A DNA stretch of 62,182 nucleotides, the filler included, from a bacterium (GTDB taxonomy: Bacteria; JBDRGX01), in assembly GCA_043817485.1 (NCBI GenBank). It is 8 parts of 8 records of this genome, joined end to end, with 100 filler letters (N's around TTAATTAATTAA, not from the genome) between each part and the next. Parts side by side here need not be neighbours in the genome. Positions count along the whole stretch, not along the records: positions 53,507 to 56,043 come from JBDRGX010000027.1; 7 more parts are not named here. One strand, written 5' to 3'. Position numbers and translations under genes: made by a program. The notes below the pieces were generated by a model. The model was not told the origin of the DNA. It made no database searches and saw only the letters and a list, made by a program, of their open reading frames with translations. Below, piece by piece: positions 1-62,182 of the stretch. Every line of letters starts with the position of its first letter. Positions within the stretch are counted from its first letter, which is position 1.

Positions 1-27
1 TAAATTTATACTTTAATATTAAAAACT

Positions 28-2979
28 TTACCATTTCAAAGTATTTTGCCAAGATTCTTTTAAATCCCAAATATTTGCTTTAATTAAAATATTTTCTTTT
101 AAGCCCTTAATAACCAATTCATTAGAATTATTTACTTTTCCTATTTCTGCTATAATATTTTCAGATAATATTTTTTCAAATTCTTCTTTATTATTATTAG
201 AAATAGTTACAACAAATCTTGAAGGAGTTTCTGAAAAAAGAATTGTAATATCATTTTCTATTTTTGATATTGGTACTTTAGATAAATTAATTTCCATTCC
301 TAATCCACCAGCAAATGAAATTTCAGATAAAGCTACTCCTAAGCCACCATCAGAAATATCATGACAAGATTTTACAAGTTTTTGATTTATTGCTTTGTGA
401 AGATCTTGATAAAGTTTTTTTGCTTTTAAAGCATTTACTTTTGGAACATTATTTCCAATATAATTTATATGATTAAAATATTCTGATCCACCTAATTCAT
501 TAAATGTTTCTCCAAGAATATAAACTAAATCTTCTTCATTTTTTACATCCATTGTAATTGCTAATGTTACATTCTCTATTTTTCCTATAGCAGAAATTAA
601 AATTGTTGGAGGTATAGAAATTTTTATATTTCCAATTTGATAATCATTTTTCATACTATCTTTGCCAGAAATAAAAGGAGTATTAAAACAAATAGCATAA
701 TCATAAAGTGCTTGATTGGATCTAACTAATTGAGCTAATTTATATTTTCCATCTAAATTTTTTTCTGAAACAATTGGATCACACCAACAAAAATTATCTA
801 ATAACGCAATTCTATCTGGATCTCCACCTACTGCTACAATATTTCTAATTGCTTCATCAATAGCACAACCAGTCATATGATAAGTATCGATATCTCCATA
901 TTTAGAACAAATTCCATTAGAAATTACAATTCCCTCAAAAGAATCAAATATTGGTTTAATTATAGAAGCATCACTTGGCCCATCATTGTTTATTCCTGTT
1001 AATGGTTTTATGACACTTGTGCCTTGAACTTCATGATCATATTGTCTTATTATATTTTCTTTACTACATACATTTAATCTTGCTAAAATTTCTTTTAATA
1101 AAGTTGTTAAATTTTTTTCTTCTTTTATGATTGGTTCTGCATAATTTGGCTTTTGCCATTTTGCTTCTAATTGCATTTTAGGTAGCCCATTATGTAAAAA
1201 TTCCATATTTAAAAAAACAGCATATTGATCCTTATATTTTGCAATAAATTTTCCAGAATTAGTAAATTTTCCTATTACAGTAGCTTCTACATCTCTTTTT
1301 TTTGCTAATAATAAAAAAGCATCTTTATTTTCTATTTTAATAACTAATGACATTCTTTCTTGAGATTCAGAAAGTAAAATTTCCCAAGGTTCAAGTCCAG
1401 AATATTTTAAAGGACATTTATCTAAATATATTTCACAACCATTACTAAAACAAGCCATTTCTCCAATAGAAGAAGCTAATCCACCTGCTCCATTATCAGT
1501 AATACAATGATAAAGCCCTAAATTACGAGCTTCTAAAAGAAAATCAAACATTTTCTTTTGAGTAATTGGATCTCCAATTTGAACAGCACTTACTGGAGAA
1601 TCTTCATTCAATTCTTCAGAAGAAAAAGTTGCTCCATGAATACCATCTTTTCCTATTCTTCCACCTATCATTATAATTAAATCTTCTGGATAAGCTGTTT
1701 TTAAATGAGTCCCTTCTCCAAAAAGACTATTTGGCATTATAGAGCCAGTTCCACAATAAACTAATGGCTTTCCTAAAAATCTATCATCAAATACAATACA
1801 TCCATTAACTGTAGGAATACCACTTTTATTTCCACCATGTTCAACTCCTAATCGAACACCCTCAAAAACTCTTTTAGGATGAAGTAATCGAGGAGGAATT
1901 TCTTCTTGATAAAAAGGAGAAGCAAAACAAAATACATTTGTATTAAAAATTAATTTTGCTCCTTTTCCAGTTCCAAAAGAATCTCTATTAACTCCAACAA
2001 TCCCAGTTAAAGCACCTCCATAAGGATCTAATGCAGAAGGAGCATTATGAGTTTCTACTTTAAAAGCAATGTTCCAATTTTCATTAAATTTTACAACTCC
2101 AGCATTATCATGAAAAACAGAAACTAACCAATCAATTTTTTCACCAATTTCATCTGTTGATTTTTTAATATAAGTTTTAAATAAACTATCTATTTCAATA
2201 ATTTTGCCATCTTCTTCATAAGTAATAAAACTATTGAAAATTTTATGTTTACAATGTTCAGACCATGTTTGAGCCAAAATTTCTAATTCTGCATCTAAAA
2301 TTTTTTCTCCTAATCCTATTTTTTGTCTTTCTTCTATAATTTTTGAATTTTTAAAATAATTTTTAATTTGTTGCATTTCTTTTAAACTTAAAGCCAAAAT
2401 TCCTTTTTTGCTTATATTAAGCAATTCTTCATCAGAAATATTCAAATCTATTTCAGCAATTTTTATTTCTTGTTTTATAGAAACAGTTGGAAGAATAATT
2501 TTCATATTTTTTTCAAAATTAGCAAAATTTGTAAATTGCCAATTTTCAATAAGATCATTAGCTAATAATTTAGAACCTATAGTTTTAATTTTTTCTTCTT
2601 TTAAATTACCTTTAAATAAATATTGTTTAGAAGTATAGCAATTAATTTCTTCTCCTGAAATGTCCTTTATTGCTTCTTTTGTTGTTTTTCCAATATTATC
2701 AGTAACACCCGGTTTAAAACTAACTTCAATTAACCAATCAAAATTATTTGCAAGTGGTTTATTATAAGAAGCAATTTGAATAATAGAATCTACAAGAAGT
2801 TCATTTTGAATTTTATCTAATATTTCTTTTTTTAAATCTTTATCAATAGTATAGATTTCAATAATTTTTATTTCAGAAACATTTTTTATTTTTAAATCTT
2901 CATAAATTCTTTTTTGTATTTTTTCACTAGCTGGATTTTTTATTTCTGGTTTTAACATTACTTCAAATTTTATAGCCAT
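28..2979 (-). CDS. purL: Phosphoribosylformylglycinamidine synthase synthetase subunit with fused N-terminal PurS-like region and no glutaminase domain
   Basis: Motifs QTWSEHCKHK, KVETHNAPS, DGIHGATFSS, ITDNGAGG, LSESQERM, ISGKDSM, HDISDGG; GGAG RBS upstream. Confidence 0.95.
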   Translation of the reverse strand: MAIKFEVMLKPEIKNPASEKIQKRIYEDLKIKNVSEIKIIEIYTIDKDLKKEILDKIQNELLVDSIIQIASYNKPLANNFDWLIEVSFKPGVTDNIGKTTKEAIKDISGEEINCYTSKQYLFKGNLKEEKIKTIGSKLLANDLIENWQFTNFANFEKNMKIILPTVSIKQEIKIAEIDLNISDEELLNISKKGILALSLKEMQQIKNYFKNSKIIEERQKIGLGEKILDAELEILAQTWSEHCKHKIFNSFITYEEDGKIIEIDSLFKTYIKKSTDEIGEKIDWLVSVFHDNAGVVKFNENWNIAFKVETHNAPSALDPYGGALTGIVGVNRDSFGTGKGAKLIFNTNVFCFASPFYQEEIPPRLLHPKRVFEGVRLGVEHGGNKSGIPTVNGCIVFDDRFLGKPLVYCGTGSIMPNSLFGEGTHLKTAYPEDLIIMIGGRIGKDGIHGATFSSEELNEDSPVSAVQIGDPITQKKMFDFLLEARNLGLYHCITDNGAGGLASSIGEMACFSNGCEIYLDKCPLKYSGLEPWEILLSESQERMSLVIKIENKDAFLLLAKKRDVEATVIGKFTNSGKFIAKYKDQYAVFLNMEFLHNGLPKMQLEAKWQKPNYAEPIIKEEKNLTTLLKEILARLNVCSKENIIRQYDHEVQGTSVIKPLTGINNDGPSDASIIKPIFDSFEGIVISNGICSKYGDIDTYHMTGCAIDEAIRNIVAVGGDPDRIALLDNFCWCDPIVSEKNLDGKYKLAQLVRSNQALYDYAICFNTPFISGKDSMKNDYQIGNIKISIPPTILISAIGKIENVTLAITMDVKNEEDLVYILGETFNELGGSEYFNHINYIGNNVPKVNALKAKKLYQDLHKAINQKLVKSCHDISDGGLGVALSEISFAGGLGMEINLSKVPISKIENDITILFSETPSRFVVTISNNNKEEFEKILSENIIAEIGKVNNSNELVIKGLKENILIKANIWDLKESWQNTLKW

Positions 2980-3024
2980 ATTACTCCTAATTTTACAAAA
3001 ATTAAAAACAATTTTTTGAAATTT

Positions 3025-4710
3025 TTACATATTATGCATTATATCATTCATCGTAGAATCGCTTATTTTAACAGAAATATCTATTTGTTCATCTCTCCAA
3101 ATTAGTTTTTCATTAATTAATTTCTTAATAATTTGAGCAATTTTATTATAAGTATGTAATTCCTCTACATTTTTATACCCTAATTCAATAAAATTATTTT
3201 CTTCAATTAAAAATAAATATTGAAGAATAGGAGAAATTCCTGGAGGTGCATCTCTATTTTTTTCTATATTTATATTGATAACATCTAATTTTGGCATTTT
3301 TCGTTCTGGAATATTTTTTGCATTAGCTATATTTCTTAATTGTTTATGAAGTTCTAATGTATCATACCAATCTTTACTTAAAACTAAAGCAACATCTAAA
3401 TCATATTCAATATCTCCACTACCAGCACAATGATGCATTGAAGGAGATTCTTTGCTATCTTTTTCATCTAATTTACAACCTTCTTTATCAAGTGAAGAAA
3501 TAGCAAATATTGGACAATTTAGTTTTAAACTTAATTCAGCTAATTTAGTTGAAACAAGATTTATTCTCATTTGTTGATTTACATGACTTCCTTCAATAGG
3601 TATTTTTTGTAAATAATCAACAAATATAGCAATATCATTTGTCCCAAATTCTTGCATTGCATTATATGCATGTGCTTCAATTCGTTCAAAACTTTCTTTT
3701 TGACTACCTTCAATTAAAAATAAATAGTCAGTAAATGTTTTACATTCATCCCATGCTTTTTCAACTCTATCTATAGTATTTGGAATTTTGTATAAATTTT
3801 GTGTTTGTAAAAAAGAAGGACTAATCATACATTCTTTACCTAAAATACGATAAGTTAATATTTTTTGCGTTTGTTCCCAAGAATAATATAAAACTGGAAT
3901 TTTATTATTTTTAGCAAGATATGTAGCTAATATTAAAGAAAAATTAGTTTTACCTCTTCGTGGAGCACCAGCCAACCCATAATAAAAACCTTTTCTTAAT
4001 CCAGATAAAGCATTATTTAGCCCTAAAAAAGGACTTAAGGAAAATCCAATAATATTACTCGTGTTTTCAGAAAATTCTCTTTTTCTAATTTCTTTTTCTA
4101 CTTCATGAAATTTATATTTTACAGGAAGAATTACTTCTTTAAGTTGTTGTTTTTGAGCAATTATTAAACTACGAGAAATTTCTCCAATAAATTCAATTAT
4201 ATCTTTGTCTTTAGAAGGTCCAATATGATTCAAATAATCTTCTATGAATACTTTTAATTGAATTAAATTTTCTCTTCCTACTCGTGTTTTTAAGATTTCA
4301 ACATAAGCCATTGATTCTGATAAATTAGGTGGTGTAATTGCAATTATTTTTTCATAAAATTGTTCTACTTCTGAAGAAAAAAGGTTTCTTGATATAAGTT
4401 CTTTTTTTAAAAAAGTAGCATCTAAATATATTTTTTTATCTTCTTTTTCATATAAATCTATTAAAAGACTACAAATTATTTTTCCAAATTTTGATTTTAT
4501 AAATAAAATTTCAAAACCTTTTGCTAATATTTGTTTTAAAAGAAAATGATCACTTAAAAAACCTGCTATTAAAGAAATTTCTATGTTTTGTGTAGCATTT
4601 TCTTTTTTCTCAATTTCTTCTTGTTGAAGTTTTTTTTGTAATTCTAAATAATCTAATTTTTCATTTAATTTTTTAGTAAAATCTTTTTCGTTATTCTGTT
4701 CTAAAAACAT
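3025..4710 (-). CDS. Divergent DnaB-like (SF4) helicase/ATPase
   Basis: Walker A GAPRRGKT, YSWEQ, Walker B FVDYLQ, GSGDIEYDLD, KNRD. Start placed at ATG 4710 behind a GGAGG RBS. Confidence 0.75.
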   Translation of the reverse strand: MFLEQNNEKDFTKKLNEKLDYLELQKKLQQEEIEKKENATQNIEISLIAGFLSDHFLLKQILAKGFEILFIKSKFGKIICSLLIDLYEKEDKKIYLDATFLKKELISRNLFSSEVEQFYEKIIAITPPNLSESMAYVEILKTRVGRENLIQLKVFIEDYLNHIGPSKDKDIIEFIGEISRSLIIAQKQQLKEVILPVKYKFHEVEKEIRKREFSENTSNIIGFSLSPFLGLNNALSGLRKGFYYGLAGAPRRGKTNFSLILATYLAKNNKIPVLYYSWEQTQKILTYRILGKECMISPSFLQTQNLYKIPNTIDRVEKAWDECKTFTDYLFLIEGSQKESFERIEAHAYNAMQEFGTNDIAIFVDYLQKIPIEGSHVNQQMRINLVSTKLAELSLKLNCPIFAISSLDKEGCKLDEKDSKESPSMHHCAGSGDIEYDLDVALVLSKDWYDTLELHKQLRNIANAKNIPERKMPKLDVININIEKNRDAPPGISPILQYLFLIEENNFIELGYKNVEELHTYNKIAQIIKKLINEKLIWRDEQIDISVKISDSTMNDIMHNM

Positions 4711-4740
4711 TTTAACCTCCATCTTTTAAAATTGAAAATA

Positions 4741-4769
4741 ATTTTACTGATTATCTATTTAATTGTCAA
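4741..4769 (-). promoter_or_regulatory. Sigma70-type promoter for the DnaB-like gene and purL
   Basis: TTGACA-17 nt-TAAAAT on the minus strand, about 30 nt upstream of the ATG. Confidence 0.7.
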
Positions 4770-4830
4770 GTTTTTGTGTATTTTTAAAGTTTTTTTTAAA
4801 CTATTTTATTGGCAAATTCTTTTATTTTAA

Positions 4831-4972
4831 ATAAATTTCATAAAAGTTGCTACTTCTAACCTACCTTTAATAAATCATGATCAAACAGAACTTCCATCAT
4901 TATCTAATTTATCACTTTCTTTGATACTTAAAAAATTAATTGCAAATACAATAAAAAGTAAGGATAAAGTAA
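4831..4972 (+). repeat. Degenerate intergenic copy of 13081-13152 fused to 13271-13343
   Basis: Manual alignment: 7 mismatches in 72 nt, then 2 mismatches in 73 nt, joined at a TTA microhomology. Confidence 0.9.
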
Positions 4973-5065
4973 TTTTTTTTTTATATTCTGTCAATTATTT
5001 TCTGTTGTTATATATAGAAGAAAAAAACACCAACAAAAATTTTCAATTTTTTTTTTTAAAAATCA

Positions 5066-5095
5066 TTGACAATATTATTTTTTTTCGTTTAAAAT
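5066..5095 (+). promoter_or_regulatory. Putative sigma70 promoter of the YeiH/signalling operon
   Basis: TTGACA-18 nt-TAAAAT upstream of AAGGAG RBS and ATG 5177. Confidence 0.5.
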
Positions 5096-5176
5096 AATAT
5101 TTAAAAAATGGATATGGGAAATCTACATATTCAGTTTTGTTAGAAGATTTATAATAAATTTTGAAAGGAGCAAGTT

Positions 5177-6168
5177 ATGAATTTTATTCTACAAGAAAAA
5201 ATTTTTGAAAAAATGTCAGGGTTTATATTGACGATTATAATAGGGTTTATTGCTTTATGGATTGCCAAATTTCATAAAGCATTAGATCCTTTAGTGATAG
5301 GTATTGTATTAGGAATAGTAATAAGGACTTTCTTAGGAGAAAGGCATTACTTTTTATTAGGTTTTGATTTTGCTCCCAAATTCTTTATACCATTAGGCAT
5401 CATTTTTTATGGAATAAATTTGGAGTTTCATAAACTGGCTGCGATACCTGTTATTTTTTGGATTCAGTTAATAATAGGAATTATATTAATTTTTTTAATT
5501 GCTTTGTATTTAGGCAGAAGATTAGGTGCTGGAACCGCAATTCCTCTTTTAATAGCTACAGGAACTGCTATTTGCGGAGCTTCAGCTATTGCAATTGCTA
5601 CACCAATAGTAAAAGCAGATTCTGAAGATACCGGAGCAAGTTTGATAACTATTACCATCTTTGGACTGTTTGGTATGATGGTTTATCCCCTTGTTCTAAC
5701 CTGTTTTACACTTTCTAATACTGAATATGCATTTCTTTGCGGTACTACACTGCATCAGACCGGATTTGTGAAACTTGCTGCCAAAGCTTTGGGGGATGAT
5801 TGTTTGAAGATGGCCATGTCTTAAAAGTGGTAAGAACATTCTTGATAATACCTGTAATTGGATTTCTGTGCTGGTATATTGGAAAAAAAGAAGGGATAAA
5901 GAGAAAACCTATCTTGTATCAGATCCCCTGGTTTATGTGGGTTTTTGTTTTAGTAGGGCTTTTGGCTTCATTTGTTCCTACTTTTGGGCCATTGGCTAAA
6001 ACTTTAAAGCCATGGGCAGGCATATTTTTTACTATGGTTTTAACTAGCATTGGTCTAAAAGTTGACTTCAAGAGGATGCTCAATGTCGGCATATCACCAT
6101 TAATAATAGGTTTGGCTTGCTGGATTGCTGTAATTGGCGTATTTATTTTAGGAAAATTTATTTTTTAA
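5177..6168 (+). pseudogene. YeiH / putative sulfate exporter family membrane protein, frameshifted near 5820
   Basis: GTAICGASAI motif. ORFs 5177-5824 and 5800-6168 join as KMAMS-LKVVRTFL if one T is restored at GTC-TTA. Confidence 0.8.
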
Positions 6169-6180
6169 AAAAAGGTTGGG

Positions 6181-7209
6181 ATGATGAAAAAATTATTAGT
6201 TTTTGGACTGTTAGGAATAATGATTTTTGGCTTTGTCGGATGTGAGCAAGAAGAAGCAAAGAGAATAGATCTTTCTAATAAAGAGGAAGCCAAAACTATT
6301 ATTGGGAAAAATAATAGTAATTCGCAGGTTGAGAAAAATACAGTGGTAATATCCGGTGCATGGGCACTCTATCCTATGGTAATCCGCTGGGCAGAGGAAT
6401 TCAAAAAAAATCATCCAAAGATAAAGTTTGATATTTCTTCAGGCGGTGCTGGCAAAGGAATGTCTGATGCTCTTGCCAATGTAGTTGATATTGGCATGGT
6501 TTCCCGAAAGGTGTTGTTAGAGGAGATTGATAAGAGAGCATATGCTATTGCTGTTACCAAAGATGCTGTAGTTCCTACCATTAATGCTGATAATCCTTAT
6601 CTGAATGCAATTCTCGAAGGAGGGATTAAAAAACAAACATTTATTGATATTTGGATTACTGGTAAAATTACTTCTTGGCAAAAGTTGTTACCTGAAATAA
6701 ATATTGCCAGAAATAATGATATTCACATTTATACCCGTTCTGATGATTGTGGCGCTGCTGAAACATGGGCTGAATATCTTAGTTTTTCACAAAAAGATTT
6801 AAGAGGAACAGGTGTTTACGGTGATCCAGGTGTAGCAGAAATAATAAAAAAAGATCCACTTGGAATAGGATTCAACAATATTAACTATGCTTATGATAGC
6901 AAAACGAAAATGCAAGTTAAGGGTCTGCGGGTGATACCGATTGATCTGAATGATAATGGTAAAATCGATCCAGAAGAAAACTTTTACAACCATCAAAACA
7001 ATTTAATTAAGGCCATCACCAATGGAATTTATCCTTCCCCGCCAGCTCGAGACTTATATTTTGTGACTTATGGCAAGCCAAAGCGGACAGCGGTCGTGGA
7101 ATTTATCAAATGGGTATTAACTGACGGTCAACAATATATAGCAGAATCCGGATATATTAATTTGTCTAAAAACAAGATTATGAAAGAACTGAAAAAAATC
7201 GAAAAATAA
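6181..7209 (+). CDS. PstS-family phosphate-binding lipoprotein
   Basis: Lipobox FVGC; ISGAWALYP, GGAGKG, VDIGMVSR, TRSDDCGAAETW, YPSPPARDLY. Confidence 0.85.
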   Translation: MMKKLLVFGLLGIMIFGFVGCEQEEAKRIDLSNKEEAKTIIGKNNSNSQVEKNTVVISGAWALYPMVIRWAEEFKKNHPKIKFDISSGGAGKGMSDALANVVDIGMVSRKVLLEEIDKRAYAIAVTKDAVVPTINADNPYLNAILEGGIKKQTFIDIWITGKITSWQKLLPEINIARNNDIHIYTRSDDCGAAETWAEYLSFSQKDLRGTGVYGDPGVAEIIKKDPLGIGFNNINYAYDSKTKMQVKGLRVIPIDLNDNGKIDPEENFYNHQNNLIKAITNGIYPSPPARDLYFVTYGKPKRTAVVEFIKWVLTDGQQYIAESGYINLSKNKIMKELKKIEK

Positions 7210-7233
7210 TAACTTTATAAAAAAAAATCAGAA

Positions 7234-9303
7234 ATGGTTAAAAGGAAAGAAATAAAAAAACAAATGGAAAAAAAAGTAAATTTAGGAAATAAAATTATTA
7301 CCACAATAATACTTATTGTTCTATTTTTTGGATTAATTATAACCTTTATTATCAATCAAATATTACCGCAAGCATTAAAAAATGAAACTAAAAAAATAGG
7401 TATAACAATAGCAAAAAATCTTGCTAACCGTAGCGTAATTCCCATATTAGAAAAAAATTTTGTAATACTTAAATATATGGTTGATGAGGAAAAAGAATCC
7501 AATAAAGATGTTGTCTACGCATTTGTTGTAAATTGGAAAAAAGAGGTCGTGGCTCACACTTTTGAAAAAGAATTTCCTGTGGAATTAAAAGATGCTAACC
7601 TTGTTTTTTTTAATCAAATTAATAATATCTGTTTATTAGATACAGAAAAAGGTTTTATTTATGATATCGCTGTTCCTATTATAATAAAGGATGAAAGATT
7701 TGGCATAGTAAGAATTGGAATAACAAATAAAAATATTCAAAAAACAATTAATACATTTCTGGGTATAATTATAGGAACAGTTGTCATCGCGATAATGATG
7801 AGTGTATTCGTTGGATTAATTCTAACTAAAACGATAGTAAAACCAATCAAAGAACTTCATCATGCTACTGAAGAAATACTAAAAGGAAATCTTGATATCA
7901 AAGTCAATGTTCCTCTTATTCCATGCTGGGAGATGAAAAAGTGTGAAAAAAAGGAGTGTCCTGCTTATGGGAAAGGTGATTCTCCTTGTTGGTATATTGT
8001 AGGGACAATGTGTGACAAAGTAGTACAAGGAACTTATGCGAAAAAAACAGGAGATTGTAAAAAATGCGAGGTTTATCAGGAATATTCAGGCGATGAAGTA
8101 CAGCAATTAGGAGAAACCTTCAATATAATGGTAGCTAATATTAAAAATGCAAAAACAGAACTTGAGAAAAAAATTATAGAACGAACAAATGAACTTCAAA
8201 AATCTGAAAACCGATTTAAAGATATTGCTTTTAGTTTGGTTGATTGGATATGGGAGGTTGATGAAAAAGGGGTGTACACATATTGCTCAATGAAAATTAA
8301 AGACATTTTGGGTTATACTGAAGAAGAGATTATCGGAAAAACCCCATTTGATTTAATGCCACCAATGGAAGCTGAAAAAATTGGAAAAATATTTTCTGAA
8401 ATAGTAAAAAACAAGAAACCAATCAAGGACTTAGAAAATTTAAACTTGTCCAAAGATGGTAGACAAGTCTATTTTCTTACAAATGGTGTTCCAATATTAG
8501 ATGAACGGGGAAATTTAAAGGGCTACCGCGGAGTGGATAAAGATATTACTGAACGAAAACAAGCAGAGGTCGAATTAAAAACACACACAGAAACTCTTGA
8601 AAGCGTAAATAAAGAACTGGATTCGTTTGTCTATACTGCTTCACATGACTTAAAAGAACCTTTAAGAGGAATAGATACCTTTAGTCAATTTATATTAGAA
8701 GATTATTCTGATAAATTAGATGATACTGGGAAGGACTATTTGAAACGAATTTCTGCGAGTATTAATAGAATGCAAAATTTAATTGATGACTTACTTGCTT
8801 TATCAAGAATTTCAAGAATAAAAAATCCCTATACTTCAGTTGATTCTGGCAATCTTGTTAAATCGGTAATTAAACGCTTAAAATATTTTGTTGAAGAAAA
8901 AAATGTAAAGATAGAAATAGATGATGAATTGCCATTTATTTTTTGTGATGAAGTAAAAATAAAAGAAGTTTTTTATAACCTTATTTTAAATGCTATTAAA
9001 TATAATAATAAATCAAATCCAGAAATTGAAATAGGAGTAGTTGTTAACAACCAAATACCAACAACCGAACATCAATTTTTTATTAGGGATAACGGTATTG
9101 GTATTCCCAAAGAACATTTTGAAACAATATTTCAGATTTTTAAACGACTTCATGCTCGTGATGAATATGGTGGTGGTACAGGAGCTGGACTTGCCATTGT
9201 CAAAAAAATTATAGATGAGCATAATGGAAAAATTTGGCTAAAATCAGAAGAAAGCAAAGGAACTACTTTCTTCTTTACAATATCTAAAAAGGAGAAAAAC
9301 TAA
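7234..9303 (+). CDS. Membrane sensor histidine kinase (TM-sensor-TM-HAMP with Cys-rich insert-PAS-HisKA-HATPase)
   Basis: Two hydrophobic TMs, HAMP, PAS (DWIWEVD...GVDKDITERK), H-box ASHDLKEPL, N/G boxes NAIKY, DNGIG, GTGAGL. Confidence 0.93.
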   Translation: MVKRKEIKKQMEKKVNLGNKIITTIILIVLFFGLIITFIINQILPQALKNETKKIGITIAKNLANRSVIPILEKNFVILKYMVDEEKESNKDVVYAFVVNWKKEVVAHTFEKEFPVELKDANLVFFNQINNICLLDTEKGFIYDIAVPIIIKDERFGIVRIGITNKNIQKTINTFLGIIIGTVVIAIMMSVFVGLILTKTIVKPIKELHHATEEILKGNLDIKVNVPLIPCWEMKKCEKKECPAYGKGDSPCWYIVGTMCDKVVQGTYAKKTGDCKKCEVYQEYSGDEVQQLGETFNIMVANIKNAKTELEKKIIERTNELQKSENRFKDIAFSLVDWIWEVDEKGVYTYCSMKIKDILGYTEEEIIGKTPFDLMPPMEAEKIGKIFSEIVKNKKPIKDLENLNLSKDGRQVYFLTNGVPILDERGNLKGYRGVDKDITERKQAEVELKTHTETLESVNKELDSFVYTASHDLKEPLRGIDTFSQFILEDYSDKLDDTGKDYLKRISASINRMQNLIDDLLALSRISRIKNPYTSVDSGNLVKSVIKRLKYFVEEKNVKIEIDDELPFIFCDEVKIKEVFYNLILNAIKYNNKSNPEIEIGVVVNNQIPTTEHQFFIRDNGIGIPKEHFETIFQIFKRLHARDEYGGGTGAGLAIVKKIIDEHNGKIWLKSEESKGTTFFFTISKKEKN

Positions 9304-9305
9304 AA

Positions 9306-9746
9306 ATGGAAAATACATTAAAACAGATTCCCATTTTAATTATTGATGATAATGAAGATGACATTTTTATCCTCCAAAGGGCATTTAAAAGGGTAAAAAT
9401 ATTAAATGAAATTTTTGTTGTTCGATCAGGAGAAGAAGCGGTTGATTTTATTTATCATCAAGGTAAATACGCTGATAAAAAATCACCTACTCCTGGACTT
9501 ATATTACTTGATATTTCAATGCCCAAAATTGATGGATTTGCTGTGCTTAAAAAACTTAAAGCCGATCCAATTTATAAAAAAATACCAGTCATAATGCTTA
9601 CGACTTCCAGTCGTGAAGAAGATATAGTAAGAAGTTATGAAGACGGTGCTTGTTCATATATAACTAAACCAACAGATTTCAATGAGTTTATGAAAGCAAT
9701 AGAGCGGTTTGAAGTCTATTGGACACTTGTAGTAAAGATACCGTAG
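9306..9746 (+). CDS. Single-domain response regulator (Rcp1-like)
   Basis: ILIIDD, LLDISMP, MLTTS, YITKP. Confidence 0.9.
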   Translation: MENTLKQIPILIIDDNEDDIFILQRAFKRVKILNEIFVVRSGEEAVDFIYHQGKYADKKSPTPGLILLDISMPKIDGFAVLKKLKADPIYKKIPVIMLTTSSREEDIVRSYEDGACSYITKPTDFNEFMKAIERFEVYWTLVVKIP

Positions 9747-9754
9747 AATAAAAA

Positions 9755-11332
9755 ATGAAAATGAATCTTAACTTCCAGAGCATAAAAGTTTTATTGATTG
9801 AAGATAATCCTGACGATATTCTCATTACAAAAAAGGTGTTTGCAGAAATCAAAAAAATGGATTTTGAACTGATTTGTGTGGATCGGCTTCAAACAGCGAT
9901 TGAATATCTTAATCAACAAAAAGTTGATGTAATTCTATTGGATCTCGGACTACCAGAAAGTCAAGGACTCGACACTTTCCACAAATTACATACTCAAATA
10001 CCAGAAGTACCAATTGTTGTATTAAGCGGTTTTGATGATATAGATACCGCATTAAAGGCCATCTATGAAGGTGCCCAAGATTATCTGATTAAGCAAACTT
10101 ATAACTCTAATGCAATGGTACGAATTATACGATATGCTATGGAACGCTACCAAATATTAAAGGAATTAGACCAGAAAAACAAGGAATTAAAAAAACTTGA
10201 TGAAATGAAAGATGAGTTTGTTTTAATGGTCTCTCATGAACTTAGAACCCCTTTAGCAATTATGAAAACATATATTAACATTCTTTTGGATGAAATTCAG
10301 GGTAAAATAAATGACCAACAGAAAATTTTTTTAACTATAGTTTATAATAATATTGGTCGCCTAACTGGTGTAATCAATGATTTATTGGATATGAACAAAA
10401 TTAATATAGGTAAAATGAAAATTTTTAAATCAAACATGAATCTTGCCAAACAGATAAAACAGGTAGTTAACTTTTTTGAAATTGAAACCATGGCTAAAAA
10501 CATTACGCTAAAGCTAGAAATTCCCACCAACTTAGCCGAAGTATTTGCTGATGAAGAAAGAATAGTTCAGGTTCTAATTAATATTATAGGAAATGCGATT
10601 AAATTTACACATAAAGGAGGTAAAATAGTTATTCAAGCCTGCCAAAAAGATAAATTCATAGAAGTAAGCATCTTGAATACAGGAGATGTAATTGCGACTA
10701 AAGATTTGGAAAGAATTTTTGAACCCTTTAATCAAGGGAATCAAACCACTGACATAAGTATCAAAGGCACTGGTTTAGGGCTTACGATTACTAAAAAAAT
10801 AATTGAACTTCACCAGGGGAAAATTTGGGCAGAAAATATATTCATTCCTGAAGGTAAAGGTTGTAAATTTAATTTCCTTTTACCAAAATTTGAAAGAAAG
10901 GTAGTTTTTCGAGAAGGTTTATCTTGTGCGATTAAAGAAGCCAGAGAAACAAGGGCATCACTCTGTTTATATCTTATTGGTATAAAAGATTTTGCATCCT
11001 TGCAAGAACTTGCAAGTTCAGAAGAGATTCAATTTTTTTTGGAAAAAATAATGAATAAAATTAAAAACACTTTCAGAAACGCTGATATTATTATTCCTTA
11101 TGAAAAAGAAGGAATAATGGCTTTACTAACTGATGGTAAAAAAGAAATGGTATTTTTGTTAATAGAGCGACTAAACAAATTTATTAGTGATGATGAATTT
11201 TTTTTATCAGATAAATCATTTAAGGTCTTATTGAATTATGGTATATCTTGTTTTCCAGAAGAGGCTGATGAAGAAAATGAATTGCTTATAAAGCTTGAAA
11301 AAAGCTGGGAAAAAGAAAAGAAAAATGTTTGA
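9755..11332 (+). CDS. Hybrid kinase REC-HisKA-HATPase with degenerate C-terminal GGDEF-like domain
   Basis: LLIEDN/LLDLGLP receiver, VSHELRTPL, NAIKF, GTGLGL. C-terminal FRNADIIIPYEKEG in place of RYGGDEF. Confidence 0.88.
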   Translation: MKMNLNFQSIKVLLIEDNPDDILITKKVFAEIKKMDFELICVDRLQTAIEYLNQQKVDVILLDLGLPESQGLDTFHKLHTQIPEVPIVVLSGFDDIDTALKAIYEGAQDYLIKQTYNSNAMVRIIRYAMERYQILKELDQKNKELKKLDEMKDEFVLMVSHELRTPLAIMKTYINILLDEIQGKINDQQKIFLTIVYNNIGRLTGVINDLLDMNKINIGKMKIFKSNMNLAKQIKQVVNFFEIETMAKNITLKLEIPTNLAEVFADEERIVQVLINIIGNAIKFTHKGGKIVIQACQKDKFIEVSILNTGDVIATKDLERIFEPFNQGNQTTDISIKGTGLGLTITKKIIELHQGKIWAENIFIPEGKGCKFNFLLPKFERKVVFREGLSCAIKEARETRASLCLYLIGIKDFASLQELASSEEIQFFLEKIMNKIKNTFRNADIIIPYEKEGIMALLTDGKKEMVFLLIERLNKFISDDEFFLSDKSFKVLLNYGISCFPEEADEENELLIKLEKSWEKEKKNV

Positions 11333-12188
11333 TAAAATTCTGATAATTGATGATGAAGAAGAAATGTTGAACGCCATAGAAATAATATTATCATCTGCTG
11401 ACTATGAAACTTTTAGTGTTTCAAACGGAAAAGAGGTGTTTGAAAAAGTAAAAAAGATAATTCCTGATTTAATTCTTCTTGATATTATGATGCCTAATAT
11501 GGATGGGTTTATGATAAAATCTCAGTTAAATGAAGAGCTATCTACTGCTAATATCCCTGTGATATTTTTAACTGCCAGAGATAAAACAACAGATAAAGTA
11601 AAAGGATTTCAATATGGAGTTGATGATTATATAACAAAACCGTTTGATTCAAAAGAACTTTTGGCTCGAATTGATTCTATTTTAAGTCGTAGAAAAATAT
11701 ATGAAAAAATATCTATGACCGATGGACTCACAGGTCTTTATAATTTACATTTTTTTAAAAAGCAAATTACTATATTTTTTAATATCGCTAAAAGATACAA
11801 AAAGAAATTTTCATTAGTCATAATTGATATTGATAAATTTAAAACCATAAACGATACACATGGACATATGGTCGGAGATCAAGTGTTAAAAAAAACTGCA
11901 ATTTTAATGAAAGAAACATTAAGAAAATCCGATATAATTACAAGATATGGTGGAGATGAATTTGCTATTATTTTACCCGAATGCGATGAAAACTGTGTCG
12001 ATGAATTTATAAGAACTTTAAGAAAAAAAATCAAAGATGAATCATATGTTTTAAAAGGAAATGAAATAAAAATATTGTTTTCTATAAGTATTGGTGTTGC
12101 AACATATAGAGAAGATTTTATAGATGAAACTCAAATATTTGAATTAGCAGATAAAAATATGTATAAAGATAAAAAAGTAGTAAAATAA
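11325..12188 (+). CDS. Response regulator diguanylate cyclase (REC-GGDEF)
   Basis: Receiver motifs; TDGLTGLYN, DIDKFK, I-site RKSD, intact RYGGDEF. Start moved to ATG 11325. Confidence 0.93.
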   Translation: MFDKILIIDDEEEMLNAIEIILSSADYETFSVSNGKEVFEKVKKIIPDLILLDIMMPNMDGFMIKSQLNEELSTANIPVIFLTARDKTTDKVKGFQYGVDDYITKPFDSKELLARIDSILSRRKIYEKISMTDGLTGLYNLHFFKKQITIFFNIAKRYKKKFSLVIIDIDKFKTINDTHGHMVGDQVLKKTAILMKETLRKSDIITRYGGDEFAIILPECDENCVDEFIRTLRKKIKDESYVLKGNEIKILFSISIGVATYREDFIDETQIFELADKNMYKDKKVVK

Positions 12189-12237
12189 ATTTTTACTTTA
12201 TAGTTTTTTGTTATTTATTAATTTTATAGGAGCATAA

Positions 12238-13197
12238 ATGAATAAAATAAAAGCAGGAGTTGTTGGAATAGGTCGTATGGGCGAATATCATACTCGTATT
12301 TATGCAGAACTTTTGGATGTAGAGCTTAAAGCAATAGTAGATATTTATCCCGAAAAAGCTAAAAATTTTGAAAAAATGTATCAAACAGAACATTATATTA
12401 ATTATCAAGATATTTTTGGAAAAGTAGATTTAGTAAGCATTTCAGTACCTACTTCTTTACATTATAAAATAACTAAAGATTTTTTAAATCAAGGAATACA
12501 TGTTTTATTAGAAAAACCCATTACTACAAATTATGAAGAAGCAAAAGAACTTTTTTCATTAGCTAAAGAAAAAAGTTTAGTACTTCATATTGGACATGTA
12601 GAAAGATTTAATGGAGCAGTTCAAGAATTAGAAAAAATTGTAGAAAATCCTATTTTAATTGAATCTCGAAGATTAGGCCCTTATGCTCGAAAAGAATATG
12701 ATACAGGAGTAGTTTTAGATTTGCTTATTCATGATATTGATATAATTTTAAATTTAGTTAAATCTCCTATTAAAAAAATTTCTGCAATAGATGTAAAAAA
12801 CAATAATTCTTTTGAAGATGCTATTAGTGTTCAAATTTTATTTGAAAATAATTGTATTGCTAATTTAATTGCAAGTAGAATTACTGAAGAAAAAGTTAGA
12901 ACATTATCTATTACTCAAAAAAATGCTTATATTATTTTAGATTATACAGAACAAAATTTACAAATACATAGAAGTGCTCGACAAGAATATTTTATACAAA
13001 AAGAAGAAATTTTATATAAGCAAGAATCTATTATTGAAAAAATTTTTGTACATAAAGATAATCCGTTAAAATTAGAAATAATAAATTTTATAAAAGCTGC
13101 TACTTCTAAACCAGCTTTAATAAATAATGATCAAACAGAACTTCAATCATTAAAAATTGCTCTTAATATTTTAGAGATAATAAATGAAATTTCTTAA
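12238..13197 (+). CDS. Gfo/Idh/MocA family oxidoreductase (GnnA-like)
   Basis: GVVGIGRMG, VLLEKP, GHVERFN, DLLIHDID. Confidence 0.88.
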   Translation: MNKIKAGVVGIGRMGEYHTRIYAELLDVELKAIVDIYPEKAKNFEKMYQTEHYINYQDIFGKVDLVSISVPTSLHYKITKDFLNQGIHVLLEKPITTNYEEAKELFSLAKEKSLVLHIGHVERFNGAVQELEKIVENPILIESRRLGPYARKEYDTGVVLDLLIHDIDIILNLVKSPIKKISAIDVKNNNSFEDAISVQILFENNCIANLIASRITEEKVRTLSITQKNAYIILDYTEQNLQIHRSARQEYFIQKEEILYKQESIIEKIFVHKDNPLKLEIINFIKAATSKPALINNDQTELQSLKIALNILEIINEIS

Positions 13198-14908
13198 AAT
13201 ATTATTTAAGTATTTAAAACCATATCGTTTTTATGTAATCTTAGCACTTGTTTTTGCACTTGTTTTTGCTTTATCTAATTTATCACTTCCTTTGATACTT
13301 AAAAAATTAATTGCAAATACAATAAAAAGTAAAGATAAAGTAAATTTATTTTTTAGTGTCATTGGATTAATTATCGTAGGAATAATTAAATTTGGGTCAA
13401 ATTATGGAAAATCTTTTTTTATGGAATATGTGGGACAAAAAATAATCTATGATTTACGAAAAAATCTTTTTAAACATATTCAATTACTTCCTTTAAATTT
13501 TTATCATGATAATAAAACTGGCCAAATTATGTCCCGATTTTTAAATGATACTAATATTTTATCTAATTTTTTAGGATCTGGATTAATATCGCTTATTTCC
13601 GATCCTTTGATTTTAATTGGTTCTATTGTTTTTATTTTTTATATTCATTGGAAATTAGCTTTATATATTTTAATAATTGCTCCTTTTGCTATATTTTTTA
13701 TTTATTCATTAGGTAAAAAAATGAGATATATTACTAATTTATTGCAAAAAAATATTGGAGGAATTACTTCTATTCTTCAAGAAACTATTAACGGAATTAA
13801 AACTGTAAAAGCTTTTGGAATGGAACAAGAAGAAGTAAATAAATTTGAAAAAAATAATCAATCTTATGTAAATATTTATCTTAGAGTAATAAAAATATTA
13901 ATAATATCTTCTCCTTTAATAGAATTTTTAGGATTATTAGGTGTTGCTTTTATTTGTTGGTATGGCGGTTGTGAAGTAATGAATGGAAAATTAACATTTG
14001 AATCTTTTATTGCTTTTACTTTATATTTAGGAATTGTTTCTTCTCCTCTTCGTAGTATCAGTGTAGTTTATCAACAAATTCAACAAGCTTCTGTTTGTTC
14101 AGAAAGAATATTTTCTATTTTAAATACCCCAGTTTTAATTAAAGATAAAAAAGATGCAAAAGATATGGCTTCAATTAAAGGAAAAGTAGAATTTCAAGAA
14201 GTTTTTTTTAGTTATGATACAAACAAAGAAGTGCTTTGTGATATTAATTTTATAGTAAATCCAGGAGAAACAGTAGCATTAATAGGTTCAAGTGGTTCAG
14301 GAAAAACAACATTAATAGATCTTCTTTTACGATTTTATGATCCAACTCAAGGAATTATTAAAATAGATGATACCGAAATTAAAGATATAAAAATAGAGTC
14401 TTTAAGAAAACATATTAGTATTGTTCCTCAAGAAATTGTACTTTTTGCTGGAACTGTTCAAGAAAATATTTTATATGGCAATAAAAATGCTTCATTCGAA
14501 GAAATAATTGAAGCAAGTAAAATAGCTAATGCTCATAATTTTATTACTAATTTAAGAGATGAATATTATACAGAAATTGGAGAAAAAGGAGCAAGACTTT
14601 CTGGTGGAGAAAAACAACGAATTGCTATTGCTCGAGCCATTATAAAAAAACCAAGTATTTTAATTTTAGATGAAGCTACTTCTAATTTAGATTCAGAATC
14701 AGAAAAATTAATTCAAGAATCTTTAAGTAAAATATTAAAAAATCAAACTACATTTGTAATTGCTCATCGGCTTTCAACTATTATAAATGCAGATAGAATC
14801 ATTGTGCTTCATAAAGGTAAAATTGTAGAAAATGGGACTCATAAAGAACTTATGAAAAATAATGGTTTATATAAAAAATTTTATACAATACAATTTGAAG
14901 AAATTTAA
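13184..14908 (+). CDS. ABC exporter, fused permease/ATPase (MsbA-like)
   Basis: Multi-TM N-terminus; GSSGSGKT, LSGGEKQR, LILDEATS, IAHRLST. Confidence 0.92.
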   Translation: MKFLKILFKYLKPYRFYVILALVFALVFALSNLSLPLILKKLIANTIKSKDKVNLFFSVIGLIIVGIIKFGSNYGKSFFMEYVGQKIIYDLRKNLFKHIQLLPLNFYHDNKTGQIMSRFLNDTNILSNFLGSGLISLISDPLILIGSIVFIFYIHWKLALYILIIAPFAIFFIYSLGKKMRYITNLLQKNIGGITSILQETINGIKTVKAFGMEQEEVNKFEKNNQSYVNIYLRVIKILIISSPLIEFLGLLGVAFICWYGGCEVMNGKLTFESFIAFTLYLGIVSSPLRSISVVYQQIQQASVCSERIFSILNTPVLIKDKKDAKDMASIKGKVEFQEVFFSYDTNKEVLCDINFIVNPGETVALIGSSGSGKTTLIDLLLRFYDPTQGIIKIDDTEIKDIKIESLRKHISIVPQEIVLFAGTVQENILYGNKNASFEEIIEASKIANAHNFITNLRDEYYTEIGEKGARLSGGEKQRIAIARAIIKKPSILILDEATSNLDSESEKLIQESLSKILKNQTTFVIAHRLSTIINADRIIVLHKGKIVENGTHKELMKNNGLYKKFYTIQFEEI

Positions 14909-14920
14909 AAATATAGGAGA

Positions 14921-15220
14921 ATGATAATGAGTATTTCTAAAGAACAAGTTGTGCATATTGCAAAATTAGCTCGATTAAAATTAACCTTGCAAGAAATAGA
15001 AGAATTTTCAAAACAACTTTCAGATATTTTATTGTATATGGAAAAATTAAATGAATTAAATACAGAAAATATAAAACCTTTATCTCATATTTTACCAATA
15101 CAAAATGTTGTAAGAGAAGATGAAGAAAAAGAATCATTAGCAATAGAAGATGTTTTGAAAAATGCACCTGATAAAGAAAATAATTTTATTAAAGTTCCTA
15201 AAATATTAGAAACAGAATGA
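14921..15220 (+). CDS. gatC: Asp/Glu-tRNA amidotransferase subunit C
   Basis: VVHIAKLARL...NVVRED...LKNAP...FIKVPKI. Confidence 0.93.
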   Translation: MIMSISKEQVVHIAKLARLKLTLQEIEEFSKQLSDILLYMEKLNELNTENIKPLSHILPIQNVVREDEEKESLAIEDVLKNAPDKENNFIKVPKILETE

Positions 15221-15354
15221 AAAAATAATTTTCTTTGCAAAAATTCGATATAATTTTAAAAGTTAAAAAATTTCTTGACGAATTCATTATATTGCAATTA
15301 TTAATTACCATATATTCAATTTTTAAATAAATTTAAATTAAATATGGAAAAAAA

Positions 15355-16047
15355 ATGTATCAAATTAAATTAGATATATTCGAAGGCCCTTTTGATCTAT
15401 TGCTTTTTTTAGTTAAAAAAAATGAAGTAGATATATATAATATTCCTATTGTAAAAATAACCAATGAATATCTTGAATATTTAGAACTTATGAAAGAGTT
15501 GAATTTAAATATAGCAAGTGAATTTATAGTTGTATCTGCTACTTTATGTTATATTAAATCAAAATCACTTCTTCCTAAAAGTTTATTAGAAGAAAAGGAA
15601 GAAGATTCTGCTCAAAAATTAGTTTTTCAATTAGAAGAATATCAAAAATATCAACAAATTTCTCAAACTTTTAAACTAATGGAATTAGAACAAAAAAATA
15701 TTTTTATTCCACAACCAAATGAAAATAATAAAAATAAAAGTAAAATAATGTTTGATGATATAAATTTATTTGATCTTTTATTGATTTTTAAAAAACTAAT
15801 GAAAAATATGGAAAAAAAGTCAAGAGAAATTGTAGAAGAAGAATTTACTATTGAACAAAAAATAAATACTATTATAAAAATACTTGAAGAAAAAAAAGTT
15901 CTTGATTTTGTAGTTTTTTTTGAAACTTGTTTTTCTAAAATAGAACTTATTATTACTTTTTTAGCTTTATTAGAACTTATTAAAATAAAAAAAGTTTGTA
16001 TACGACAAACAGAATTATTTGGAAATATTAAAATGTTTCTTCAATAA
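15355..16047 (+). CDS. scpA: Segregation and condensation protein A
   Basis: FEGPFDLLL, IKSKSLLP, ITFLALLEL, QTELFGNI. Confidence 0.93.
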   Translation: MYQIKLDIFEGPFDLLLFLVKKNEVDIYNIPIVKITNEYLEYLELMKELNLNIASEFIVVSATLCYIKSKSLLPKSLLEEKEEDSAQKLVFQLEEYQKYQQISQTFKLMELEQKNIFIPQPNENNKNKSKIMFDDINLFDLLLIFKKLMKNMEKKSREIVEEEFTIEQKINTIIKILEEKKVLDFVVFFETCFSKIELIITFLALLELIKIKKVCIRQTELFGNIKMFLQ

Positions 16048-16102
16048 CTTGAACCGAAATTTGAATCGAAACTTGAATCGACGATTTAAATCGTCGGTTC
16101 AA
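16048..16102. repeat. Three 12-nt tandem units running into a 30-nt near-perfect palindrome between convergent genes; probable bidirectional terminator or REP
   Basis: CTTGAACCGAAA, TTTGAATCGAAA, CTTGAATCGACG; palindrome TTGAATCGACGATTTAAATCGTCGGTTCAA at 16073-16102. Confidence 0.7.
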
Positions 16103-16114
16103 ATATATTCCTTT

Positions 16115-17041
16115 TTATTTAAACATTTCTTTAATTGCACCCCAAGATTTATTTTCTATAGAAGTAGGAGAAGTTATAGAAAAATTAACTTCATCAATTA
16201 AAACTGTTCCTTTTACAGCATCAGCAAAACCAATACAAAATTCAGTTACAAGTAAAGTAAATTTGTCACCAAGTTTTAATGGATCATCTATTTGTTGACC
16301 TAATTGAGAAATATCAAATTTTGCTACATCTGATAAATAAGGAGAAGAACCAATTAAATTACTTCTATCTCTCATTTTAAAAGACATTCCATTTGTTAAT
16401 GGAATACTTACTAACTGCCATTGTCCAGCAGCAGGTAATATATAAGAAACTACATTACCTGGAACTCCCAATTGTCCTAATGTACAAGAATAAGTAGTTT
16501 GTCGTCTATAATGAGGTGAATCTTTTTGGTAATCTGCATCATTTGGATTTTTAGCAGTAACAGTTGTTGTAGTTCCAGAAGTTTTTACTTCAATTCCTAC
16601 ACCATGTTCATATTTTTTTCCTATAACAAGACCTATCCCCATAGTAGCAACATCTGTTTGAAGAATACTTTCGGGATAATTAATATATAAATTTAAATAT
16701 TTTGCACCATTAGATTCAGAAATATATATTCCTCCATTAAGAGTATTAGCTGGATCAAATTCATCTTTTAAAGTATCATTATCAATCCAATAAAAACTCA
16801 TTCTGTTATTTTGTCCACTTAAATTTAATTTTAATGCTTGATTAGTTCCATTTGCTCCTGGAGTTTGTATCTCAGCATTTATCGTATCATTAGCCAATGG
16901 CGTATAATCAAAATCACCAGTACCATCCCAATATTTCCATTGGCTATTAATTCCTGTATCAAAATTGTCTAATTTATCTGCTGCTTGAGAAAAATTAATA
17001 AACAAAAATAAAATTAATCCTAAAATAAAATTTGTTTTCAT
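16115..17041 (-). CDS. Secreted protein, probable carbohydrate-binding beta-sandwich (CBM11/CIA30-like), with C-terminal SWGxIK tail
   Basis: Signal peptide ending SQA-A; AAGGAGG RBS; GQWQLVSIPL and GTVLIDEVNF; ends PTSIENKSWGAIKEMFK. Confidence 0.65.
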   Translation of the reverse strand: MKTNFILGLILFLFINFSQAADKLDNFDTGINSQWKYWDGTGDFDYTPLANDTINAEIQTPGANGTNQALKLNLSGQNNRMSFYWIDNDTLKDEFDPANTLNGGIYISESNGAKYLNLYINYPESILQTDVATMGIGLVIGKKYEHGVGIEVKTSGTTTTVTAKNPNDADYQKDSPHYRRQTTYSCTLGQLGVPGNVVSYILPAAGQWQLVSIPLTNGMSFKMRDRSNLIGSSPYLSDVAKFDISQLGQQIDDPLKLGDKFTLLVTEFCIGFADAVKGTVLIDEVNFSITSPTSIENKSWGAIKEMFK

Positions 17042-17184
17042 TAAGAATAACCTCCTTAAAAGTTTTTAAAAAATATTATAATATTGTCATATTGTTTAAA
17101 TATATTTACCAAAGTCCATTTTTAATTTCAAAAATAAAAATTTTTATTTTATCCATATTTCTCCTTTTTAATTAAAAAAAATAT

Positions 17185-19199
17185 TTATTCAAAGATTAAT
17201 TCTCCTAATAAAGATGCTTGTTCTGTATGAGTATAACTTGGAGACCATTGTGTATAAACATTTTGAGGGTTATTATTTCTGCTTATATTAAAATTCCATA
17301 TTTCCCCATTTTGAGGAGTAGTAGTTTCTAAATCTTTCAAAGGAATAACAAATTCTATTGACCAACCAAGTTCATTAATAACTCCATAAGATTGCCATTT
17401 ACCATTCCATTCTGTATTACTATTTTTGCTATCAAATTGAACACCTAAACAATTTGCAATAAATTGAAAATTTTTATCTGAAGAAAAATTTATTAATACT
17501 TCTATACAATCATCTTTCCAAACTCTTTCATCATCTTTCCCAAGAGCATTATGAAAAAGTTTTTCTACATCACTTTCTTCGCAATCTACTCCTATATAAA
17601 GATTTTCATCATCATAAGTAATAAAAAAAGCAGTTCTTTTTTTATTTAAAAAATTTCCAGTAATTGCTACAAAATCTGTTTGAGGTTTTTTTTCTGTCCA
17701 TAGATTTTCATTTAAAAAACCATCTAATTGAATTTTTTCTTTTGTTTTAGAACAAAAAAATTGTTTTCTAATTTGTAATGAATTTTCAACTTTTGAAGTA
17801 ATTTTTTCATGAGAAATAGAAGTTTGCATTATAGGAGTAGGATATAAATAAGCAGAAAGAATGTTTACTTGAAATTCTTTTTCAAAAGGTTGTTCTTTTT
17901 TTATTTCAAAATCAACTTTTTGAGGATCAATAGAATAATTTTTATCTGTTTTCCAAAAAATTTGACCTTTACAAATTTCTGAGAAATCAGTGTTTATTTT
18001 TATTTTTATTTTTTGTTCTTTTTTATCAAAATTTAAAGAAGGAATTTTAATTTGAGGTCTTATTAAATCTATTTTTTCAATATTAAATTGAGTCATAGAT
18101 GAAAGTAAATATTTTTGTTTAAACCAAGAATTTTTTTTATCTATTGTAAAAATATCAAATACATTTTTATTAATATCAATTGCTTTTAGAGTTAATTGAT
18201 TTTTTTGAATAGAAATGAAACAATAATGAGGTATATTTTTAAATAATCGTGTCCAAACAGATTGAGATTTTTTATGAAAAAAATTTTCATCTCCATTTGC
18301 TGTAGTAACAAAAGTAGTTGCATATTTATCATCAAAATTACCTGCTCTAATAGGAAAACTACATTCGTAAAAATGATTTTTTCCACTAAAAACTAAATCT
18401 ATTCCATATTGATAAAATAAATGACAAAGATTATTTCTAATTTTTAAATTTGAATTTTTAGAAGAAAAAGTAAAAGGAGAATGATGAAAAAAAACAATTT
18501 TCCATTTAAAATTTATAGATTGTTTTAAATCTTGTTCTAACCATTGAAATTCTGGACTTTCTTTTTCCCATTCAGAATTAGAATCTAATGCAATAAAATG
18601 AGCATTACCATAATTAAAAGAGTAACCTTTTTCATCAAAAGGAAAATTAAAATAATCAGAATAAAAAGAATTTTTTTCTTTTTCAAGATTTCCAGGACAA
18701 GTAAAAATTGGTTTTTCTTTAATAATATTTTTCAAAGGATTAAAAAATTGATTTTTTAAAGAATTTTCATTTTCATAAGAAGATAAATTTCCAGTATGAA
18801 GAATAAAAAAAATTTTTTGTTCTTTAAAAAGATCTATTAAACAAGAATGAATTTCATTTTCAAGAGTTTCTCCATAAACAACAAATGAAAAAAAATTACA
18901 TTTTGATGAAGGAGTTTTAAAAGTATTTATTTCTAAATCTTTTTTTTGAGTTATTATTTTATAACAATAAGTTGTATTTTCTTTTAAATTTGAAATTTTG
19001 ATTTGGTGAAAAATATTTTCTTTTTCTTCTACAATTTCTATTGGTTTTGGTTTTTTTAAAAAATTGTTTTTAGAAAAATAAAGAATTTTTCCTTTTGTTT
19101 TTATATTTGTTTGCCATTTAATAATTACTTCATTTGAAGTAATATTTTGTAAATATGGCCCAATTATAATATTTTCATTAGATAAAGATATTTTTAAAA
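17185..19199 (-). CDS. Purple-acid-phosphatase-like metallophosphoesterase (degenerate active site) fused to a CBM9-like domain; 5' truncated by contig end
   Basis: Upstream segments translated by hand in the same frame give GPYLQN...IKWQT, VYGE, HTGNL; then PGNL, FFHHSP, FSGKNH; C-terminal LDGFLNE..W, YDDENLYI, WSIEFVIP. Confidence 0.8.
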
Positions 19200-19299
19200 N
19201 NNNNNNNNNNNNNNNNNNNNNNNNNNNNNNNNNNNNNNNNNNNTTAATTAATTAANNNNNNNNNNNNNNNNNNNNNNNNNNNNNNNNNNNNNNNNNNNN
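19200..19299. other. Artificial contig spacer
   Basis: N44-TTAATTAATTAA-N44 six-frame stop linker. Confidence 0.98.
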
Positions 19300-19493
19300 A
19301 TAACCTCCTTTTATTTATATATTTTTATTTATATATTTATAAAAGATTATTCTTTTACAAAAAATTAACATTTCTATTTAGTAATTATCGTTAACATTTT
19401 GATTTAGTAATCACACAAATCATTTTTTTCTTGACAAAAAAATTACTTAAAGAAAAAATAAATTAAAAATTTAAAAAAAGGAGGAATAAAATA

Positions 19494-19592
19494 ATGGCAA
19501 AAGCTATCCCTGCAAAAAAAGTTGCTGTTACAAAAAAAACTGCTGTTGTAAAAAAAGCTGTTCCTAAAAAAAAATCTGGTTGCAAAAAATAG
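19494..19592 (+). CDS. 32-aa Lys/Ala/Val-rich histone H1-like microprotein (absent from the ORF track)
   Basis: MAKAIPAKKVAVTKKTAVVKKAVPKKKSGCKK; AAGGAGG RBS; upstream TTGACA at 19431; terminator directly downstream. Confidence 0.75.
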   Translation: MAKAIPAKKVAVTKKTAVVKKAVPKKKSGCKK

Positions 19593-19602
19593 ATTGTTGT
19601 GT

Positions 19603-19645
19603 AAAACAAAAAAGCAGAGGAATAATTCCTCTGCTTTTTTGTTTT
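19603..19645 (+). terminator. Rho-independent terminator, probably bidirectional
   Basis: AAAACAAAAAAGCAGAGGAA-TAA-TTCCTCTGCTTTTTTGTTTT perfect inverted repeat with U-tract. Confidence 0.88.
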
Positions 19646-19847
19646 ATACAGTTTAAAATAGAAAGTGATTAAAAAAACAAGTAATATTAAATTTCAATAA
19701 TCATCTAGTAAAATAAAAAATCAAAAATATAGAAAAATAAAATTTTAAATTTTATTAAAATTAAAATTCTTGGTCAATTTCTTGACAAATTAGTAATTAA
19801 GCATTAAAAAAAATTAAAATATTTTTTAAAATAAAAAGGATTTTAAA

Positions 19848-20723
19848 ATGAAAGGTATTATATTAGCTGGAGGAAGTGGAACAAGACTTTATCCAATTAC
19901 ACTTGGTATTTGTAAACAGCTTATTCCTCTTTATGATAAGCCTATGATTTATTATCCTTTGTCTATACTAATGTTAGCCGGAATAAAAGAAATTTTGATA
20001 ATTACTACTGCTTCTGATTTATCTCATTTTCAAGAAATATTTAAAGATGGGTCTCATTTAGGATTAAAAATTTCTTATAAAATACAATTTCAACCAAATG
20101 GTCTTGCAGAAGCATTTATATTAGGGGAAGAATTTATAGGCGATGATGATGTTTGTTTAATATTAGGCGATAATATTTTTTATGGACATGGTTTGCCAAA
20201 TTTATTTAAAAATGTTGTAAATGATGTAAAAACTATGAGAGGAGCAACTGTTTTTGGTTATTATGTTAAAGATCCAGAAAGATATGGAGTTATTGAATTT
20301 GATGAAAATAAAAAAGTTTTATCTGTTGAAGAAAAACCTCATAATCCCAAATCTAATTATATAATTACTGGTTTATATTTTTATGATAATCAAGTAATTG
20401 AAATTGCTAAAAATTTACAACCATCAAAAAGAGGGGAACTTGAAATTACAGATGTTAATAAAAAATATTTAGAAAAAGAAAAACTTAGAGTAAATCTTTT
20501 AGGGAGAGGATATGCTTGGCTTGATACTGGGACTTTTCAATCCCTTCTTGAAGCTGGTGAATTTATATCTGTTATTGAAAAAAGACAGGGCTTAAAAATA
20601 GCTTGTATAGAAGAAATTGCTTATTCTTTAGGATATATAGATAAAGAACAATTATTAAAACTTGCAGAACCTTTTAAAAAAAATTCTTATGGACAATATC
20701 TTTTTAAATTAATTCATTCGTAA
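19848..20723 (+). CDS. rfbA: Glucose-1-phosphate thymidylyltransferase
   Basis: [39 protein letters not shown]. Confidence 0.96.
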
Positions 20724-20738
20724 AAAATAGAAAAAAAC

Positions 20739-21623
20739 ATGAGAAAAAAAAGAAAATTTCGAATAAAAAGTAAAAAAAAGAATTTTTTCAAAAAAATATG
20801 GTTAAATATCAAAATTTTATTTTTTATTTTTTTAGTTTTAGGTGGTGGATTTTATATTAATCAAAATATAAAAACTTTTCCTTATTTTCAATTTCAAAAA
20901 ATTAATATTGTAGGACAAAAAACTTTATCAAAAAAAGAAATTTTAGATTTAGTTAGTTTAAGACAAAATATTTCTTTATTTTCAATAAATACCTCTTTAA
21001 TAAAAAAAAGAATTCTTGAACATCCTCAAATAAAATTAGCAAATATAACCAAAATATTTCCGGGAATATTAAAAATAAACATAGAAGAAAGAATTCCAGT
21101 AGTTTTGTTATCTCATTCATCTGGGAAAATTATTTTTGGAATAGATAAAGAAAAAATTATTTTTCCCATAAAAAAAGAATACTTGAATAGACCTTTCATA
21201 AAGGGATTAAAAAGAGAAAAAATTCAATTAGGAGTAGATAATAAAATTAAAGAAATTGATAGTATTATAAATTTTTTTGAAATAAATAATACAATTAATT
21301 CTTCTTTTTGGGGGAAAATATCTTATATAGATATTTCTAATTGGCCTAATTTAGATTTATATTTTAGAGATGAAACAGAACCTTTAATAAAATTAAGAGC
21401 AGATATAAATAAAAATAAATGGATGGTTTTTCTTAAACATTATAATTTTTTTAAAAATCAGGCAGAAAAAATTTTTTATATAGATTTGCGTTTTGGTGAT
21501 GATGTAATTATTCAAACACAAAATGAAAAAAAAATACTACAAGATCAAAATTCTTTAATTCCTTTAAAAGATTCATTAGAAAATAAAAATAATGTTATTA
21601 ATAAAAATATTTCTAACCATTAA
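20739..21623 (+). CDS. ftsQ: Cell division protein FtsQ/DivIB-like
   Basis: Basic N-terminus, one TM, POTRA (KIFPGILKINIEERIP), C-terminal YIDLRF. Confidence 0.8.
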   Translation: MRKKRKFRIKSKKKNFFKKIWLNIKILFFIFLVLGGGFYINQNIKTFPYFQFQKINIVGQKTLSKKEILDLVSLRQNISLFSINTSLIKKRILEHPQIKLANITKIFPGILKINIEERIPVVLLSHSSGKIIFGIDKEKIIFPIKKEYLNRPFIKGLKREKIQLGVDNKIKEIDSIINFFEINNTINSSFWGKISYIDISNWPNLDLYFRDETEPLIKLRADINKNKWMVFLKHYNFFKNQAEKIFYIDLRFGDDVIIQTQNEKKILQDQNSLIPLKDSLENKNNVINKNISNH

Positions 21624-21818
21624 AAAAATCTTGACTTTTTGGAAGAGGGGTATACAGGGAACTAAAGGATTAAAGTTTATGAAAGAGAAATTAGTAAGAA
21701 TAAAAATAGATGAAAAATATTTTAAAATTATAATTACAAATTTTTGTATTTTAGTTATTTTTTGCCAAAGTGTTATTATCTTTTGGAATGTAATTTAATT
21801 TCAAATATATTGTTTTAG

Positions 21819-21841
21819 ATTTTGGTCATTCGAATTTGTTT
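21819..21841 (+). repeat. Dispersed 23-nt repeat within a heptamer-like tract; exact inverted copy at 56396-56418
   Basis: ATTTTGGTCATTCGAATTTGTTT. Confidence 0.75.
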
Positions 21842-21892
21842 TGAATTTCGAATTTCGATATTTGTATTTTATCTGTTTTATAAGAGAGGTAT

Positions 21893-24800
21893 ATGTTGAA
21901 GAAAAAAAATCTTATTTTAAAAGTTTTTTTAATTATAATGATATTTTTAAATTCAATTTTTGCTAATCAAAAAAATGAATCTTTATTGCAAAAAGAAGAA
22001 CAATATTATGAAAAAGAAACTAAAGAAATAAAAGAACTTAAATCTACATTGATTAAAGAAAAATCTGATTTAGTAAATTTGCTTAATAAATTACTTATTT
22101 TAAAAACAGCTATTTCTTATACTAATGAAAATGAACAAATGATTGTAGAAATTGATAAAAAATGTGATGAAGTTAGAAAATTAATTCATAAAATTATTCC
22201 TGCAGAACCTTTAAAAGAACAAAATATTTCTGCAAGAATGGAATTTAGAAAAGCACTTAATTATTATAAAAAAGAAAACTATTTAATTTGTATTTCTTTG
22301 CTTTTACATATCTTGGAATCTTATCCTAAATTTCCAAATAAAGATGATTGTATTTTTTTATTAGGAGAATGCTTTTATGGATTAGATGATATGGCTAAAG
22401 CAGAAAATGAATATAAAAAAATTTTAGAACTATATCCAAATTCTAAATATCTTCCTCATAGTTTATTTGCTCTTCAAATGATTCAATATAAATCTGAAAA
22501 TTATGAAGAATCTTTATATTTTTATTCCTTGATACCTAAAAAATATTTTTCTTTATCTATTACAGAACCAAGTCATTATATTGCTGGATTAAGTTATTAT
22601 CATTTAGAAATGTTTGATGAAGCAATAGAAGTAATTAAAAATATTGATAAAAAAAGTAAATATTATGGAATTACTCAACAGTTAACAGGAATGCTTTATA
22701 TTAAAAAAGGAGATTTATATAAATCTATTAAATGTTTTGAAAAAATTATTGATAATTGTTCTCCAAGTAGAGCTGCAGAAAATGAACTTATAAAAATAGC
22801 ACATCTTAATTTAGGATATCTTTATTATGAAACAAATAATTTTTCGTATGCACTTAAAGAATTTAGTTTAATTGCTAAAAAAAATAATAAATATTATTAT
22901 GATGATGCTTTGTTTGGTTTGGCTTGGACATATATAAAATATAACAATTATTCTGTTGCTATAGATATTTTAAATAAGCTTATTAATGAAGTCCCTAATA
23001 GTGATTTAGTTTTGGATTCTCAAATTACTATTGGAGATTTGTATTTGAAAAAAAGGGATTATGATACGGCATATAAATTTTATCAAAATATAAAAGATAA
23101 TATTTTTTCTAAAATGTCTGTTGAAATAAAAAAAGGAAAAGATTTTATAAAAACATTGGAAGAAGAATGTAAAAATTTGAACGAAAATATAGAATCTTTA
23201 CAAAAATTAGCTGTTTCTATGCAAGGCCAAAAACAAGAATTAAATTATGAAAAAATTGTTATTAATATAAATAATTTTAAATTTCTTTATAAACAAATTC
23301 TTCGTTCTAAAAAATCTTTAGAAAACAAAGTAGCAAAACAATCAATTTTTTTACAAAATGGGATTGAAAAAGCAGAATATGGAATAAGTACATTATCTTT
23401 TATTAAGGCCGAAGAATTTGACAAAGAAATTCAAAAATTATCTAAAAAAATAAATGAAGAAAAAGAAAAACTTGAAAAACAAGGATTAGAAAAAAAAGTT
23501 TTTGAAGAAAAAATATCTTTTATAGAGAAAAATTTTGAGAAAGAAATTGATAAAATTGAAAATCAACAGCAAGAATGTAGAAAAAAAACACTTGTTTTAT
23601 ATCAACAATTTGAAAAAAAATTCCCAGATAGTAAATTAATGTCAGGAGTTCTGTATCATATTGCTCATTTATATTTAGAAGATGCAAATTTTAAATATAA
23701 AAAAGAAATGCAAAATTATGAAGCAGAATATGAAAAATATGAACAAAATTTAGTAAAAACTTTGCCATTAGAACCTTTACATGATTATAGAGAAACTATT
23801 AAAATATATGAAAATTTGATACAAAAATATCCCGATAATAAATTTACTAGTGCAAGTATGTATGAATTAGGTTATTGTTTAAATGAACAAGGAGAACGAT
23901 TAAAAGCAAAAAATATTTTTGAAAAATTTGTTGAAAAATTTTCAGATAGTTCATATGCAGCAGAAGTATGGCTTAGATTAGGAGAATATTATTTTGATGA
24001 AGGACCAATAGAAAAAGCTGTAAGTTGTTATGAAAAAGTACTTTCTTTTTGGGATAGTATATATTTTGATAAAGCTCTTTATAAATTAGGATGGACATAT
24101 TATCGTTTAAGTAATTATTCTGGAGCAATCAGTTCTTTTATTTTTTTACTTGAAGATGGTTATCTTTCTGAAAAATTTGGAAAAGATTCTTTGAAAACAA
24201 GTGTTGATTTAAAAGATGAAGCATTAGAATATATTGCTATAAGTTTTTGTGAATTTGTAGATGTTCATAAAGTAAAAGAATTTTTAACAGAATTAGGAGA
24301 AAGGCCTTATAATATAGAAATACTTTATAGAATGGCGAATATTTATGCAAAATTGAATAAAAATACTAAAGCCATTGATGTATGTAATTTATTATTACAA
24401 ACTTATCCTAATTCTTCTTTGTGTCCAGAAATTCAAAAAACAATTATTGAATGTTATGAAAAAGAAAAAGATTTTGTAAATGCTATTATTGCCAGAGAAA
24501 AAATTGTAGCAAATTATAGTAAAGATTCTGAATGGGTTAAAAAAAATCCTAATGCAAAAATAAATGAAATAAATCAATTAAGAGAAAAATCTGCATATAT
24601 TGTAAGTTCATATTATCATATGCAAGCAGAAAAAAATAAAAATAATGAAACATGCGAAATTGCTATTCAAAAATATAAAAATTATTTAACAGAATTTCCA
24701 TCTAATGAAAAATCTTATGAATTAAATTATAGATTAGCAGAATGTCTTTATTTTGTTGGAAAATATGATGAAGCATATAATGAATATCTAAAAATAAGTA

Positions 24801-27193
24801 ATTATGAAAAAACAGAATATAAAGAAATATCTTGTAATAATGCTATTGTTTGTGCCCAAAAAATATTAGGAGAAGACTTTTTTAAAGAAGAAATAAAAAA
24901 AATTGAAGAAAAATCATCAGAAGAAATTAAAAAAGAAGAAACCGCTCAAATTGTTCAAAAAGAATTAACAAAAGAAGCTTTAAATTTTATTATTGCTTGT
25001 GAAAATTATGTTAAAAAATTTCCAAATAAAGAAAATGTTCCAGAAATAATTTCAAAAATAGGTGCTTTATATTATAAATTTGGGTATTTAGAAAAATCGC
25101 GAATAGAATATTTGAAAATAATAGAAAATTATCCCGAAAGTAAAATTGCAACTTCTTCTAATAAATGGATTGCTCGAAGTTTTTATGAAGAAAAAAAATA
25201 TGAAGAAGCAGAAAAATGGTTTAAAGTATTATATCAAACATCTATTGAAACAAATCTTAAAACTGAAGGGTCTCTTGGAATGGCTCAATCAGCGTATTTA
25301 CAAGCAGATTCTTTAAAAGAAAAAGGAAATTTTGCTGAAGCAGCTTTGGCTTATGAAAAAGTAACAAAAAATTATCCCGAATATAAATTTAGCGATCAAG
25401 CATTATTTAATGCATCTTTAAATTATGAAAAAATAAATGATTTTGTTAAAGCAAATATTTGTTATGAAAATTTATTTAATGCTTATATTGCATCTAAATA
25501 TGCACCTTCTGCATTATTTAATGCTGCAACAAATTGTTTTGAAAAACTTTTAGATTATAAAAATGCTTCCAGATTATATAATTTATTAGCAGAAAAATTT
25601 CCAAATGATAAAAATGCTTCTTCTTCTTTATATAATGTAGCTTTATGTTATAATAAATTAGAAAATAAAGAAGAAAGTGCTTTTTATTTAGAAAAATTAG
25701 CAGATAAATATCCAAACAAAGAAGAGTCAAAAGAATCTTTATTTAATGCAGGTCGAATATATGAAGACAAAAAAGATTTGGAATCTACTATTCGAGTATT
25801 TTCAAAATTTAGTCAAAGATATTTTTCGGATATTCGAGTAATTCATTCTTTATGTGCTGTTGGATTTGCATATTATGAATTAAAAAATTATCAAGAAGCC
25901 AAATTATTTTTTGATAAATTAGAAGAAATTTATAAAAAATTACAAATAGAAGAAAAAGAAAAATATCTTTCTTATATAGCTAAAGCAAATTTTATGCGAG
26001 CAGAAATATCTTTAGCAAATTATTTGAATTACAACATAACCTTGCCTTTAATCAAATCTATAAAAACAAAAGTTGAATTAAGAGATAATGTTCTTAATTT
26101 TTATGAAAATACAGCTAAATTACAAATAGAAGAATGGACTATTCAATCTATTTATAAAATCGGCTTTATTTGGGAAAATTTTGCTAATGCAATTATTAAA
26201 TCTCCTATTCCAGAATTAGAAAAAGGAATAACTGTTGAAAATTATATGTTGGATTTAAAAAATCAAATGTTAATACATAAATATACTGCTATTAATACTT
26301 ATAAAAAAAACATAGAATTTAATGTGAATAATATTTGGATTGAAAAATCAAAAGAAGGAATAAAAAGAATTTGTGAAGAAATTTATACCATTTGTGAAGA
26401 TTATATTAAAACTGGAGAAAAAAAACAATATTCTGAATATTCTGGCTCTAAAAAATCTTTTTTGGAAATTTTTAAATATAAAGTTGGAAAAAAAGAAGAA
26501 GCAATAACATTTTTTGAAAATACTGTAAAAATAATAAATAATATCAAATTAAATCTTTCTAAATATAATCTTGAAAATGAAGAAACAAAAAAAATTAAAG
26601 AAATATTTTTTAAAGTACAAATAAAAACAGGAGAAATTTATGAAGAAATATCAGAACTTTATTTAAAATCTGAAATTCCTTCTAAACTTTCATCTGAAGA
26701 ACTTTTTTCTTATTTAACTCAAGTAAAACAAAAAGCAGTAGAATATATTCAAAAAGCTATTTCTGTTTATGAAAAAAATATAGAAAAAAAATCTGATAAA
26801 AATGAATGGAATTTAAAAAATACAGAATATTTAATGAGAGTATATTATAAATTAGGTACAATATATGAAGAAATAATTACTTTAATTGCTAATTATGAAA
26901 GACCAAAAGATTTATCTCCAGAACAGTTAGAAGAACTTAATTTTCAATTAGAAGAATTATCTATGAGTATAGAAGATAAAGTAATATCTTCATATAATAC
27001 AGCTTTAACAAAAGCAAAAAATGAATTTATTGAAAATGAATGGGTAGAAAAAATTAAACAAAAATTAACTCGATTAAATCCAGATAATCCTTTATTAAAA
27101 TCAAAAACAGAAAATCCAATTTCTTCTAATACATCTATTTCTAAAGAAAATATTCCTTTTTCAAAAATAGAAAAACCAGAAGAAAAAAAATAA
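21893..27193 (+). CDS. Giant secreted TPR protein, GltD/AgmU-like C-terminus
   Basis: Signal peptide; many YP.S...A-type TPRs; C-terminal RPKDLSPEQLEEL...IEDK...NEWVEK...LNP. Confidence 0.8.
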   Translation: MLKKKNLILKVFLIIMIFLNSIFANQKNESLLQKEEQYYEKETKEIKELKSTLIKEKSDLVNLLNKLLILKTAISYTNENEQMIVEIDKKCDEVRKLIHKIIPAEPLKEQNISARMEFRKALNYYKKENYLICISLLLHILESYPKFPNKDDCIFLLGECFYGLDDMAKAENEYKKILELYPNSKYLPHSLFALQMIQYKSENYEESLYFYSLIPKKYFSLSITEPSHYIAGLSYYHLEMFDEAIEVIKNIDKKSKYYGITQQLTGMLYIKKGDLYKSIKCFEKIIDNCSPSRAAENELIKIAHLNLGYLYYETNNFSYALKEFSLIAKKNNKYYYDDALFGLAWTYIKYNNYSVAIDILNKLINEVPNSDLVLDSQITIGDLYLKKRDYDTAYKFYQNIKDNIFSKMSVEIKKGKDFIKTLEEECKNLNENIESLQKLAVSMQGQKQELNYEKIVININNFKFLYKQILRSKKSLENKVAKQSIFLQNGIEKAEYGISTLSFIKAEEFDKEIQKLSKKINEEKEKLEKQGLEKKVFEEKISFIEKNFEKEIDKIENQQQECRKKTLVLYQQFEKKFPDSKLMSGVLYHIAHLYLEDANFKYKKEMQNYEAEYEKYEQNLVKTLPLEPLHDYRETIKIYENLIQKYPDNKFTSASMYELGYCLNEQGERLKAKNIFEKFVEKFSDSSYAAEVWLRLGEYYFDEGPIEKAVSCYEKVLSFWDSIYFDKALYKLGWTYYRLSNYSGAISSFIFLLEDGYLSEKFGKDSLKTSVDLKDEALEYIAISFCEFVDVHKVKEFLTELGERPYNIEILYRMANIYAKLNKNTKAIDVCNLLLQTYPNSSLCPEIQKTIIECYEKEKDFVNAIIAREKIVANYSKDSEWVKKNPNAKINEINQLREKSAYIVSSYYHMQAEKNKNNETCEIAIQKYKNYLTEFPSNEKSYELNYRLAECLYFVGKYDEAYNEYLKISNYEKTEYKEISCNNAIVCAQKILGEDFFKEEIKKIEEKSSEEIKKEETAQIVQKELTKEALNFIIACENYVKKFPNKENVPEIISKIGALYYKFGYLEKSRIEYLKIIENYPESKIATSSNKWIARSFYEEKKYEEAEKWFKVLYQTSIETNLKTEGSLGMAQSAYLQADSLKEKGNFAEAALAYEKVTKNYPEYKFSDQALFNASLNYEKINDFVKANICYENLFNAYIASKYAPSALFNAATNCFEKLLDYKNASRLYNLLAEKFPNDKNASSSLYNVALCYNKLENKEESAFYLEKLADKYPNKEESKESLFNAGRIYEDKKDLESTIRVFSKFSQRYFSDIRVIHSLCAVGFAYYELKNYQEAKLFFDKLEEIYKKLQIEEKEKYLSYIAKANFMRAEISLANYLNYNITLPLIKSIKTKVELRDNVLNFYENTAKLQIEEWTIQSIYKIGFIWENFANAIIKSPIPELEKGITVENYMLDLKNQMLIHKYTAINTYKKNIEFNVNNIWIEKSKEGIKRICEEIYTICEDYIKTGEKKQYSEYSGSKKSFLEIFKYKVGKKEEAITFFENTVKIINNIKLNLSKYNLENEETKKIKEIFFKVQIKTGEIYEEISELYLKSEIPSKLSSEELFSYLTQVKQKAVEYIQKAISVYEKNIEKKSDKNEWNLKNTEYLMRVYYKLGTIYEEIITLIANYERPKDLSPEQLEELNFQLEELSMSIEDKVISSYNTALTKAKNEFIENEWVEKIKQKLTRLNPDNPLLKSKTENPISSNTSISKENIPFSKIEKPEEKK

Positions 27194-27205
27194 AAGAGGT
27201 GCATT

Positions 27206-27466
27206 ATGAACAAAATTATATTTATTTTTTTAATTGTGTTTTATTTTACAATTCCTATTTTTGCAGAAGAAGAAAAAAGTTCAGAATCAAAAACAAAAAG
27301 TAAAGAAATTGTTATGGAAGAAATAGAAATTGTTGGAAAAATAGAAAAACCTCAAGCAATATATATAATTCCTAAAGCAAAATCTGAATTAGAATTAGAA
27401 GATGTAGATTTAAGTAAATCTTTTATTGATGATATCATAGAACCATTGGATCCATTAAACAATTAG
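27206..27466 (+). CDS. Small secreted CglF/GltF-like protein
   Basis: Signal peptide; EEIEIVGKIEKPQAIYIIPK...KSFIDDI; context of TPR and ExbBD genes. Confidence 0.65.
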   Translation: MNKIIFIFLIVFYFTIPIFAEEEKSSESKTKSKEIVMEEIEIVGKIEKPQAIYIIPKAKSELELEDVDLSKSFIDDIIEPLDPLNN

Positions 27467-27567
27467 GCAATTATATATATAACGGCAAAAAATAGTTAAC
27501 AAACAATTCAAAAAAAATATGCAAGTAGATGTATTTATGGATAAAGTTAAGTTTTTATATATATATT

Positions 27568-27647
27568 AAAGCCTGAAGGGCTGATATTATTATAGCAATT
27601 ATTAAATAATTACCAATTAAAACCCCGAAGGGGTAACATTGTTGTAG
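27568..27647 (+). repeat. Two REP-like hairpin repeats
   Basis: AAGCCTGAAGGGCTGATATTATTATAG and AACCCCGAAGGGGTAACATTGTTGTAG; the second matches 37684-37710 at 24/27 nt. Confidence 0.7.
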
Positions 27648-27682
27648 ATTGATTTTGTTATTCATAAAATAATGAGTGAAAA

Positions 27683-28345
27683 ATGAAAAAATATGAATTA
27701 ATTTTATTAGTAATGTGTTTATTTTTCAATGGTTGTTCTTATTACTGTCGAAGTCCAGTTTTTCAAAGTGCAAGTATTTTAGAGAAAAAAGATAGTAGTC
27801 AAGAACTAAATGGAAATACATTTAAATTGTTTTCTGAAAATAAAGATGAAGATATGTTGTCATATTTAGATTTTGCTATTAAAAAAGGAATAAGCGACAA
27901 ATTGGAATTAGGAGTGAGATTAATTGGGTGTCCTATTTTTCATCTTTCGGTATTAAGAGGAGAAGGAAAATATCAATTTTTTAAAAGTAATGGAAATGCA
28001 GCATCTTTAATATTTGGAATTGCTCCAGGGCTTGGAGGAGATATAGGATTAGTTATTGGCAAAAACTTTGGAGAAAAAATAAATTTATCATTAGGTTGTC
28101 AATATGGAATAGATAAAGGCAGCATAGCTTGGTATGGTAGTTTTTTTAATGGAAATTATACTGATTATAAAATTATTTTTATAGAATTAAGTAGTGGATT
28201 AGAAATAGTTTTAGATAATAAAAGCCGTATTAATTTTTGTATTTCTTATCCGCAGTCACTTACAAATTCTTGTCCTATAAAAAGAATTTTTTATAGTCTT
28301 GGTTTTAAACAAATAATTAAATATGAAAAAATAATCGAAAAATGA
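27683..28345 (+). CDS. Hypothetical lipoprotein, beta-strand-rich (outer-membrane-like)
   Basis: Lipobox FNGC; alternating hydrophobic/Gly strands. Confidence 0.6.
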   Translation: MKKYELILLVMCLFFNGCSYYCRSPVFQSASILEKKDSSQELNGNTFKLFSENKDEDMLSYLDFAIKKGISDKLELGVRLIGCPIFHLSVLRGEGKYQFFKSNGNAASLIFGIAPGLGGDIGLVIGKNFGEKINLSLGCQYGIDKGSIAWYGSFFNGNYTDYKIIFIELSSGLEIVLDNKSRINFCISYPQSLTNSCPIKRIFYSLGFKQIIKYEKIIEK

Positions 28346-29295
28346 AATATAAAATAATTATTTTACTTATTATAATAAATATATTTTTTGTAGGATGTTT
28401 GAATAAACAACAGATTGTTTTGCCAGAATCAAAAACTTCCACAAAATTTAATGAAACTCCTATTTTTTTAGGACTTTATAATTTTCAAGATCTTCGTCCA
28501 GATTATCAAAAAACAAATTTTTCGATAGATGATTTTGCTGAAATTGTAAAACAAAGTGTTGAAAAAATCGAAAATTTTATAATTGTAAAAGAACCATTTT
28601 TTTCTCAACAAATAAATATTTCTTTTCAAGGACAGATAAGAATATTGGAAATTAAATCTATAATTAATATGGAATATAATTTTCAGTTAATCAATTTAAA
28701 AACAAATGAAATTTTTAACTCTACAACAATAAATAAAAAATGGAAATTTGTATGGTCTATTTTTTCAGAAAAAAAGTTTAGACAAAAAGTCAAAGAAGAA
28801 ACAGAAAAAGAAATAAAAAAATTTTTAAAAGAAAATAAGCAAATGATGATTGAAGCAATGAATGCAGAAAAACATAATAATAGAATAGTTGTTTTACCTT
28901 TTATAAATTTAGATAAAGAATCTATTAGAGAAAAGTATGGAGAAATAATTTCTTTATTACTAATGCCAAAATTAGTAGAAAAAACAAATGATTATGGTAT
29001 TATTGAAAGAGGAGAAATTCGCAGAATATTAGAAAAAGCAATATTTTCTGATTTAAAACTCAATGATTTGACAACGATTAAAAAAATAAGTGAATTATCA
29101 AATTCTGAAATAGTTGTTTTTGGAGAAGTTTTAAAAAAGAAAAATATTATAATAAAATTATATTTATGGAAAAAAAATGAAGAAAAAATTATTGATACTA
29201 TTGTTCAAGAGTGTAAAAAAGAAGAAGAATTTAATGAAGTAGTAAATAAAATAGTAGATGATTTTTTTGTTAAATTAGGGAAAAAAAAAGAGTAA
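28342..29295 (+). CDS. Lipoprotein with C-terminal CsgG/FlgO/TolB-N-like domain
   Basis: Lipobox FVGC; RIVVLPFINL, IIERGEIRRIL, VVFGEV. Confidence 0.65.
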   Translation: MKYKIIILLIIINIFFVGCLNKQQIVLPESKTSTKFNETPIFLGLYNFQDLRPDYQKTNFSIDDFAEIVKQSVEKIENFIIVKEPFFSQQINISFQGQIRILEIKSIINMEYNFQLINLKTNEIFNSTTINKKWKFVWSIFSEKKFRQKVKEETEKEIKKFLKENKQMMIEAMNAEKHNNRIVVLPFINLDKESIREKYGEIISLLLMPKLVEKTNDYGIIERGEIRRILEKAIFSDLKLNDLTTIKKISELSNSEIVVFGEVLKKKNIIIKLYLWKKNEEKIIDTIVQECKKEEEFNEVVNKIVDDFFVKLGKKKE

Positions 29296-29381
29296 AATCA
29301 TTATTTTTTTACAATGCTTTACAATTAGAAACTTTTATGTTATTTTTTCAAAATAGTTGAAATGAAATATCAAAAAAAAAT

Positions 29382-29410
29382 TTGACAAAATAGCTGGAAA
29401 ATAATAAAAT
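29382..29410 (+). promoter_or_regulatory. Sigma70 promoter upstream of exbB-like gene
   Basis: TTGACA-17 nt-TAAAAT; a second TTGACA at 29563. Confidence 0.55.
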
Positions 29411-29640
29411 AAAAGTCGATGTGAAAAGAAAAAAAAGAGGTAATAAAAGAATTAATTTCAGAAAATGATTTTATAAACAAAACAAAAAAAGAGAATGTTT
29501 TGGCATCTCAATTTGTAACCATATCTTGAAGCCATAATATTTAATAAAATTTGAAAAAAATGTTGACAATTTAACAAAAAAATTATTATTTATTAAAACA
29601 TATTTAACAAAAAAAATTAATTTTTCAAGGAGGTTTCGCA

Positions 29641-30264
29641 ATGAAAGAAATGTTAGATTTCTTTAAAGAAGGTGGTTCTGCAATGTGGCCTATTTTAGGA
29701 TGTTCTTTATGGGGAATATCTATTATTATAGAAAGAGCATATTTTTTATTGTATCGCTCTCGTGTAAATGCTCGGAGATTTATGGATGTAATGGTAAAAT
29801 ACATTAATGCTGGATTATATGATCAAGCATTGAAAATTTGCACAGATAGTACAGCTCCATTACCAAAAATATGTAAAGTAATTTTATTGAAACATAAAGA
29901 ATCCGAAAGAAGTATTCAAGATGCAGTAGATGAAGTAGCTTTAGTAGAAATTCCTTTATTAAATAAAAGAACTCATTATTTAGGAATGTTGGCTAATACA
30001 TCTACATTATTGGGACTTTTAGGTACTATTTTTGGATTAATTTCAGCATTTAAAGCTGTAGCAATAGCATCAGCAGCTCAAAAAGCAATGTTTTTGGCAA
30101 AAGGAATAAGTGTTGCTATGAATACTACCGCTTTTGGTCTTTGCGTAGGTATTCCTTGTTTAGTATTTTATTCTATATTTCAAGGGTATACTGAAAAAAT
30201 CATAAATGATATTGATGAATGTTCAGTAAAGCTTATTAATTTAATTATCTTAAGACAGAGGTAG
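29641..30264 (+). CDS. MotA/TolQ/ExbB proton channel (AglR-like)
   Basis: EGGSAMWPI, TLLGLLGTIFGLI, GISVAMNTTAFGL; AAGGAGG RBS. Confidence 0.93.
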   Translation: MKEMLDFFKEGGSAMWPILGCSLWGISIIIERAYFLLYRSRVNARRFMDVMVKYINAGLYDQALKICTDSTAPLPKICKVILLKHKESERSIQDAVDEVALVEIPLLNKRTHYLGMLANTSTLLGLLGTIFGLISAFKAVAIASAAQKAMFLAKGISVAMNTTAFGLCVGIPCLVFYSIFQGYTEKIINDIDECSVKLINLIILRQR

Positions 30265-30266
30265 AA

Positions 30267-30746
30267 ATGGCTTTCCCAGCATCCAAAAGAAGACATTATG
30301 TAAAAAATGAATGCAATTTAAATGTTATTCCCGTACTAAATTTATTTAGTAGTTTAATTCCATTTTTGCTTTTATGTACAGTTTTTGCATCTACAGCAGT
30401 TATTCAACTTTCTTTGCCTACCGCAGAAGATGGAAATGGTATAAATAATAATGGTGCAACAAAAGAAGAAAGACAATCTTTAAATTTATCTATAGTAATT
30501 ACAGATAAAGGATTTTTAATTGCAGGTAGTAATGCTATTTTGCCCCTTATTCCTAAAGTAAATGGTAATTATAATTTTGAAGAATTAGCGAATCAATTAA
30601 AAAATGTTAAAGCAAAATTTTCTTATCAACAAGATATTATTTTAGTTTGTGAAAAAAATATTATTTATGATTTAGTTATTAAAGTAATGGATATATCCAA
30701 AGAAACTGGTTTTCCTAATATTGCTTTATCTGGAAGAATACAATAA
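30267..30746 (+). CDS. ExbD/TolR family protein (TM Asp replaced by Asn)
   Basis: LNVIPVLNLFSSLIPFLL; YDLVIKVMD...GFPNIAL. Confidence 0.88.
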   Translation: MAFPASKRRHYVKNECNLNVIPVLNLFSSLIPFLLLCTVFASTAVIQLSLPTAEDGNGINNNGATKEERQSLNLSIVITDKGFLIAGSNAILPLIPKVNGNYNFEELANQLKNVKAKFSYQQDIILVCEKNIIYDLVIKVMDISKETGFPNIALSGRIQ

Positions 30747-30840
30747 TTTTTTGTCATAGTTTTATATGTAAAATATTTTTTTTGTTAAAGAAAAAAAATT
30801 AAAAATAAATTTGATATAATTATTTGAGGTATTTAAAATA

Positions 30841-32157
30841 ATGAAAAGAAAAATAACTTGTGTAGGTGGTGGAAGTTATAAATGGATGCCAAAATTACTT
30901 AATGATATTATTCAAACAAATGAATTGGAAAATAGTGAAATAGTTCTTTTAGATATAAATATTAAAGCAGCACAAGATATAAAAAAAGTTGGCGAAATAT
31001 TATGTAAAAAATATAATAAAAAATTTCAAATTATTGCGACTACATCAGAAGAAAAAGCATTTAAAGATGCTCAATTTGTAATTATTACTATTACTACTGG
31101 TGGGTTAGAAGCAATGAAAAACGATCTTGAAATTCCAGAAAAGTATGGAATTTATCAAACAGTAGGAGATAGTGTAGGTCCTGGTGGTTGGTCAAGAACT
31201 TGGAGAAATGTTCCTGTATTTAAAGCAATGGCAGAAAAAATAGAAAAATATTCTCCAAAAGCATTTGTTTTAAATTATACTAATCCAATGTATTCTCTTA
31301 CAAGCATTTTTTATAAAACTTCAAATTTAAGAACAGTTGGTTTATGTCATGGTCTTTTTGAAACTTATGATATATTTGAAAAAATTTTAAAAGTAAAAGT
31401 GAATGATATTAAAGTAAATTTTGCTGGAATTAATCATTTTTTTTGGATACTTGATTTTTGTGTAAAAGGAGAATCAGGGTATCCTTTATTAGAAAAAAAA
31501 TTAGAAAATAAAAAAATATATAAAGAAATTTCTTCTGGGCAAGAAGATTTAATGGGATTTCATTCAGGATCTTATCTTTTTTATGAATTATATAAAATTT
31601 ATGGATATCTTACTTATGCAGCAGATAGACATACTTGTGAATTTTTTCCTAATTATTTAACTGGGAATGAAAAAAAATTAGAAGATTTTAGATTAGTTAA
31701 AACTTCTATAAAAGATCGTGAAAAAAAATTAGAAGCAAGTAAAAAAACAGTAAAGAATATTATTGAAGGTAAAGAAAGTTTAGGAACTCGTTCAAGAGAA
31801 ACTGCTATAGATATTATGAAAGCAATAATTTTAGATACAAATTTTATAGATATAGTTAATCTTCCTAATAAAGGACAAATTTCTAATCTTCCTAATGGAG
31901 CAATTGTAGAAACACTTGGAAATGTTAATGCTTTAGGATTTACACCTCTTGTAACAGGAGCTCTTCCTCCAACAATACTTTCTTTAATTGAACCTCATAT
32001 ACTTTGTCAAGAATTGCTTATAGAAGCTTCTCTTAAAAGAGATAAAAAATTAGCAATAGATGCTCTTTATATGGATCCACTTTGTTCTTATCTTTCTCAT
32101 TGTAAAATAAAGGAAATGGGAGAGTTATTGTTGAAAGCTAATGAAAAATATGTTTAA
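30841..32157 (+). CDS. Glycoside hydrolase family 4 (NAD-dependent alpha-galactosidase/alpha-glucosidase-like)
   Basis: VGGGS, QTVGDSVGPGG, NYTNP, GLCH, AGINH, NKGQISNLP. Confidence 0.92.
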   Translation: MKRKITCVGGGSYKWMPKLLNDIIQTNELENSEIVLLDINIKAAQDIKKVGEILCKKYNKKFQIIATTSEEKAFKDAQFVIITITTGGLEAMKNDLEIPEKYGIYQTVGDSVGPGGWSRTWRNVPVFKAMAEKIEKYSPKAFVLNYTNPMYSLTSIFYKTSNLRTVGLCHGLFETYDIFEKILKVKVNDIKVNFAGINHFFWILDFCVKGESGYPLLEKKLENKKIYKEISSGQEDLMGFHSGSYLFYELYKIYGYLTYAADRHTCEFFPNYLTGNEKKLEDFRLVKTSIKDREKKLEASKKTVKNIIEGKESLGTRSRETAIDIMKAIILDTNFIDIVNLPNKGQISNLPNGAIVETLGNVNALGFTPLVTGALPPTILSLIEPHILCQELLIEASLKRDKKLAIDALYMDPLCSYLSHCKIKEMGELLLKANEKYV

Positions 32158-32220
32158 ATTTCAAAAAACTTTTTTAGTTTTTTAATTTTGTATAATAACT
32201 TTAATACTTAAGGGGGTAAA

Positions 32221-32748
32221 ATGGCTTTTCCACCTTCAAGAGTTAGAAATCCCGGTTCTCATATAAAAAAACAATCTAAATCTAGTTCAAGTCTAAAAAA
32301 AGATGTACCACTACATCTTACTTCAATGATAGATATGTTCACTATTTTAGTTGTATTTTTATTAAAAAGTTTTTCTATAGATGGAGATATAATGAGTATT
32401 TCTCCAGATTTAAAATTACCAGAATCTACAGAAATAAGAAAACCAGAAAGATCTGTTATTTTAGCAGTTAATAAACAAATTATTACAGTAGAAGGAAAAC
32501 CTATAATTTCATATGGTGATGTTATTTTGCAAAAACAAATTCTTATTAAACCATTAAAAGATGAATTAGATAAATTAGCAAATATGAATAAACTTATAGC
32601 AGAAAAAAACAAATCTGTTAAATTTAGTGGTGATATTATTATTCAAGGAGATAAAAATATTCCTTTTTGTATTTTAGAAAAAGTAATGTATACTTGTGGT
32701 CAAAGTGAATATATTAATATGAATTTAGCTGTTTACTCTAAAAAATAG
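32221..32748 (+). CDS. ExbD/TolR family protein (TM Asp retained)
   Basis: LTSMIDMFTILVVFLLKS; IQGDKNIPF..LEKVMYT. Confidence 0.9.
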   Translation: MAFPPSRVRNPGSHIKKQSKSSSSLKKDVPLHLTSMIDMFTILVVFLLKSFSIDGDIMSISPDLKLPESTEIRKPERSVILAVNKQIITVEGKPIISYGDVILQKQILIKPLKDELDKLANMNKLIAEKNKSVKFSGDIIIQGDKNIPFCILEKVMYTCGQSEYINMNLAVYSKK

Positions 32749-32846
32749 AAAATTATTAAAAAAAATTTAAACTTACAAAAATAATGGAAAATTAGAATTA
32801 TTATAAAAAAATATTTCTTTTTAGATTTTTGAAGGAAACATTGGGA

Positions 32847-33923
32847 ATGAAAAAAGAAAAAAGTGCATTTCCTAACAATTTAAAATATGGTTTTGAAACA
32901 TTTTCTGATTTACGATTTATGCAAATTTTAGCCATATCTTTTGTTTTTCATTTTATTATAGTTGTATCAGTTCAATTTATAAAAGTTACTGAACAAGAAG
33001 TTTCTGAAAAAGCATTAGAACAAATGTCTGAAAGATTTGCACGATTAATTGTCCCTCAAGAAATAGAAGAAAAAAAAATAAAAAAAGTAGATATTGGAAA
33101 AAGTAAAGGGGAAGAACAAATAGAAGAAAAAAAAACAAAAGAAAAAGAAAAGGGAAAAGGAGATAGTGGTCCAGAAAAAATATCAAAAACAAAAGAAAAA
33201 GCCCAAAAAGCAATAGCTGTTCGAGGAGAAAAAGTTTCTCGAAGTGTACGAACAAAAGGAGTTTTAGGAATTATTACTGGAAAAGGAGTTTCTTCTCGTC
33301 AAACAAGTTATTCTACTATAGATATTCTTAAAAATATTGGGATAGGAGGAACTACTGGTAGATCTGGTGATTTAGATACAACATTAAGTCAAATTACAGG
33401 ATTAAAAAAAGGTACTAAAAATGGAGAAGGATTAGGCAGTGGTGATTTTGGAAAAGGAAGTGGCGTTAAAGGTGGAAGAATAAGTGGTGGAGCAGGTACT
33501 TCAGAAATTACAGATCTTATTGGAAGTGGTGGCGGTCCTGAAATGGCAAAAATGGGTAAAAAAGGAGTAGTAAAAGTAGAAGCTCCAGAAGAAATTAAAG
33601 GTAGTGTAGAAGCTTTATCAGCAAGAACTCAAGAAGAAATAAAAAAAGAAGTAGAAAAACATAAACAACAAATTATGTATTATTATAATATAGAACTTAA
33701 ACGAAATCCTAATTTAAAAGGAAAAATAACTGTAAAATTTATTATTGAAGCAAATGGAACAATTTCTTCTTGTAGTATTATTAAATCTACAATGATAGAA
33801 TCTACATCATTAGAAACAAATTTAGAAAAAATAATTAAACGAACATGGAAATTTTCGCCTATTAATACTTCATCTGGAAATGTTTCGATAATTTATACTT
33901 TTGCTTTTGTAGCAGAAATGTAA
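32847..33923 (+). CDS. AgmX/PglI (GltG/GltJ-like) TonB-C-terminal domain protein
   Basis: TM with S-x3-H (SFVFH), Lys/Glu- and Gly-rich linker, YYNIELKRNPNLKGKITVKFII...YTFAF. Confidence 0.82.
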   Translation: MKKEKSAFPNNLKYGFETFSDLRFMQILAISFVFHFIIVVSVQFIKVTEQEVSEKALEQMSERFARLIVPQEIEEKKIKKVDIGKSKGEEQIEEKKTKEKEKGKGDSGPEKISKTKEKAQKAIAVRGEKVSRSVRTKGVLGIITGKGVSSRQTSYSTIDILKNIGIGGTTGRSGDLDTTLSQITGLKKGTKNGEGLGSGDFGKGSGVKGGRISGGAGTSEITDLIGSGGGPEMAKMGKKGVVKVEAPEEIKGSVEALSARTQEEIKKEVEKHKQQIMYYYNIELKRNPNLKGKITVKFIIEANGTISSCSIIKSTMIESTSLETNLEKIIKRTWKFSPINTSSGNVSIIYTFAFVAEM

Positions 33924-33938
33924 AAATAGGTTTTAAAT

Positions 33939-34556
33939 ATGTTTCCATCCTTATACTTAATTACTCATCATTTTCAAAATAAAACGCATTTAGAAATAAT
34001 TAAATTAGCAATAAAAGGTGGAATTAGATTTATTCAAATGCGTGATAAATTTTTATCTGATAAAGAATTTTTTCAAATTGCTTTAAAAATTAGAAAAATA
34101 ACTATTAAAAAAAAAACAATTTTTATTGTTAATGATAGATTAAATATTGCTTTACTTTCTAATGCTGATGGAATTCATTTAGGACAAAATGATTTTTCTA
34201 TAAAAGATACTCGTAAATTATTAGGTAAAAATAAAATTATTGGAATTACTTGTAAAACTATTTCTCAAGCAATAAAAGCTCAAAAAGAAAAAGCAGATTA
34301 TATTAGCATAGGTCCAATATTCCCTTCTTCAACAAAACCAAATGCTGGAAAAATTTTAGGAATAAATTTTATAAAAAAAATAAAAAAATACATCAAAATT
34401 CCTCTTTATGGAATAGGAGGTATTTCTTTAAATAATTTAGAAAAGTGTTTAAAATCTGGATTAAATGGTGTTGCTATTTGTTCTGATATTGTTCAAGCAG
34501 AAAATATTACTAATGCTGCATATTTAATAAATGAAAAAATTAAAGGGATTAAATGA
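33939..34556 (+). CDS. thiE: Thiamine-phosphate synthase
   Basis: LYLIT, IQMRDK, IVNDR, DGIHLGQND, GPIFPSSTK, IGGI. Confidence 0.95.
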   Translation: MFPSLYLITHHFQNKTHLEIIKLAIKGGIRFIQMRDKFLSDKEFFQIALKIRKITIKKKTIFIVNDRLNIALLSNADGIHLGQNDFSIKDTRKLLGKNKIIGITCKTISQAIKAQKEKADYISIGPIFPSSTKPNAGKILGINFIKKIKKYIKIPLYGIGGISLNNLEKCLKSGLNGVAICSDIVQAENITNAAYLINEKIKGIK

Positions 34557-35252
34557 ATTTTATAAAATTTTTAGGGACAGCTGGAGCAAGAATAGTAGTT
34601 TCTAAACAATTAAGACAATCTGGCGGAATTTGGTTTCATTTTGATGGAATAGATGTTTTAGTTGATCCAGGTCCAGGTTCTTTAATAAGAGTATTGAATA
34701 GTAAGCCAAAATTAGATCCTACTTCTTTAAATGCGATTATTCTTTCTCATAAGCATTTAGATCATTCAAATGATGTTAATATTATGATTGAAGCAATGAC
34801 TGAGGGTGGATTTAATCAAAAAGGTTATATTTTAGCTCCAACAGATGCTTTTGAAAAAGATGGCGTTATTTTAAAATATGCAAGAAATTATGTAAAAAAA
34901 GAAATTTTTCTTGTTCCAGAAACAGATTACGAAATAGATGGAGTAAAATTTTCTACTTCTATTCAACATCAACATGGAGATGTTGAAACTTTAGGAATAA
35001 AATTTAAAACTTCAAAATACATAATTTCCTATCTTTCTGATACTTTTTTTTTCCCAGAAATTCTTAATTCATATCAAGGAACAGATATTTTAATTATTAA
35101 TACAGTTCTTCATTTACCTTCTTCTCGATTAAATCATCTTTGCATAGATGATGTTAGAAAAATTATAACACATATTAAGCCACATAAAGTAATTCTTACA
35201 CACTTAGGAATGGCAATGTTAGAAGCAAATCCAGAAAAAATAGCCAAAGAAT
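34553..35252 (+). CDS. MBL-fold metallo-hydrolase, 3' truncated
   Basis: FLGTAGAR, VDPGPG, SHKHLDH. Confidence 0.85.
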
Positions 35253-35352
35253 NNNNNNNNNNNNNNNNNNNNNNNNNNNNNNNNNNNNNNNNNNNNTTAA
35301 TTAATTAANNNNNNNNNNNNNNNNNNNNNNNNNNNNNNNNNNNNNNNNNNNN
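35253..35352. other. Artificial contig spacer
   Basis: N44-TTAATTAATTAA-N44. Confidence 0.98.
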
Positions 35353-35353
35353 A

Positions 35354-35458
35354 TTTAAAAAAAGACCTGATTTAATAAACAAAGATTTTTTTTCAGATGA
35401 ACAAAAAAAAATCTTAGAAGAAATTAAAAAGGACAAGGAGAATAAAAATAATGAATGA
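35354..35458 (+). CDS. trmD: C-terminal tail of tRNA (guanine-N1)-methyltransferase, 5' truncated
   Basis: FKKRPDL...EQKKILEEIK directly upstream of rplS, the conserved trmD-rplS order. Confidence 0.75.
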   Translation, partial: FKKRPDLINKDFFSDEQKKILEEIKKDKENKNNE

Positions 35459-35804
35459 CATAATGAGTTTAGTAGAAAAAGATTATTTAAAAGAATCTAT
35501 TCAAGCATTTAATCCAGGAGATACTATAAAAGTATATTTGAAATTAATTGAAGGAGAGAAAGAAAGAATACAAATTTTTGAAGGAATAGTAATTGGGAAA
35601 AAACATTCTTCTGTTAGAGAAACCTTTATTGTGAGAAAAATTTGTTATGGAGTTGGAGTAGAAAGAATTTTTGCATTAAATTCTCCTTTAATTCAAAAAA
35701 TAGAAATTGTTATTAAAGGAAAAGTTAAAAGAGCAAAACTTTATTATTTGAGAAAAAGAATAGGTAAAAAAGCAACACGAGTAAAAAGAGACCAAAATAT
35801 ATAA
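35451..35804 (+). CDS. rplS: 50S ribosomal protein L19
   Basis: FNPGDT, EGEKERIQIFEG, GVGVERIF, RAKLYYLR. Confidence 0.97.
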   Translation: MNDIMSLVEKDYLKESIQAFNPGDTIKVYLKLIEGEKERIQIFEGIVIGKKHSSVRETFIVRKICYGVGVERIFALNSPLIQKIEIVIKGKVKRAKLYYLRKRIGKKATRVKRDQNI

Positions 35805-36050
35805 ATTTTAAGCAATTATAAATATTGTTATTGGAAAAAGGCATAGTACACATATTTACTTAGTAGGTGGCTAATCACTGTTTTGTATAAGTGTTCTAAA
35901 TGTGGAATGAATCGAAGAAAAAAAATAGGTAAGTTGATAATGGGGTCAGTGATTGATAGGAAAACACGATTTTCAGTCTCGAACAAAACACAAGATGAAC
36001 AAGGATGGAGGGAATACCTTCTTGTTTCCTATCACTACAAATAATGAATT

Positions 36051-36078
36051 CGTAGGGACAACCTTTATGGTTGTTCGT
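36051..36078 (+). repeat. GTAG-type REP-like hairpin
   Basis: GTAGGGACAACCTTTATGGTTGTTC; related GTAGGGACAGTGACTTGTCCCTGTCC at about 37715-37740. Confidence 0.55.
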
Positions 36079-36183
36079 CTTGTTCCACCAAAAACTAACC
36101 AATTACAAAATTTAACATTTTTTATTGATATTTATATACACTTTATAATACAATCTGTGCGTAAAAATTTCAGGAGGTGTTGT

Positions 36184-36450
36184 ATGACTATGATGAGAGT
36201 AAATATTGTTTTACCAGAAACCTTGTTAATCACGATTGATGAGCTGATAAAACAAGAAAAAATAAATAGAAGCGAATTTTTTAGAAAAGCAGCCAGACTT
36301 TATGAACAAGTCAGGAAAGAAAAAGAGGCGAAAAGGAGAAAAAAAGAGGCTATTAAAAAGGCTATCCTGATTCAGAATGAACTGCGAGAAAGCACCTCTA
36401 ACTGGGATGGAGTGGCTGAATTACAAAGACAAAGGGAGGTAAATAAATGA
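36184..36450 (+). CDS. Ribbon-helix-helix (CopG-like) antitoxin
   Basis: MRVNIVLPETLL..ID......NRSEFFRKA; AGGAGG RBS supports ATG 36184 over the listed 35953; overlaps toxin start. Confidence 0.85.
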   Translation: MTMMRVNIVLPETLLITIDELIKQEKINRSEFFRKAARLYEQVRKEKEAKRRKKEAIKKAILIQNELRESTSNWDGVAELQRQREVNK

Positions 36451-36872
36451 TTTATATACTTGATACCTCTGTGGTAATAAAATGGTTTTCTAAAACAGAT
36501 GAAGGTGATTTAGAAAAAGCAGATTGGCTACGAGAATCATATTTGGAAGAAAAGGTTCAACTTCTTTTTCCTGATCTATTATTCTATGAATTGAACAATG
36601 TCCTCCGATATAAACCAGATTTTGATTCTGAAAAAATAAAAAAAGCAGTGGCGACTATTGAACTTATGGAAATACCCATTCAATCTTATCGGCAGCAGAT
36701 AGGAACAGAAGCAGTTAAATTGGCTATTCAATACGATATTACTGTTTATGATTCTTACTTTATTGCCTTAGCTAAAGAAGAAAGTTTTAAGTTAATTACA
36801 GCCAACCATGAGGTTTATAAAAAGGTATCTTCTTTGCCTTGGGTGGTTTATTTGGAAAATTTAGAGATATAA
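36447..36872 (+). CDS. vapC: VapC PIN-domain toxin
   Basis: ILDTSVVIKW, YELNNVL, ITVYDSYFIALA, LITAN. Confidence 0.9.
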   Translation: MIYILDTSVVIKWFSKTDEGDLEKADWLRESYLEEKVQLLFPDLLFYELNNVLRYKPDFDSEKIKKAVATIELMEIPIQSYRQQIGTEAVKLAIQYDITVYDSYFIALAKEESFKLITANHEVYKKVSSLPWVVYLENLEI

Positions 36873-37329
36873 AAAAAATATATCCACAGATAAAATCTTG
36901 ATGGTACAGGTCGGTAATTTTTAAGTGGAGAAAAGAATAGATGAAAGAGAAAAAAACACAAAATTGTATGATTTGTGGTAAAAAAGATTGAATATTTAAG
37001 TGTCACAGTCTTTGCCAAGTTGTATCTATTGTGGCAAAAAGGAAGAAGAATATTTCCTCTATCAGCAGGACATTGGTCTGCAAACCCTTTCCATGGAAAA
37101 GACTTATTATAGAGGTAATGTTAGTTTTGTCTTACCTCAAAATCCGCTAATAAAGATGGCGAATACCATTATTAGACCGTGGTATAATTAACAACAAAAC
37201 TACTTTTTAAAAACAGAATAAGGTAAAATTAAAACAAAATCCAAAATTATTTTGTAAATAATTTTAAAATTGCTACAAAATACATTTTTTGATAACAGTT
37301 AAGTCTATAAACATTGGTTTTCTTGTTTC

Positions 37330-37513
37330 TACATACCCGTAAAGTTTCTCAATAAACCCTACAACTCCAAGTATTGTAATCATTCGCGGCTATATTAAAG
37401 CAACTTGAAAATAGCGACATCTCTGCTTTAACACCACCCAGACCTTTGAGTAAAAATGAATTTACTCCAAGATTTCGTTTAATATGTCCAAATGGAAGTT
37501 CAACTTTTTGTTT
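37330..37513 (-). mobile_element. IS1182-family transposase C-terminal remnant, frameshifted
   Basis: KQKVELPFGHIKRNLGVNSFLLKGLGGVKAEMSLFSSCFNIA then frameshift to RMITILGV. Confidence 0.75.
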
Positions 37514-37556
37514 TAATCATTGAGTGTGTCGAGAAGTGTATCAATTTTTGTTGGTG

Positions 37557-37741
37557 ACTTGTCTGTCAACAGGCAGGAAGTCCAACTTGGGTGTCCTCAT
37601 GGTATAAAAATTCCATAGTAAAGGGTAGATACAAATTGAAAATGTAAAATGAAAAATTATAGAATATTTCTACTAATAATTCTAACCCCGAAGGGGTGGC
37701 ATTATTGTAGCATTGTAGGGACAGTGACTTGTCCCTGTCCG
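37557..37741. repeat. Cluster of short palindromic REP-like elements
   Basis: CTTGTCTGTCAACAGGCAGG; AAATGTAAAATGAAAAATT heptads; AACCCCGAAGGGGT hairpin; GTAGGGACAG...CTGTCC hairpin. Confidence 0.6.
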
Positions 37742-37772
37742 AAAAATCTTTTAAAAAAGGAGAAAAATAAAT

Positions 37773-38300
37773 ATGAATTTTTTTGAAGTAATTAAAATAA
37801 GAAGAAGTATAAGAAGTTATCAGGATAAACCAGTAGAAAAAGAAAAATTAGAAAAAATATTAGATACAGCGCATTTAGCACCTTCAGCTAAAAATATTCA
37901 ACCATGGAAAATTATTCTTGTAGATGATAAAAAATTAAAAGAAAATCTTGTTGAAGCAACTAAAGGACAAAAATTTTTAATGGAAGCTCATTGTGTAATA
38001 GTAGCATGTGTTAATGAAAAAGAATGTTATCAAGAACTTGGTGATTATACAACATCTTTTGCAGTTGATGGTGCTATATTTTTAGACCATTTAATTCTTT
38101 CTGCTACAGCATTGGGAATTGGAACTTGTTGGATAGCGAAATTTAATGAAATAAAAATAAAAAATATATTAAACATACCAAAAGATTATAGAGTTATAGG
38201 ATTAACTCCATTAGGATATCCAGCAGAATCTGGAAAAGATAAAGGGAGAAAATCTCTTTCTGAAATTCTTTATAAAAATAAATGGAATGAAGATTATTAG
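37773..38300 (+). CDS. Nitroreductase family protein
   Basis: RRSIRSY, APSAKNIQPW, LGIGTCWI, PLGYP. Confidence 0.92.
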   Translation: MNFFEVIKIRRSIRSYQDKPVEKEKLEKILDTAHLAPSAKNIQPWKIILVDDKKLKENLVEATKGQKFLMEAHCVIVACVNEKECYQELGDYTTSFAVDGAIFLDHLILSATALGIGTCWIAKFNEIKIKNILNIPKDYRVIGLTPLGYPAESGKDKGRKSLSEILYKNKWNEDY

Positions 38301-38422
38301 AAAACTTACAAAAAATGTTAAAAAATTATTGAATTTTTTTGCTGTTAAATTCGATTATTTGCGGGAATTTAGATTATAGGTAAAATATAAATATTTGTTT
38401 TTATTAAAAATATTTATATTTT

Positions 38423-39142
38423 TTAAGGTTTAAATATTTTTGGCAAAGATCTTTTATGTTTTGATGATTCAATTAAATTTGTAATTTTCAATAAAAGATT
38501 TTGTGGAATTTTTTCTTTTTGATTTTTTTTAAGCAAAGTAATTGTTTTATCCAATTTTTTATAAGTAATACCTAATTCTTTTTCATCTGTTTGATTTTCC
38601 CATAATCCAGCAGAAGGTGCTTTTTCAATAATTTCTTTTGGAATTTTAAGATTTTTAGATAATTCTTTAATTTCAGTTTTCAAAAGTCCTCCAATAGGCA
38701 AAATATCTATACCACCATCTCCATATTTTGTAAAATAACCAGTCATAATTTCTGATTTATTACCTGTTCCAGCAACAAGATAATTAAAATTATTAGCAAA
38801 GTAATATAAAATAATCATTCGTAATCGAGGTTTAAGATTTGCTAAAGATAATTTATTACCGTTAGGTAAAATTGGAAGTAGACTATGATAGATATTATCC
38901 AATTTTATAATTTGTGTTTTAATTTTAAAAAGAGAAGAAATAAGAAGAGCATCTTTTTCATCTTTTGGATTACTTTCACAAGGCATAATAATACCTAAAA
39001 CATTTTCATTCATTGCTTTTTTAGCAAGAATAGCAACAACAGCAGAATCTATTCCACCACTCATTCCTAAAATAATTCCTTTAGATTTAGTTTTTTTTAC
39101 TTGAGATTGAATCCATTTAATTATTTTTTCTTCCAATTTCAT
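38423..39142 (-). CDS. nadE: NH3-dependent NAD+ synthetase
   Basis: SGGIDS, NLKPRLRM, GTGNKSE, GYFTKYGDGG, PSAGLW..QTDE; start moved to ATG 39142. Confidence 0.95.
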   Translation of the reverse strand: MKLEEKIIKWIQSQVKKTKSKGIILGMSGGIDSAVVAILAKKAMNENVLGIIMPCESNPKDEKDALLISSLFKIKTQIIKLDNIYHSLLPILPNGNKLSLANLKPRLRMIILYYFANNFNYLVAGTGNKSEIMTGYFTKYGDGGIDILPIGGLLKTEIKELSKNLKIPKEIIEKAPSAGLWENQTDEKELGITYKKLDKTITLLKKNQKEKIPQNLLLKITNLIESSKHKRSLPKIFKP

Positions 39143-39143
39143 T

Positions 39144-39976
39144 TTATTTTTTTTCCTTTTCTGTTGTTGGAAAAAGATTGAATCTAAAACTAAAATACCC
39201 AATTAAAGAAAAACCTTCTGGTACTTTTAAATATGAAAATTGAAAAGGAAAAAATTCGGCATAAAAATTTATTAAATAATATTTTTCATTTAACCAATTA
39301 GTTAATTCTTCTTCTTTAAAAATAACAGAATTTTGATTTAAAGGAAGTTCTGAAATTTTTTTTTTATTTTCTCCATCACCTTTTTCTGTTGTTTCTATTT
39401 TAGAATTAATACTTTTTTTATTTACAAGAGGATAAATAATTTCAATTTTAATTTGTTTATTGAAAATACTTGTATTAAACCCAGTTATTATAGTATATTT
39501 TGTATCTGCTAATATAGCTCTAATTTTATTTTTTGTTGTTTTTGCTTCTGTTATGTTTTTAGTTGATATAAGATTCCAAATTTCAGATCCACCTGAAAAT
39601 ATTCTTTCATTTTTTCCATTGGTTATTTCTGGAGTATACATTAATCCAGCATGGAAAGCATTTTTTTTCCATTTTTTACTCATTATTCCATATAAATAAC
39701 CAAATGGTTTTCCTCCTTTACCTTCTATTTCTCCACCAGATCCTTGTAAATTAAAAGAAAAGGTATTTCCTATAGATAAAGAAGGATAATATTTACCTTC
39801 TTGTAAAAAATTCCATTTAGAGTCTTCTCCTAATAAAATAAAAAAAATTTGTTGAGTAAAAACATTTTCTGTTTTAAAATTACTCCATAAACTTCCTATA
39901 AAAGTAGTAAAAATTCCATCTATATTAATTCCATGAAAATTTTTTGTTTTTGGATTTCTATAAGCTGTAGGAGTAA
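39144..39976 (-). CDS. Hypothetical outer-membrane beta-strand protein (YjbH-like N-terminus), 5' truncated
   Basis: Frame stays open to the contig end (TPTAY...GKYYPSLSIG...GKPFGYLYG); aromatic amphipathic strands. Confidence 0.55.
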
Positions 39977-40076
39977 NNNNNNNNNNNNNNNNNNNNNNNN
40001 NNNNNNNNNNNNNNNNNNNNTTAATTAATTAANNNNNNNNNNNNNNNNNNNNNNNNNNNNNNNNNNNNNNNNNNNN
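39977..40076. other. Artificial contig spacer
   Basis: N44-TTAATTAATTAA-N44. Confidence 0.98.
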
Positions 40077-40782
40077 TATTTTCAACAAAACACCTTAAAA
40101 AAAAATACATTTCATATTTCCATTTATTTAACCAATATCTAATAGATAATGACTTATTTCTGTTAGCACTTTTTACTATAGTACTTTCTACTACCTGTTG
40201 ATTAAGGATATCAGGATATAAAGAAAAAATATTAAGATTATTTTCCCATGTAAACTGTAAATCTACATCAACTGGCCGAGAAATATTTTTTTTTAAAAGT
40301 AATTTTTTAGCAGCTTTTTGTGTTATTATTTGACCACAAGTTGAAACAGATTGAGGATGATATTTTACAATATTCAAATTATTATCTAATTTTTGATAAA
40401 TAATTTTTGCTTTTCTGACTGAACTTATAAGTTTTATTATATCCCATGAAAGCCATTCTATTTTTGAAAATAAACTTAAAAAATTTATCAATCGTTTATC
40501 AACCAATACATCATCTTCTAAAATAACAGCATAATCAACACCATCATCAATTACTTTTTTCCAACATTTAATATGACTCATATAACATCCTATTTCTTCT
40601 AATGATAATGGTTTATAATAAAGATTTTTATAAATAGAAAAATAATCACTTTTTTTAAGTTTTTTTCCATCAATGGCTGAAATTTTACAAAAAGGAATAT
40701 TTATTAATTCAAAACTTTTTTTAATATCATCTAAACGATCTTTTGCATCATCTAAATTTATTACATAAAAACCTATTTTCAT
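40077..40782 (-). CDS. Glycosyltransferase family 25, 3' truncated
   Basis: YVINL...DR, AIDG, EIGCYMSH, VILEDD, PVD. Confidence 0.9.
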
Positions 40783-40791
40783 AAATATCCT

Positions 40792-42138
40792 TTATTTTTC
40801 TTCTTCCATTTTTTGAACAAAATCAGTATAAAATTTTCCTTTTAAAAATGCTGCATTTTTCATTGCTTTTTTATGAAAAGGAATAGTTGTTTTTATTCCT
40901 TCAATAATAAATTCATCTAATGCTCGAGACATTCTAGCAATTGCTTCTTCTCTTGTTTGTCCAAAACAAATAAGTTTTGCAAGTAAAGAATCATAATAAG
41001 GTGAAACTACATAATCAGTATAAATATGAGAATCAACTCTTACTCCAGGACCTCCTGGAATATGAAGTTTTACAATTTTTCCAGGACAAGGAATAAAAGA
41101 ATTGTCTGGATCTTCTGCATTTATTCTACATTCAATAGAATGATTTTTAAAAACAATATCCTTTTGTTTATATTTTAATTTTTCTCCATTTGCCATTTTT
41201 ATTTGTTCTTTAATTAAATCAATTCCTGTTATTGTTTCTGTTACTGAATGTTCTACTTGAATTCGAGTATTCATTTCCATAAAATAGAAATTTTTTTTCT
41301 CATCTACTAAAAATTCCATTGTGCCTACATTTGAAAAATTAACTGCTTTAGCACCTTTCAAAACAACTTCACCCATTTTATTTCTTATTTCTTGATTAAG
41401 AATAGTAGAAGGGGATTCTTCAATTAGTTTTTGATGTTTTCTTTGAATAGTACATTCTCTTTCTCCTAAATGAATTATATTTTTGTAATTATCTGCTAAT
41501 AATTGAAATTCAATATGTTTTGGTTTTTCAATATATTTTTCAATATATAGACTTTCATCTCCAAAAGCAGATTTAGTTTCTGCTTTAGCAGTAAGAAAAG
41601 CATTAACTAAACTTACATCTGTATGAGCAATTCTCATTCCTTTACCACCACCACCTAAAGCAGCTTTTATAATAATTGGATATCCAATTTCTTTAGCAAC
41701 ACTTAATGCTTCTTGTTCAGTTTTTATTAAATTATCTCCACCTGGTAAAACTGGAATTCTTGCTTTTTTCATTTTTTCTTTTGCTTTTAATTTATTTCCC
41801 ATTAAATCAATTATTCTAGGTGAAGGTCCTATAAATTTAATTTTACAAGATTCACAAATTTCTGCAAAATGAGCATTTTCTGCTAAAAAACCATATCCTG
41901 GATGAATAGCTTCAGCATCTGTAATTTCTGCAGCACTAATAATAGCTGGAATATTAAGATAACTTTTACTACTAGGAGCCTCTCCAATACAAACACTTTC
42001 ATCAGCAAAACGAACATGTAAAGAATTTACATCAGCTTTTGAATAAACACTTACAGTTTTTATATTCAGTTCTTTACAAGCTCTAATTATTCTAAGAGCA
42101 ATTTCACCTCTATTAGCAATTAGAATTTTATTAAACAC
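40792..42138 (-). CDS. accC: Acetyl-CoA carboxylase biotin carboxylase subunit
   Basis: [47 protein letters not shown]. Confidence 0.95.
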
Positions 42139-42245
42139 ATTCCACTCCTTGTTTTTTAAATTTAAAAAATGTAAAATTTTATATTTTGTATTATTATTTA
42201 TAAAAAAATTGTCAATTAAATAGTTTAAAATATTCTAAAAATAAT

Positions 42246-42926
42246 TTACTTTCTTGCTTTAATTAAATGCACAGTTCCAAAAAATAAAGGAACCATTTCT
42301 ACTTCTTTAAAACCAGATTTTTCAAAAAGTGTTTTCAAAACAATGGAATTAGGAAAATTTTTAATTGATTGATATAACCCTAAATAAGACCTAAAACTTC
42401 CTCTAAATAATTTAGATACAATTGGAACTATAAATAAAAGATAAAAAAAATACAAAATTTTAATTATTTTACAAGTTGGATTTATGAGCCCTAATAAATA
42501 AAAAAAACCAGATTTTTTTATTACTTTATTTATTTCTTTTAAAGCATTTTCAATATTTTCTACATTTCTAAGACAAAAAGTCATTGTAATTAAATCAAAA
42601 CAATTTTCTTTGAAAGATAAATTTAAACAATCAGTTTTAATAAATGATATTTTTGAATAGTTTTTTTTTGCAATTTTAAGCATTAATTCACTAATATCTA
42701 TTCCTACAATTAAAGCATTTTTTTCTAAAAATTCTTTTGCTGTTTTTCCAGTACCAGTACCTATATCTAATATTTTCATATTAGGTATTATTTTAACTTC
42801 ATTTTTTAATTTTTGTCTCCATTTTGAATCTAAACCAAAAGAAAGAATTTTATTAATTAAATCATATTTAAAAGCAATTTTATCAAACATCAAAGAAAGT
42901 TTTTTAGTATTTTTTGAGTACTTCAT
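42246..42926 (-). CDS. ubiE: UbiE/MenG family quinone C-methyltransferase
   Basis: MFDKIAFKYDLINKILSFGLDSKWR, LDIGTGTG, FCLRNV; downstream of mqnC. Confidence 0.85.
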   Translation of the reverse strand: MKYSKNTKKLSLMFDKIAFKYDLINKILSFGLDSKWRQKLKNEVKIIPNMKILDIGTGTGKTAKEFLEKNALIVGIDISELMLKIAKKNYSKISFIKTDCLNLSFKENCFDLITMTFCLRNVENIENALKEINKVIKKSGFFYLLGLINPTCKIIKILYFFYLLFIVPIVSKLFRGSFRSYLGLYQSIKNFPNSIVLKTLFEKSGFKEVEMVPLFFGTVHLIKARK

Positions 42927-43968
42927 ATCTTGAATTTCTTTCAACTGGGATTTTTCCAATTTGTTTAATTGTTTTAATAATATGTTCTTTTGATGCGGTA
43001 TTAATTAAACCCGTTGATTTAACAACAACTTCATCCATTAATATTCCTCCAAGATCATTAGCTCCCATAAGTAAGGCAATTTGCCCCAATTTCCATCCTT
43101 CTGTAACCCAACCAGAATGAATATGTTTTATATTATCTAAAACTATTCGAGAAATAGCAACTGTTTTTAAATAATCTTCACCTGAAGTTTGAACAATATG
43201 AGATAATTTAGTATTTTGTGGAGAAAATGTCCATGGAATAAATGCCCTAAATCCATTTGTTTTATCTTGTAAATTTCTTATTTTTAGTAAATGCTCAATT
43301 CTTTCTTGTTTAGTTTCAATAATACCAAAAGTCATTGTTGAAGTTGTTTCCATTCCAATTAAATGAGCTGTTTCCATAATTTTCAACCAATCTTCTGACA
43401 TTAATTTTTGAGGACTTATAATTTTTCTAACTCTATCACTTAATATTTCTGCAGCACCTGGCAAAGAATCTAATCCAGATTCTTTTAAAGAAATTAAAAC
43501 TTTTTTATAAGAAAGATTTTCTTTTTTTGCTAAATAATAAATTTCTGCTGGAGAAAAAGAATGAATATAAATTTTAGGATAGTTTTTTTTAATAGTAGAA
43601 ACAAGCATTTTATAAAAAGAAAGTCCATAATTTGGATTAAGTCCAGATTGAAGCATTACTTGAGTTCCTCCAATCTGTTGCAACTTATCAATTTTTTCTA
43701 ATATTTTTTCTAAACTCAAAGATATAACTGATTTTTTTTCTTTTTTATAAAAAGCACAAAAATCACATTGAACAACACAAATATCACTAAAAGTAATGTT
43801 TCTATCAATAATAAAACCAACTTCATTATTTTTAAAAATGTTTTCTCGACATTGATCAGCCAAAATTCCTAACAAAAGTAAATTCCAATTAAATAAATCA
43901 GTATATTCTTCTAATGATAATCTTTTTTTTTCTAATATTTTTGTTTTTATTTTTTGATAATTTTGCAT
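42904..43968 (-). CDS. mqnC: Cyclic dehypoxanthinyl futalosine synthase (radical SAM)
   Basis: IIDRNI, CVVQCDFC, SLPGAAEIL, FRAFIPWTF, GANDLGG. Confidence 0.85.
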   Translation of the reverse strand: MQNYQKIKTKILEKKRLSLEEYTDLFNWNLLLLGILADQCRENIFKNNEVGFIIDRNITFSDICVVQCDFCAFYKKEKKSVISLSLEKILEKIDKLQQIGGTQVMLQSGLNPNYGLSFYKMLVSTIKKNYPKIYIHSFSPAEIYYLAKKENLSYKKVLISLKESGLDSLPGAAEILSDRVRKIISPQKLMSEDWLKIMETAHLIGMETTSTMTFGIIETKQERIEHLLKIRNLQDKTNGFRAFIPWTFSPQNTKLSHIVQTSGEDYLKTVAISRIVLDNIKHIHSGWVTEGWKLGQIALLMGANDLGGILMDEVVVKSTGLINTASKEHIIKTIKQIGKIPVERNSRYEVLKKY

Positions 43969-44054
43969 AATTTTATTTATATTTTAAATAAGTTTTAAAA
44001 AAAACTTTTCAAAATTTTATTTTGGAAAAGTTTAATTGCATAGTATAATATTTA

Positions 44055-45155
44055 TTAATTTTTAATAAAAAATTTACCAGGCAATTGTTTAATCACTTTT
44101 TTAATTTCTAATTTCATTAAAATTACTAAAACTTTGCTTATAGAAAAATTTAGTGTTTTTAAAATTTTTTCAATATGTATAGGTTCTTCTGAAAGTATTT
44201 GATAAACAAGTTTTTCTTCATTCTCTAAATATACTTCTTTTACATTTTTTTGTTTTACTATTTCATTTTGAGAAAAATATATCTGCAATTCATTTATAAT
44301 ATCATCAACATCTTCTACTAATTTAGCTCCTTGTTTAATCAATTTATTAGTTCCTTTGCTATATGATGATGTAATATTTCCAGGCACTGCAAAAACTTCT
44401 CTATTTTGTTCTAATGCATAATTAGCAGTAATTAAAGCACCACTTTTTTCTCCAGCTTCTATTACTACTGTTCCTAAAGATAAACCCGATATAATTCTAT
44501 TTCTTAAAGGAAAATTCATTTGATAGGGATTCGTGTTTATAGGAAATTCTGTAATAACTGCTCCTTGCAAAATAATTTTTTCCATTAAAGATTTATTTTC
44601 TGAAGGATAAATTACATTAATACCAGTTCCCAAAACAGCAATAGTTCTACCTTTAGAATTTAATGCTGTATAATGAGCAACAGTATCAATTCCTCTTGCT
44701 AAACCACTTACAATTACAAGACCACAATTAACCAAATTATTACTTATTTTAGAACATATTTCTCTTCCATAAACAGTTGTTCTTCTTGAGCCAACAATAG
44801 CAATAGCAATTTGATCTTCTTTTTTTAATTCACCTTTTACATAAAGTAAAGGAGGAGGCGTATAAATAGTTTTAAGATTTGCGGGATAATCATCATCAAT
44901 TAAAGTTAATATTTTAACATTCAATTCTTTAATTAATTTTAATTCTTTTTCAATATCAATTTCTTTTTCAAAATTTAATATTTTTTTTATTAAAATACTA
45001 TTTAATCCTATTTTTTCAAGATTGGAAAAAGATGTATTAAAAACATCTTTTAGTAAATTAAATTGCTGCCATAATTTAAAAAAAGTTTTTCCTCTTATTT
45101 CAGGAAACATATTTAAAATAATCCATGCTTTTTTTTCATCATCTATTTGTTGCAA
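44055..45155 (-). CDS. dprA: DNA-processing protein DprA
   Basis: IAIVGSR, VSGLARGID, FPLRNRIISGLS, SGALITA; TTG start behind AGGAGG. Confidence 0.95.
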   Translation of the reverse strand: MQQIDDEKKAWIILNMFPEIRGKTFFKLWQQFNLLKDVFNTSFSNLEKIGLNSILIKKILNFEKEIDIEKELKLIKELNVKILTLIDDDYPANLKTIYTPPPLLYVKGELKKEDQIAIAIVGSRRTTVYGREICSKISNNLVNCGLVIVSGLARGIDTVAHYTALNSKGRTIAVLGTGINVIYPSENKSLMEKIILQGAVITEFPINTNPYQMNFPLRNRIISGLSLGTVVIEAGEKSGALITANYALEQNREVFAVPGNITSSYSKGTNKLIKQGAKLVEDVDDIINELQIYFSQNEIVKQKNVKEVYLENEEKLVYQILSEEPIHIEKILKTLNFSISKVLVILMKLEIKKVIKQLPGKFFIKN

Positions 45156-45180
45156 AAAACCTCCTAACCTAAAAAAATAG

Positions 45181-45280
45181 NNNNNNNNNNNNNNNNNNNN
45201 NNNNNNNNNNNNNNNNNNNNNNNNTTAATTAATTAANNNNNNNNNNNNNNNNNNNNNNNNNNNNNNNNNNNNNNNNNNNN
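45181..45280. other. Artificial contig spacer
   Basis: N44-TTAATTAATTAA-N44. Confidence 0.98.
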
Positions 45281-46900
45281 CCACGATTTATATTTTCTGT
45301 GTTTGTTTTATTTGGAATTGGAGCAATTATTCTTATTTTTATATTTTTTTTTAGAAGTTCTTATTTTTTAAAAAAAGGAAATGATAATTATAAAAAAGGA
45401 AATATAAAATTATCAATTATATATTATAAAAAATATCTTAAATATAAACCAAAAAATATGAAAATAAGTATGCGATTAGCAGAAATTTATAACGAACAAA
45501 AATTATATAAAGAAGGTATTCTTTTATATCAAAAAATAATAAAAAATAATCCTGATAATATAACAAATTTTATGTGTTTAGGTGAATTACAAAGAAAACA
45601 AGGATTAACAAAAGAAGCTATTAATACTTATGAAAAATTATTTAAAAAAAATTTATCTTCAACAGATCGTTTTAATATACGATATACTTTAGCAGAATTA
45701 TATTATGAACAAGGAAAAATACAAGAAGCAATAAATAGTTTTCAAATTAGTAAAGTGTTAAATAATAAAGATCCAAATCCTTATTTAAAATTAGCCAAAA
45801 TTTATAAAGAACAAGGGAATATTGAAGCATCTTTTGAAGAATATGAACGAGTGCAATTTATAGATCCATCTATGATGGAAACAATAACAAATAATTTAGA
45901 AGAAATTTTAGAACAAAAATCTAATGATATTAATATTATTATAAAAATAGCAGAAATTTATAAAAACTTTGATAATTTTAACAGATCTTTTGAACTTTAT
46001 CATAAAGCAAGTGAAATTTTTCCATCTGCAAATATTTATATGAATATAGCTAAATTATATTTATTAAAAAAAGATTATGTTTCTGTAATAAATGAATTTA
46101 AAAAAGCATATGATATAGATAATAGTATTTTAGAAAAAATATTAGAAGAATATATAGATATATTGAGAAAAGATTCAACAAATTCTATAATTAGAAAATC
46201 ATTAGCTGAAAATTATTTCAAAAAAGGTGAAATAAATAAAGCAATATTTGAGTTAAATAAACTTGCTGAAATACCAGAATTTAAAAATGAATCTTTTTTG
46301 TTATTGGGAAAAATTTATTTACAAAAAGGACTAATTGATGAAACATTTCAATCATTAGAAAAAATTGATACAAAAAAACTTACAGAAAGCGGTATTTTAG
46401 AAGAAATTTATTATCAATTAGCTTTATTATGTAATAAAAATCAAATAACCGAAAAATCTATTAAAGCTTATGCGAAAATTAAAGAAATTAATGGAAATTA
46501 TAAAGATATAAATAATAGATTAGAAGAATTTAAAAAAAATCAAATTAATCAAGTATATGAAATTAATAATCAATCTGTAATATTAGCAAAAGAAGGTAAA
46601 TTTGATGAAGCAATAGAATTATGTGAAAAAGTTTTAAAATTAGATCCATTTTTTATTTCTGCTCATAGGAATTTAGGATTTATTTATATGCAAAAAAATC
46701 AACTTGAAGATGCTATTAATAAATTCAAACAAATTATAAAATTAGATCCCACTGATGAAAAATCTTATTATAGTTTAGCTCTTGCTTATGTGAAAAGTAA
46801 AAAGAAAGAAGAAGTTAATATTGTTTTAAATGAAATGCATCATCTTTTTCCTCAAAGTCAATATTTAAACAAATTAGAAAATTATTTAGAAACATTATAA
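45281..46900 (+). CDS. Membrane-anchored TPR protein, probably 5' truncated
   Basis: N-terminal TM followed by many TPRs; frame open to contig start. Confidence 0.8.
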   Translation, partial: PRFIFSVFVLFGIGAIILIFIFFFRSSYFLKKGNDNYKKGNIKLSIIYYKKYLKYKPKNMKISMRLAEIYNEQKLYKEGILLYQKIIKNNPDNITNFMCLGELQRKQGLTKEAINTYEKLFKKNLSSTDRFNIRYTLAELYYEQGKIQEAINSFQISKVLNNKDPNPYLKLAKIYKEQGNIEASFEEYERVQFIDPSMMETITNNLEEILEQKSNDINIIIKIAEIYKNFDNFNRSFELYHKASEIFPSANIYMNIAKLYLLKKDYVSVINEFKKAYDIDNSILEKILEEYIDILRKDSTNSIIRKSLAENYFKKGEINKAIFELNKLAEIPEFKNESFLLLGKIYLQKGLIDETFQSLEKIDTKKLTESGILEEIYYQLALLCNKNQITEKSIKAYAKIKEINGNYKDINNRLEEFKKNQINQVYEINNQSVILAKEGKFDEAIELCEKVLKLDPFFISAHRNLGFIYMQKNQLEDAINKFKQIIKLDPTDEKSYYSLALAYVKSKKKEEVNIVLNEMHHLFPQSQYLNKLENYLETL

Positions 46901-46951
46901 TATAAATTTATACATTCTATAAAAATTAATTTTAATTTACAAAGGTAAAAT

Positions 46952-49594
46952 ATGGAAGAATTAAATACTAAATATGATCCAGTTTTAATTGAAGATAAAT
47001 GGTATGAATATTGGGAAAAAAATAATTGTTTTACTCCAGAAATTGATTTAAGTAAAAAACCTTATGTAATTGTAATCCCACCTCCAAATATTACTGGTAT
47101 TCTTCATTTAGGACATGTATTAAATAATACACTTCAAGATATTTTAATTCGTTGGAAAAGAATGAATGGTGAAGTTAGTTTATGGTTACCTGGAACAGAT
47201 CATGCTGGAATTGCAACTCAAAATGTAGTAGAAAAACAATTGAAAAAAGAAAATATGTCAAGACATAAATTAGGAAGAGAAAAATTTATTGAAAGAGTTT
47301 GGGAATGGAAAAATCAATATGGTGAAACCATTGTTAAACAACTTCGAAAATTAGGATGTTCTTGTGATTGGACAAAACAAAAATTTACTTTAGATGAAGA
47401 ATTATCAGATGCAGTTTTAGAAGTATTTATTAAACTTTATCAAAAAGGGTTAATTTATAAAGGAAAGTATATTGTTAATTGGTGTCCAAGATGTTCTACT
47501 GCTATTTCTGATGAAGAAGTTGAATATGAAGAATTTAGTGGTAGATTATATTATATTAAATATCCAATTAAAGAAACTTCTTCTTATATTACAGTTGCTA
47601 CAACAAGACCAGAAACAATGGTAGGAGATGTTGCTATTGCAGTTAATCCAGAAGATTCAAGGTATAAAAATATGATAGATAAAACTATTATTTTACCTAT
47701 AATGAATAGAGAATTAAAAATAATACAAGATTCTAAAATTGATATTGAATTTGGAACAGGTGCTGTAAAAATTACACCAGCTCATGATATGGTAGATTGG
47801 CAAATAAGTAAATGTCATAATCTTGAACCAATTATTATTATGAATGAAAAAGGAATAATGAATGAAAATGCTGGTGAATATGTTGGAATGGATAGATTTG
47901 AATGTCGTGAAGCGTTGCTTATGGATTTAGATAATCTTGGACTTTTGGAAAAGGTAGAAGATTATCCAAATAATATAGGTCATTGTCAAAGATGTCATAC
48001 AGTAATTGAACCCTATCTTTCTACTCAATGGTTTGTAAAAATGAAACCATTAGCAGAATCCGCTATAGAAGCAGTAAAACAAGGTAAAATAAAATTTTAT
48101 CCCGAACATTGGACAAAAATTTATTTTAATTGGATGGAAAATATTAGAGATTGGTGTATTTCAAGACAAATATGGTGGGGACATAGAATACCAGTTTATT
48201 ATTGTCTTAATTGTTCTAATATAGAAGTTAGTAAAAGTTTTCCTTTAAAATGTTTAAAATGTGGAAAAAATGAATTTAAACAAGAAGAAGATGTTTTAGA
48301 TACTTGGTTTTCAAGTTGGCTTTGGCCATTTTCTGTTTTTGGTTGGCCAGAACAAACAAAAGAATTAAAATATTTTTATCCAACAACAACTTTAATTACA
48401 GCTCCAGAAATTATATTTTTTTGGGTTGCTCGAATGATTATGTCGGGAATAGAATTTATGGGAGAAGTACCTTTTAAAGAAGTCTATTTTAATGGAATAG
48501 TAAGAGATGAAAAAGGTAGAAAAATGAGTAAGTCTTTAGGTAATTCTCCAGATCCGATTGATTTAATTAAAGAATTTGGAACTGATGCTTTACGATTTGG
48601 AATAGTTTCTTTTGCTCCTCAAGGAAAGGATATTTTATTTTCTCAAGATCGAATTAAAACAGCAAAATTTTTTGCTAATAAAATTTGGAATGCTTCTCGA
48701 TTTGTATTGATGAATATCAAAGATAACCAAGAAATAATTATAAATTTTTTAAAAAATAAAAACATAAAAGATTTAAAAAATCTTGAATTAGTAGATATTT
48801 GGATTATTAGTAGATTAAATCAAGTTATTTTTGAAGTATCATCAAAATTAAATGAATTTCAATTTAATGAAGTAGCAATTGTTTTAAATAAATTTATTTG
48901 GCATGAATTTTGTGATTGGTACATAGAAGTTAGTAAATTACGATTAAATAATAAAGAAAAACAAGAAGAAAGAGAAACAGCACAAATTATTTTGTGTTTT
49001 GTTTTAAATAATATTTTAAAATTACTTCATCCTTATATGCCTTTTATTACAGAAGAAATAGGGCAAAAAATAGGATTAGAACAAAATATAATAAAATCTT
49101 TTTGGCCTTTATATGAAAATGAAAATATAGATGAAGATGTTATTTGTAAAATGAATTTAATCATAGAAATAATTACCTATATTAGAAATGTAAGGGGAGA
49201 AACTAATATTCCACAATCTGCTAAAATTGAAGTAGTTTTTTCTTTGCCAGATGAAAAATTAAAAAATATATTTTTAGCACATATTGAATGTATAAAATTT
49301 CTTTGTCAAGTTAAAGAAATACAATTAGGAGTAAAATTAGAACCAGTAGAAAATGCTATGGTAAATGTTATAAAAGAAATAGAAATTTATATTCCTAAAA
49401 AAGGTTTAATTTCAGAAGAAAAAGAAAAAGAAAAAAAAGAAAAGGAAATCAAAAAAATAAATCAAATGTTGGAAAGAATCAATCAAAAATTAAATAATCC
49501 AGTTTTTATAAAAAATGCTCCAAATCATATTATAGAACAAGAAAAACAAAGAAAAAAAGAATGGGAAGAAAAATTAGAAAAATTGAAAAAATAA
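46952..49594 (+). CDS. valS: Valine-tRNA ligase
   Basis: PPPNITGILHLGH, GTDHAGIATQ, DWCISRQIWWGH, KMSKS, C-terminal coiled coil. Confidence 0.97.
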   Translation: MEELNTKYDPVLIEDKWYEYWEKNNCFTPEIDLSKKPYVIVIPPPNITGILHLGHVLNNTLQDILIRWKRMNGEVSLWLPGTDHAGIATQNVVEKQLKKENMSRHKLGREKFIERVWEWKNQYGETIVKQLRKLGCSCDWTKQKFTLDEELSDAVLEVFIKLYQKGLIYKGKYIVNWCPRCSTAISDEEVEYEEFSGRLYYIKYPIKETSSYITVATTRPETMVGDVAIAVNPEDSRYKNMIDKTIILPIMNRELKIIQDSKIDIEFGTGAVKITPAHDMVDWQISKCHNLEPIIIMNEKGIMNENAGEYVGMDRFECREALLMDLDNLGLLEKVEDYPNNIGHCQRCHTVIEPYLSTQWFVKMKPLAESAIEAVKQGKIKFYPEHWTKIYFNWMENIRDWCISRQIWWGHRIPVYYCLNCSNIEVSKSFPLKCLKCGKNEFKQEEDVLDTWFSSWLWPFSVFGWPEQTKELKYFYPTTTLITAPEIIFFWVARMIMSGIEFMGEVPFKEVYFNGIVRDEKGRKMSKSLGNSPDPIDLIKEFGTDALRFGIVSFAPQGKDILFSQDRIKTAKFFANKIWNASRFVLMNIKDNQEIIINFLKNKNIKDLKNLELVDIWIISRLNQVIFEVSSKLNEFQFNEVAIVLNKFIWHEFCDWYIEVSKLRLNNKEKQEERETAQIILCFVLNNILKLLHPYMPFITEEIGQKIGLEQNIIKSFWPLYENENIDEDVICKMNLIIEIITYIRNVRGETNIPQSAKIEVVFSLPDEKLKNIFLAHIECIKFLCQVKEIQLGVKLEPVENAMVNVIKEIEIYIPKKGLISEEKEKEKKEKEIKKINQMLERINQKLNNPVFIKNAPNHIIEQEKQRKKEWEEKLEKLKK

Positions 49595-49619
49595 ATTATA
49601 ATTACAAAAATATAATAAG

Positions 49620-50030
49620 AATTTTAGATTTTGGATTGAAGATTAAAAATATGAAAAAAACTTGATAGAATAAAAAAGGATGGAAATTTTGATAGAAGAA
49701 TTCCACCCCCCCCCCCCCTAAAACCCCCGCCAGCGGGGGACATTGAGAGTATTGATGAAAACACAAGCCCTTAATTCCGCTAGTGAGGGACATAAGAAAA
49801 GTAGAAGGGAAAGTATCATAAGCAATTAAATGACTATAATTTCACCAGCAGGAGACAGAAAAAATAAACAAGAAGAATTTTAGATTTTAGAATTTGGATT
49901 TTAGATTGTAAGAATAAATATAATTTTATATCCCTATCAATCCATAATCCAAAATTGTTCATAAAAGGGGGTAAGAAAAGGAAAAGGATTTTTTCTCAAA
50001 CCCTTAACCCATAGACTCCTTAAACCCTTT
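49620..50030. repeat. Intergenic repeat patchwork: GC-rich REP-like hairpins plus (ATTTTAG)n-type heptamer tracts
   Basis: CCCCCGCCAGCGGGGGACA and a degenerate neighbour TTCCGCTAGTGAGGGACA; GAATTTTAGATTTTAGAATTTGGATTTTAG at about 49875-49905. Confidence 0.6.
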
Positions 50031-50096
50031 TATAAATATTTTTTAATTTTGATTATAACTTGGGATTAATGATTAATATATTTTAGACATAAAAAA

Positions 50097-51032
50097 GTGT
50101 TAAATATGGTTTTAATTGTTTTTGCTTTTATTATTGATTGGTTTATTGGAGATCCTTATTGGATGCTACATCCAGTAAAATTCATAGGTTATTTAATTAA
50201 TTTTTTAGAAAAAAAATTGCCTTTTACAAAAATAGGCGGAATCATTCTACTAATTACAGTCACTTCTATTGTATTTTTATCTTCATTTTATTTAATTAAA
50301 TTTGCAATGTTTTATAATAAATATGTAGGATATTTTATTATTGTTTTTTTGATTTATACAACAATTTCTGTCAAAGATTTAAAAGTAGAAGTTGAAAAAG
50401 TTAAAAAAGAATTAATTAAAAAAAATATTGAAAATGCAAGAAAAAAACTTCAAAAAATTGTTGGACGGGATACAAAAAATTTAGAAGAAAAAGAAATTAT
50501 TCGTGCTTGTATTGAAACAACCGCAGAAAGTACTGTTGATGGAATTATTGCTCCTTTATTTTATGTTTTTATTGGTGGAGCTCCATTGGCTTTAGTTTAT
50601 AAAGCTATAAATACTTTAGATTCAATGGTAGGATATAAAAATGAAAAATATATTAATTTTGGCTGGGCATCTGCAAAATTAGATGATTTGGTAATTTTTA
50701 TTCCCGCAAGAATTTTTTCTTTTTTAATTTTATTTACTACTTTAAATTTCAAAAAAATGAAATATATTTTAAAAATTATTTTAAGAGATAGAAAAAAACA
50801 TCCAAGTCCTAATAGTGGTATTTCAGAATCTGGTTTTGCTGGAGCATTAAATATACAATTAGGTGGTGTAAATTTTTATCAAGAAAAAAAAGAAATTAGA
50901 CCATTTTTAGGAGATGCAATTGATGAATTAAAAATAGAGCATATTACAAAATCTTTATATTTAATGCAAAAAATTGCTATCATAAGTTTAATATTTTTTT
51001 GTATTTGTAAAATGTTTTTTTTGAAAATATAA
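50097..51032 (+). CDS. cbiB: Adenosylcobinamide-phosphate synthase
   Basis: IGDP...HPV, IVGRDT, AESTVDGIIAP, YKAINTLDSMVGY, HPSPNSG. Confidence 0.94.
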   Translation: MLNMVLIVFAFIIDWFIGDPYWMLHPVKFIGYLINFLEKKLPFTKIGGIILLITVTSIVFLSSFYLIKFAMFYNKYVGYFIIVFLIYTTISVKDLKVEVEKVKKELIKKNIENARKKLQKIVGRDTKNLEEKEIIRACIETTAESTVDGIIAPLFYVFIGGAPLALVYKAINTLDSMVGYKNEKYINFGWASAKLDDLVIFIPARIFSFLILFTTLNFKKMKYILKIILRDRKKHPSPNSGISESGFAGALNIQLGGVNFYQEKKEIRPFLGDAIDELKIEHITKSLYLMQKIAIISLIFFCICKMFFLKI

Positions 51033-51034
51033 AT

Positions 51035-51691
51035 ATGGATAAATTGTTTATAGAAAAATTTGATAATGGAATGCAAATTATGCAATTTTCAAAAATGAAA
51101 ATTACAAGTGATACACTTTGTTTATTAGATTTTATTGAAATAAATGAAAATGAAATAGTAATTGATTTAGGAACTGGATCTGGAGTAATTCCAATTGTTT
51201 TACAAGCAAAATATAAAATAAAAAAAATTTGGGGAGTAGAAATTCAAAAAGAATTAGCTATTCTTGCTCAAAAAAATATTAAATTAAATAAAGCAAACAT
51301 AGAAATAATAAATGAAGATTTGAAAAAATTAGATCAAATTTTTTCTTTTAATATGTTTGATGTGATTACTTGTAATCCACCTTATTATAAAATTAACAAC
51401 AATAGACAATGTTCTGATATTAAACAAAATATATCAAAACATGAAGTAAAATGTAAATTAGAAGATATTATAAAAATAAGTAGTTATTTGTTAAAACCAA
51501 ATGGAAAAATATATCTTATTAATTTATTTTCAAGATTTAATGAATTGATGGATCTTTTACAAAAATATCATTTGAATTTAACAACACTTCAATATATTTG
51601 TTCAAAGAAAAAAGAAGAAAAAATTTTATTTTTAAGTGAAATTAAAAAAGAAAAATGCGAAATACAAATAAAGCCAAATTTATATTTATAA
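51035..51691 (+). CDS. tRNA1(Val) adenine-37 N6-methyltransferase family protein
   Basis: IDLGTGSG, GVEIQ, CNPPYY, KHE. Confidence 0.82.
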   Translation: MDKLFIEKFDNGMQIMQFSKMKITSDTLCLLDFIEINENEIVIDLGTGSGVIPIVLQAKYKIKKIWGVEIQKELAILAQKNIKLNKANIEIINEDLKKLDQIFSFNMFDVITCNPPYYKINNNRQCSDIKQNISKHEVKCKLEDIIKISSYLLKPNGKIYLINLFSRFNELMDLLQKYHLNLTTLQYICSKKKEEKILFLSEIKKEKCEIQIKPNLYL

Positions 51692-51711
51692 ATTTGGTTT
51701 TCCATAAAAAA

Positions 51712-52809
51712 ATGAATAAAAATATGAGAAATATTGAATTACTTATAAAACCAGTTTCTTATGATTGTAATTTAAATTGTGGATATTGTTTTTATAAATC
51801 CACGAAAAACATTTATTCAGAAAATACACCTATAATGAATGAAAATGTATTAGAAAAATTAATTCAAAAATCTTTATTTTATTCAAATGCAGGAACTGCA
51901 ATATTTTCTTGGCAGGGTGGTGAACCTTTACTTGCAGGAATCGATTTTTTTCGAAAGGTTATTGATTTTCAGAAAAAATATGGAAAATCAGGACAGATAG
52001 TAGGAAATAGCATTCAAACTAATGGAATATTATTAAATGAAGAATGGTTTAAACTTTTTAAAGAATATAATACTTTTATTGGAATAAGTTTAGATGGTAA
52101 TGAAGAGATACATAATTATTACAGAGGAAAAAGTTTTTCTAAAACAATGCAAGCAATATCTCTTTTAAAAAAAGAAAATGTAGAATTTAATATTTTAACA
52201 GTTATTAATAATTTTAATGCTAATAAATCAAAAGAAATGTATGATTTCTTTCTTCAAAATAATTTTTTTTATATACAGTTAATTCCTTGTGTTGAAAAAG
52301 ATGAAAAGGGGAATATTACATCATTTTCAATAGAATCTAAATCTTATGGAAAATTTTTATGCGAATTTTTTGATTTATGGTATAATGATGGAAAGCCAAA
52401 AATATCTGTAAGATTTTTTGATAATATTTTAGAAGTTTTAGCAGGATTAAATCCTGGTTATTGTGAATTCAAAGATACATGTGGAGATTATTTAGTAATA
52501 GAATATAATGGTGATATATACCCATGTGATTTTTTTGTAAAATCAGAATGGAAATTAGGAAATATTTTAGAAAATTCTTTTGAAGAACTTTTCAGCAAAA
52601 ATAAAATAACTTTTGGAAGTTTAAAATCAAAAGTTAATGAAACTTGTAAGAAATGTAAATGGTTTTTTATATGTAAAGGTGGTTGTTTAAAATATAGAAT
52701 GATAAATGATAATAAGTATTATGAACTTGATTATTTTTGTGATTCATATAAAGAGTTTTTTGAATATAGTCATCATAAATTAAAAAATATTTTGCAACTT
52801 AAAAAGTAA
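51712..52809 (+). CDS. Anaerobic sulfatase maturase (radical SAM/SPASM)
   Basis: LIKPVSYDCNLNCGYCFY, WQGGEP, YPCDFF, CKKCKWFFICKGGC. Confidence 0.9.
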   Translation: MNKNMRNIELLIKPVSYDCNLNCGYCFYKSTKNIYSENTPIMNENVLEKLIQKSLFYSNAGTAIFSWQGGEPLLAGIDFFRKVIDFQKKYGKSGQIVGNSIQTNGILLNEEWFKLFKEYNTFIGISLDGNEEIHNYYRGKSFSKTMQAISLLKKENVEFNILTVINNFNANKSKEMYDFFLQNNFFYIQLIPCVEKDEKGNITSFSIESKSYGKFLCEFFDLWYNDGKPKISVRFFDNILEVLAGLNPGYCEFKDTCGDYLVIEYNGDIYPCDFFVKSEWKLGNILENSFEELFSKNKITFGSLKSKVNETCKKCKWFFICKGGCLKYRMINDNKYYELDYFCDSYKEFFEYSHHKLKNILQLKK

Positions 52810-52921
52810 AATGAGTGTAACAATATGGGCAAAAGAATTAACAAGAAGGGAAGAGTACTTCTCAAAAGTATATTAAATTAAAAGTATTTAGTGCGACTAA
52901 AATAATAAATTGGGTAAAAAA

Positions 52922-53406
52922 ATGATTGAATTAAATATTATAAATACAGTAGGAATAATTTTTTCTGGATTACTAATAGGATTTCTTTCTGGATTATTTG
53001 GGGTTGGTGGTGGATTTTTAATGACACCGATACTTAGAATAATTTTTGGGATACCTTATAATTTAGCAGTAGGTAGTGACTTATTAGCAATTACTTTTAC
53101 TTCTTTATATGGTTCATTCAAACATTATAAACTCCGTCATACTAATATTTTACTTGGAATTATAATTTTAATTGGAATGTTTCCAGGAGTAGAAATAGGT
53201 GCAAGAATCTTAAATAGATTAAAATTTAGTTCTAATATATTAATAAATGGTAAAGAAATATTATTAGTAGATATTGTTTTAAACCTATGTTATTTTATAT
53301 TATTATCATTAGCAGCATTTATTATGTTAATTGAATATTTAAAATGGTCAAAAGAAAATAAAATTCCTGTTGATTTATCTACTTATAAAACAAATTATTA
53401 TTTTTT
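52922..53406 (+). CDS. TauE/SafE (TSUP) sulfite exporter family protein, 3' truncated
   Basis: GFLSGLFGVGGGFLMTP, AVGSDL. Confidence 0.88.
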
Positions 53407-53506
53407 NNNNNNNNNNNNNNNNNNNNNNNNNNNNNNNNNNNNNNNNNNNNTTAATTAATTAANNNNNNNNNNNNNNNNNNNNNNNNNNNNNNNNNNNNNN
53501 NNNNNN
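53407..53506. other. Artificial contig spacer
   Basis: N44-TTAATTAATTAA-N44. Confidence 0.98.
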
Positions 53507-53567
53507 AAAAAAAAAAAAAAAAAACCACAAAAAAAACCTAAAAGAAAATTTTTAAAAAATAAATATT

Positions 53568-54047
53568 ATGGAAGAAAAAAACCCAATAAAAATAAATCCC
53601 GATATAATAAAAAAGAAGTATGATAAAATAAAACCTTTTTTTGATAAAAATAATAAATTCAAAATAGCAATGCATTTAACTTATCATTATTATTCAGATA
53701 GTTATTGTTGTCATTGTAGAACCAAAAAGAAAAGTATATCCGAAGTAGTAATAGCATATCCTGTTCAAAAAAAGAGAAAATCATATAAAATATATAAGAA
53801 TTCCGAGTATTCAAAGAAAGATTTATCAATTTGGGAAAAACTTAATAATATTAATAATAATTTTGATACTACAAATAATATAAATTTAAAATCATTTAGG
53901 TTTTGTGTTTATGGAAAATGTTTAGAATGTGGAAAAAACATTTGTTGTATAATTCCAAAAGGAAGTTTTGAACAGCTGACAGGAGTCGAGATAGAACAAT
54001 TGAAAAACGCTTATGAAAGTTTCATGCTAGATAAGGGGAAGTATTAA
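53568..54047 (+). CDS. Cys-rich zinc-ribbon protein (DUF5679-like)
   Basis: YCCHCR...GKCLECGK, two CxxC knuckles. Confidence 0.55.
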   Translation: MEEKNPIKINPDIIKKKYDKIKPFFDKNNKFKIAMHLTYHYYSDSYCCHCRTKKKSISEVVIAYPVQKKRKSYKIYKNSEYSKKDLSIWEKLNNINNNFDTTNNINLKSFRFCVYGKCLECGKNICCIIPKGSFEQLTGVEIEQLKNAYESFMLDKGKY

Positions 54048-54123
54048 ATTGTTTTTTTTTTTTTTTTTTTTTTTTAATAAATTTTTTTTCTCATTCTAAA
54101 CATAAAAATATTAAAAAAATTCT

Positions 54124-55161
54124 ATGAAAACTTTAGAATGGCAAAATCCAAAATTTCAACAGGATATTTCACAAACACCAAGTCAAAATTTAAATAATGA
54201 GAATAATTATTTATATCTCAACAATCAAATTGCTTCAAATATATTTGGAATAAGAAATGAAGACAAATTTTTCAAATTCCCTAGAATATTGAATAAATGG
54301 GACCCTAGAAGAATTAACCCTAATTCTTTCATTTTAGTAATGGGAATGAGAGGTTCCGGTAAAACAGTTTTCGCAGATTGGATGATATTAAAAAATAGAG
54401 ATAAATGGCCCTTTGTGTATGTTTTTACTAAAACTGAATTTAATAAATTCTGGAAATCCAGAGTTCCTGAAAAATTTGTTTTCAAAGGTTTTCTTAGAGA
54501 TAAATTAGAAGAAATAATAAGTCACCAGAAAAAACTAATTGGAAATGATAATAAAATAGTTTTAGGAGGTCAATTATATGAAGTTAATCCTCATATATTA
54601 ATTATTTTAGATGATATTATAAGTGATGATATTTGGAATGATCCAATTTTAAAACAATTAGCAGTAGAAGGGAGACATATAAAAATATGTGTCGTTTTAA
54701 ATATACAATATATAGTAGCAGTTACAACTATGATAAGGGAAAACGCTGATTTTGTTATATCTTTTATCCAATTTTCTAAGAGAGCAATTGAATATTTAGC
54801 TAATGATTTCTTGGGACCAGTCAATTTTAATGAAGCTCAAAGAGGAATTATCGATAATTTACAAGATAATGTTAATAGAAAACATCAGGCTGTAATAATT
54901 GAAAGAAATATGAATACAGAAAGGAATTATGCAGAATTTATATATATATGTAAAGCTATAGATTTAACAAAAAATTTAGAAGGTGAGTTAATTCTTGGAA
55001 GTATTATTCAAGAAGAATTAAATAAAATTATGAAAGAAAAGGAACACATAGTTGGTGAAAACTATGCAGATGATAAGAAAATTTCCAAAGAAGATTTAGA
55101 AAAATCGTCTTTTAAATCTTTTACGGAGAAGTTAAAAAATCCGAAATTATTATTTTCTTAA
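54124..55161 (+). CDS. A32-like (FtsK/HerA superfamily) viral genome-packaging ATPase
   Basis: Walker A GMRGSGKT, Walker B LIILDD, A32-type GRHIKICVVLNIQY and IRENAD. Confidence 0.85.
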   Translation: MKTLEWQNPKFQQDISQTPSQNLNNENNYLYLNNQIASNIFGIRNEDKFFKFPRILNKWDPRRINPNSFILVMGMRGSGKTVFADWMILKNRDKWPFVYVFTKTEFNKFWKSRVPEKFVFKGFLRDKLEEIISHQKKLIGNDNKIVLGGQLYEVNPHILIILDDIISDDIWNDPILKQLAVEGRHIKICVVLNIQYIVAVTTMIRENADFVISFIQFSKRAIEYLANDFLGPVNFNEAQRGIIDNLQDNVNRKHQAVIIERNMNTERNYAEFIYICKAIDLTKNLEGELILGSIIQEELNKIMKEKEHIVGENYADDKKISKEDLEKSSFKSFTEKLKNPKLLFS

Positions 55162-55240
55162 ATAAAAAATTTAATAGGAAATACAAACCTAAATAAATTT
55201 TTGTTGTTTTTATTTTTTTTTTTTCTAAATATTTAAATTT

Positions 55241-55441
55241 ATGGGACTCGGAGGATCAAAAAATCCTATTTCAAGTATTTTAAGTTTACCAGGACAAATA
55301 GCGACAGATATTCAATATTTTATATATATTGGTTTTGCAGTAGTTATTTTAATAGCAGTTGGAATATTTATTTATTTAATAAAAGCTAAAGGAAGTTTAG
55401 TGAGTTTATCACCAGGCTCTCCATTACCTATATCACTTTAA
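55241..55441 (+). CDS. Small membrane protein with N-myristoylation consensus
   Basis: MGLGGSK fits G2/S6/K7; single TM YFIYIGFAVVILIAVGIFIYLI. Confidence 0.6.
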   Translation: MGLGGSKNPISSILSLPGQIATDIQYFIYIGFAVVILIAVGIFIYLIKAKGSLVSLSPGSPLPISL

Positions 55442-55444
55442 AAT

Positions 55445-56035
55445 ATGAATACATTTTGTTTATCAATAGATCCAGGATTAATAAATTTTGGAATTGGAAT
55501 ATTTGCTGTTTTAGACGGAGAGCAGCAAATATCAATAATAAAGAAAGGAAATTATAATTTGTATTATATTCATAAAAGAAAATTAGATGTACATAAATTA
55601 AATCAAATATTAAAAAAATATGTAACTCGTCTTAATGATGAATTGGAATTATCTATTTCTTTAGGGAAAAATTGTTTAGTTTATATAATTATAGAGAATC
55701 AAATGGCTAATAATTTTAAAGTAAAGAGTGTTTTTGATATTTGTCTTGGATATTTATTTCATTATAAATTAATTACTGAAAAAAATAATCTAAATAATGA
55801 TAAATTTATAATATTATTTGAAGATATAAAAGATTGGATTTTTAATCCTAAATTATTTAAAACGTTAATAGAAATTAATCAAAAAAAAAATAGGACTGCA
55901 AGAATTAATTTTGTAAATAGAATTTTTAATAATAGACAAATATTTACTGATGATCATACAGCTGACTGTTTAATAATGTTTTTAGTTAAAATTGGATATT
56001 TCGAAGATTTTGTAAATAATTTTTATCATTTATAA
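55445..56035 (+). CDS. RuvC-like Holliday junction resolvase (poxvirus A22-like)
   Basis: LSIDPGLINFG, IIIENQ, DDHTAD acidic catalytic set. Confidence 0.75.
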   Translation: MNTFCLSIDPGLINFGIGIFAVLDGEQQISIIKKGNYNLYYIHKRKLDVHKLNQILKKYVTRLNDELELSISLGKNCLVYIIIENQMANNFKVKSVFDICLGYLFHYKLITEKNNLNNDKFIILFEDIKDWIFNPKLFKTLIEINQKKNRTARINFVNRIFNNRQIFTDDHTADCLIMFLVKIGYFEDFVNNFYHL

Positions 56036-56043
56036 ATAAAGAT

Positions 56044-56143
56044 NNNNNNNNNNNNNNNNNNNNNNNNNNNNNNNNNNNNNNNNNNNNTTAATTAATTAAN
56101 NNNNNNNNNNNNNNNNNNNNNNNNNNNNNNNNNNNNNNNNNNN
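56044..56143. other. Artificial contig spacer
   Basis: N44-TTAATTAATTAA-N44. Confidence 0.98.
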
Positions 56144-56224
56144 TGGCAAAACTATCCCATATATAGTATTTATTGCTAATATTGGCACAACATGTTGTAT
56201 ACTTCTCATGCCAAATTTCTATTG

Positions 56225-56425
56225 CGACACAGTCTCATGAATTGCCCTTACAAACAGGCGAATGGCGTTCGCCTTTACCAAAAAAGAATATTGAAATTTT
56301 GGATTTTAGTTTGGGGATTGTGGAATATTGTATTTTTAATTTAAAATCATAAACATTTCAATTCGTTCCATAGGAACGAAATATTGGTAAAAACGAAACA
56401 AATTCGAATGACCAAAATTCAAAAC
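56225..56425. repeat. REP-like hairpins and heptamer tracts
   Basis: GGCGAATGGCGTTCGCC; TTCGTTCCATAGGAACGAA; inverted copy of 21819-21841. Confidence 0.55.
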
Positions 56426-56486
56426 ATTGTTAAATAAAAATATTTTACTATAAATTAAAGTAATTTTTAAATCTTAATTACTAAAT

Positions 56487-57470
56487 ATGTTAAATCACAA
56501 TTATTTTATAAATTTAAGTTCAGGTTATCAAATTTCATCTGTAATTTTTACAGCTATTCAATTAGATATTTTTACTTTTCTTGAAAAAAAGTCCATTTCT
56601 GCAAAAACAATATCTTGTCATTTAAAAATACCAAATTCATCTTTAAAAAGATTTTTGGATGTTTTAATTTTTTTAAATTTACTTTTATTCAAAAATGGAA
56701 AATATTCTTTAACTTCTATTTCTTCAAAGTATTTGGTAAAAAATAGTCCATTTTATATGGGTAATTTTATTCATCATCGTTTTAATCTTATTTCTGATTG
56801 GCAAAATTTGTTAGTAAGTTTAAATACAAATAAACCAATAACTTTTACTTCAAAACATCAAAAACAATTTTCTCATAGACTTAATGATTATCTTTTAGCA
56901 ATGAAAGATATTGCTAAAATAAAAAGTAATTTTATTCTAAAAAAAATTGATTTGAGTAAATATAATTCTTTACTTGAATTAGGAAGTGGGTTAGGAGAAT
57001 ATAGTATTGCTTTTAATGAAAAATATCCTCATCTTAAAATAACTCTTTTTGATTTGCCAAAAGTAATAAAAAAAGCAAAGAAATATATTTCAAAAAAATA
57101 TATTTCTTTATCATCAATAAATTTTCAATCTGGAAATTGTTTAATTGATTTTTTAGGAAAAGAAAAATATGATGTAATTTTTGTTTCTAATCTTATTCAT
57201 ATTTATTCTGAAAAAGAAAATCAAAAAATTATTAAAAAATGTTTTACAGCATTAAAAAAACATGGCATTATTATCATTCATGATTTTATTAAAGAAATTA
57301 ATATTTATTCTTTTCTTTTTGATTTAAATATGCTTTTAGGAACTGTAAATGGAAAAGTTTATACTAAAGAAGAAATTAAAAATCTTTTAAAAAAATCTAA
57401 TTTTAAAAAAATTAAAATTGATTTTATAGATAAAAAAAGTTCTGCTATATTTGTAGGAGTAAAAGAATGA
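56487..57470 (+). CDS. SAM-dependent O-methyltransferase with dimerisation domain (candidate BzaC-like)
   Basis: SSVIFTAIQLDIF, LLELGSGLG, LFDLP, SNLIHIY, IIHDF; overlaps cobT start. Confidence 0.85.
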   Translation: MLNHNYFINLSSGYQISSVIFTAIQLDIFTFLEKKSISAKTISCHLKIPNSSLKRFLDVLIFLNLLLFKNGKYSLTSISSKYLVKNSPFYMGNFIHHRFNLISDWQNLLVSLNTNKPITFTSKHQKQFSHRLNDYLLAMKDIAKIKSNFILKKIDLSKYNSLLELGSGLGEYSIAFNEKYPHLKITLFDLPKVIKKAKKYISKKYISLSSINFQSGNCLIDFLGKEKYDVIFVSNLIHIYSEKENQKIIKKCFTALKKHGIIIIHDFIKEINIYSFLFDLNMLLGTVNGKVYTKEEIKNLLKKSNFKKIKIDFIDKKSSAIFVGVKE

Positions 57471-58540
57471 AAAAAATTTTAAATATAATTACACAAATAA
57501 AACCATTAGATAAAAAAATAATGCAAATGGCTAAAAAACATAATGAAAATTTAGCTATTCCTAAATGGAGTTTAGGCAAATTACAAAAATTATCTATTAA
57601 AATCGCTGGTATTCAAAAAAAAAATCCATTAAAATCAAAAAATAAAGTAATTGCTATTATGGCAGGGGATCATGGAGTTGTTCAAGAAAATATTAGTTTA
57701 TTTCCACAAGAAGTTACTACTCAAATGGTTTATAATTTTTTAAAAGGAAATGCAAGCATAAATGTATTGGCTCAACATAGTAAAATTAAAATTATTGTAG
57801 TTGATATGGGAATTGCAAAAAAAATAAAACAAAATATAAAATCTCCTTATCAATTTATTGATAAAAAAATAGGAAATGGAACTTTTAATATCAGTAAAAG
57901 ATCTGCAATGAGTAAAAAACAAGCTATTGATTCTATTCAAACTGGAATTGAAATTTTTGAAAAATATTATTCTTCTGGTATTGATATAATTGGAACAGGT
58001 GATATGGGAATTGGCAATACTACTTCAAGTGCTGCAATTGCTTGTGTAATTATCAATCAAAGTCCAAAAGTTATTGTAGGAAGAGGTACTGGTTTATCTA
58101 ATTTAGGATTAGAAAATAAAATAAAAGTAGTTGAAAAATCTATTAAAATAAATAACCCAGATTCTAATGATCCTATTGATATTTTATCTAAATTAGGTGG
58201 ATTTGAAATAGGTGGTTTAGTAGGTTGGATTTTAGCAGCAAGTGCTTATAATGTTCCTATAGTAATTGATGGATTTATTTCTACAGCAGCATCTCTTATT
58301 GCAACAAAATTTTGCCCTTATGTAAAAGATTATTTAATTGCTGCTCATAAATCAAAAGAAAAAGGACATAATTTAATGCTTAAATATTTAAAATTAAATC
58401 CTTTATTAAACCTTAATATGCGTTTAGGAGAAGGTACTGGAGCAGCATTAGGAATTTTTCTTGTTGAAGCAGCTATTAAAATATTTAATGAAGTAAGTAC
58501 TTTTGAACAATCTAAAGTAACAAAAAATAAAGAAAGTTAG
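57467..58540 (+). CDS. cobT: Nicotinate-nucleotide-dimethylbenzimidazole phosphoribosyltransferase
   Basis: MAGDHGV, GDMGIGNTT, GRGTG, GGFEIGG, IDGFIS, MRLGEGTGA. Confidence 0.96.
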   Translation: MKKILNIITQIKPLDKKIMQMAKKHNENLAIPKWSLGKLQKLSIKIAGIQKKNPLKSKNKVIAIMAGDHGVVQENISLFPQEVTTQMVYNFLKGNASINVLAQHSKIKIIVVDMGIAKKIKQNIKSPYQFIDKKIGNGTFNISKRSAMSKKQAIDSIQTGIEIFEKYYSSGIDIIGTGDMGIGNTTSSAAIACVIINQSPKVIVGRGTGLSNLGLENKIKVVEKSIKINNPDSNDPIDILSKLGGFEIGGLVGWILAASAYNVPIVIDGFISTAASLIATKFCPYVKDYLIAAHKSKEKGHNLMLKYLKLNPLLNLNMRLGEGTGAALGIFLVEAAIKIFNEVSTFEQSKVTKNKES

Positions 58541-58617
58541 TTTATTAAAATAAAAAAAAGTTTTTATTAATTTTAAAATGTATAACATTATTAAGTTGAA
58601 TATTTAATAAGAAAAAC

Positions 58618-58646
58618 TTGACTTTTAAAAAAAATTAAATTAAAAT
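58618..58646 (+). promoter_or_regulatory. Sigma70 promoter of tRNA-Gln
   Basis: TTGACT-17 nt-TAAAAT. Confidence 0.65.
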
Positions 58647-58663
58647 TTTCAACAAAGTTGTAT

Positions 58664-58738
58664 TGGGGCGTAGCCAAATGGCAAGGCAGTGGCCTTTGGA
58701 GCCATTATTTGAAGGTTCGAATCCTTCCGCCCCAGCCA
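58664..58738 (+). tRNA. tRNA-Gln (UUG)
   Basis: Acceptor TGGGGCG/CGCCCCA, anticodon arm GTGGC-CTTTGGA-GCCAT, GGTTCGAATCC T-arm, encoded CCA. Confidence 0.96.
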
Positions 58739-58831
58739 AAAATATTACTTTTTTGAATAATTCTTTTTAATTTTAAATTAATATAAAATACCAATATTTT
58801 TATTATTAAATTTTAATAATAAGGAATAAAA

Positions 58832-58880
58832 ATGAGCTATGAACATTTTTATGGTTTAAAAGAACAACCATTTTCTAATG
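58832..58880 (+). CDS. N-terminus of ExeA-like AAA ATPase, truncated
   Basis: MSYEHFYGLKEQPFSN behind AAGGA RBS. Confidence 0.65.
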
Positions 58881-58980
58881 NNNNNNNNNNNNNNNNNNNN
58901 NNNNNNNNNNNNNNNNNNNNNNNNTTAATTAATTAANNNNNNNNNNNNNNNNNNNNNNNNNNNNNNNNNNNNNNNNNNNN
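58881..58980. other. Artificial contig spacer
   Basis: N44-TTAATTAATTAA-N44. Confidence 0.98.
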
Positions 58981-59406
58981 GTATGGGCTAAGTTTAAATT
59001 CATGGTTTTTTTCATAAGGAAATCTGTGTGCGGTATCGAGAAGTATCAATGATTTAGGCATTTGCTCATATACTTCACAAAAATTTAAGGCAATCATGCC
59101 ACCTAAACTATGCCCAATAATACTAAATTCTTTAATTTTTTCTTTCTTCAAAATATTGTTTATATCTTCACTAAATTTATGTATATCATATTTTTCTTTT
59201 TCAACTGGACAATCTGATAACCCATGTCCTCTTAAATCAGGAACAATATAAGAATAACCTTTTTCTGCAAAAAAATCCATTTCTTGATGCCAAACAGTCC
59301 AATTAGCACCAATTCCATGCAAAAAAATTAAAGTATGGGGATTACTATTTTCTTTATGAATATAATAAATATTTGTTCCATCTAATGATTGTATGCTTTT
59401 TTCCAT
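58981..59406 (-). CDS. Alpha/beta hydrolase, 3' truncated
   Basis: FLHG, DLRGHGLS, GHSLGG. Confidence 0.9.
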
Positions 59407-59480
59407 TGTATCTAATATCTATTATCTTGATTTATATAGTTTTTGACAATGGGGTATGTTTTAATGATTTTCTAGTAAAT

Positions 59481-59496
59481 GCCAAAAGTATAAATA
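59481..59496 (+). promoter_or_regulatory. Archaeal-type BRE-TATA promoter, leaderless
   Basis: CCAAAAG-TATAAATA ending about 22 nt before ATG 59519; similar boxes at about 59430-59446 (minus) and 61260-61274. Confidence 0.6.
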
Positions 59497-59518
59497 GGAG
59501 CATTCTTAACTATATCTT

Positions 59519-60133
59519 ATGCTCAAAAAGATCTCAACTAAAATTTGGAAATTGGGTTTAGATTCAAATCTATATTTTTTAGATTTTGATCAAAAGATAA
59601 TTATTGATGCGGGAGATAGAACTAAATCAAGTGTTTTGAAGATGCTGTTACCAAAAATAATTGCCTTGGATAAAGTAGAAAAGGTTATTTTTACGCATAT
59701 GCATTATGACCACATTGGAAATGCAGATCTGTTTCCAAATGCTGATTTTTTTGCATCAAAACAAGAAATAAAAGATTTTCATGAAGAACCAGAACTTACT
59801 GTTTTAAATGCTGAGATATTAGCAAGAATGAAATTTTTAAATGAAAAATTAAAGCCAGTTGTGAACATGAATGGTTTACGAATTATTAATACTCCTGGTC
59901 ATACTCGTGGTAGTATTTGTCTTTGGTATGAACAAGACAAAGTTTTATTTACGGGAGATACATATTTTGGTGGAAATATTGAAACAGGAATTGATTTATG
60001 TATTGGAAGAACAGATTTGCCAACGTCAATATCAGAAGAAATGAAAAAAAGTTTAGGAAAAATAGAAAAAATAAAAAAAGAAAACAAAGAAATTAAAATT
60101 TGTTCTGGACATGATTATTGTGGCGCAGATTGA
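59519..60133 (+). CDS. MBL-fold metallo-hydrolase
   Basis: THMHYDHIG, TPGHTRGS, FTGD, GRTDLP, SGHDY. Confidence 0.9.
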   Translation: MLKKISTKIWKLGLDSNLYFLDFDQKIIIDAGDRTKSSVLKMLLPKIIALDKVEKVIFTHMHYDHIGNADLFPNADFFASKQEIKDFHEEPELTVLNAEILARMKFLNEKLKPVVNMNGLRIINTPGHTRGSICLWYEQDKVLFTGDTYFGGNIETGIDLCIGRTDLPTSISEEMKKSLGKIEKIKKENKEIKICSGHDYCGAD

Positions 60134-60151
60134 TATTCTTTTTAAAATAAA

Positions 60152-61261
60152 ATGGTAAAAAAAATACAAAAAACAAAATATTTCTCTTATAAACTTGGAG
60201 AATTAGCAAATGGATGTAAGCAATGTGTTAAAGGTGAAAAAACAGTTTTATTAATCACTGGTTTATGTAGCAAAAATTGCTTTTTTTGTCCAATTAGTGA
60301 TCAAAAGAAAAATAAAGATGTGATTTATTTTAATGAATGGCCATCTCGACAAATTACTGATCTGTTCTCAGAAATAGCTTCCTGTAATAGTAAGGGTGTC
60401 GGAATTACTGGTGGCGATCCATTAATGAAATTAGAACGAACAGTTCAGTTTATTAAAGCATTAAAAAAAATGTTTGGAAAGAAATTTCACATTCATTTAT
60501 ACACCCCTTTAGAACTTGTTGATGAAATAAAATTAAAAAAATTATTTAATGCAGGTTTAGATGAAATTAGATTTCATTTAAATATTTATAATCCTAAATT
60601 TTGGAAAAAAATAGATTTTGCAAGAAAATATAAGTGGGATATTGGTGTTGAAGTTCCAGTAATTCCTGGCATTGAAAAAAATTATAAAAACATGATTGAT
60701 TTTCTTTGTGATAGTGATAAAAATACTTCTAAAATAAAATTCTTAAATTTAAATGAACTAGAAATTAGCGATACAAATGCTTGTAAACTCGTCGAGAGAG
60801 GGTTTAAAGCAAAAGATAAATATAGTTATGGTATTAAGGGTAGTGAAGAATTAGCTAAAAAACTTTTAAAATATATTTTTACAAAAAATTATAAATTAAA
60901 TGTTCATTATTGCTCTTGTAAATTAAAAGATAATGTTCAATTAAGAAATAGAATTAAAAAAAGATCAAAAAATGCTGCAAAAGCATATGATGTTGTTGAT
61001 GAAGACGGAATGTTGATTAGGGGTGCAGTTTATTTTACCCAAAATTCTGATTTAAAAAGGATAATTTCAGTTCTAAAAGAAAATAATGTTCCAAAAAAAT
61101 ATTATCAGCTAGATGAAAAAAGAAAAAGATTGCTAACAACAACTGTTGTTGTTGATAAATTAGCAAAAGAATTTAAAAAGATTTCTAAATTAGTAAAAAT
61201 TGCAATTGTTACGGAATATCCCACTTTTGATTGTTTAAATGTTGAAAAAGAATTTTTGTGA
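60152..61261 (+). CDS. Radical SAM protein of the archaeal COG2108-like family
   Basis: GCKQCVKGEK, CSKNCFFC, GITGGDP, FHIHLYT, GLDEIRFH, NLNELE, HYCS..KD..QLRNR. Confidence 0.85.
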   Translation: MVKKIQKTKYFSYKLGELANGCKQCVKGEKTVLLITGLCSKNCFFCPISDQKKNKDVIYFNEWPSRQITDLFSEIASCNSKGVGITGGDPLMKLERTVQFIKALKKMFGKKFHIHLYTPLELVDEIKLKKLFNAGLDEIRFHLNIYNPKFWKKIDFARKYKWDIGVEVPVIPGIEKNYKNMIDFLCDSDKNTSKIKFLNLNELEISDTNACKLVERGFKAKDKYSYGIKGSEELAKKLLKYIFTKNYKLNVHYCSCKLKDNVQLRNRIKKRSKNAAKAYDVVDEDGMLIRGAVYFTQNSDLKRIISVLKENNVPKKYYQLDEKRKRLLTTTVVVDKLAKEFKKISKLVKIAIVTEYPTFDCLNVEKEFL

Positions 61262-61297
61262 AAAGATTTTTAAACTCTATTGGTTTTTAATATTTTA

Positions 61298-62065
61298 ATG
61301 ATACTAGTAGACGTACACGCACACCTAGATTGGAAGGATTTTGAGAATGAATTAGATGAAATTATCAAAAGGGCTGAAAATGCCGGTGTTAAAGCAATAA
61401 TAACGGCTGGTGTGGATATGAAATCTAACAGAAAAGCATTAGATATTGCAGAGAAATATGACATTGTAAAAGCTGCAATTGGTTTATATCCACCAGATGC
61501 GTTAAGTAGAGAAACAAACTCTGATATTAATGAAAATGTTGATGAAGAATTAAAATTTATTGAGACTAATAAAGATAAAATTATTGCAATCGGCGAAATT
61601 GGATTAGATTTTTTATCTGAGAAATCAGATTTAAAGTTTCAAATGGAAACCTTTGTTAAGCAATTAAAATTAGCCAAAAAATTAAATTTGCCAGTTATTG
61701 TTCATTCTAGAAAAGCTGAAGCAGATGTTATAAATATTTTAGAAAAAGAGAACATGAAAAAAGTAGTTATGCATTGTTTTTGTGGAAAAAAAAGATTAAT
61801 AAAAAAAGCTATTGAAATGGGGTGGTATTTTTCTATTCCTACAAATGTTGTAAAAAGTCAACAATTTCAAGATATGGTTGAAATGATTCCATTACAACAA
61901 CTTTTGACAGAAACAGATGCGCCTTTTTTATCTCCATATCAAGGATTGAAGAATGAACCTGCTTTTATTTCAGAAGCTATTAAAAAAATTGCATTTATAA
62001 AAAAAATAGAACAAGAGGAATTAGCTAATATTATCTTTAATAACTTTCAAAGATTATTTCTTTAA
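61298..62065 (+). CDS. tatD: TatD family nuclease
   Basis: DVHAHL, IGEIGLD, VHSRKAE, MHCF, TETDAPFL; start moved to ATG 61298. Confidence 0.92.
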   Translation: MILVDVHAHLDWKDFENELDEIIKRAENAGVKAIITAGVDMKSNRKALDIAEKYDIVKAAIGLYPPDALSRETNSDINENVDEELKFIETNKDKIIAIGEIGLDFLSEKSDLKFQMETFVKQLKLAKKLNLPVIVHSRKAEADVINILEKENMKKVVMHCFCGKKRLIKKAIEMGWYFSIPTNVVKSQQFQDMVEMIPLQQLLTETDAPFLSPYQGLKNEPAFISEAIKKIAFIKKIEQEELANIIFNNFQRLFL

Positions 62066-62182
62066 TTTAAACAACAGAATTCTATCCATCTATTAATTAA
62101 TTAATTAATGGTTCTTGACATTTTTTAGTTTTTTTTCTTAGTTTTTATTTTTATGTTTTTTCTTGTGCTCAAATAATTTTCT

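Follow-up and report, generated by a model that had tools for sequence, protein, structure and literature searches.

The contig and its four genes

The window, that is, the whole stretch of DNA analysed (62,182 nucleotides), consists of eight contigs of a bacterial genome bin joined end to end by N spacers. One of these, at positions 53507-56043 (2537 bp, 22.5% GC), encodes an orphan cysteine-rich protein (ORF1), an A32-type packaging ATPase (ORF2), a small protein with one predicted transmembrane segment (ORF3) and a probable Holliday-junction resolvase (ORF4). The other seven belong to a diderm bacterium (GC 22.9-27.1%). Artificial spacers lie on either side of the contig, at 53407..53506 (N44-TTAATTAATTAA-N44, between it and the preceding bacterial contig) and at 56044..56143, and because both consist of 44 N, TTAATTAATTAA and a further 44 N, 53507-56043 is a complete, stand-alone contig. 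At its 5' end (53507..53567, + strand), an A18 run is followed by an AT-rich leader ahead of ORF1, and the assembly probably broke at this homopolymer; at the other end, the contig stops 8 nt past the ORF4 stop codon.

All four ORFs are intact and lie on the + strand, at a coding density of ~91% and with intergenic spacers of 76, 79 and 3 nt from ORF1 to ORF4. The original prediction of four co-oriented ORFs with a run of about 24 T in the ORF1-ORF2 spacer is confirmed, with exactly 24 T at 54052..54075 (+ strand), followed by AATAAA. Runs of at least 10 A or T number 4 on this contig (1.58 per kb), whereas the other seven have 0-0.37 per kb, and apart from its A18 and T24 no run of 13 or more occurs anywhere in the window.

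By composition, the contig is indistinguishable from the bacterial bin (tetranucleotide r 0.982, with 21 bacterial chunks of 2.5 kb spanning 0.956-0.992). This fits the proposal that the contig was placed in an AT-rich bacterial genome on account of its composition. A tetranucleotide match of this kind is also what a virus of that bacterium would show.

Signals around the start and stop codons are less informative. The claimed lack of Shine-Dalgarno (SD) sites stands as an observation, with an SD-like 4-mer upstream of 0 of the 4 ORFs vs 19 of 43 bacterial genes, but is not significant alone (P ~0.10). The stops of the ATPase and the resolvase both read TAAATAAA, giving the AATAAA that had been pointed out, at 2 of the 4 ORFs vs 2 of 43 bacterial genes (P ~0.03, hypergeometric). 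However, AATAAA is common throughout the AT-rich window (this contig has 17 on its + strand; 2.8-5.1 per kb elsewhere), making the signal a weak one. In DNA of 22% GC, absent SD sites and AATAAA motifs are statistically not persuasive.

ORF1 (53568..54047, + strand; 159 aa) has cysteines at residues 47, 48 and 50 and at 113, 118, 121, 126 and 127. Pfam families match it at E 0.23 or worse, PHROG families do not match it at E<=1, and it has no relatives among the ORFs of 154 related loci or in the cluster profiles. Its atlas feature scores (0.84-0.86) fall short of the threshold for a lead, and TM by query is 0.23-0.34 in its structure rows. A zinc-ribbon protein is possible, as a lead, and one might speculate that ORF1 is a zinc-binding protein with a nucleic-acid-binding or regulatory role.

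The ATPase and its relatives

ORF2 (54124..55161, + strand; 345 aa) is, by family, an A32-type genome-packaging ATPase of the FtsK-HerA superfamily. It matches Pfam PF04665 (Pox_A32) at 47.7 bits (gathering threshold 22.8; E 1.8e-12), with residues 68-268 aligned to profile positions 13-207 of 242. The GRH...Q and IRxN motifs by which an A32 packaging ATPase had been predicted lie on conserved columns, and the full set comprises Walker A GMRGSGKT (74-81), Walker B ILDD (160-164), GRH (183-185), Q195 and R205-x-N207-x-D209. In a 36-sequence alignment, G74, R76, G79, K80, D164, G183, H185, R205 and D209 are invariant, and conservation reaches 90% or more at D163, R184, Q195 and N207.

Structure agrees with sequence. 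When the AF2 model (pLDDT 83.6, pTM 0.79) was compared with BFVD by Foldseek, 37 of the best 50 rows were named A32-type ATPases of Nucleocytoviricota, including Medusavirus (9.6e-19, the best), Pandoravirus, Tupanvirus, ASFV B354L and entomopoxvirus OPG160; the remaining 13 were 11 nameless entries, one uncultured virus and one phage FtsK (rank 48). ORF2 shares with poxvirus A32 (OPG160) and the NCLDV ATPases the Pfam family, the Walker A and B motifs, the GRH...Q...RxNxD series and the fold (E 1e-19 to 1e-8), but is only 11-25% identical to the named giant-virus ATPases in fold alignments and differs in a low-confidence N-terminal stretch of ~55 residues and a helical C-terminal tail. Judging from its family, ORF2 would drive replicated DNA into an icosahedral capsid that is already assembled and lined with a membrane.

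Exhaustive HMMER searching of 1.84 billion representatives found 2098 relatives of ORF2 at E<=1e-3, the best match apart from itself being at 1.9e-29 (30% identity); the relatives are ~30-36% identical at most. Those of known context lie on viral contigs of 4-48 kb, and the longest contigs bearing members of the family are 35-45 kb. From 150 confirmed relatives in IMG/VR, 80 loci were retained and their 1271 ORFs clustered, with Pfam annotation of 69 cluster representatives and three whole loci. These 80 loci encode the ATPase (80/80), VLTF3 (PF04947; 76), YqaJ/PDDEXK (62), an NCLDV-type major capsid protein (MCP; PF16903/PF04451; 35), DUF5767 (32) and Pox_A22 (PF04848; 24). Across 71 metagenome loci, the counts are ATPase 70, VLTF3 37, PDDEXK 26, MCP 22 and A22 12, and one 38-kb contig with an ORF2 relative also encodes histone H2A and an AEP primase. 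In the part of the mriyavirus description available to us, the core genes are MCP, ATPase, VLTF2, VLTF3, RuvC, PDDEXK, HUH endonuclease, SF3 helicases, Mriya_48 and others, in genomes of 35-45 kb (PMC11253617). The gene set around ORF2's relatives equals this core as given there, and the proposed kinship with small viruses of the Yaravirus/mriyavirus type is thus upheld by relatives with VLTF3, NCLDV-type MCP, A22 and, in one case, a histone gene.

Could the contig instead derive from a double-jelly-roll (DJR) virus or prophage whose host is the AT-rich bacterium or some other prokaryote? Its composition is that of the bin, ORF2 has a match at 3.4e-8 to PHROG 2666 ('terminase large subunit'), and the best solved structural match is the B204 NTPase of the archaeal turriviruses STIV/STIV2 (STIV2 B204, chain 4kfu_D; E 5.7e-9, TM 0.70 normalised by target). 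STIV2 B204 shares with ORF2 the branch of the FtsK-HerA superfamily that membrane-containing DJR viruses use. In addition, one ORF2 relative (P0003) sits on a 35-kb contig deposited as 'Patescibacteria group bacterium'. Yet the PHROG match is weaker than that to Pox_A32, and B204, with 12-15% identity and an archaeal virus origin, is outranked, along with the single phage row, by the NCLDV ATPases (1e-19 to 1e-10). Beyond the PHROG match and that phage row, at rank 48 of the best 50, no similarity to phage-encoded ATPases such as the tectivirus P9 type of prokaryotic DJR viruses was found, and tblastn against 50,697 phage records gave no match to ORF2 at E<=0.01. Moreover, the company that the relatives keep is VLTF3, NCLDV MCP and histone, and a scan of 185,579 prokaryote species genomes with one peptide pattern found relatives in only 2, both on tiny MAG contigs, 1.6 and 4.4 kb long (filed under Omnitrophota and 'uncultured bacterium'). 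The P0003 contig has the size of a mriyavirus genome and was probably also misbinned. A prokaryotic virus is therefore highly improbable as the source.

The source might also be a large or giant NCLDV, such as an AT-rich Imitervirales-like virus, in place of a virus with a small mriyavirus-like genome; this reading deserves more weight but is still unlikely. Mimivirus-like genomes have low GC and long homopolymers in their spacers, a pattern that the contig, at 22.5% GC, resembles. The top structural matches of ORF2 are giant-virus ATPases, and its Pox_A32 score exceeds most of those of the 10 mriyavirus-like ATPases tested (7 at 20.2-36.5 bits; L083 27.3, L154 50.8 and L082 59.7 bits). A32 and A22 are furthermore listed as core genes across the whole phylum Nucleocytoviricota in the portion of the mriyavirus paper at hand (PMC11253617). 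Against this, identity to the named giant-virus ATPases is low, and the nearest sequence relatives of known context (30-36%) lie on the 4-48 kb contigs described above, with their compact mriyavirus-like gene set, and the longest contigs bearing members of the family are 35-45 kb. The pairing of a small membrane protein with A22, discussed below, likewise fits small genomes.

A32-like ATPases are likewise encoded by Polinton-like viruses (PLVs), virophages and Polintons (Preplasmiviricota), and the accessible part of a PLV framework paper proposes a continuum that stretches from PLVs of 15 kb to mriyaviruses (10.64898/2026.06.19.733378). One distant ORF2 relative, L154, looks like a PLV: its 25.6-kb contig carries GIY-YIG, HNH-AP2 and methylase genes, with no VLTF3 detected. 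However, L154 matches ORF2 at 1.1e-9, compared with ~1e-29 for VLTF3-bearing loci, and no member of these groups is named among the best 50 BFVD rows, though 11 of those are nameless. An A22-type resolvase, by contrast, is listed in the available section of the mriyavirus study as Nucleocytoviricota/mriyavirus core (PMC11253617), and the accessible part of the PLV paper does not once use the words RuvC, resolvase or Holliday (10.64898/2026.06.19.733378). We consider an element of this kind very unlikely.

In favour of a virus of eukaryotes, the ATPase family also includes a EukProt gene model from the amoeba Mastigamoeba balamuthi, which groups with ATPases of the type of L073, the best IMG/VR match of ORF2. 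The same gene model raises the option that the contig belongs to an endogenous viral element, integrated in the nuclear DNA of a protist, rather than to virion DNA, which would be compatible with our preferred reading of a eukaryotic virus. Endogenous mriyavirus-like and PLV elements have been described in algae, according to the part of that report available (bioRxiv 10.64898/2026.06.19.733378), and AATAAA abuts two of the four stops. The contig, however, has no flanking eukaryotic sequence, intron or integrase, and its ORFs are intact and densely packed, leaving endogenisation unlikely.

The small membrane protein and the candidate resolvase

ORF3 (55241..55441, + strand; 66 aa) has one predicted transmembrane segment (~residues 27-49; 19-residue Kyte-Doolittle mean 2.79) and begins with MGLGGSK, which fits the N-myristoylation pattern; this pattern occurs in 1 of the 4 ORFs of the contig and in 0 of 43 bacterial genes. 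Neither Pfam nor PHROG gave a noteworthy match, and no sequence relatives were found among the related loci or cluster profiles. A myristoylation-motif membrane protein had been claimed here, and the motif and the single transmembrane segment are indeed present, but homology to the large NCLDV myristoylated proteins is not: compared with poxvirus L1-type proteins, ORF3 is far shorter and shares only MGxxxS and one transmembrane segment.

In 21 of 24 related loci, the gene immediately before A22, on the same strand and -3 to 34 nt away, encodes a hydrophobic protein of 65-121 aa, and ORF3 and ORF4, 3 nt apart, have the same layout. By gene order, then, ORF3 takes the position that the small membrane protein ahead of A22 has in related viruses. 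So tight a pairing across many genomes suggests that the two proteins work together, as a possible two-gene unit. Going by this conserved order, ORF3 would most likely be a small single-pass protein of the internal virion membrane, possibly N-myristoylated, whose gene forms a fixed pair with that of the resolvase.

ORF4 (55445..56035, + strand; 196 aa) is probably a RuvC-fold Holliday-junction resolvase of the poxvirus A22/Ydc2 type, based on motif alignment, an atlas result and marginal profile scores. Its candidate catalytic residues D9, E84, D170 and D174 (in the order D-E-D-D) fall on columns invariant with 21 proteins of the A22 cluster (two members of which pass PF04848), although MAFFT may favour such placement. 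In the protein atlas, its features reach a score of 0.94 against Nucleocytoviricota clusters of Pox_A22/Ydc2, and the atlas model (pTM 0.80) has TM 0.60-0.69 to RuvC and Pox_A22 clusters. Among 57 cluster HMMs, that of A22 matches ORF4 best by hmmsearch, at E 7.7e-4 and 7.4 bits; hhalign against A22 gave 46.5% (E 2e-4) in one run and a probability of 2.2% in a separate one, and pairwise BLASTP gave full-length matches at E 0.002 and 0.005. A profile of ORF4 with the 21 A22 proteins matches the canarypox resolvase 5e6f (5.7e-4) and Ydc2 1kcf, as well as the fowlpox resolvase 6p7a/6p7b and RuvC 7w8d, while ORF4 alone has no PDB sequence match and no match at E<=1 to Pfam PF04848, PF09159 or PF02075. 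Its AF2 model is poor (pLDDT 50.6), and Foldseek with that model gave nothing at E<=1e-3, with RuvC and the fowlpox resolvase among the weak rows. The A22-like resolvase of the original prediction is thus favoured by the D-E-D-D alignment and the atlas features, but less firmly than had been implied, as profile scores are marginal and Pfam gives it no backing.

In length, ORF4 is comparable to poxvirus A22, the fowlpox and canarypox resolvases and the mitochondrial Ydc2/Cce1 enzymes (PF04848, PF09159; ~150-200 aa), and it keeps the A22-like order, in which an IDPG strand at the N terminus is followed by ENQ and a DDxxAD helix. It departs from the A22 cluster in insertions around residues 40-50, 65-76 and 120-160. 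If it acts as its presumed relatives do, ORF4 would cut branched or concatemeric replication intermediates to unit genomes before or during packaging, and together with ORF2 and ORF3 the contig would carry a genome-processing and packaging module.

Origin of the contig and comparison with mriyavirus-like viruses

Here, we propose that the contig is a misbinned dsDNA fragment of a virus of microbial eukaryotes, in or next to Nucleocytoviricota and likeliest from the mriyavirus-like continuum, with a presumed genome of ~20-45 kb (probability about 0.8). The prediction of a hidden eukaryotic-virus contig in a bacterial bin was, in essence, right. The analysis shows ORF2's family membership, the gene content around its relatives and the conserved layout of the small-membrane-protein/A22 pair, whereas host, genome size, biochemical activities and myristoylation are inferred. 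Capsid, VLTF3 and polymerase genes are absent from the 2.5-kb fragment, so that a single solid gene and a second, probable one bear the assignment.

More tentatively, the contig may represent a deep, uncharacterised lineage of 22% GC viruses within the PLV-mriyavirus-giant virus continuum, at family level or above, in which the pair moved beside the ATPase to form a compact module and whose host is perhaps an anaerobic protist. If so, that protist may share its habitat with, or harbour, the AT-rich bacterium of the bin. ORF2 is an outlier even among small giant-virus relatives, a group that bears on the origin of giant viruses, and a complete genome would thus supply a deep branch. Our findings also illustrate that eukaryotic-virus fragments contaminate bacterial MAGs where composition matches, where they can pass for bacterial genes or prophages. 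The ATPase relatives filed under Omnitrophota, 'uncultured bacterium' and Patescibacteria are further cases.

With Mriyaviricetes and their kin (Yaravirus, Pleurochrysis endemic viruses, gamadviruses and Zoravirus-type clusters), the contig shares an A32-type ATPase and, probably, RuvC/A22, both of them mriyavirus core genes, and its ORF3-ORF4 arrangement is that of the small membrane protein and A22 in most of the mriyavirus-like loci with A22. It differs in sequence, since ORF2 is at most ~36% identical to its counterparts and ORF1 and ORF3 have no sequence counterparts in these viruses, and in GC (22.5% vs 36-63% in the mriyavirus-like loci whose GC was read). In a FastTree analysis of 226 unlabelled sequences, ORF2 pairs with the orphan P0002 (support 0.85), both on long branches (1.1 substitutions per site for ORF2), and the pair falls within an 18-member clade, outside every locus of known context. 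Gene order differs as well. On the contig, the order is ATPase, small membrane protein, A22, whereas in the five loci read from end to end (L014, L064, L102, L121 and L122) it is MCP, small membrane protein, A22, with the ATPase followed by VLTF3 on the opposite strand.

The contig and its bacterial companions

Here, we propose that the 2537-bp contig at 53507-56043 of the window is a misbinned piece of a virus that is divergent, very rich in AT and akin to the Nucleocytoviricota, most probably from the mriyavirus-like small-genome continuum, a reading to which we give a probability of about 80%. The original prediction of a eukaryotic-virus contig hidden in a bacterial bin is upheld by the family of its ATPase and by the viral gene context of that ATPase's relatives.

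The interval coincides exactly with one whole contig (22.5% GC) among the eight joined in the 62-kb window by seven spacers (each N44-TTAATTAATTAA-N44). The seven remaining contigs (22.9-27.1% GC) originate from a diderm bacterium and encode ValS, a DnaB-type helicase, PurL, TolQ, a GltG-like protein, MqnC (futalosine pathway), CbiB and CobT, along with Tol-Pal/YbgF and BamD-type TPR proteins. The tetranucleotide correlation between the contig and the pooled bacterial contigs (r 0.982) lies within the range of 21 bacterial 2.5-kb chunks (0.956-0.992), and its dinucleotide distance is ordinary relative to the bin. A composition-based binner would therefore take the contig in, as had been supposed, and because neither profile separates it from the bin, composition supplies no evidence of foreign origin.

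The bacterial contigs have peculiarities of their own. On the first of them, overlapping plus-strand ORFs (5177-5821 and 5800-6165) match positions 9-211 and 215-327 of TIGR00698 (YeiH-family transporter), apparently a single gene that is frameshifted or mis-assembled. A 1766-aa protein of many TPR units (21893-27190, plus strand), with repeated matches to YbgF/CpoB and BamD models, shares its contig with TolQ and the GltG-like protein, which suggests an unusually large envelope-associated TPR protein. Ahead of methyltransferase and CobT genes lies a 340-nt non-coding leader (56144-56486) in which local inverted repeats can be made out by eye; a search of Rfam returned nothing at E ≤ 1 over 56144-56520, so that a known cobalamin riboswitch was not detected there.

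As originally described, the four ORFs of the contig are tightly packed and co-oriented, all on the plus strand with intergenic spacers of 76, 79 and 3 nt. The long homopolymers reported between them are equally real: the T tract at 54052-54075 is exactly 24 T, and together with the A18 that opens the contig it accounts for every A/T run of 13 or more in the whole window, while runs of 10 or more occur at 1.58 per kb here vs at most 0.37 per kb in the bacterial contigs. The assembly probably broke at such homopolymers at the ends of the contig. Translation and termination signals are less telling. Stops reading TAAATAAA end two of the four ORFs vs two of 43 bacterial genes (P about 0.03), so the ATPase and resolvase stops do run into AATAAA, but the signal is weak since AATAAA is frequent throughout the window. 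Likewise, no ORF of the contig has an SD-like 4-mer upstream, vs 19 of 43 bacterial genes, a scarcity that agrees with the reported lack of Shine-Dalgarno sites and is suggestive but not significant. The motif AAATATT, found upstream of ORF1, ORF2 and ORF3, five times on the plus strand of the contig and 209 times in the whole window (137 expected), was dropped as evidence of a promoter because its choice was post hoc.

The packaging ATPase

ORF2 (54124-55161, plus strand, 345 aa) is an A32-type packaging ATPase, as its motifs had indicated. It scores 47.7 bits against Pfam Pox_A32 (cut-off 22.8), a stronger match than that of PHROG 2666 'terminase large subunit' (3.4e-8), and the GRH...Q and RxN motifs are present on conserved alignment columns. 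Among 1.84 billion representatives, an exhaustive search with HMMER recovered 2098 relatives (E ≤ 1e-3), of which 454 reach ≤ 1e-10; the closest stands at 1.9e-29 with 30% identity, and nothing is below 1e-30 except ORF2 itself. A word-indexed homologue search retrieved only the query (one of 1515 candidates). The AlphaFold2 model, built from an alignment with 35 HMMER relatives, is confident (pLDDT 83.6), and the Foldseek comparison with BFVD favours the same family: 37 of the best 50 rows are named Nucleocytoviricota A32-type ATPases (Medusavirus first, 9.6e-19), the others being eleven unnamed proteins, one from an uncultured virus and a single phage protein at rank 48. The top PDB hit is the packaging NTPase B204 of STIV2 (5.7e-9), ahead of HerA, TcpA and FtsK. 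An origin in a prokaryotic virus is highly improbable, given that lone phage row at rank 48 and the absence of any tblastn match to ORF2 in 50,697 phage records.

In a FastTree phylogeny of 226 ATPase family members, computed without labelled reference sequences, the sister of ORF2 is P0002, a protein from a 2.7-kb contig (support 0.85), with both on long branches. The pair falls inside an 18-member clade (support 0.83) whose members are all on short metagenomic contigs. IMG/VR scans with the single family proteins P0001, P0003, P0154, P0002 and P0059 found no relative, and the nearest contig obtained (L154), which looks like a Polinton-like virus, matches ORF2 at only 1.1e-9.

Gene neighbourhoods of the ATPase relatives

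Since alignments A1, A4 and A2 (genome_contigs) were too divergent to serve as search patterns, the smaller alignments A2 (IMG/VR), A5 and A7 were used. The IMG/VR pattern scan from 13 relatives gave 236 stretches fitting the pattern and 150 confirmed as related, from which a set of 80 loci was retained (contigs of 4-44 kb); 1271 of their ORFs were clustered, and Pfam was run on 69 cluster representatives and three whole loci. Genes within 10 kb of the ATPase include VLTF3 at 76 of the 80 loci, a nuclease of YqaJ/PDDEXK type at 62, a major capsid protein (MCP) of NCLDV type at 35, DUF5767 at 32 and a Pox_A22 resolvase at 24; contig ends partly explain the missing genes. At least 71 further loci with a similar picture came from a scan of metagenomes (VLTF3 37, MCP 22 and A22 12 among the matches listed), a listing from which the P0048 cluster's known 41-kb contigs are absent. 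The best IMG/VR match to ORF2 is a locus of this set (L073, 1.9e-29).

According to the available portion of the published description (Yutin et al. 2024, PMC11253617), these genes make up the core set of mriyaviruses, and the kinship with small Yaravirus/mriyavirus relatives named at the outset is supported by the genes around the ATPases of the relatives. A preprint, likewise available in part, traces a continuum that begins with Polinton-like viruses of 15 kb and leads by way of mriyaviruses to giant viruses (2026 preprint, 10.64898/2026.06.19.733378). The contig might instead be a giant-virus fragment, which we consider unlikely; that it is an endogenous copy, an option compatible with our main reading, is somewhat less likely still. 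A lineage matching ORF2 may already figure in the supplementary HMM sets or genome lists of either source.

Among 185,579 prokaryote species genomes, just two ATPase relatives emerged from a pattern scan, on short contigs (1.6 kb and 4.4 kb) from MAGs labelled Omnitrophota and 'uncultured bacterium' (L152 and L153); the 4.4-kb contig (L153) carries a PDDEXK gene as well. This scarcity, along with the viral gene context of the relatives, indicates that the ATPase family belongs to viruses of eukaryotes. Another relative, P0003 (MBU0706671.1), lies on a contig of 35 kb deposited as 'Patescibacteria group bacterium'. All three contigs are probably further misbinned pieces of eukaryotic viruses, so that stray fragments of ATPase-family viruses recur in bacterial bins.

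Two other relatives deserve mention in their own right. A 38-kb metagenome contig with a distant family member (L123) is a small virus carrying a histone: besides the protein resembling histone H2A, it codes for a GRF zinc-finger protein and for an AEP primase with DUF5906, and its A32 ATPase lies beside weak MCP and A22 matches. P0087 (459 aa), a EukProt gene model from Mastigamoeba balamuthi, an anaerobic amoeba, clusters with the L073-type ATPases; it could be an endogenous viral element and offer a hint of host range.

The resolvase candidate and the small membrane protein

ORF4 (55445-56035, plus strand, 196 aa) is probably a resolvase of A22/RuvC type. In the protein atlas it falls among Nucleocytoviricota clusters of Pox_A22/Ydc2, with 198 shared features and a score of 0.94, and the atlas model (pTM 0.80) has TM 0.60-0.69 to RuvC and A22 clusters. 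When ORF4 is aligned with 21 proteins from the A22 cluster of the related loci, two members of which pass PF04848, residues D9, E84, D170 and D174 fall on invariant columns. This cluster also ranks first among 57 cluster HMMs (E 7.7e-4); hhalign gave a probability of 46.5% over residues 3-184 in one run and only 2.2% in another, and BLASTP alignments with two family members run collinearly from end to end (E 0.002 and 0.005). A profile of ORF4 plus the 21 A22 proteins, dominated by the latter, finds the resolvases of canarypox and fowlpox as well as Ydc2 and RuvC among PDB entries and retrieved 826 proteins, the best 120 of which all carry PF04848. TPR proteins that topped the PDB profile search were read as low-complexity artefacts of the cluster's C-terminal motif. 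On its own, ORF4 has no match in Pfam or among PDB sequences, and a word-indexed homologue search returned only itself (one of 69 candidates). Foldseek returned nothing at E ≤ 1e-3 on a poor AlphaFold2 model from 22 sequences (pLDDT 50.6). The A22-like call stands on aligned residues, atlas placement and marginal profile scores.

ORF3 (55241-55441, plus strand, 66 aa) starts MGLGGSK, a fit to the myristoylation pattern that makes it a candidate for this modification, and has one strongly hydrophobic segment. The original picture of a myristoylation-motif membrane protein holds to this extent; homology to the large NCLDV myristoylated proteins was considered and rejected. The small proteins read upstream of A22 in related loci lack an MG start. 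Neither ORF3 nor ORF1 has relatives in the related loci by phmmer, the 57 cluster HMMs or hhalign. ORF1 (53568-54047, plus strand, 159 aa) is a cysteine-rich orphan (cysteines 47, 48, 50, 113, 118, 121, 126 and 127) whose atlas leads, all sub-threshold, are to zinc-ribbon proteins.

In light of these families, what might the fragment encode? Its genes would act as the replication cycle closes, with the resolvase trimming branched or concatemeric DNA, the ATPase driving the trimmed DNA into a membrane-lined capsid, and ORF3 probably forming part of the inner membrane of that capsid.

The arrangement of ORF3 only 3 nt upstream of ORF4 recurs in the related loci. Directly upstream of A22 and on the same strand, 21 of the 24 A22-bearing IMG/VR loci encode a protein of 65-121 aa that includes a strongly hydrophobic stretch, at a distance of -3 to 34 nt and often with an overlap of 4 nt; of the exceptions, one is truncated where its contig stops, and in the other two the ORF picked lay on the opposite strand. 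The order in the five loci read whole (L014, L064, L102, L121 and L122) is MCP, small membrane protein, A22. This common layout independently supports ORF3-ORF4 as the two-gene unit also seen in mriyavirus-like genomes, a pairing that the available portions of PMC11253617 and the 2026 preprint do not mention. In mriyavirus-like contigs, then, a small single-pass membrane protein precedes A22, just as ORF3 precedes ORF4.
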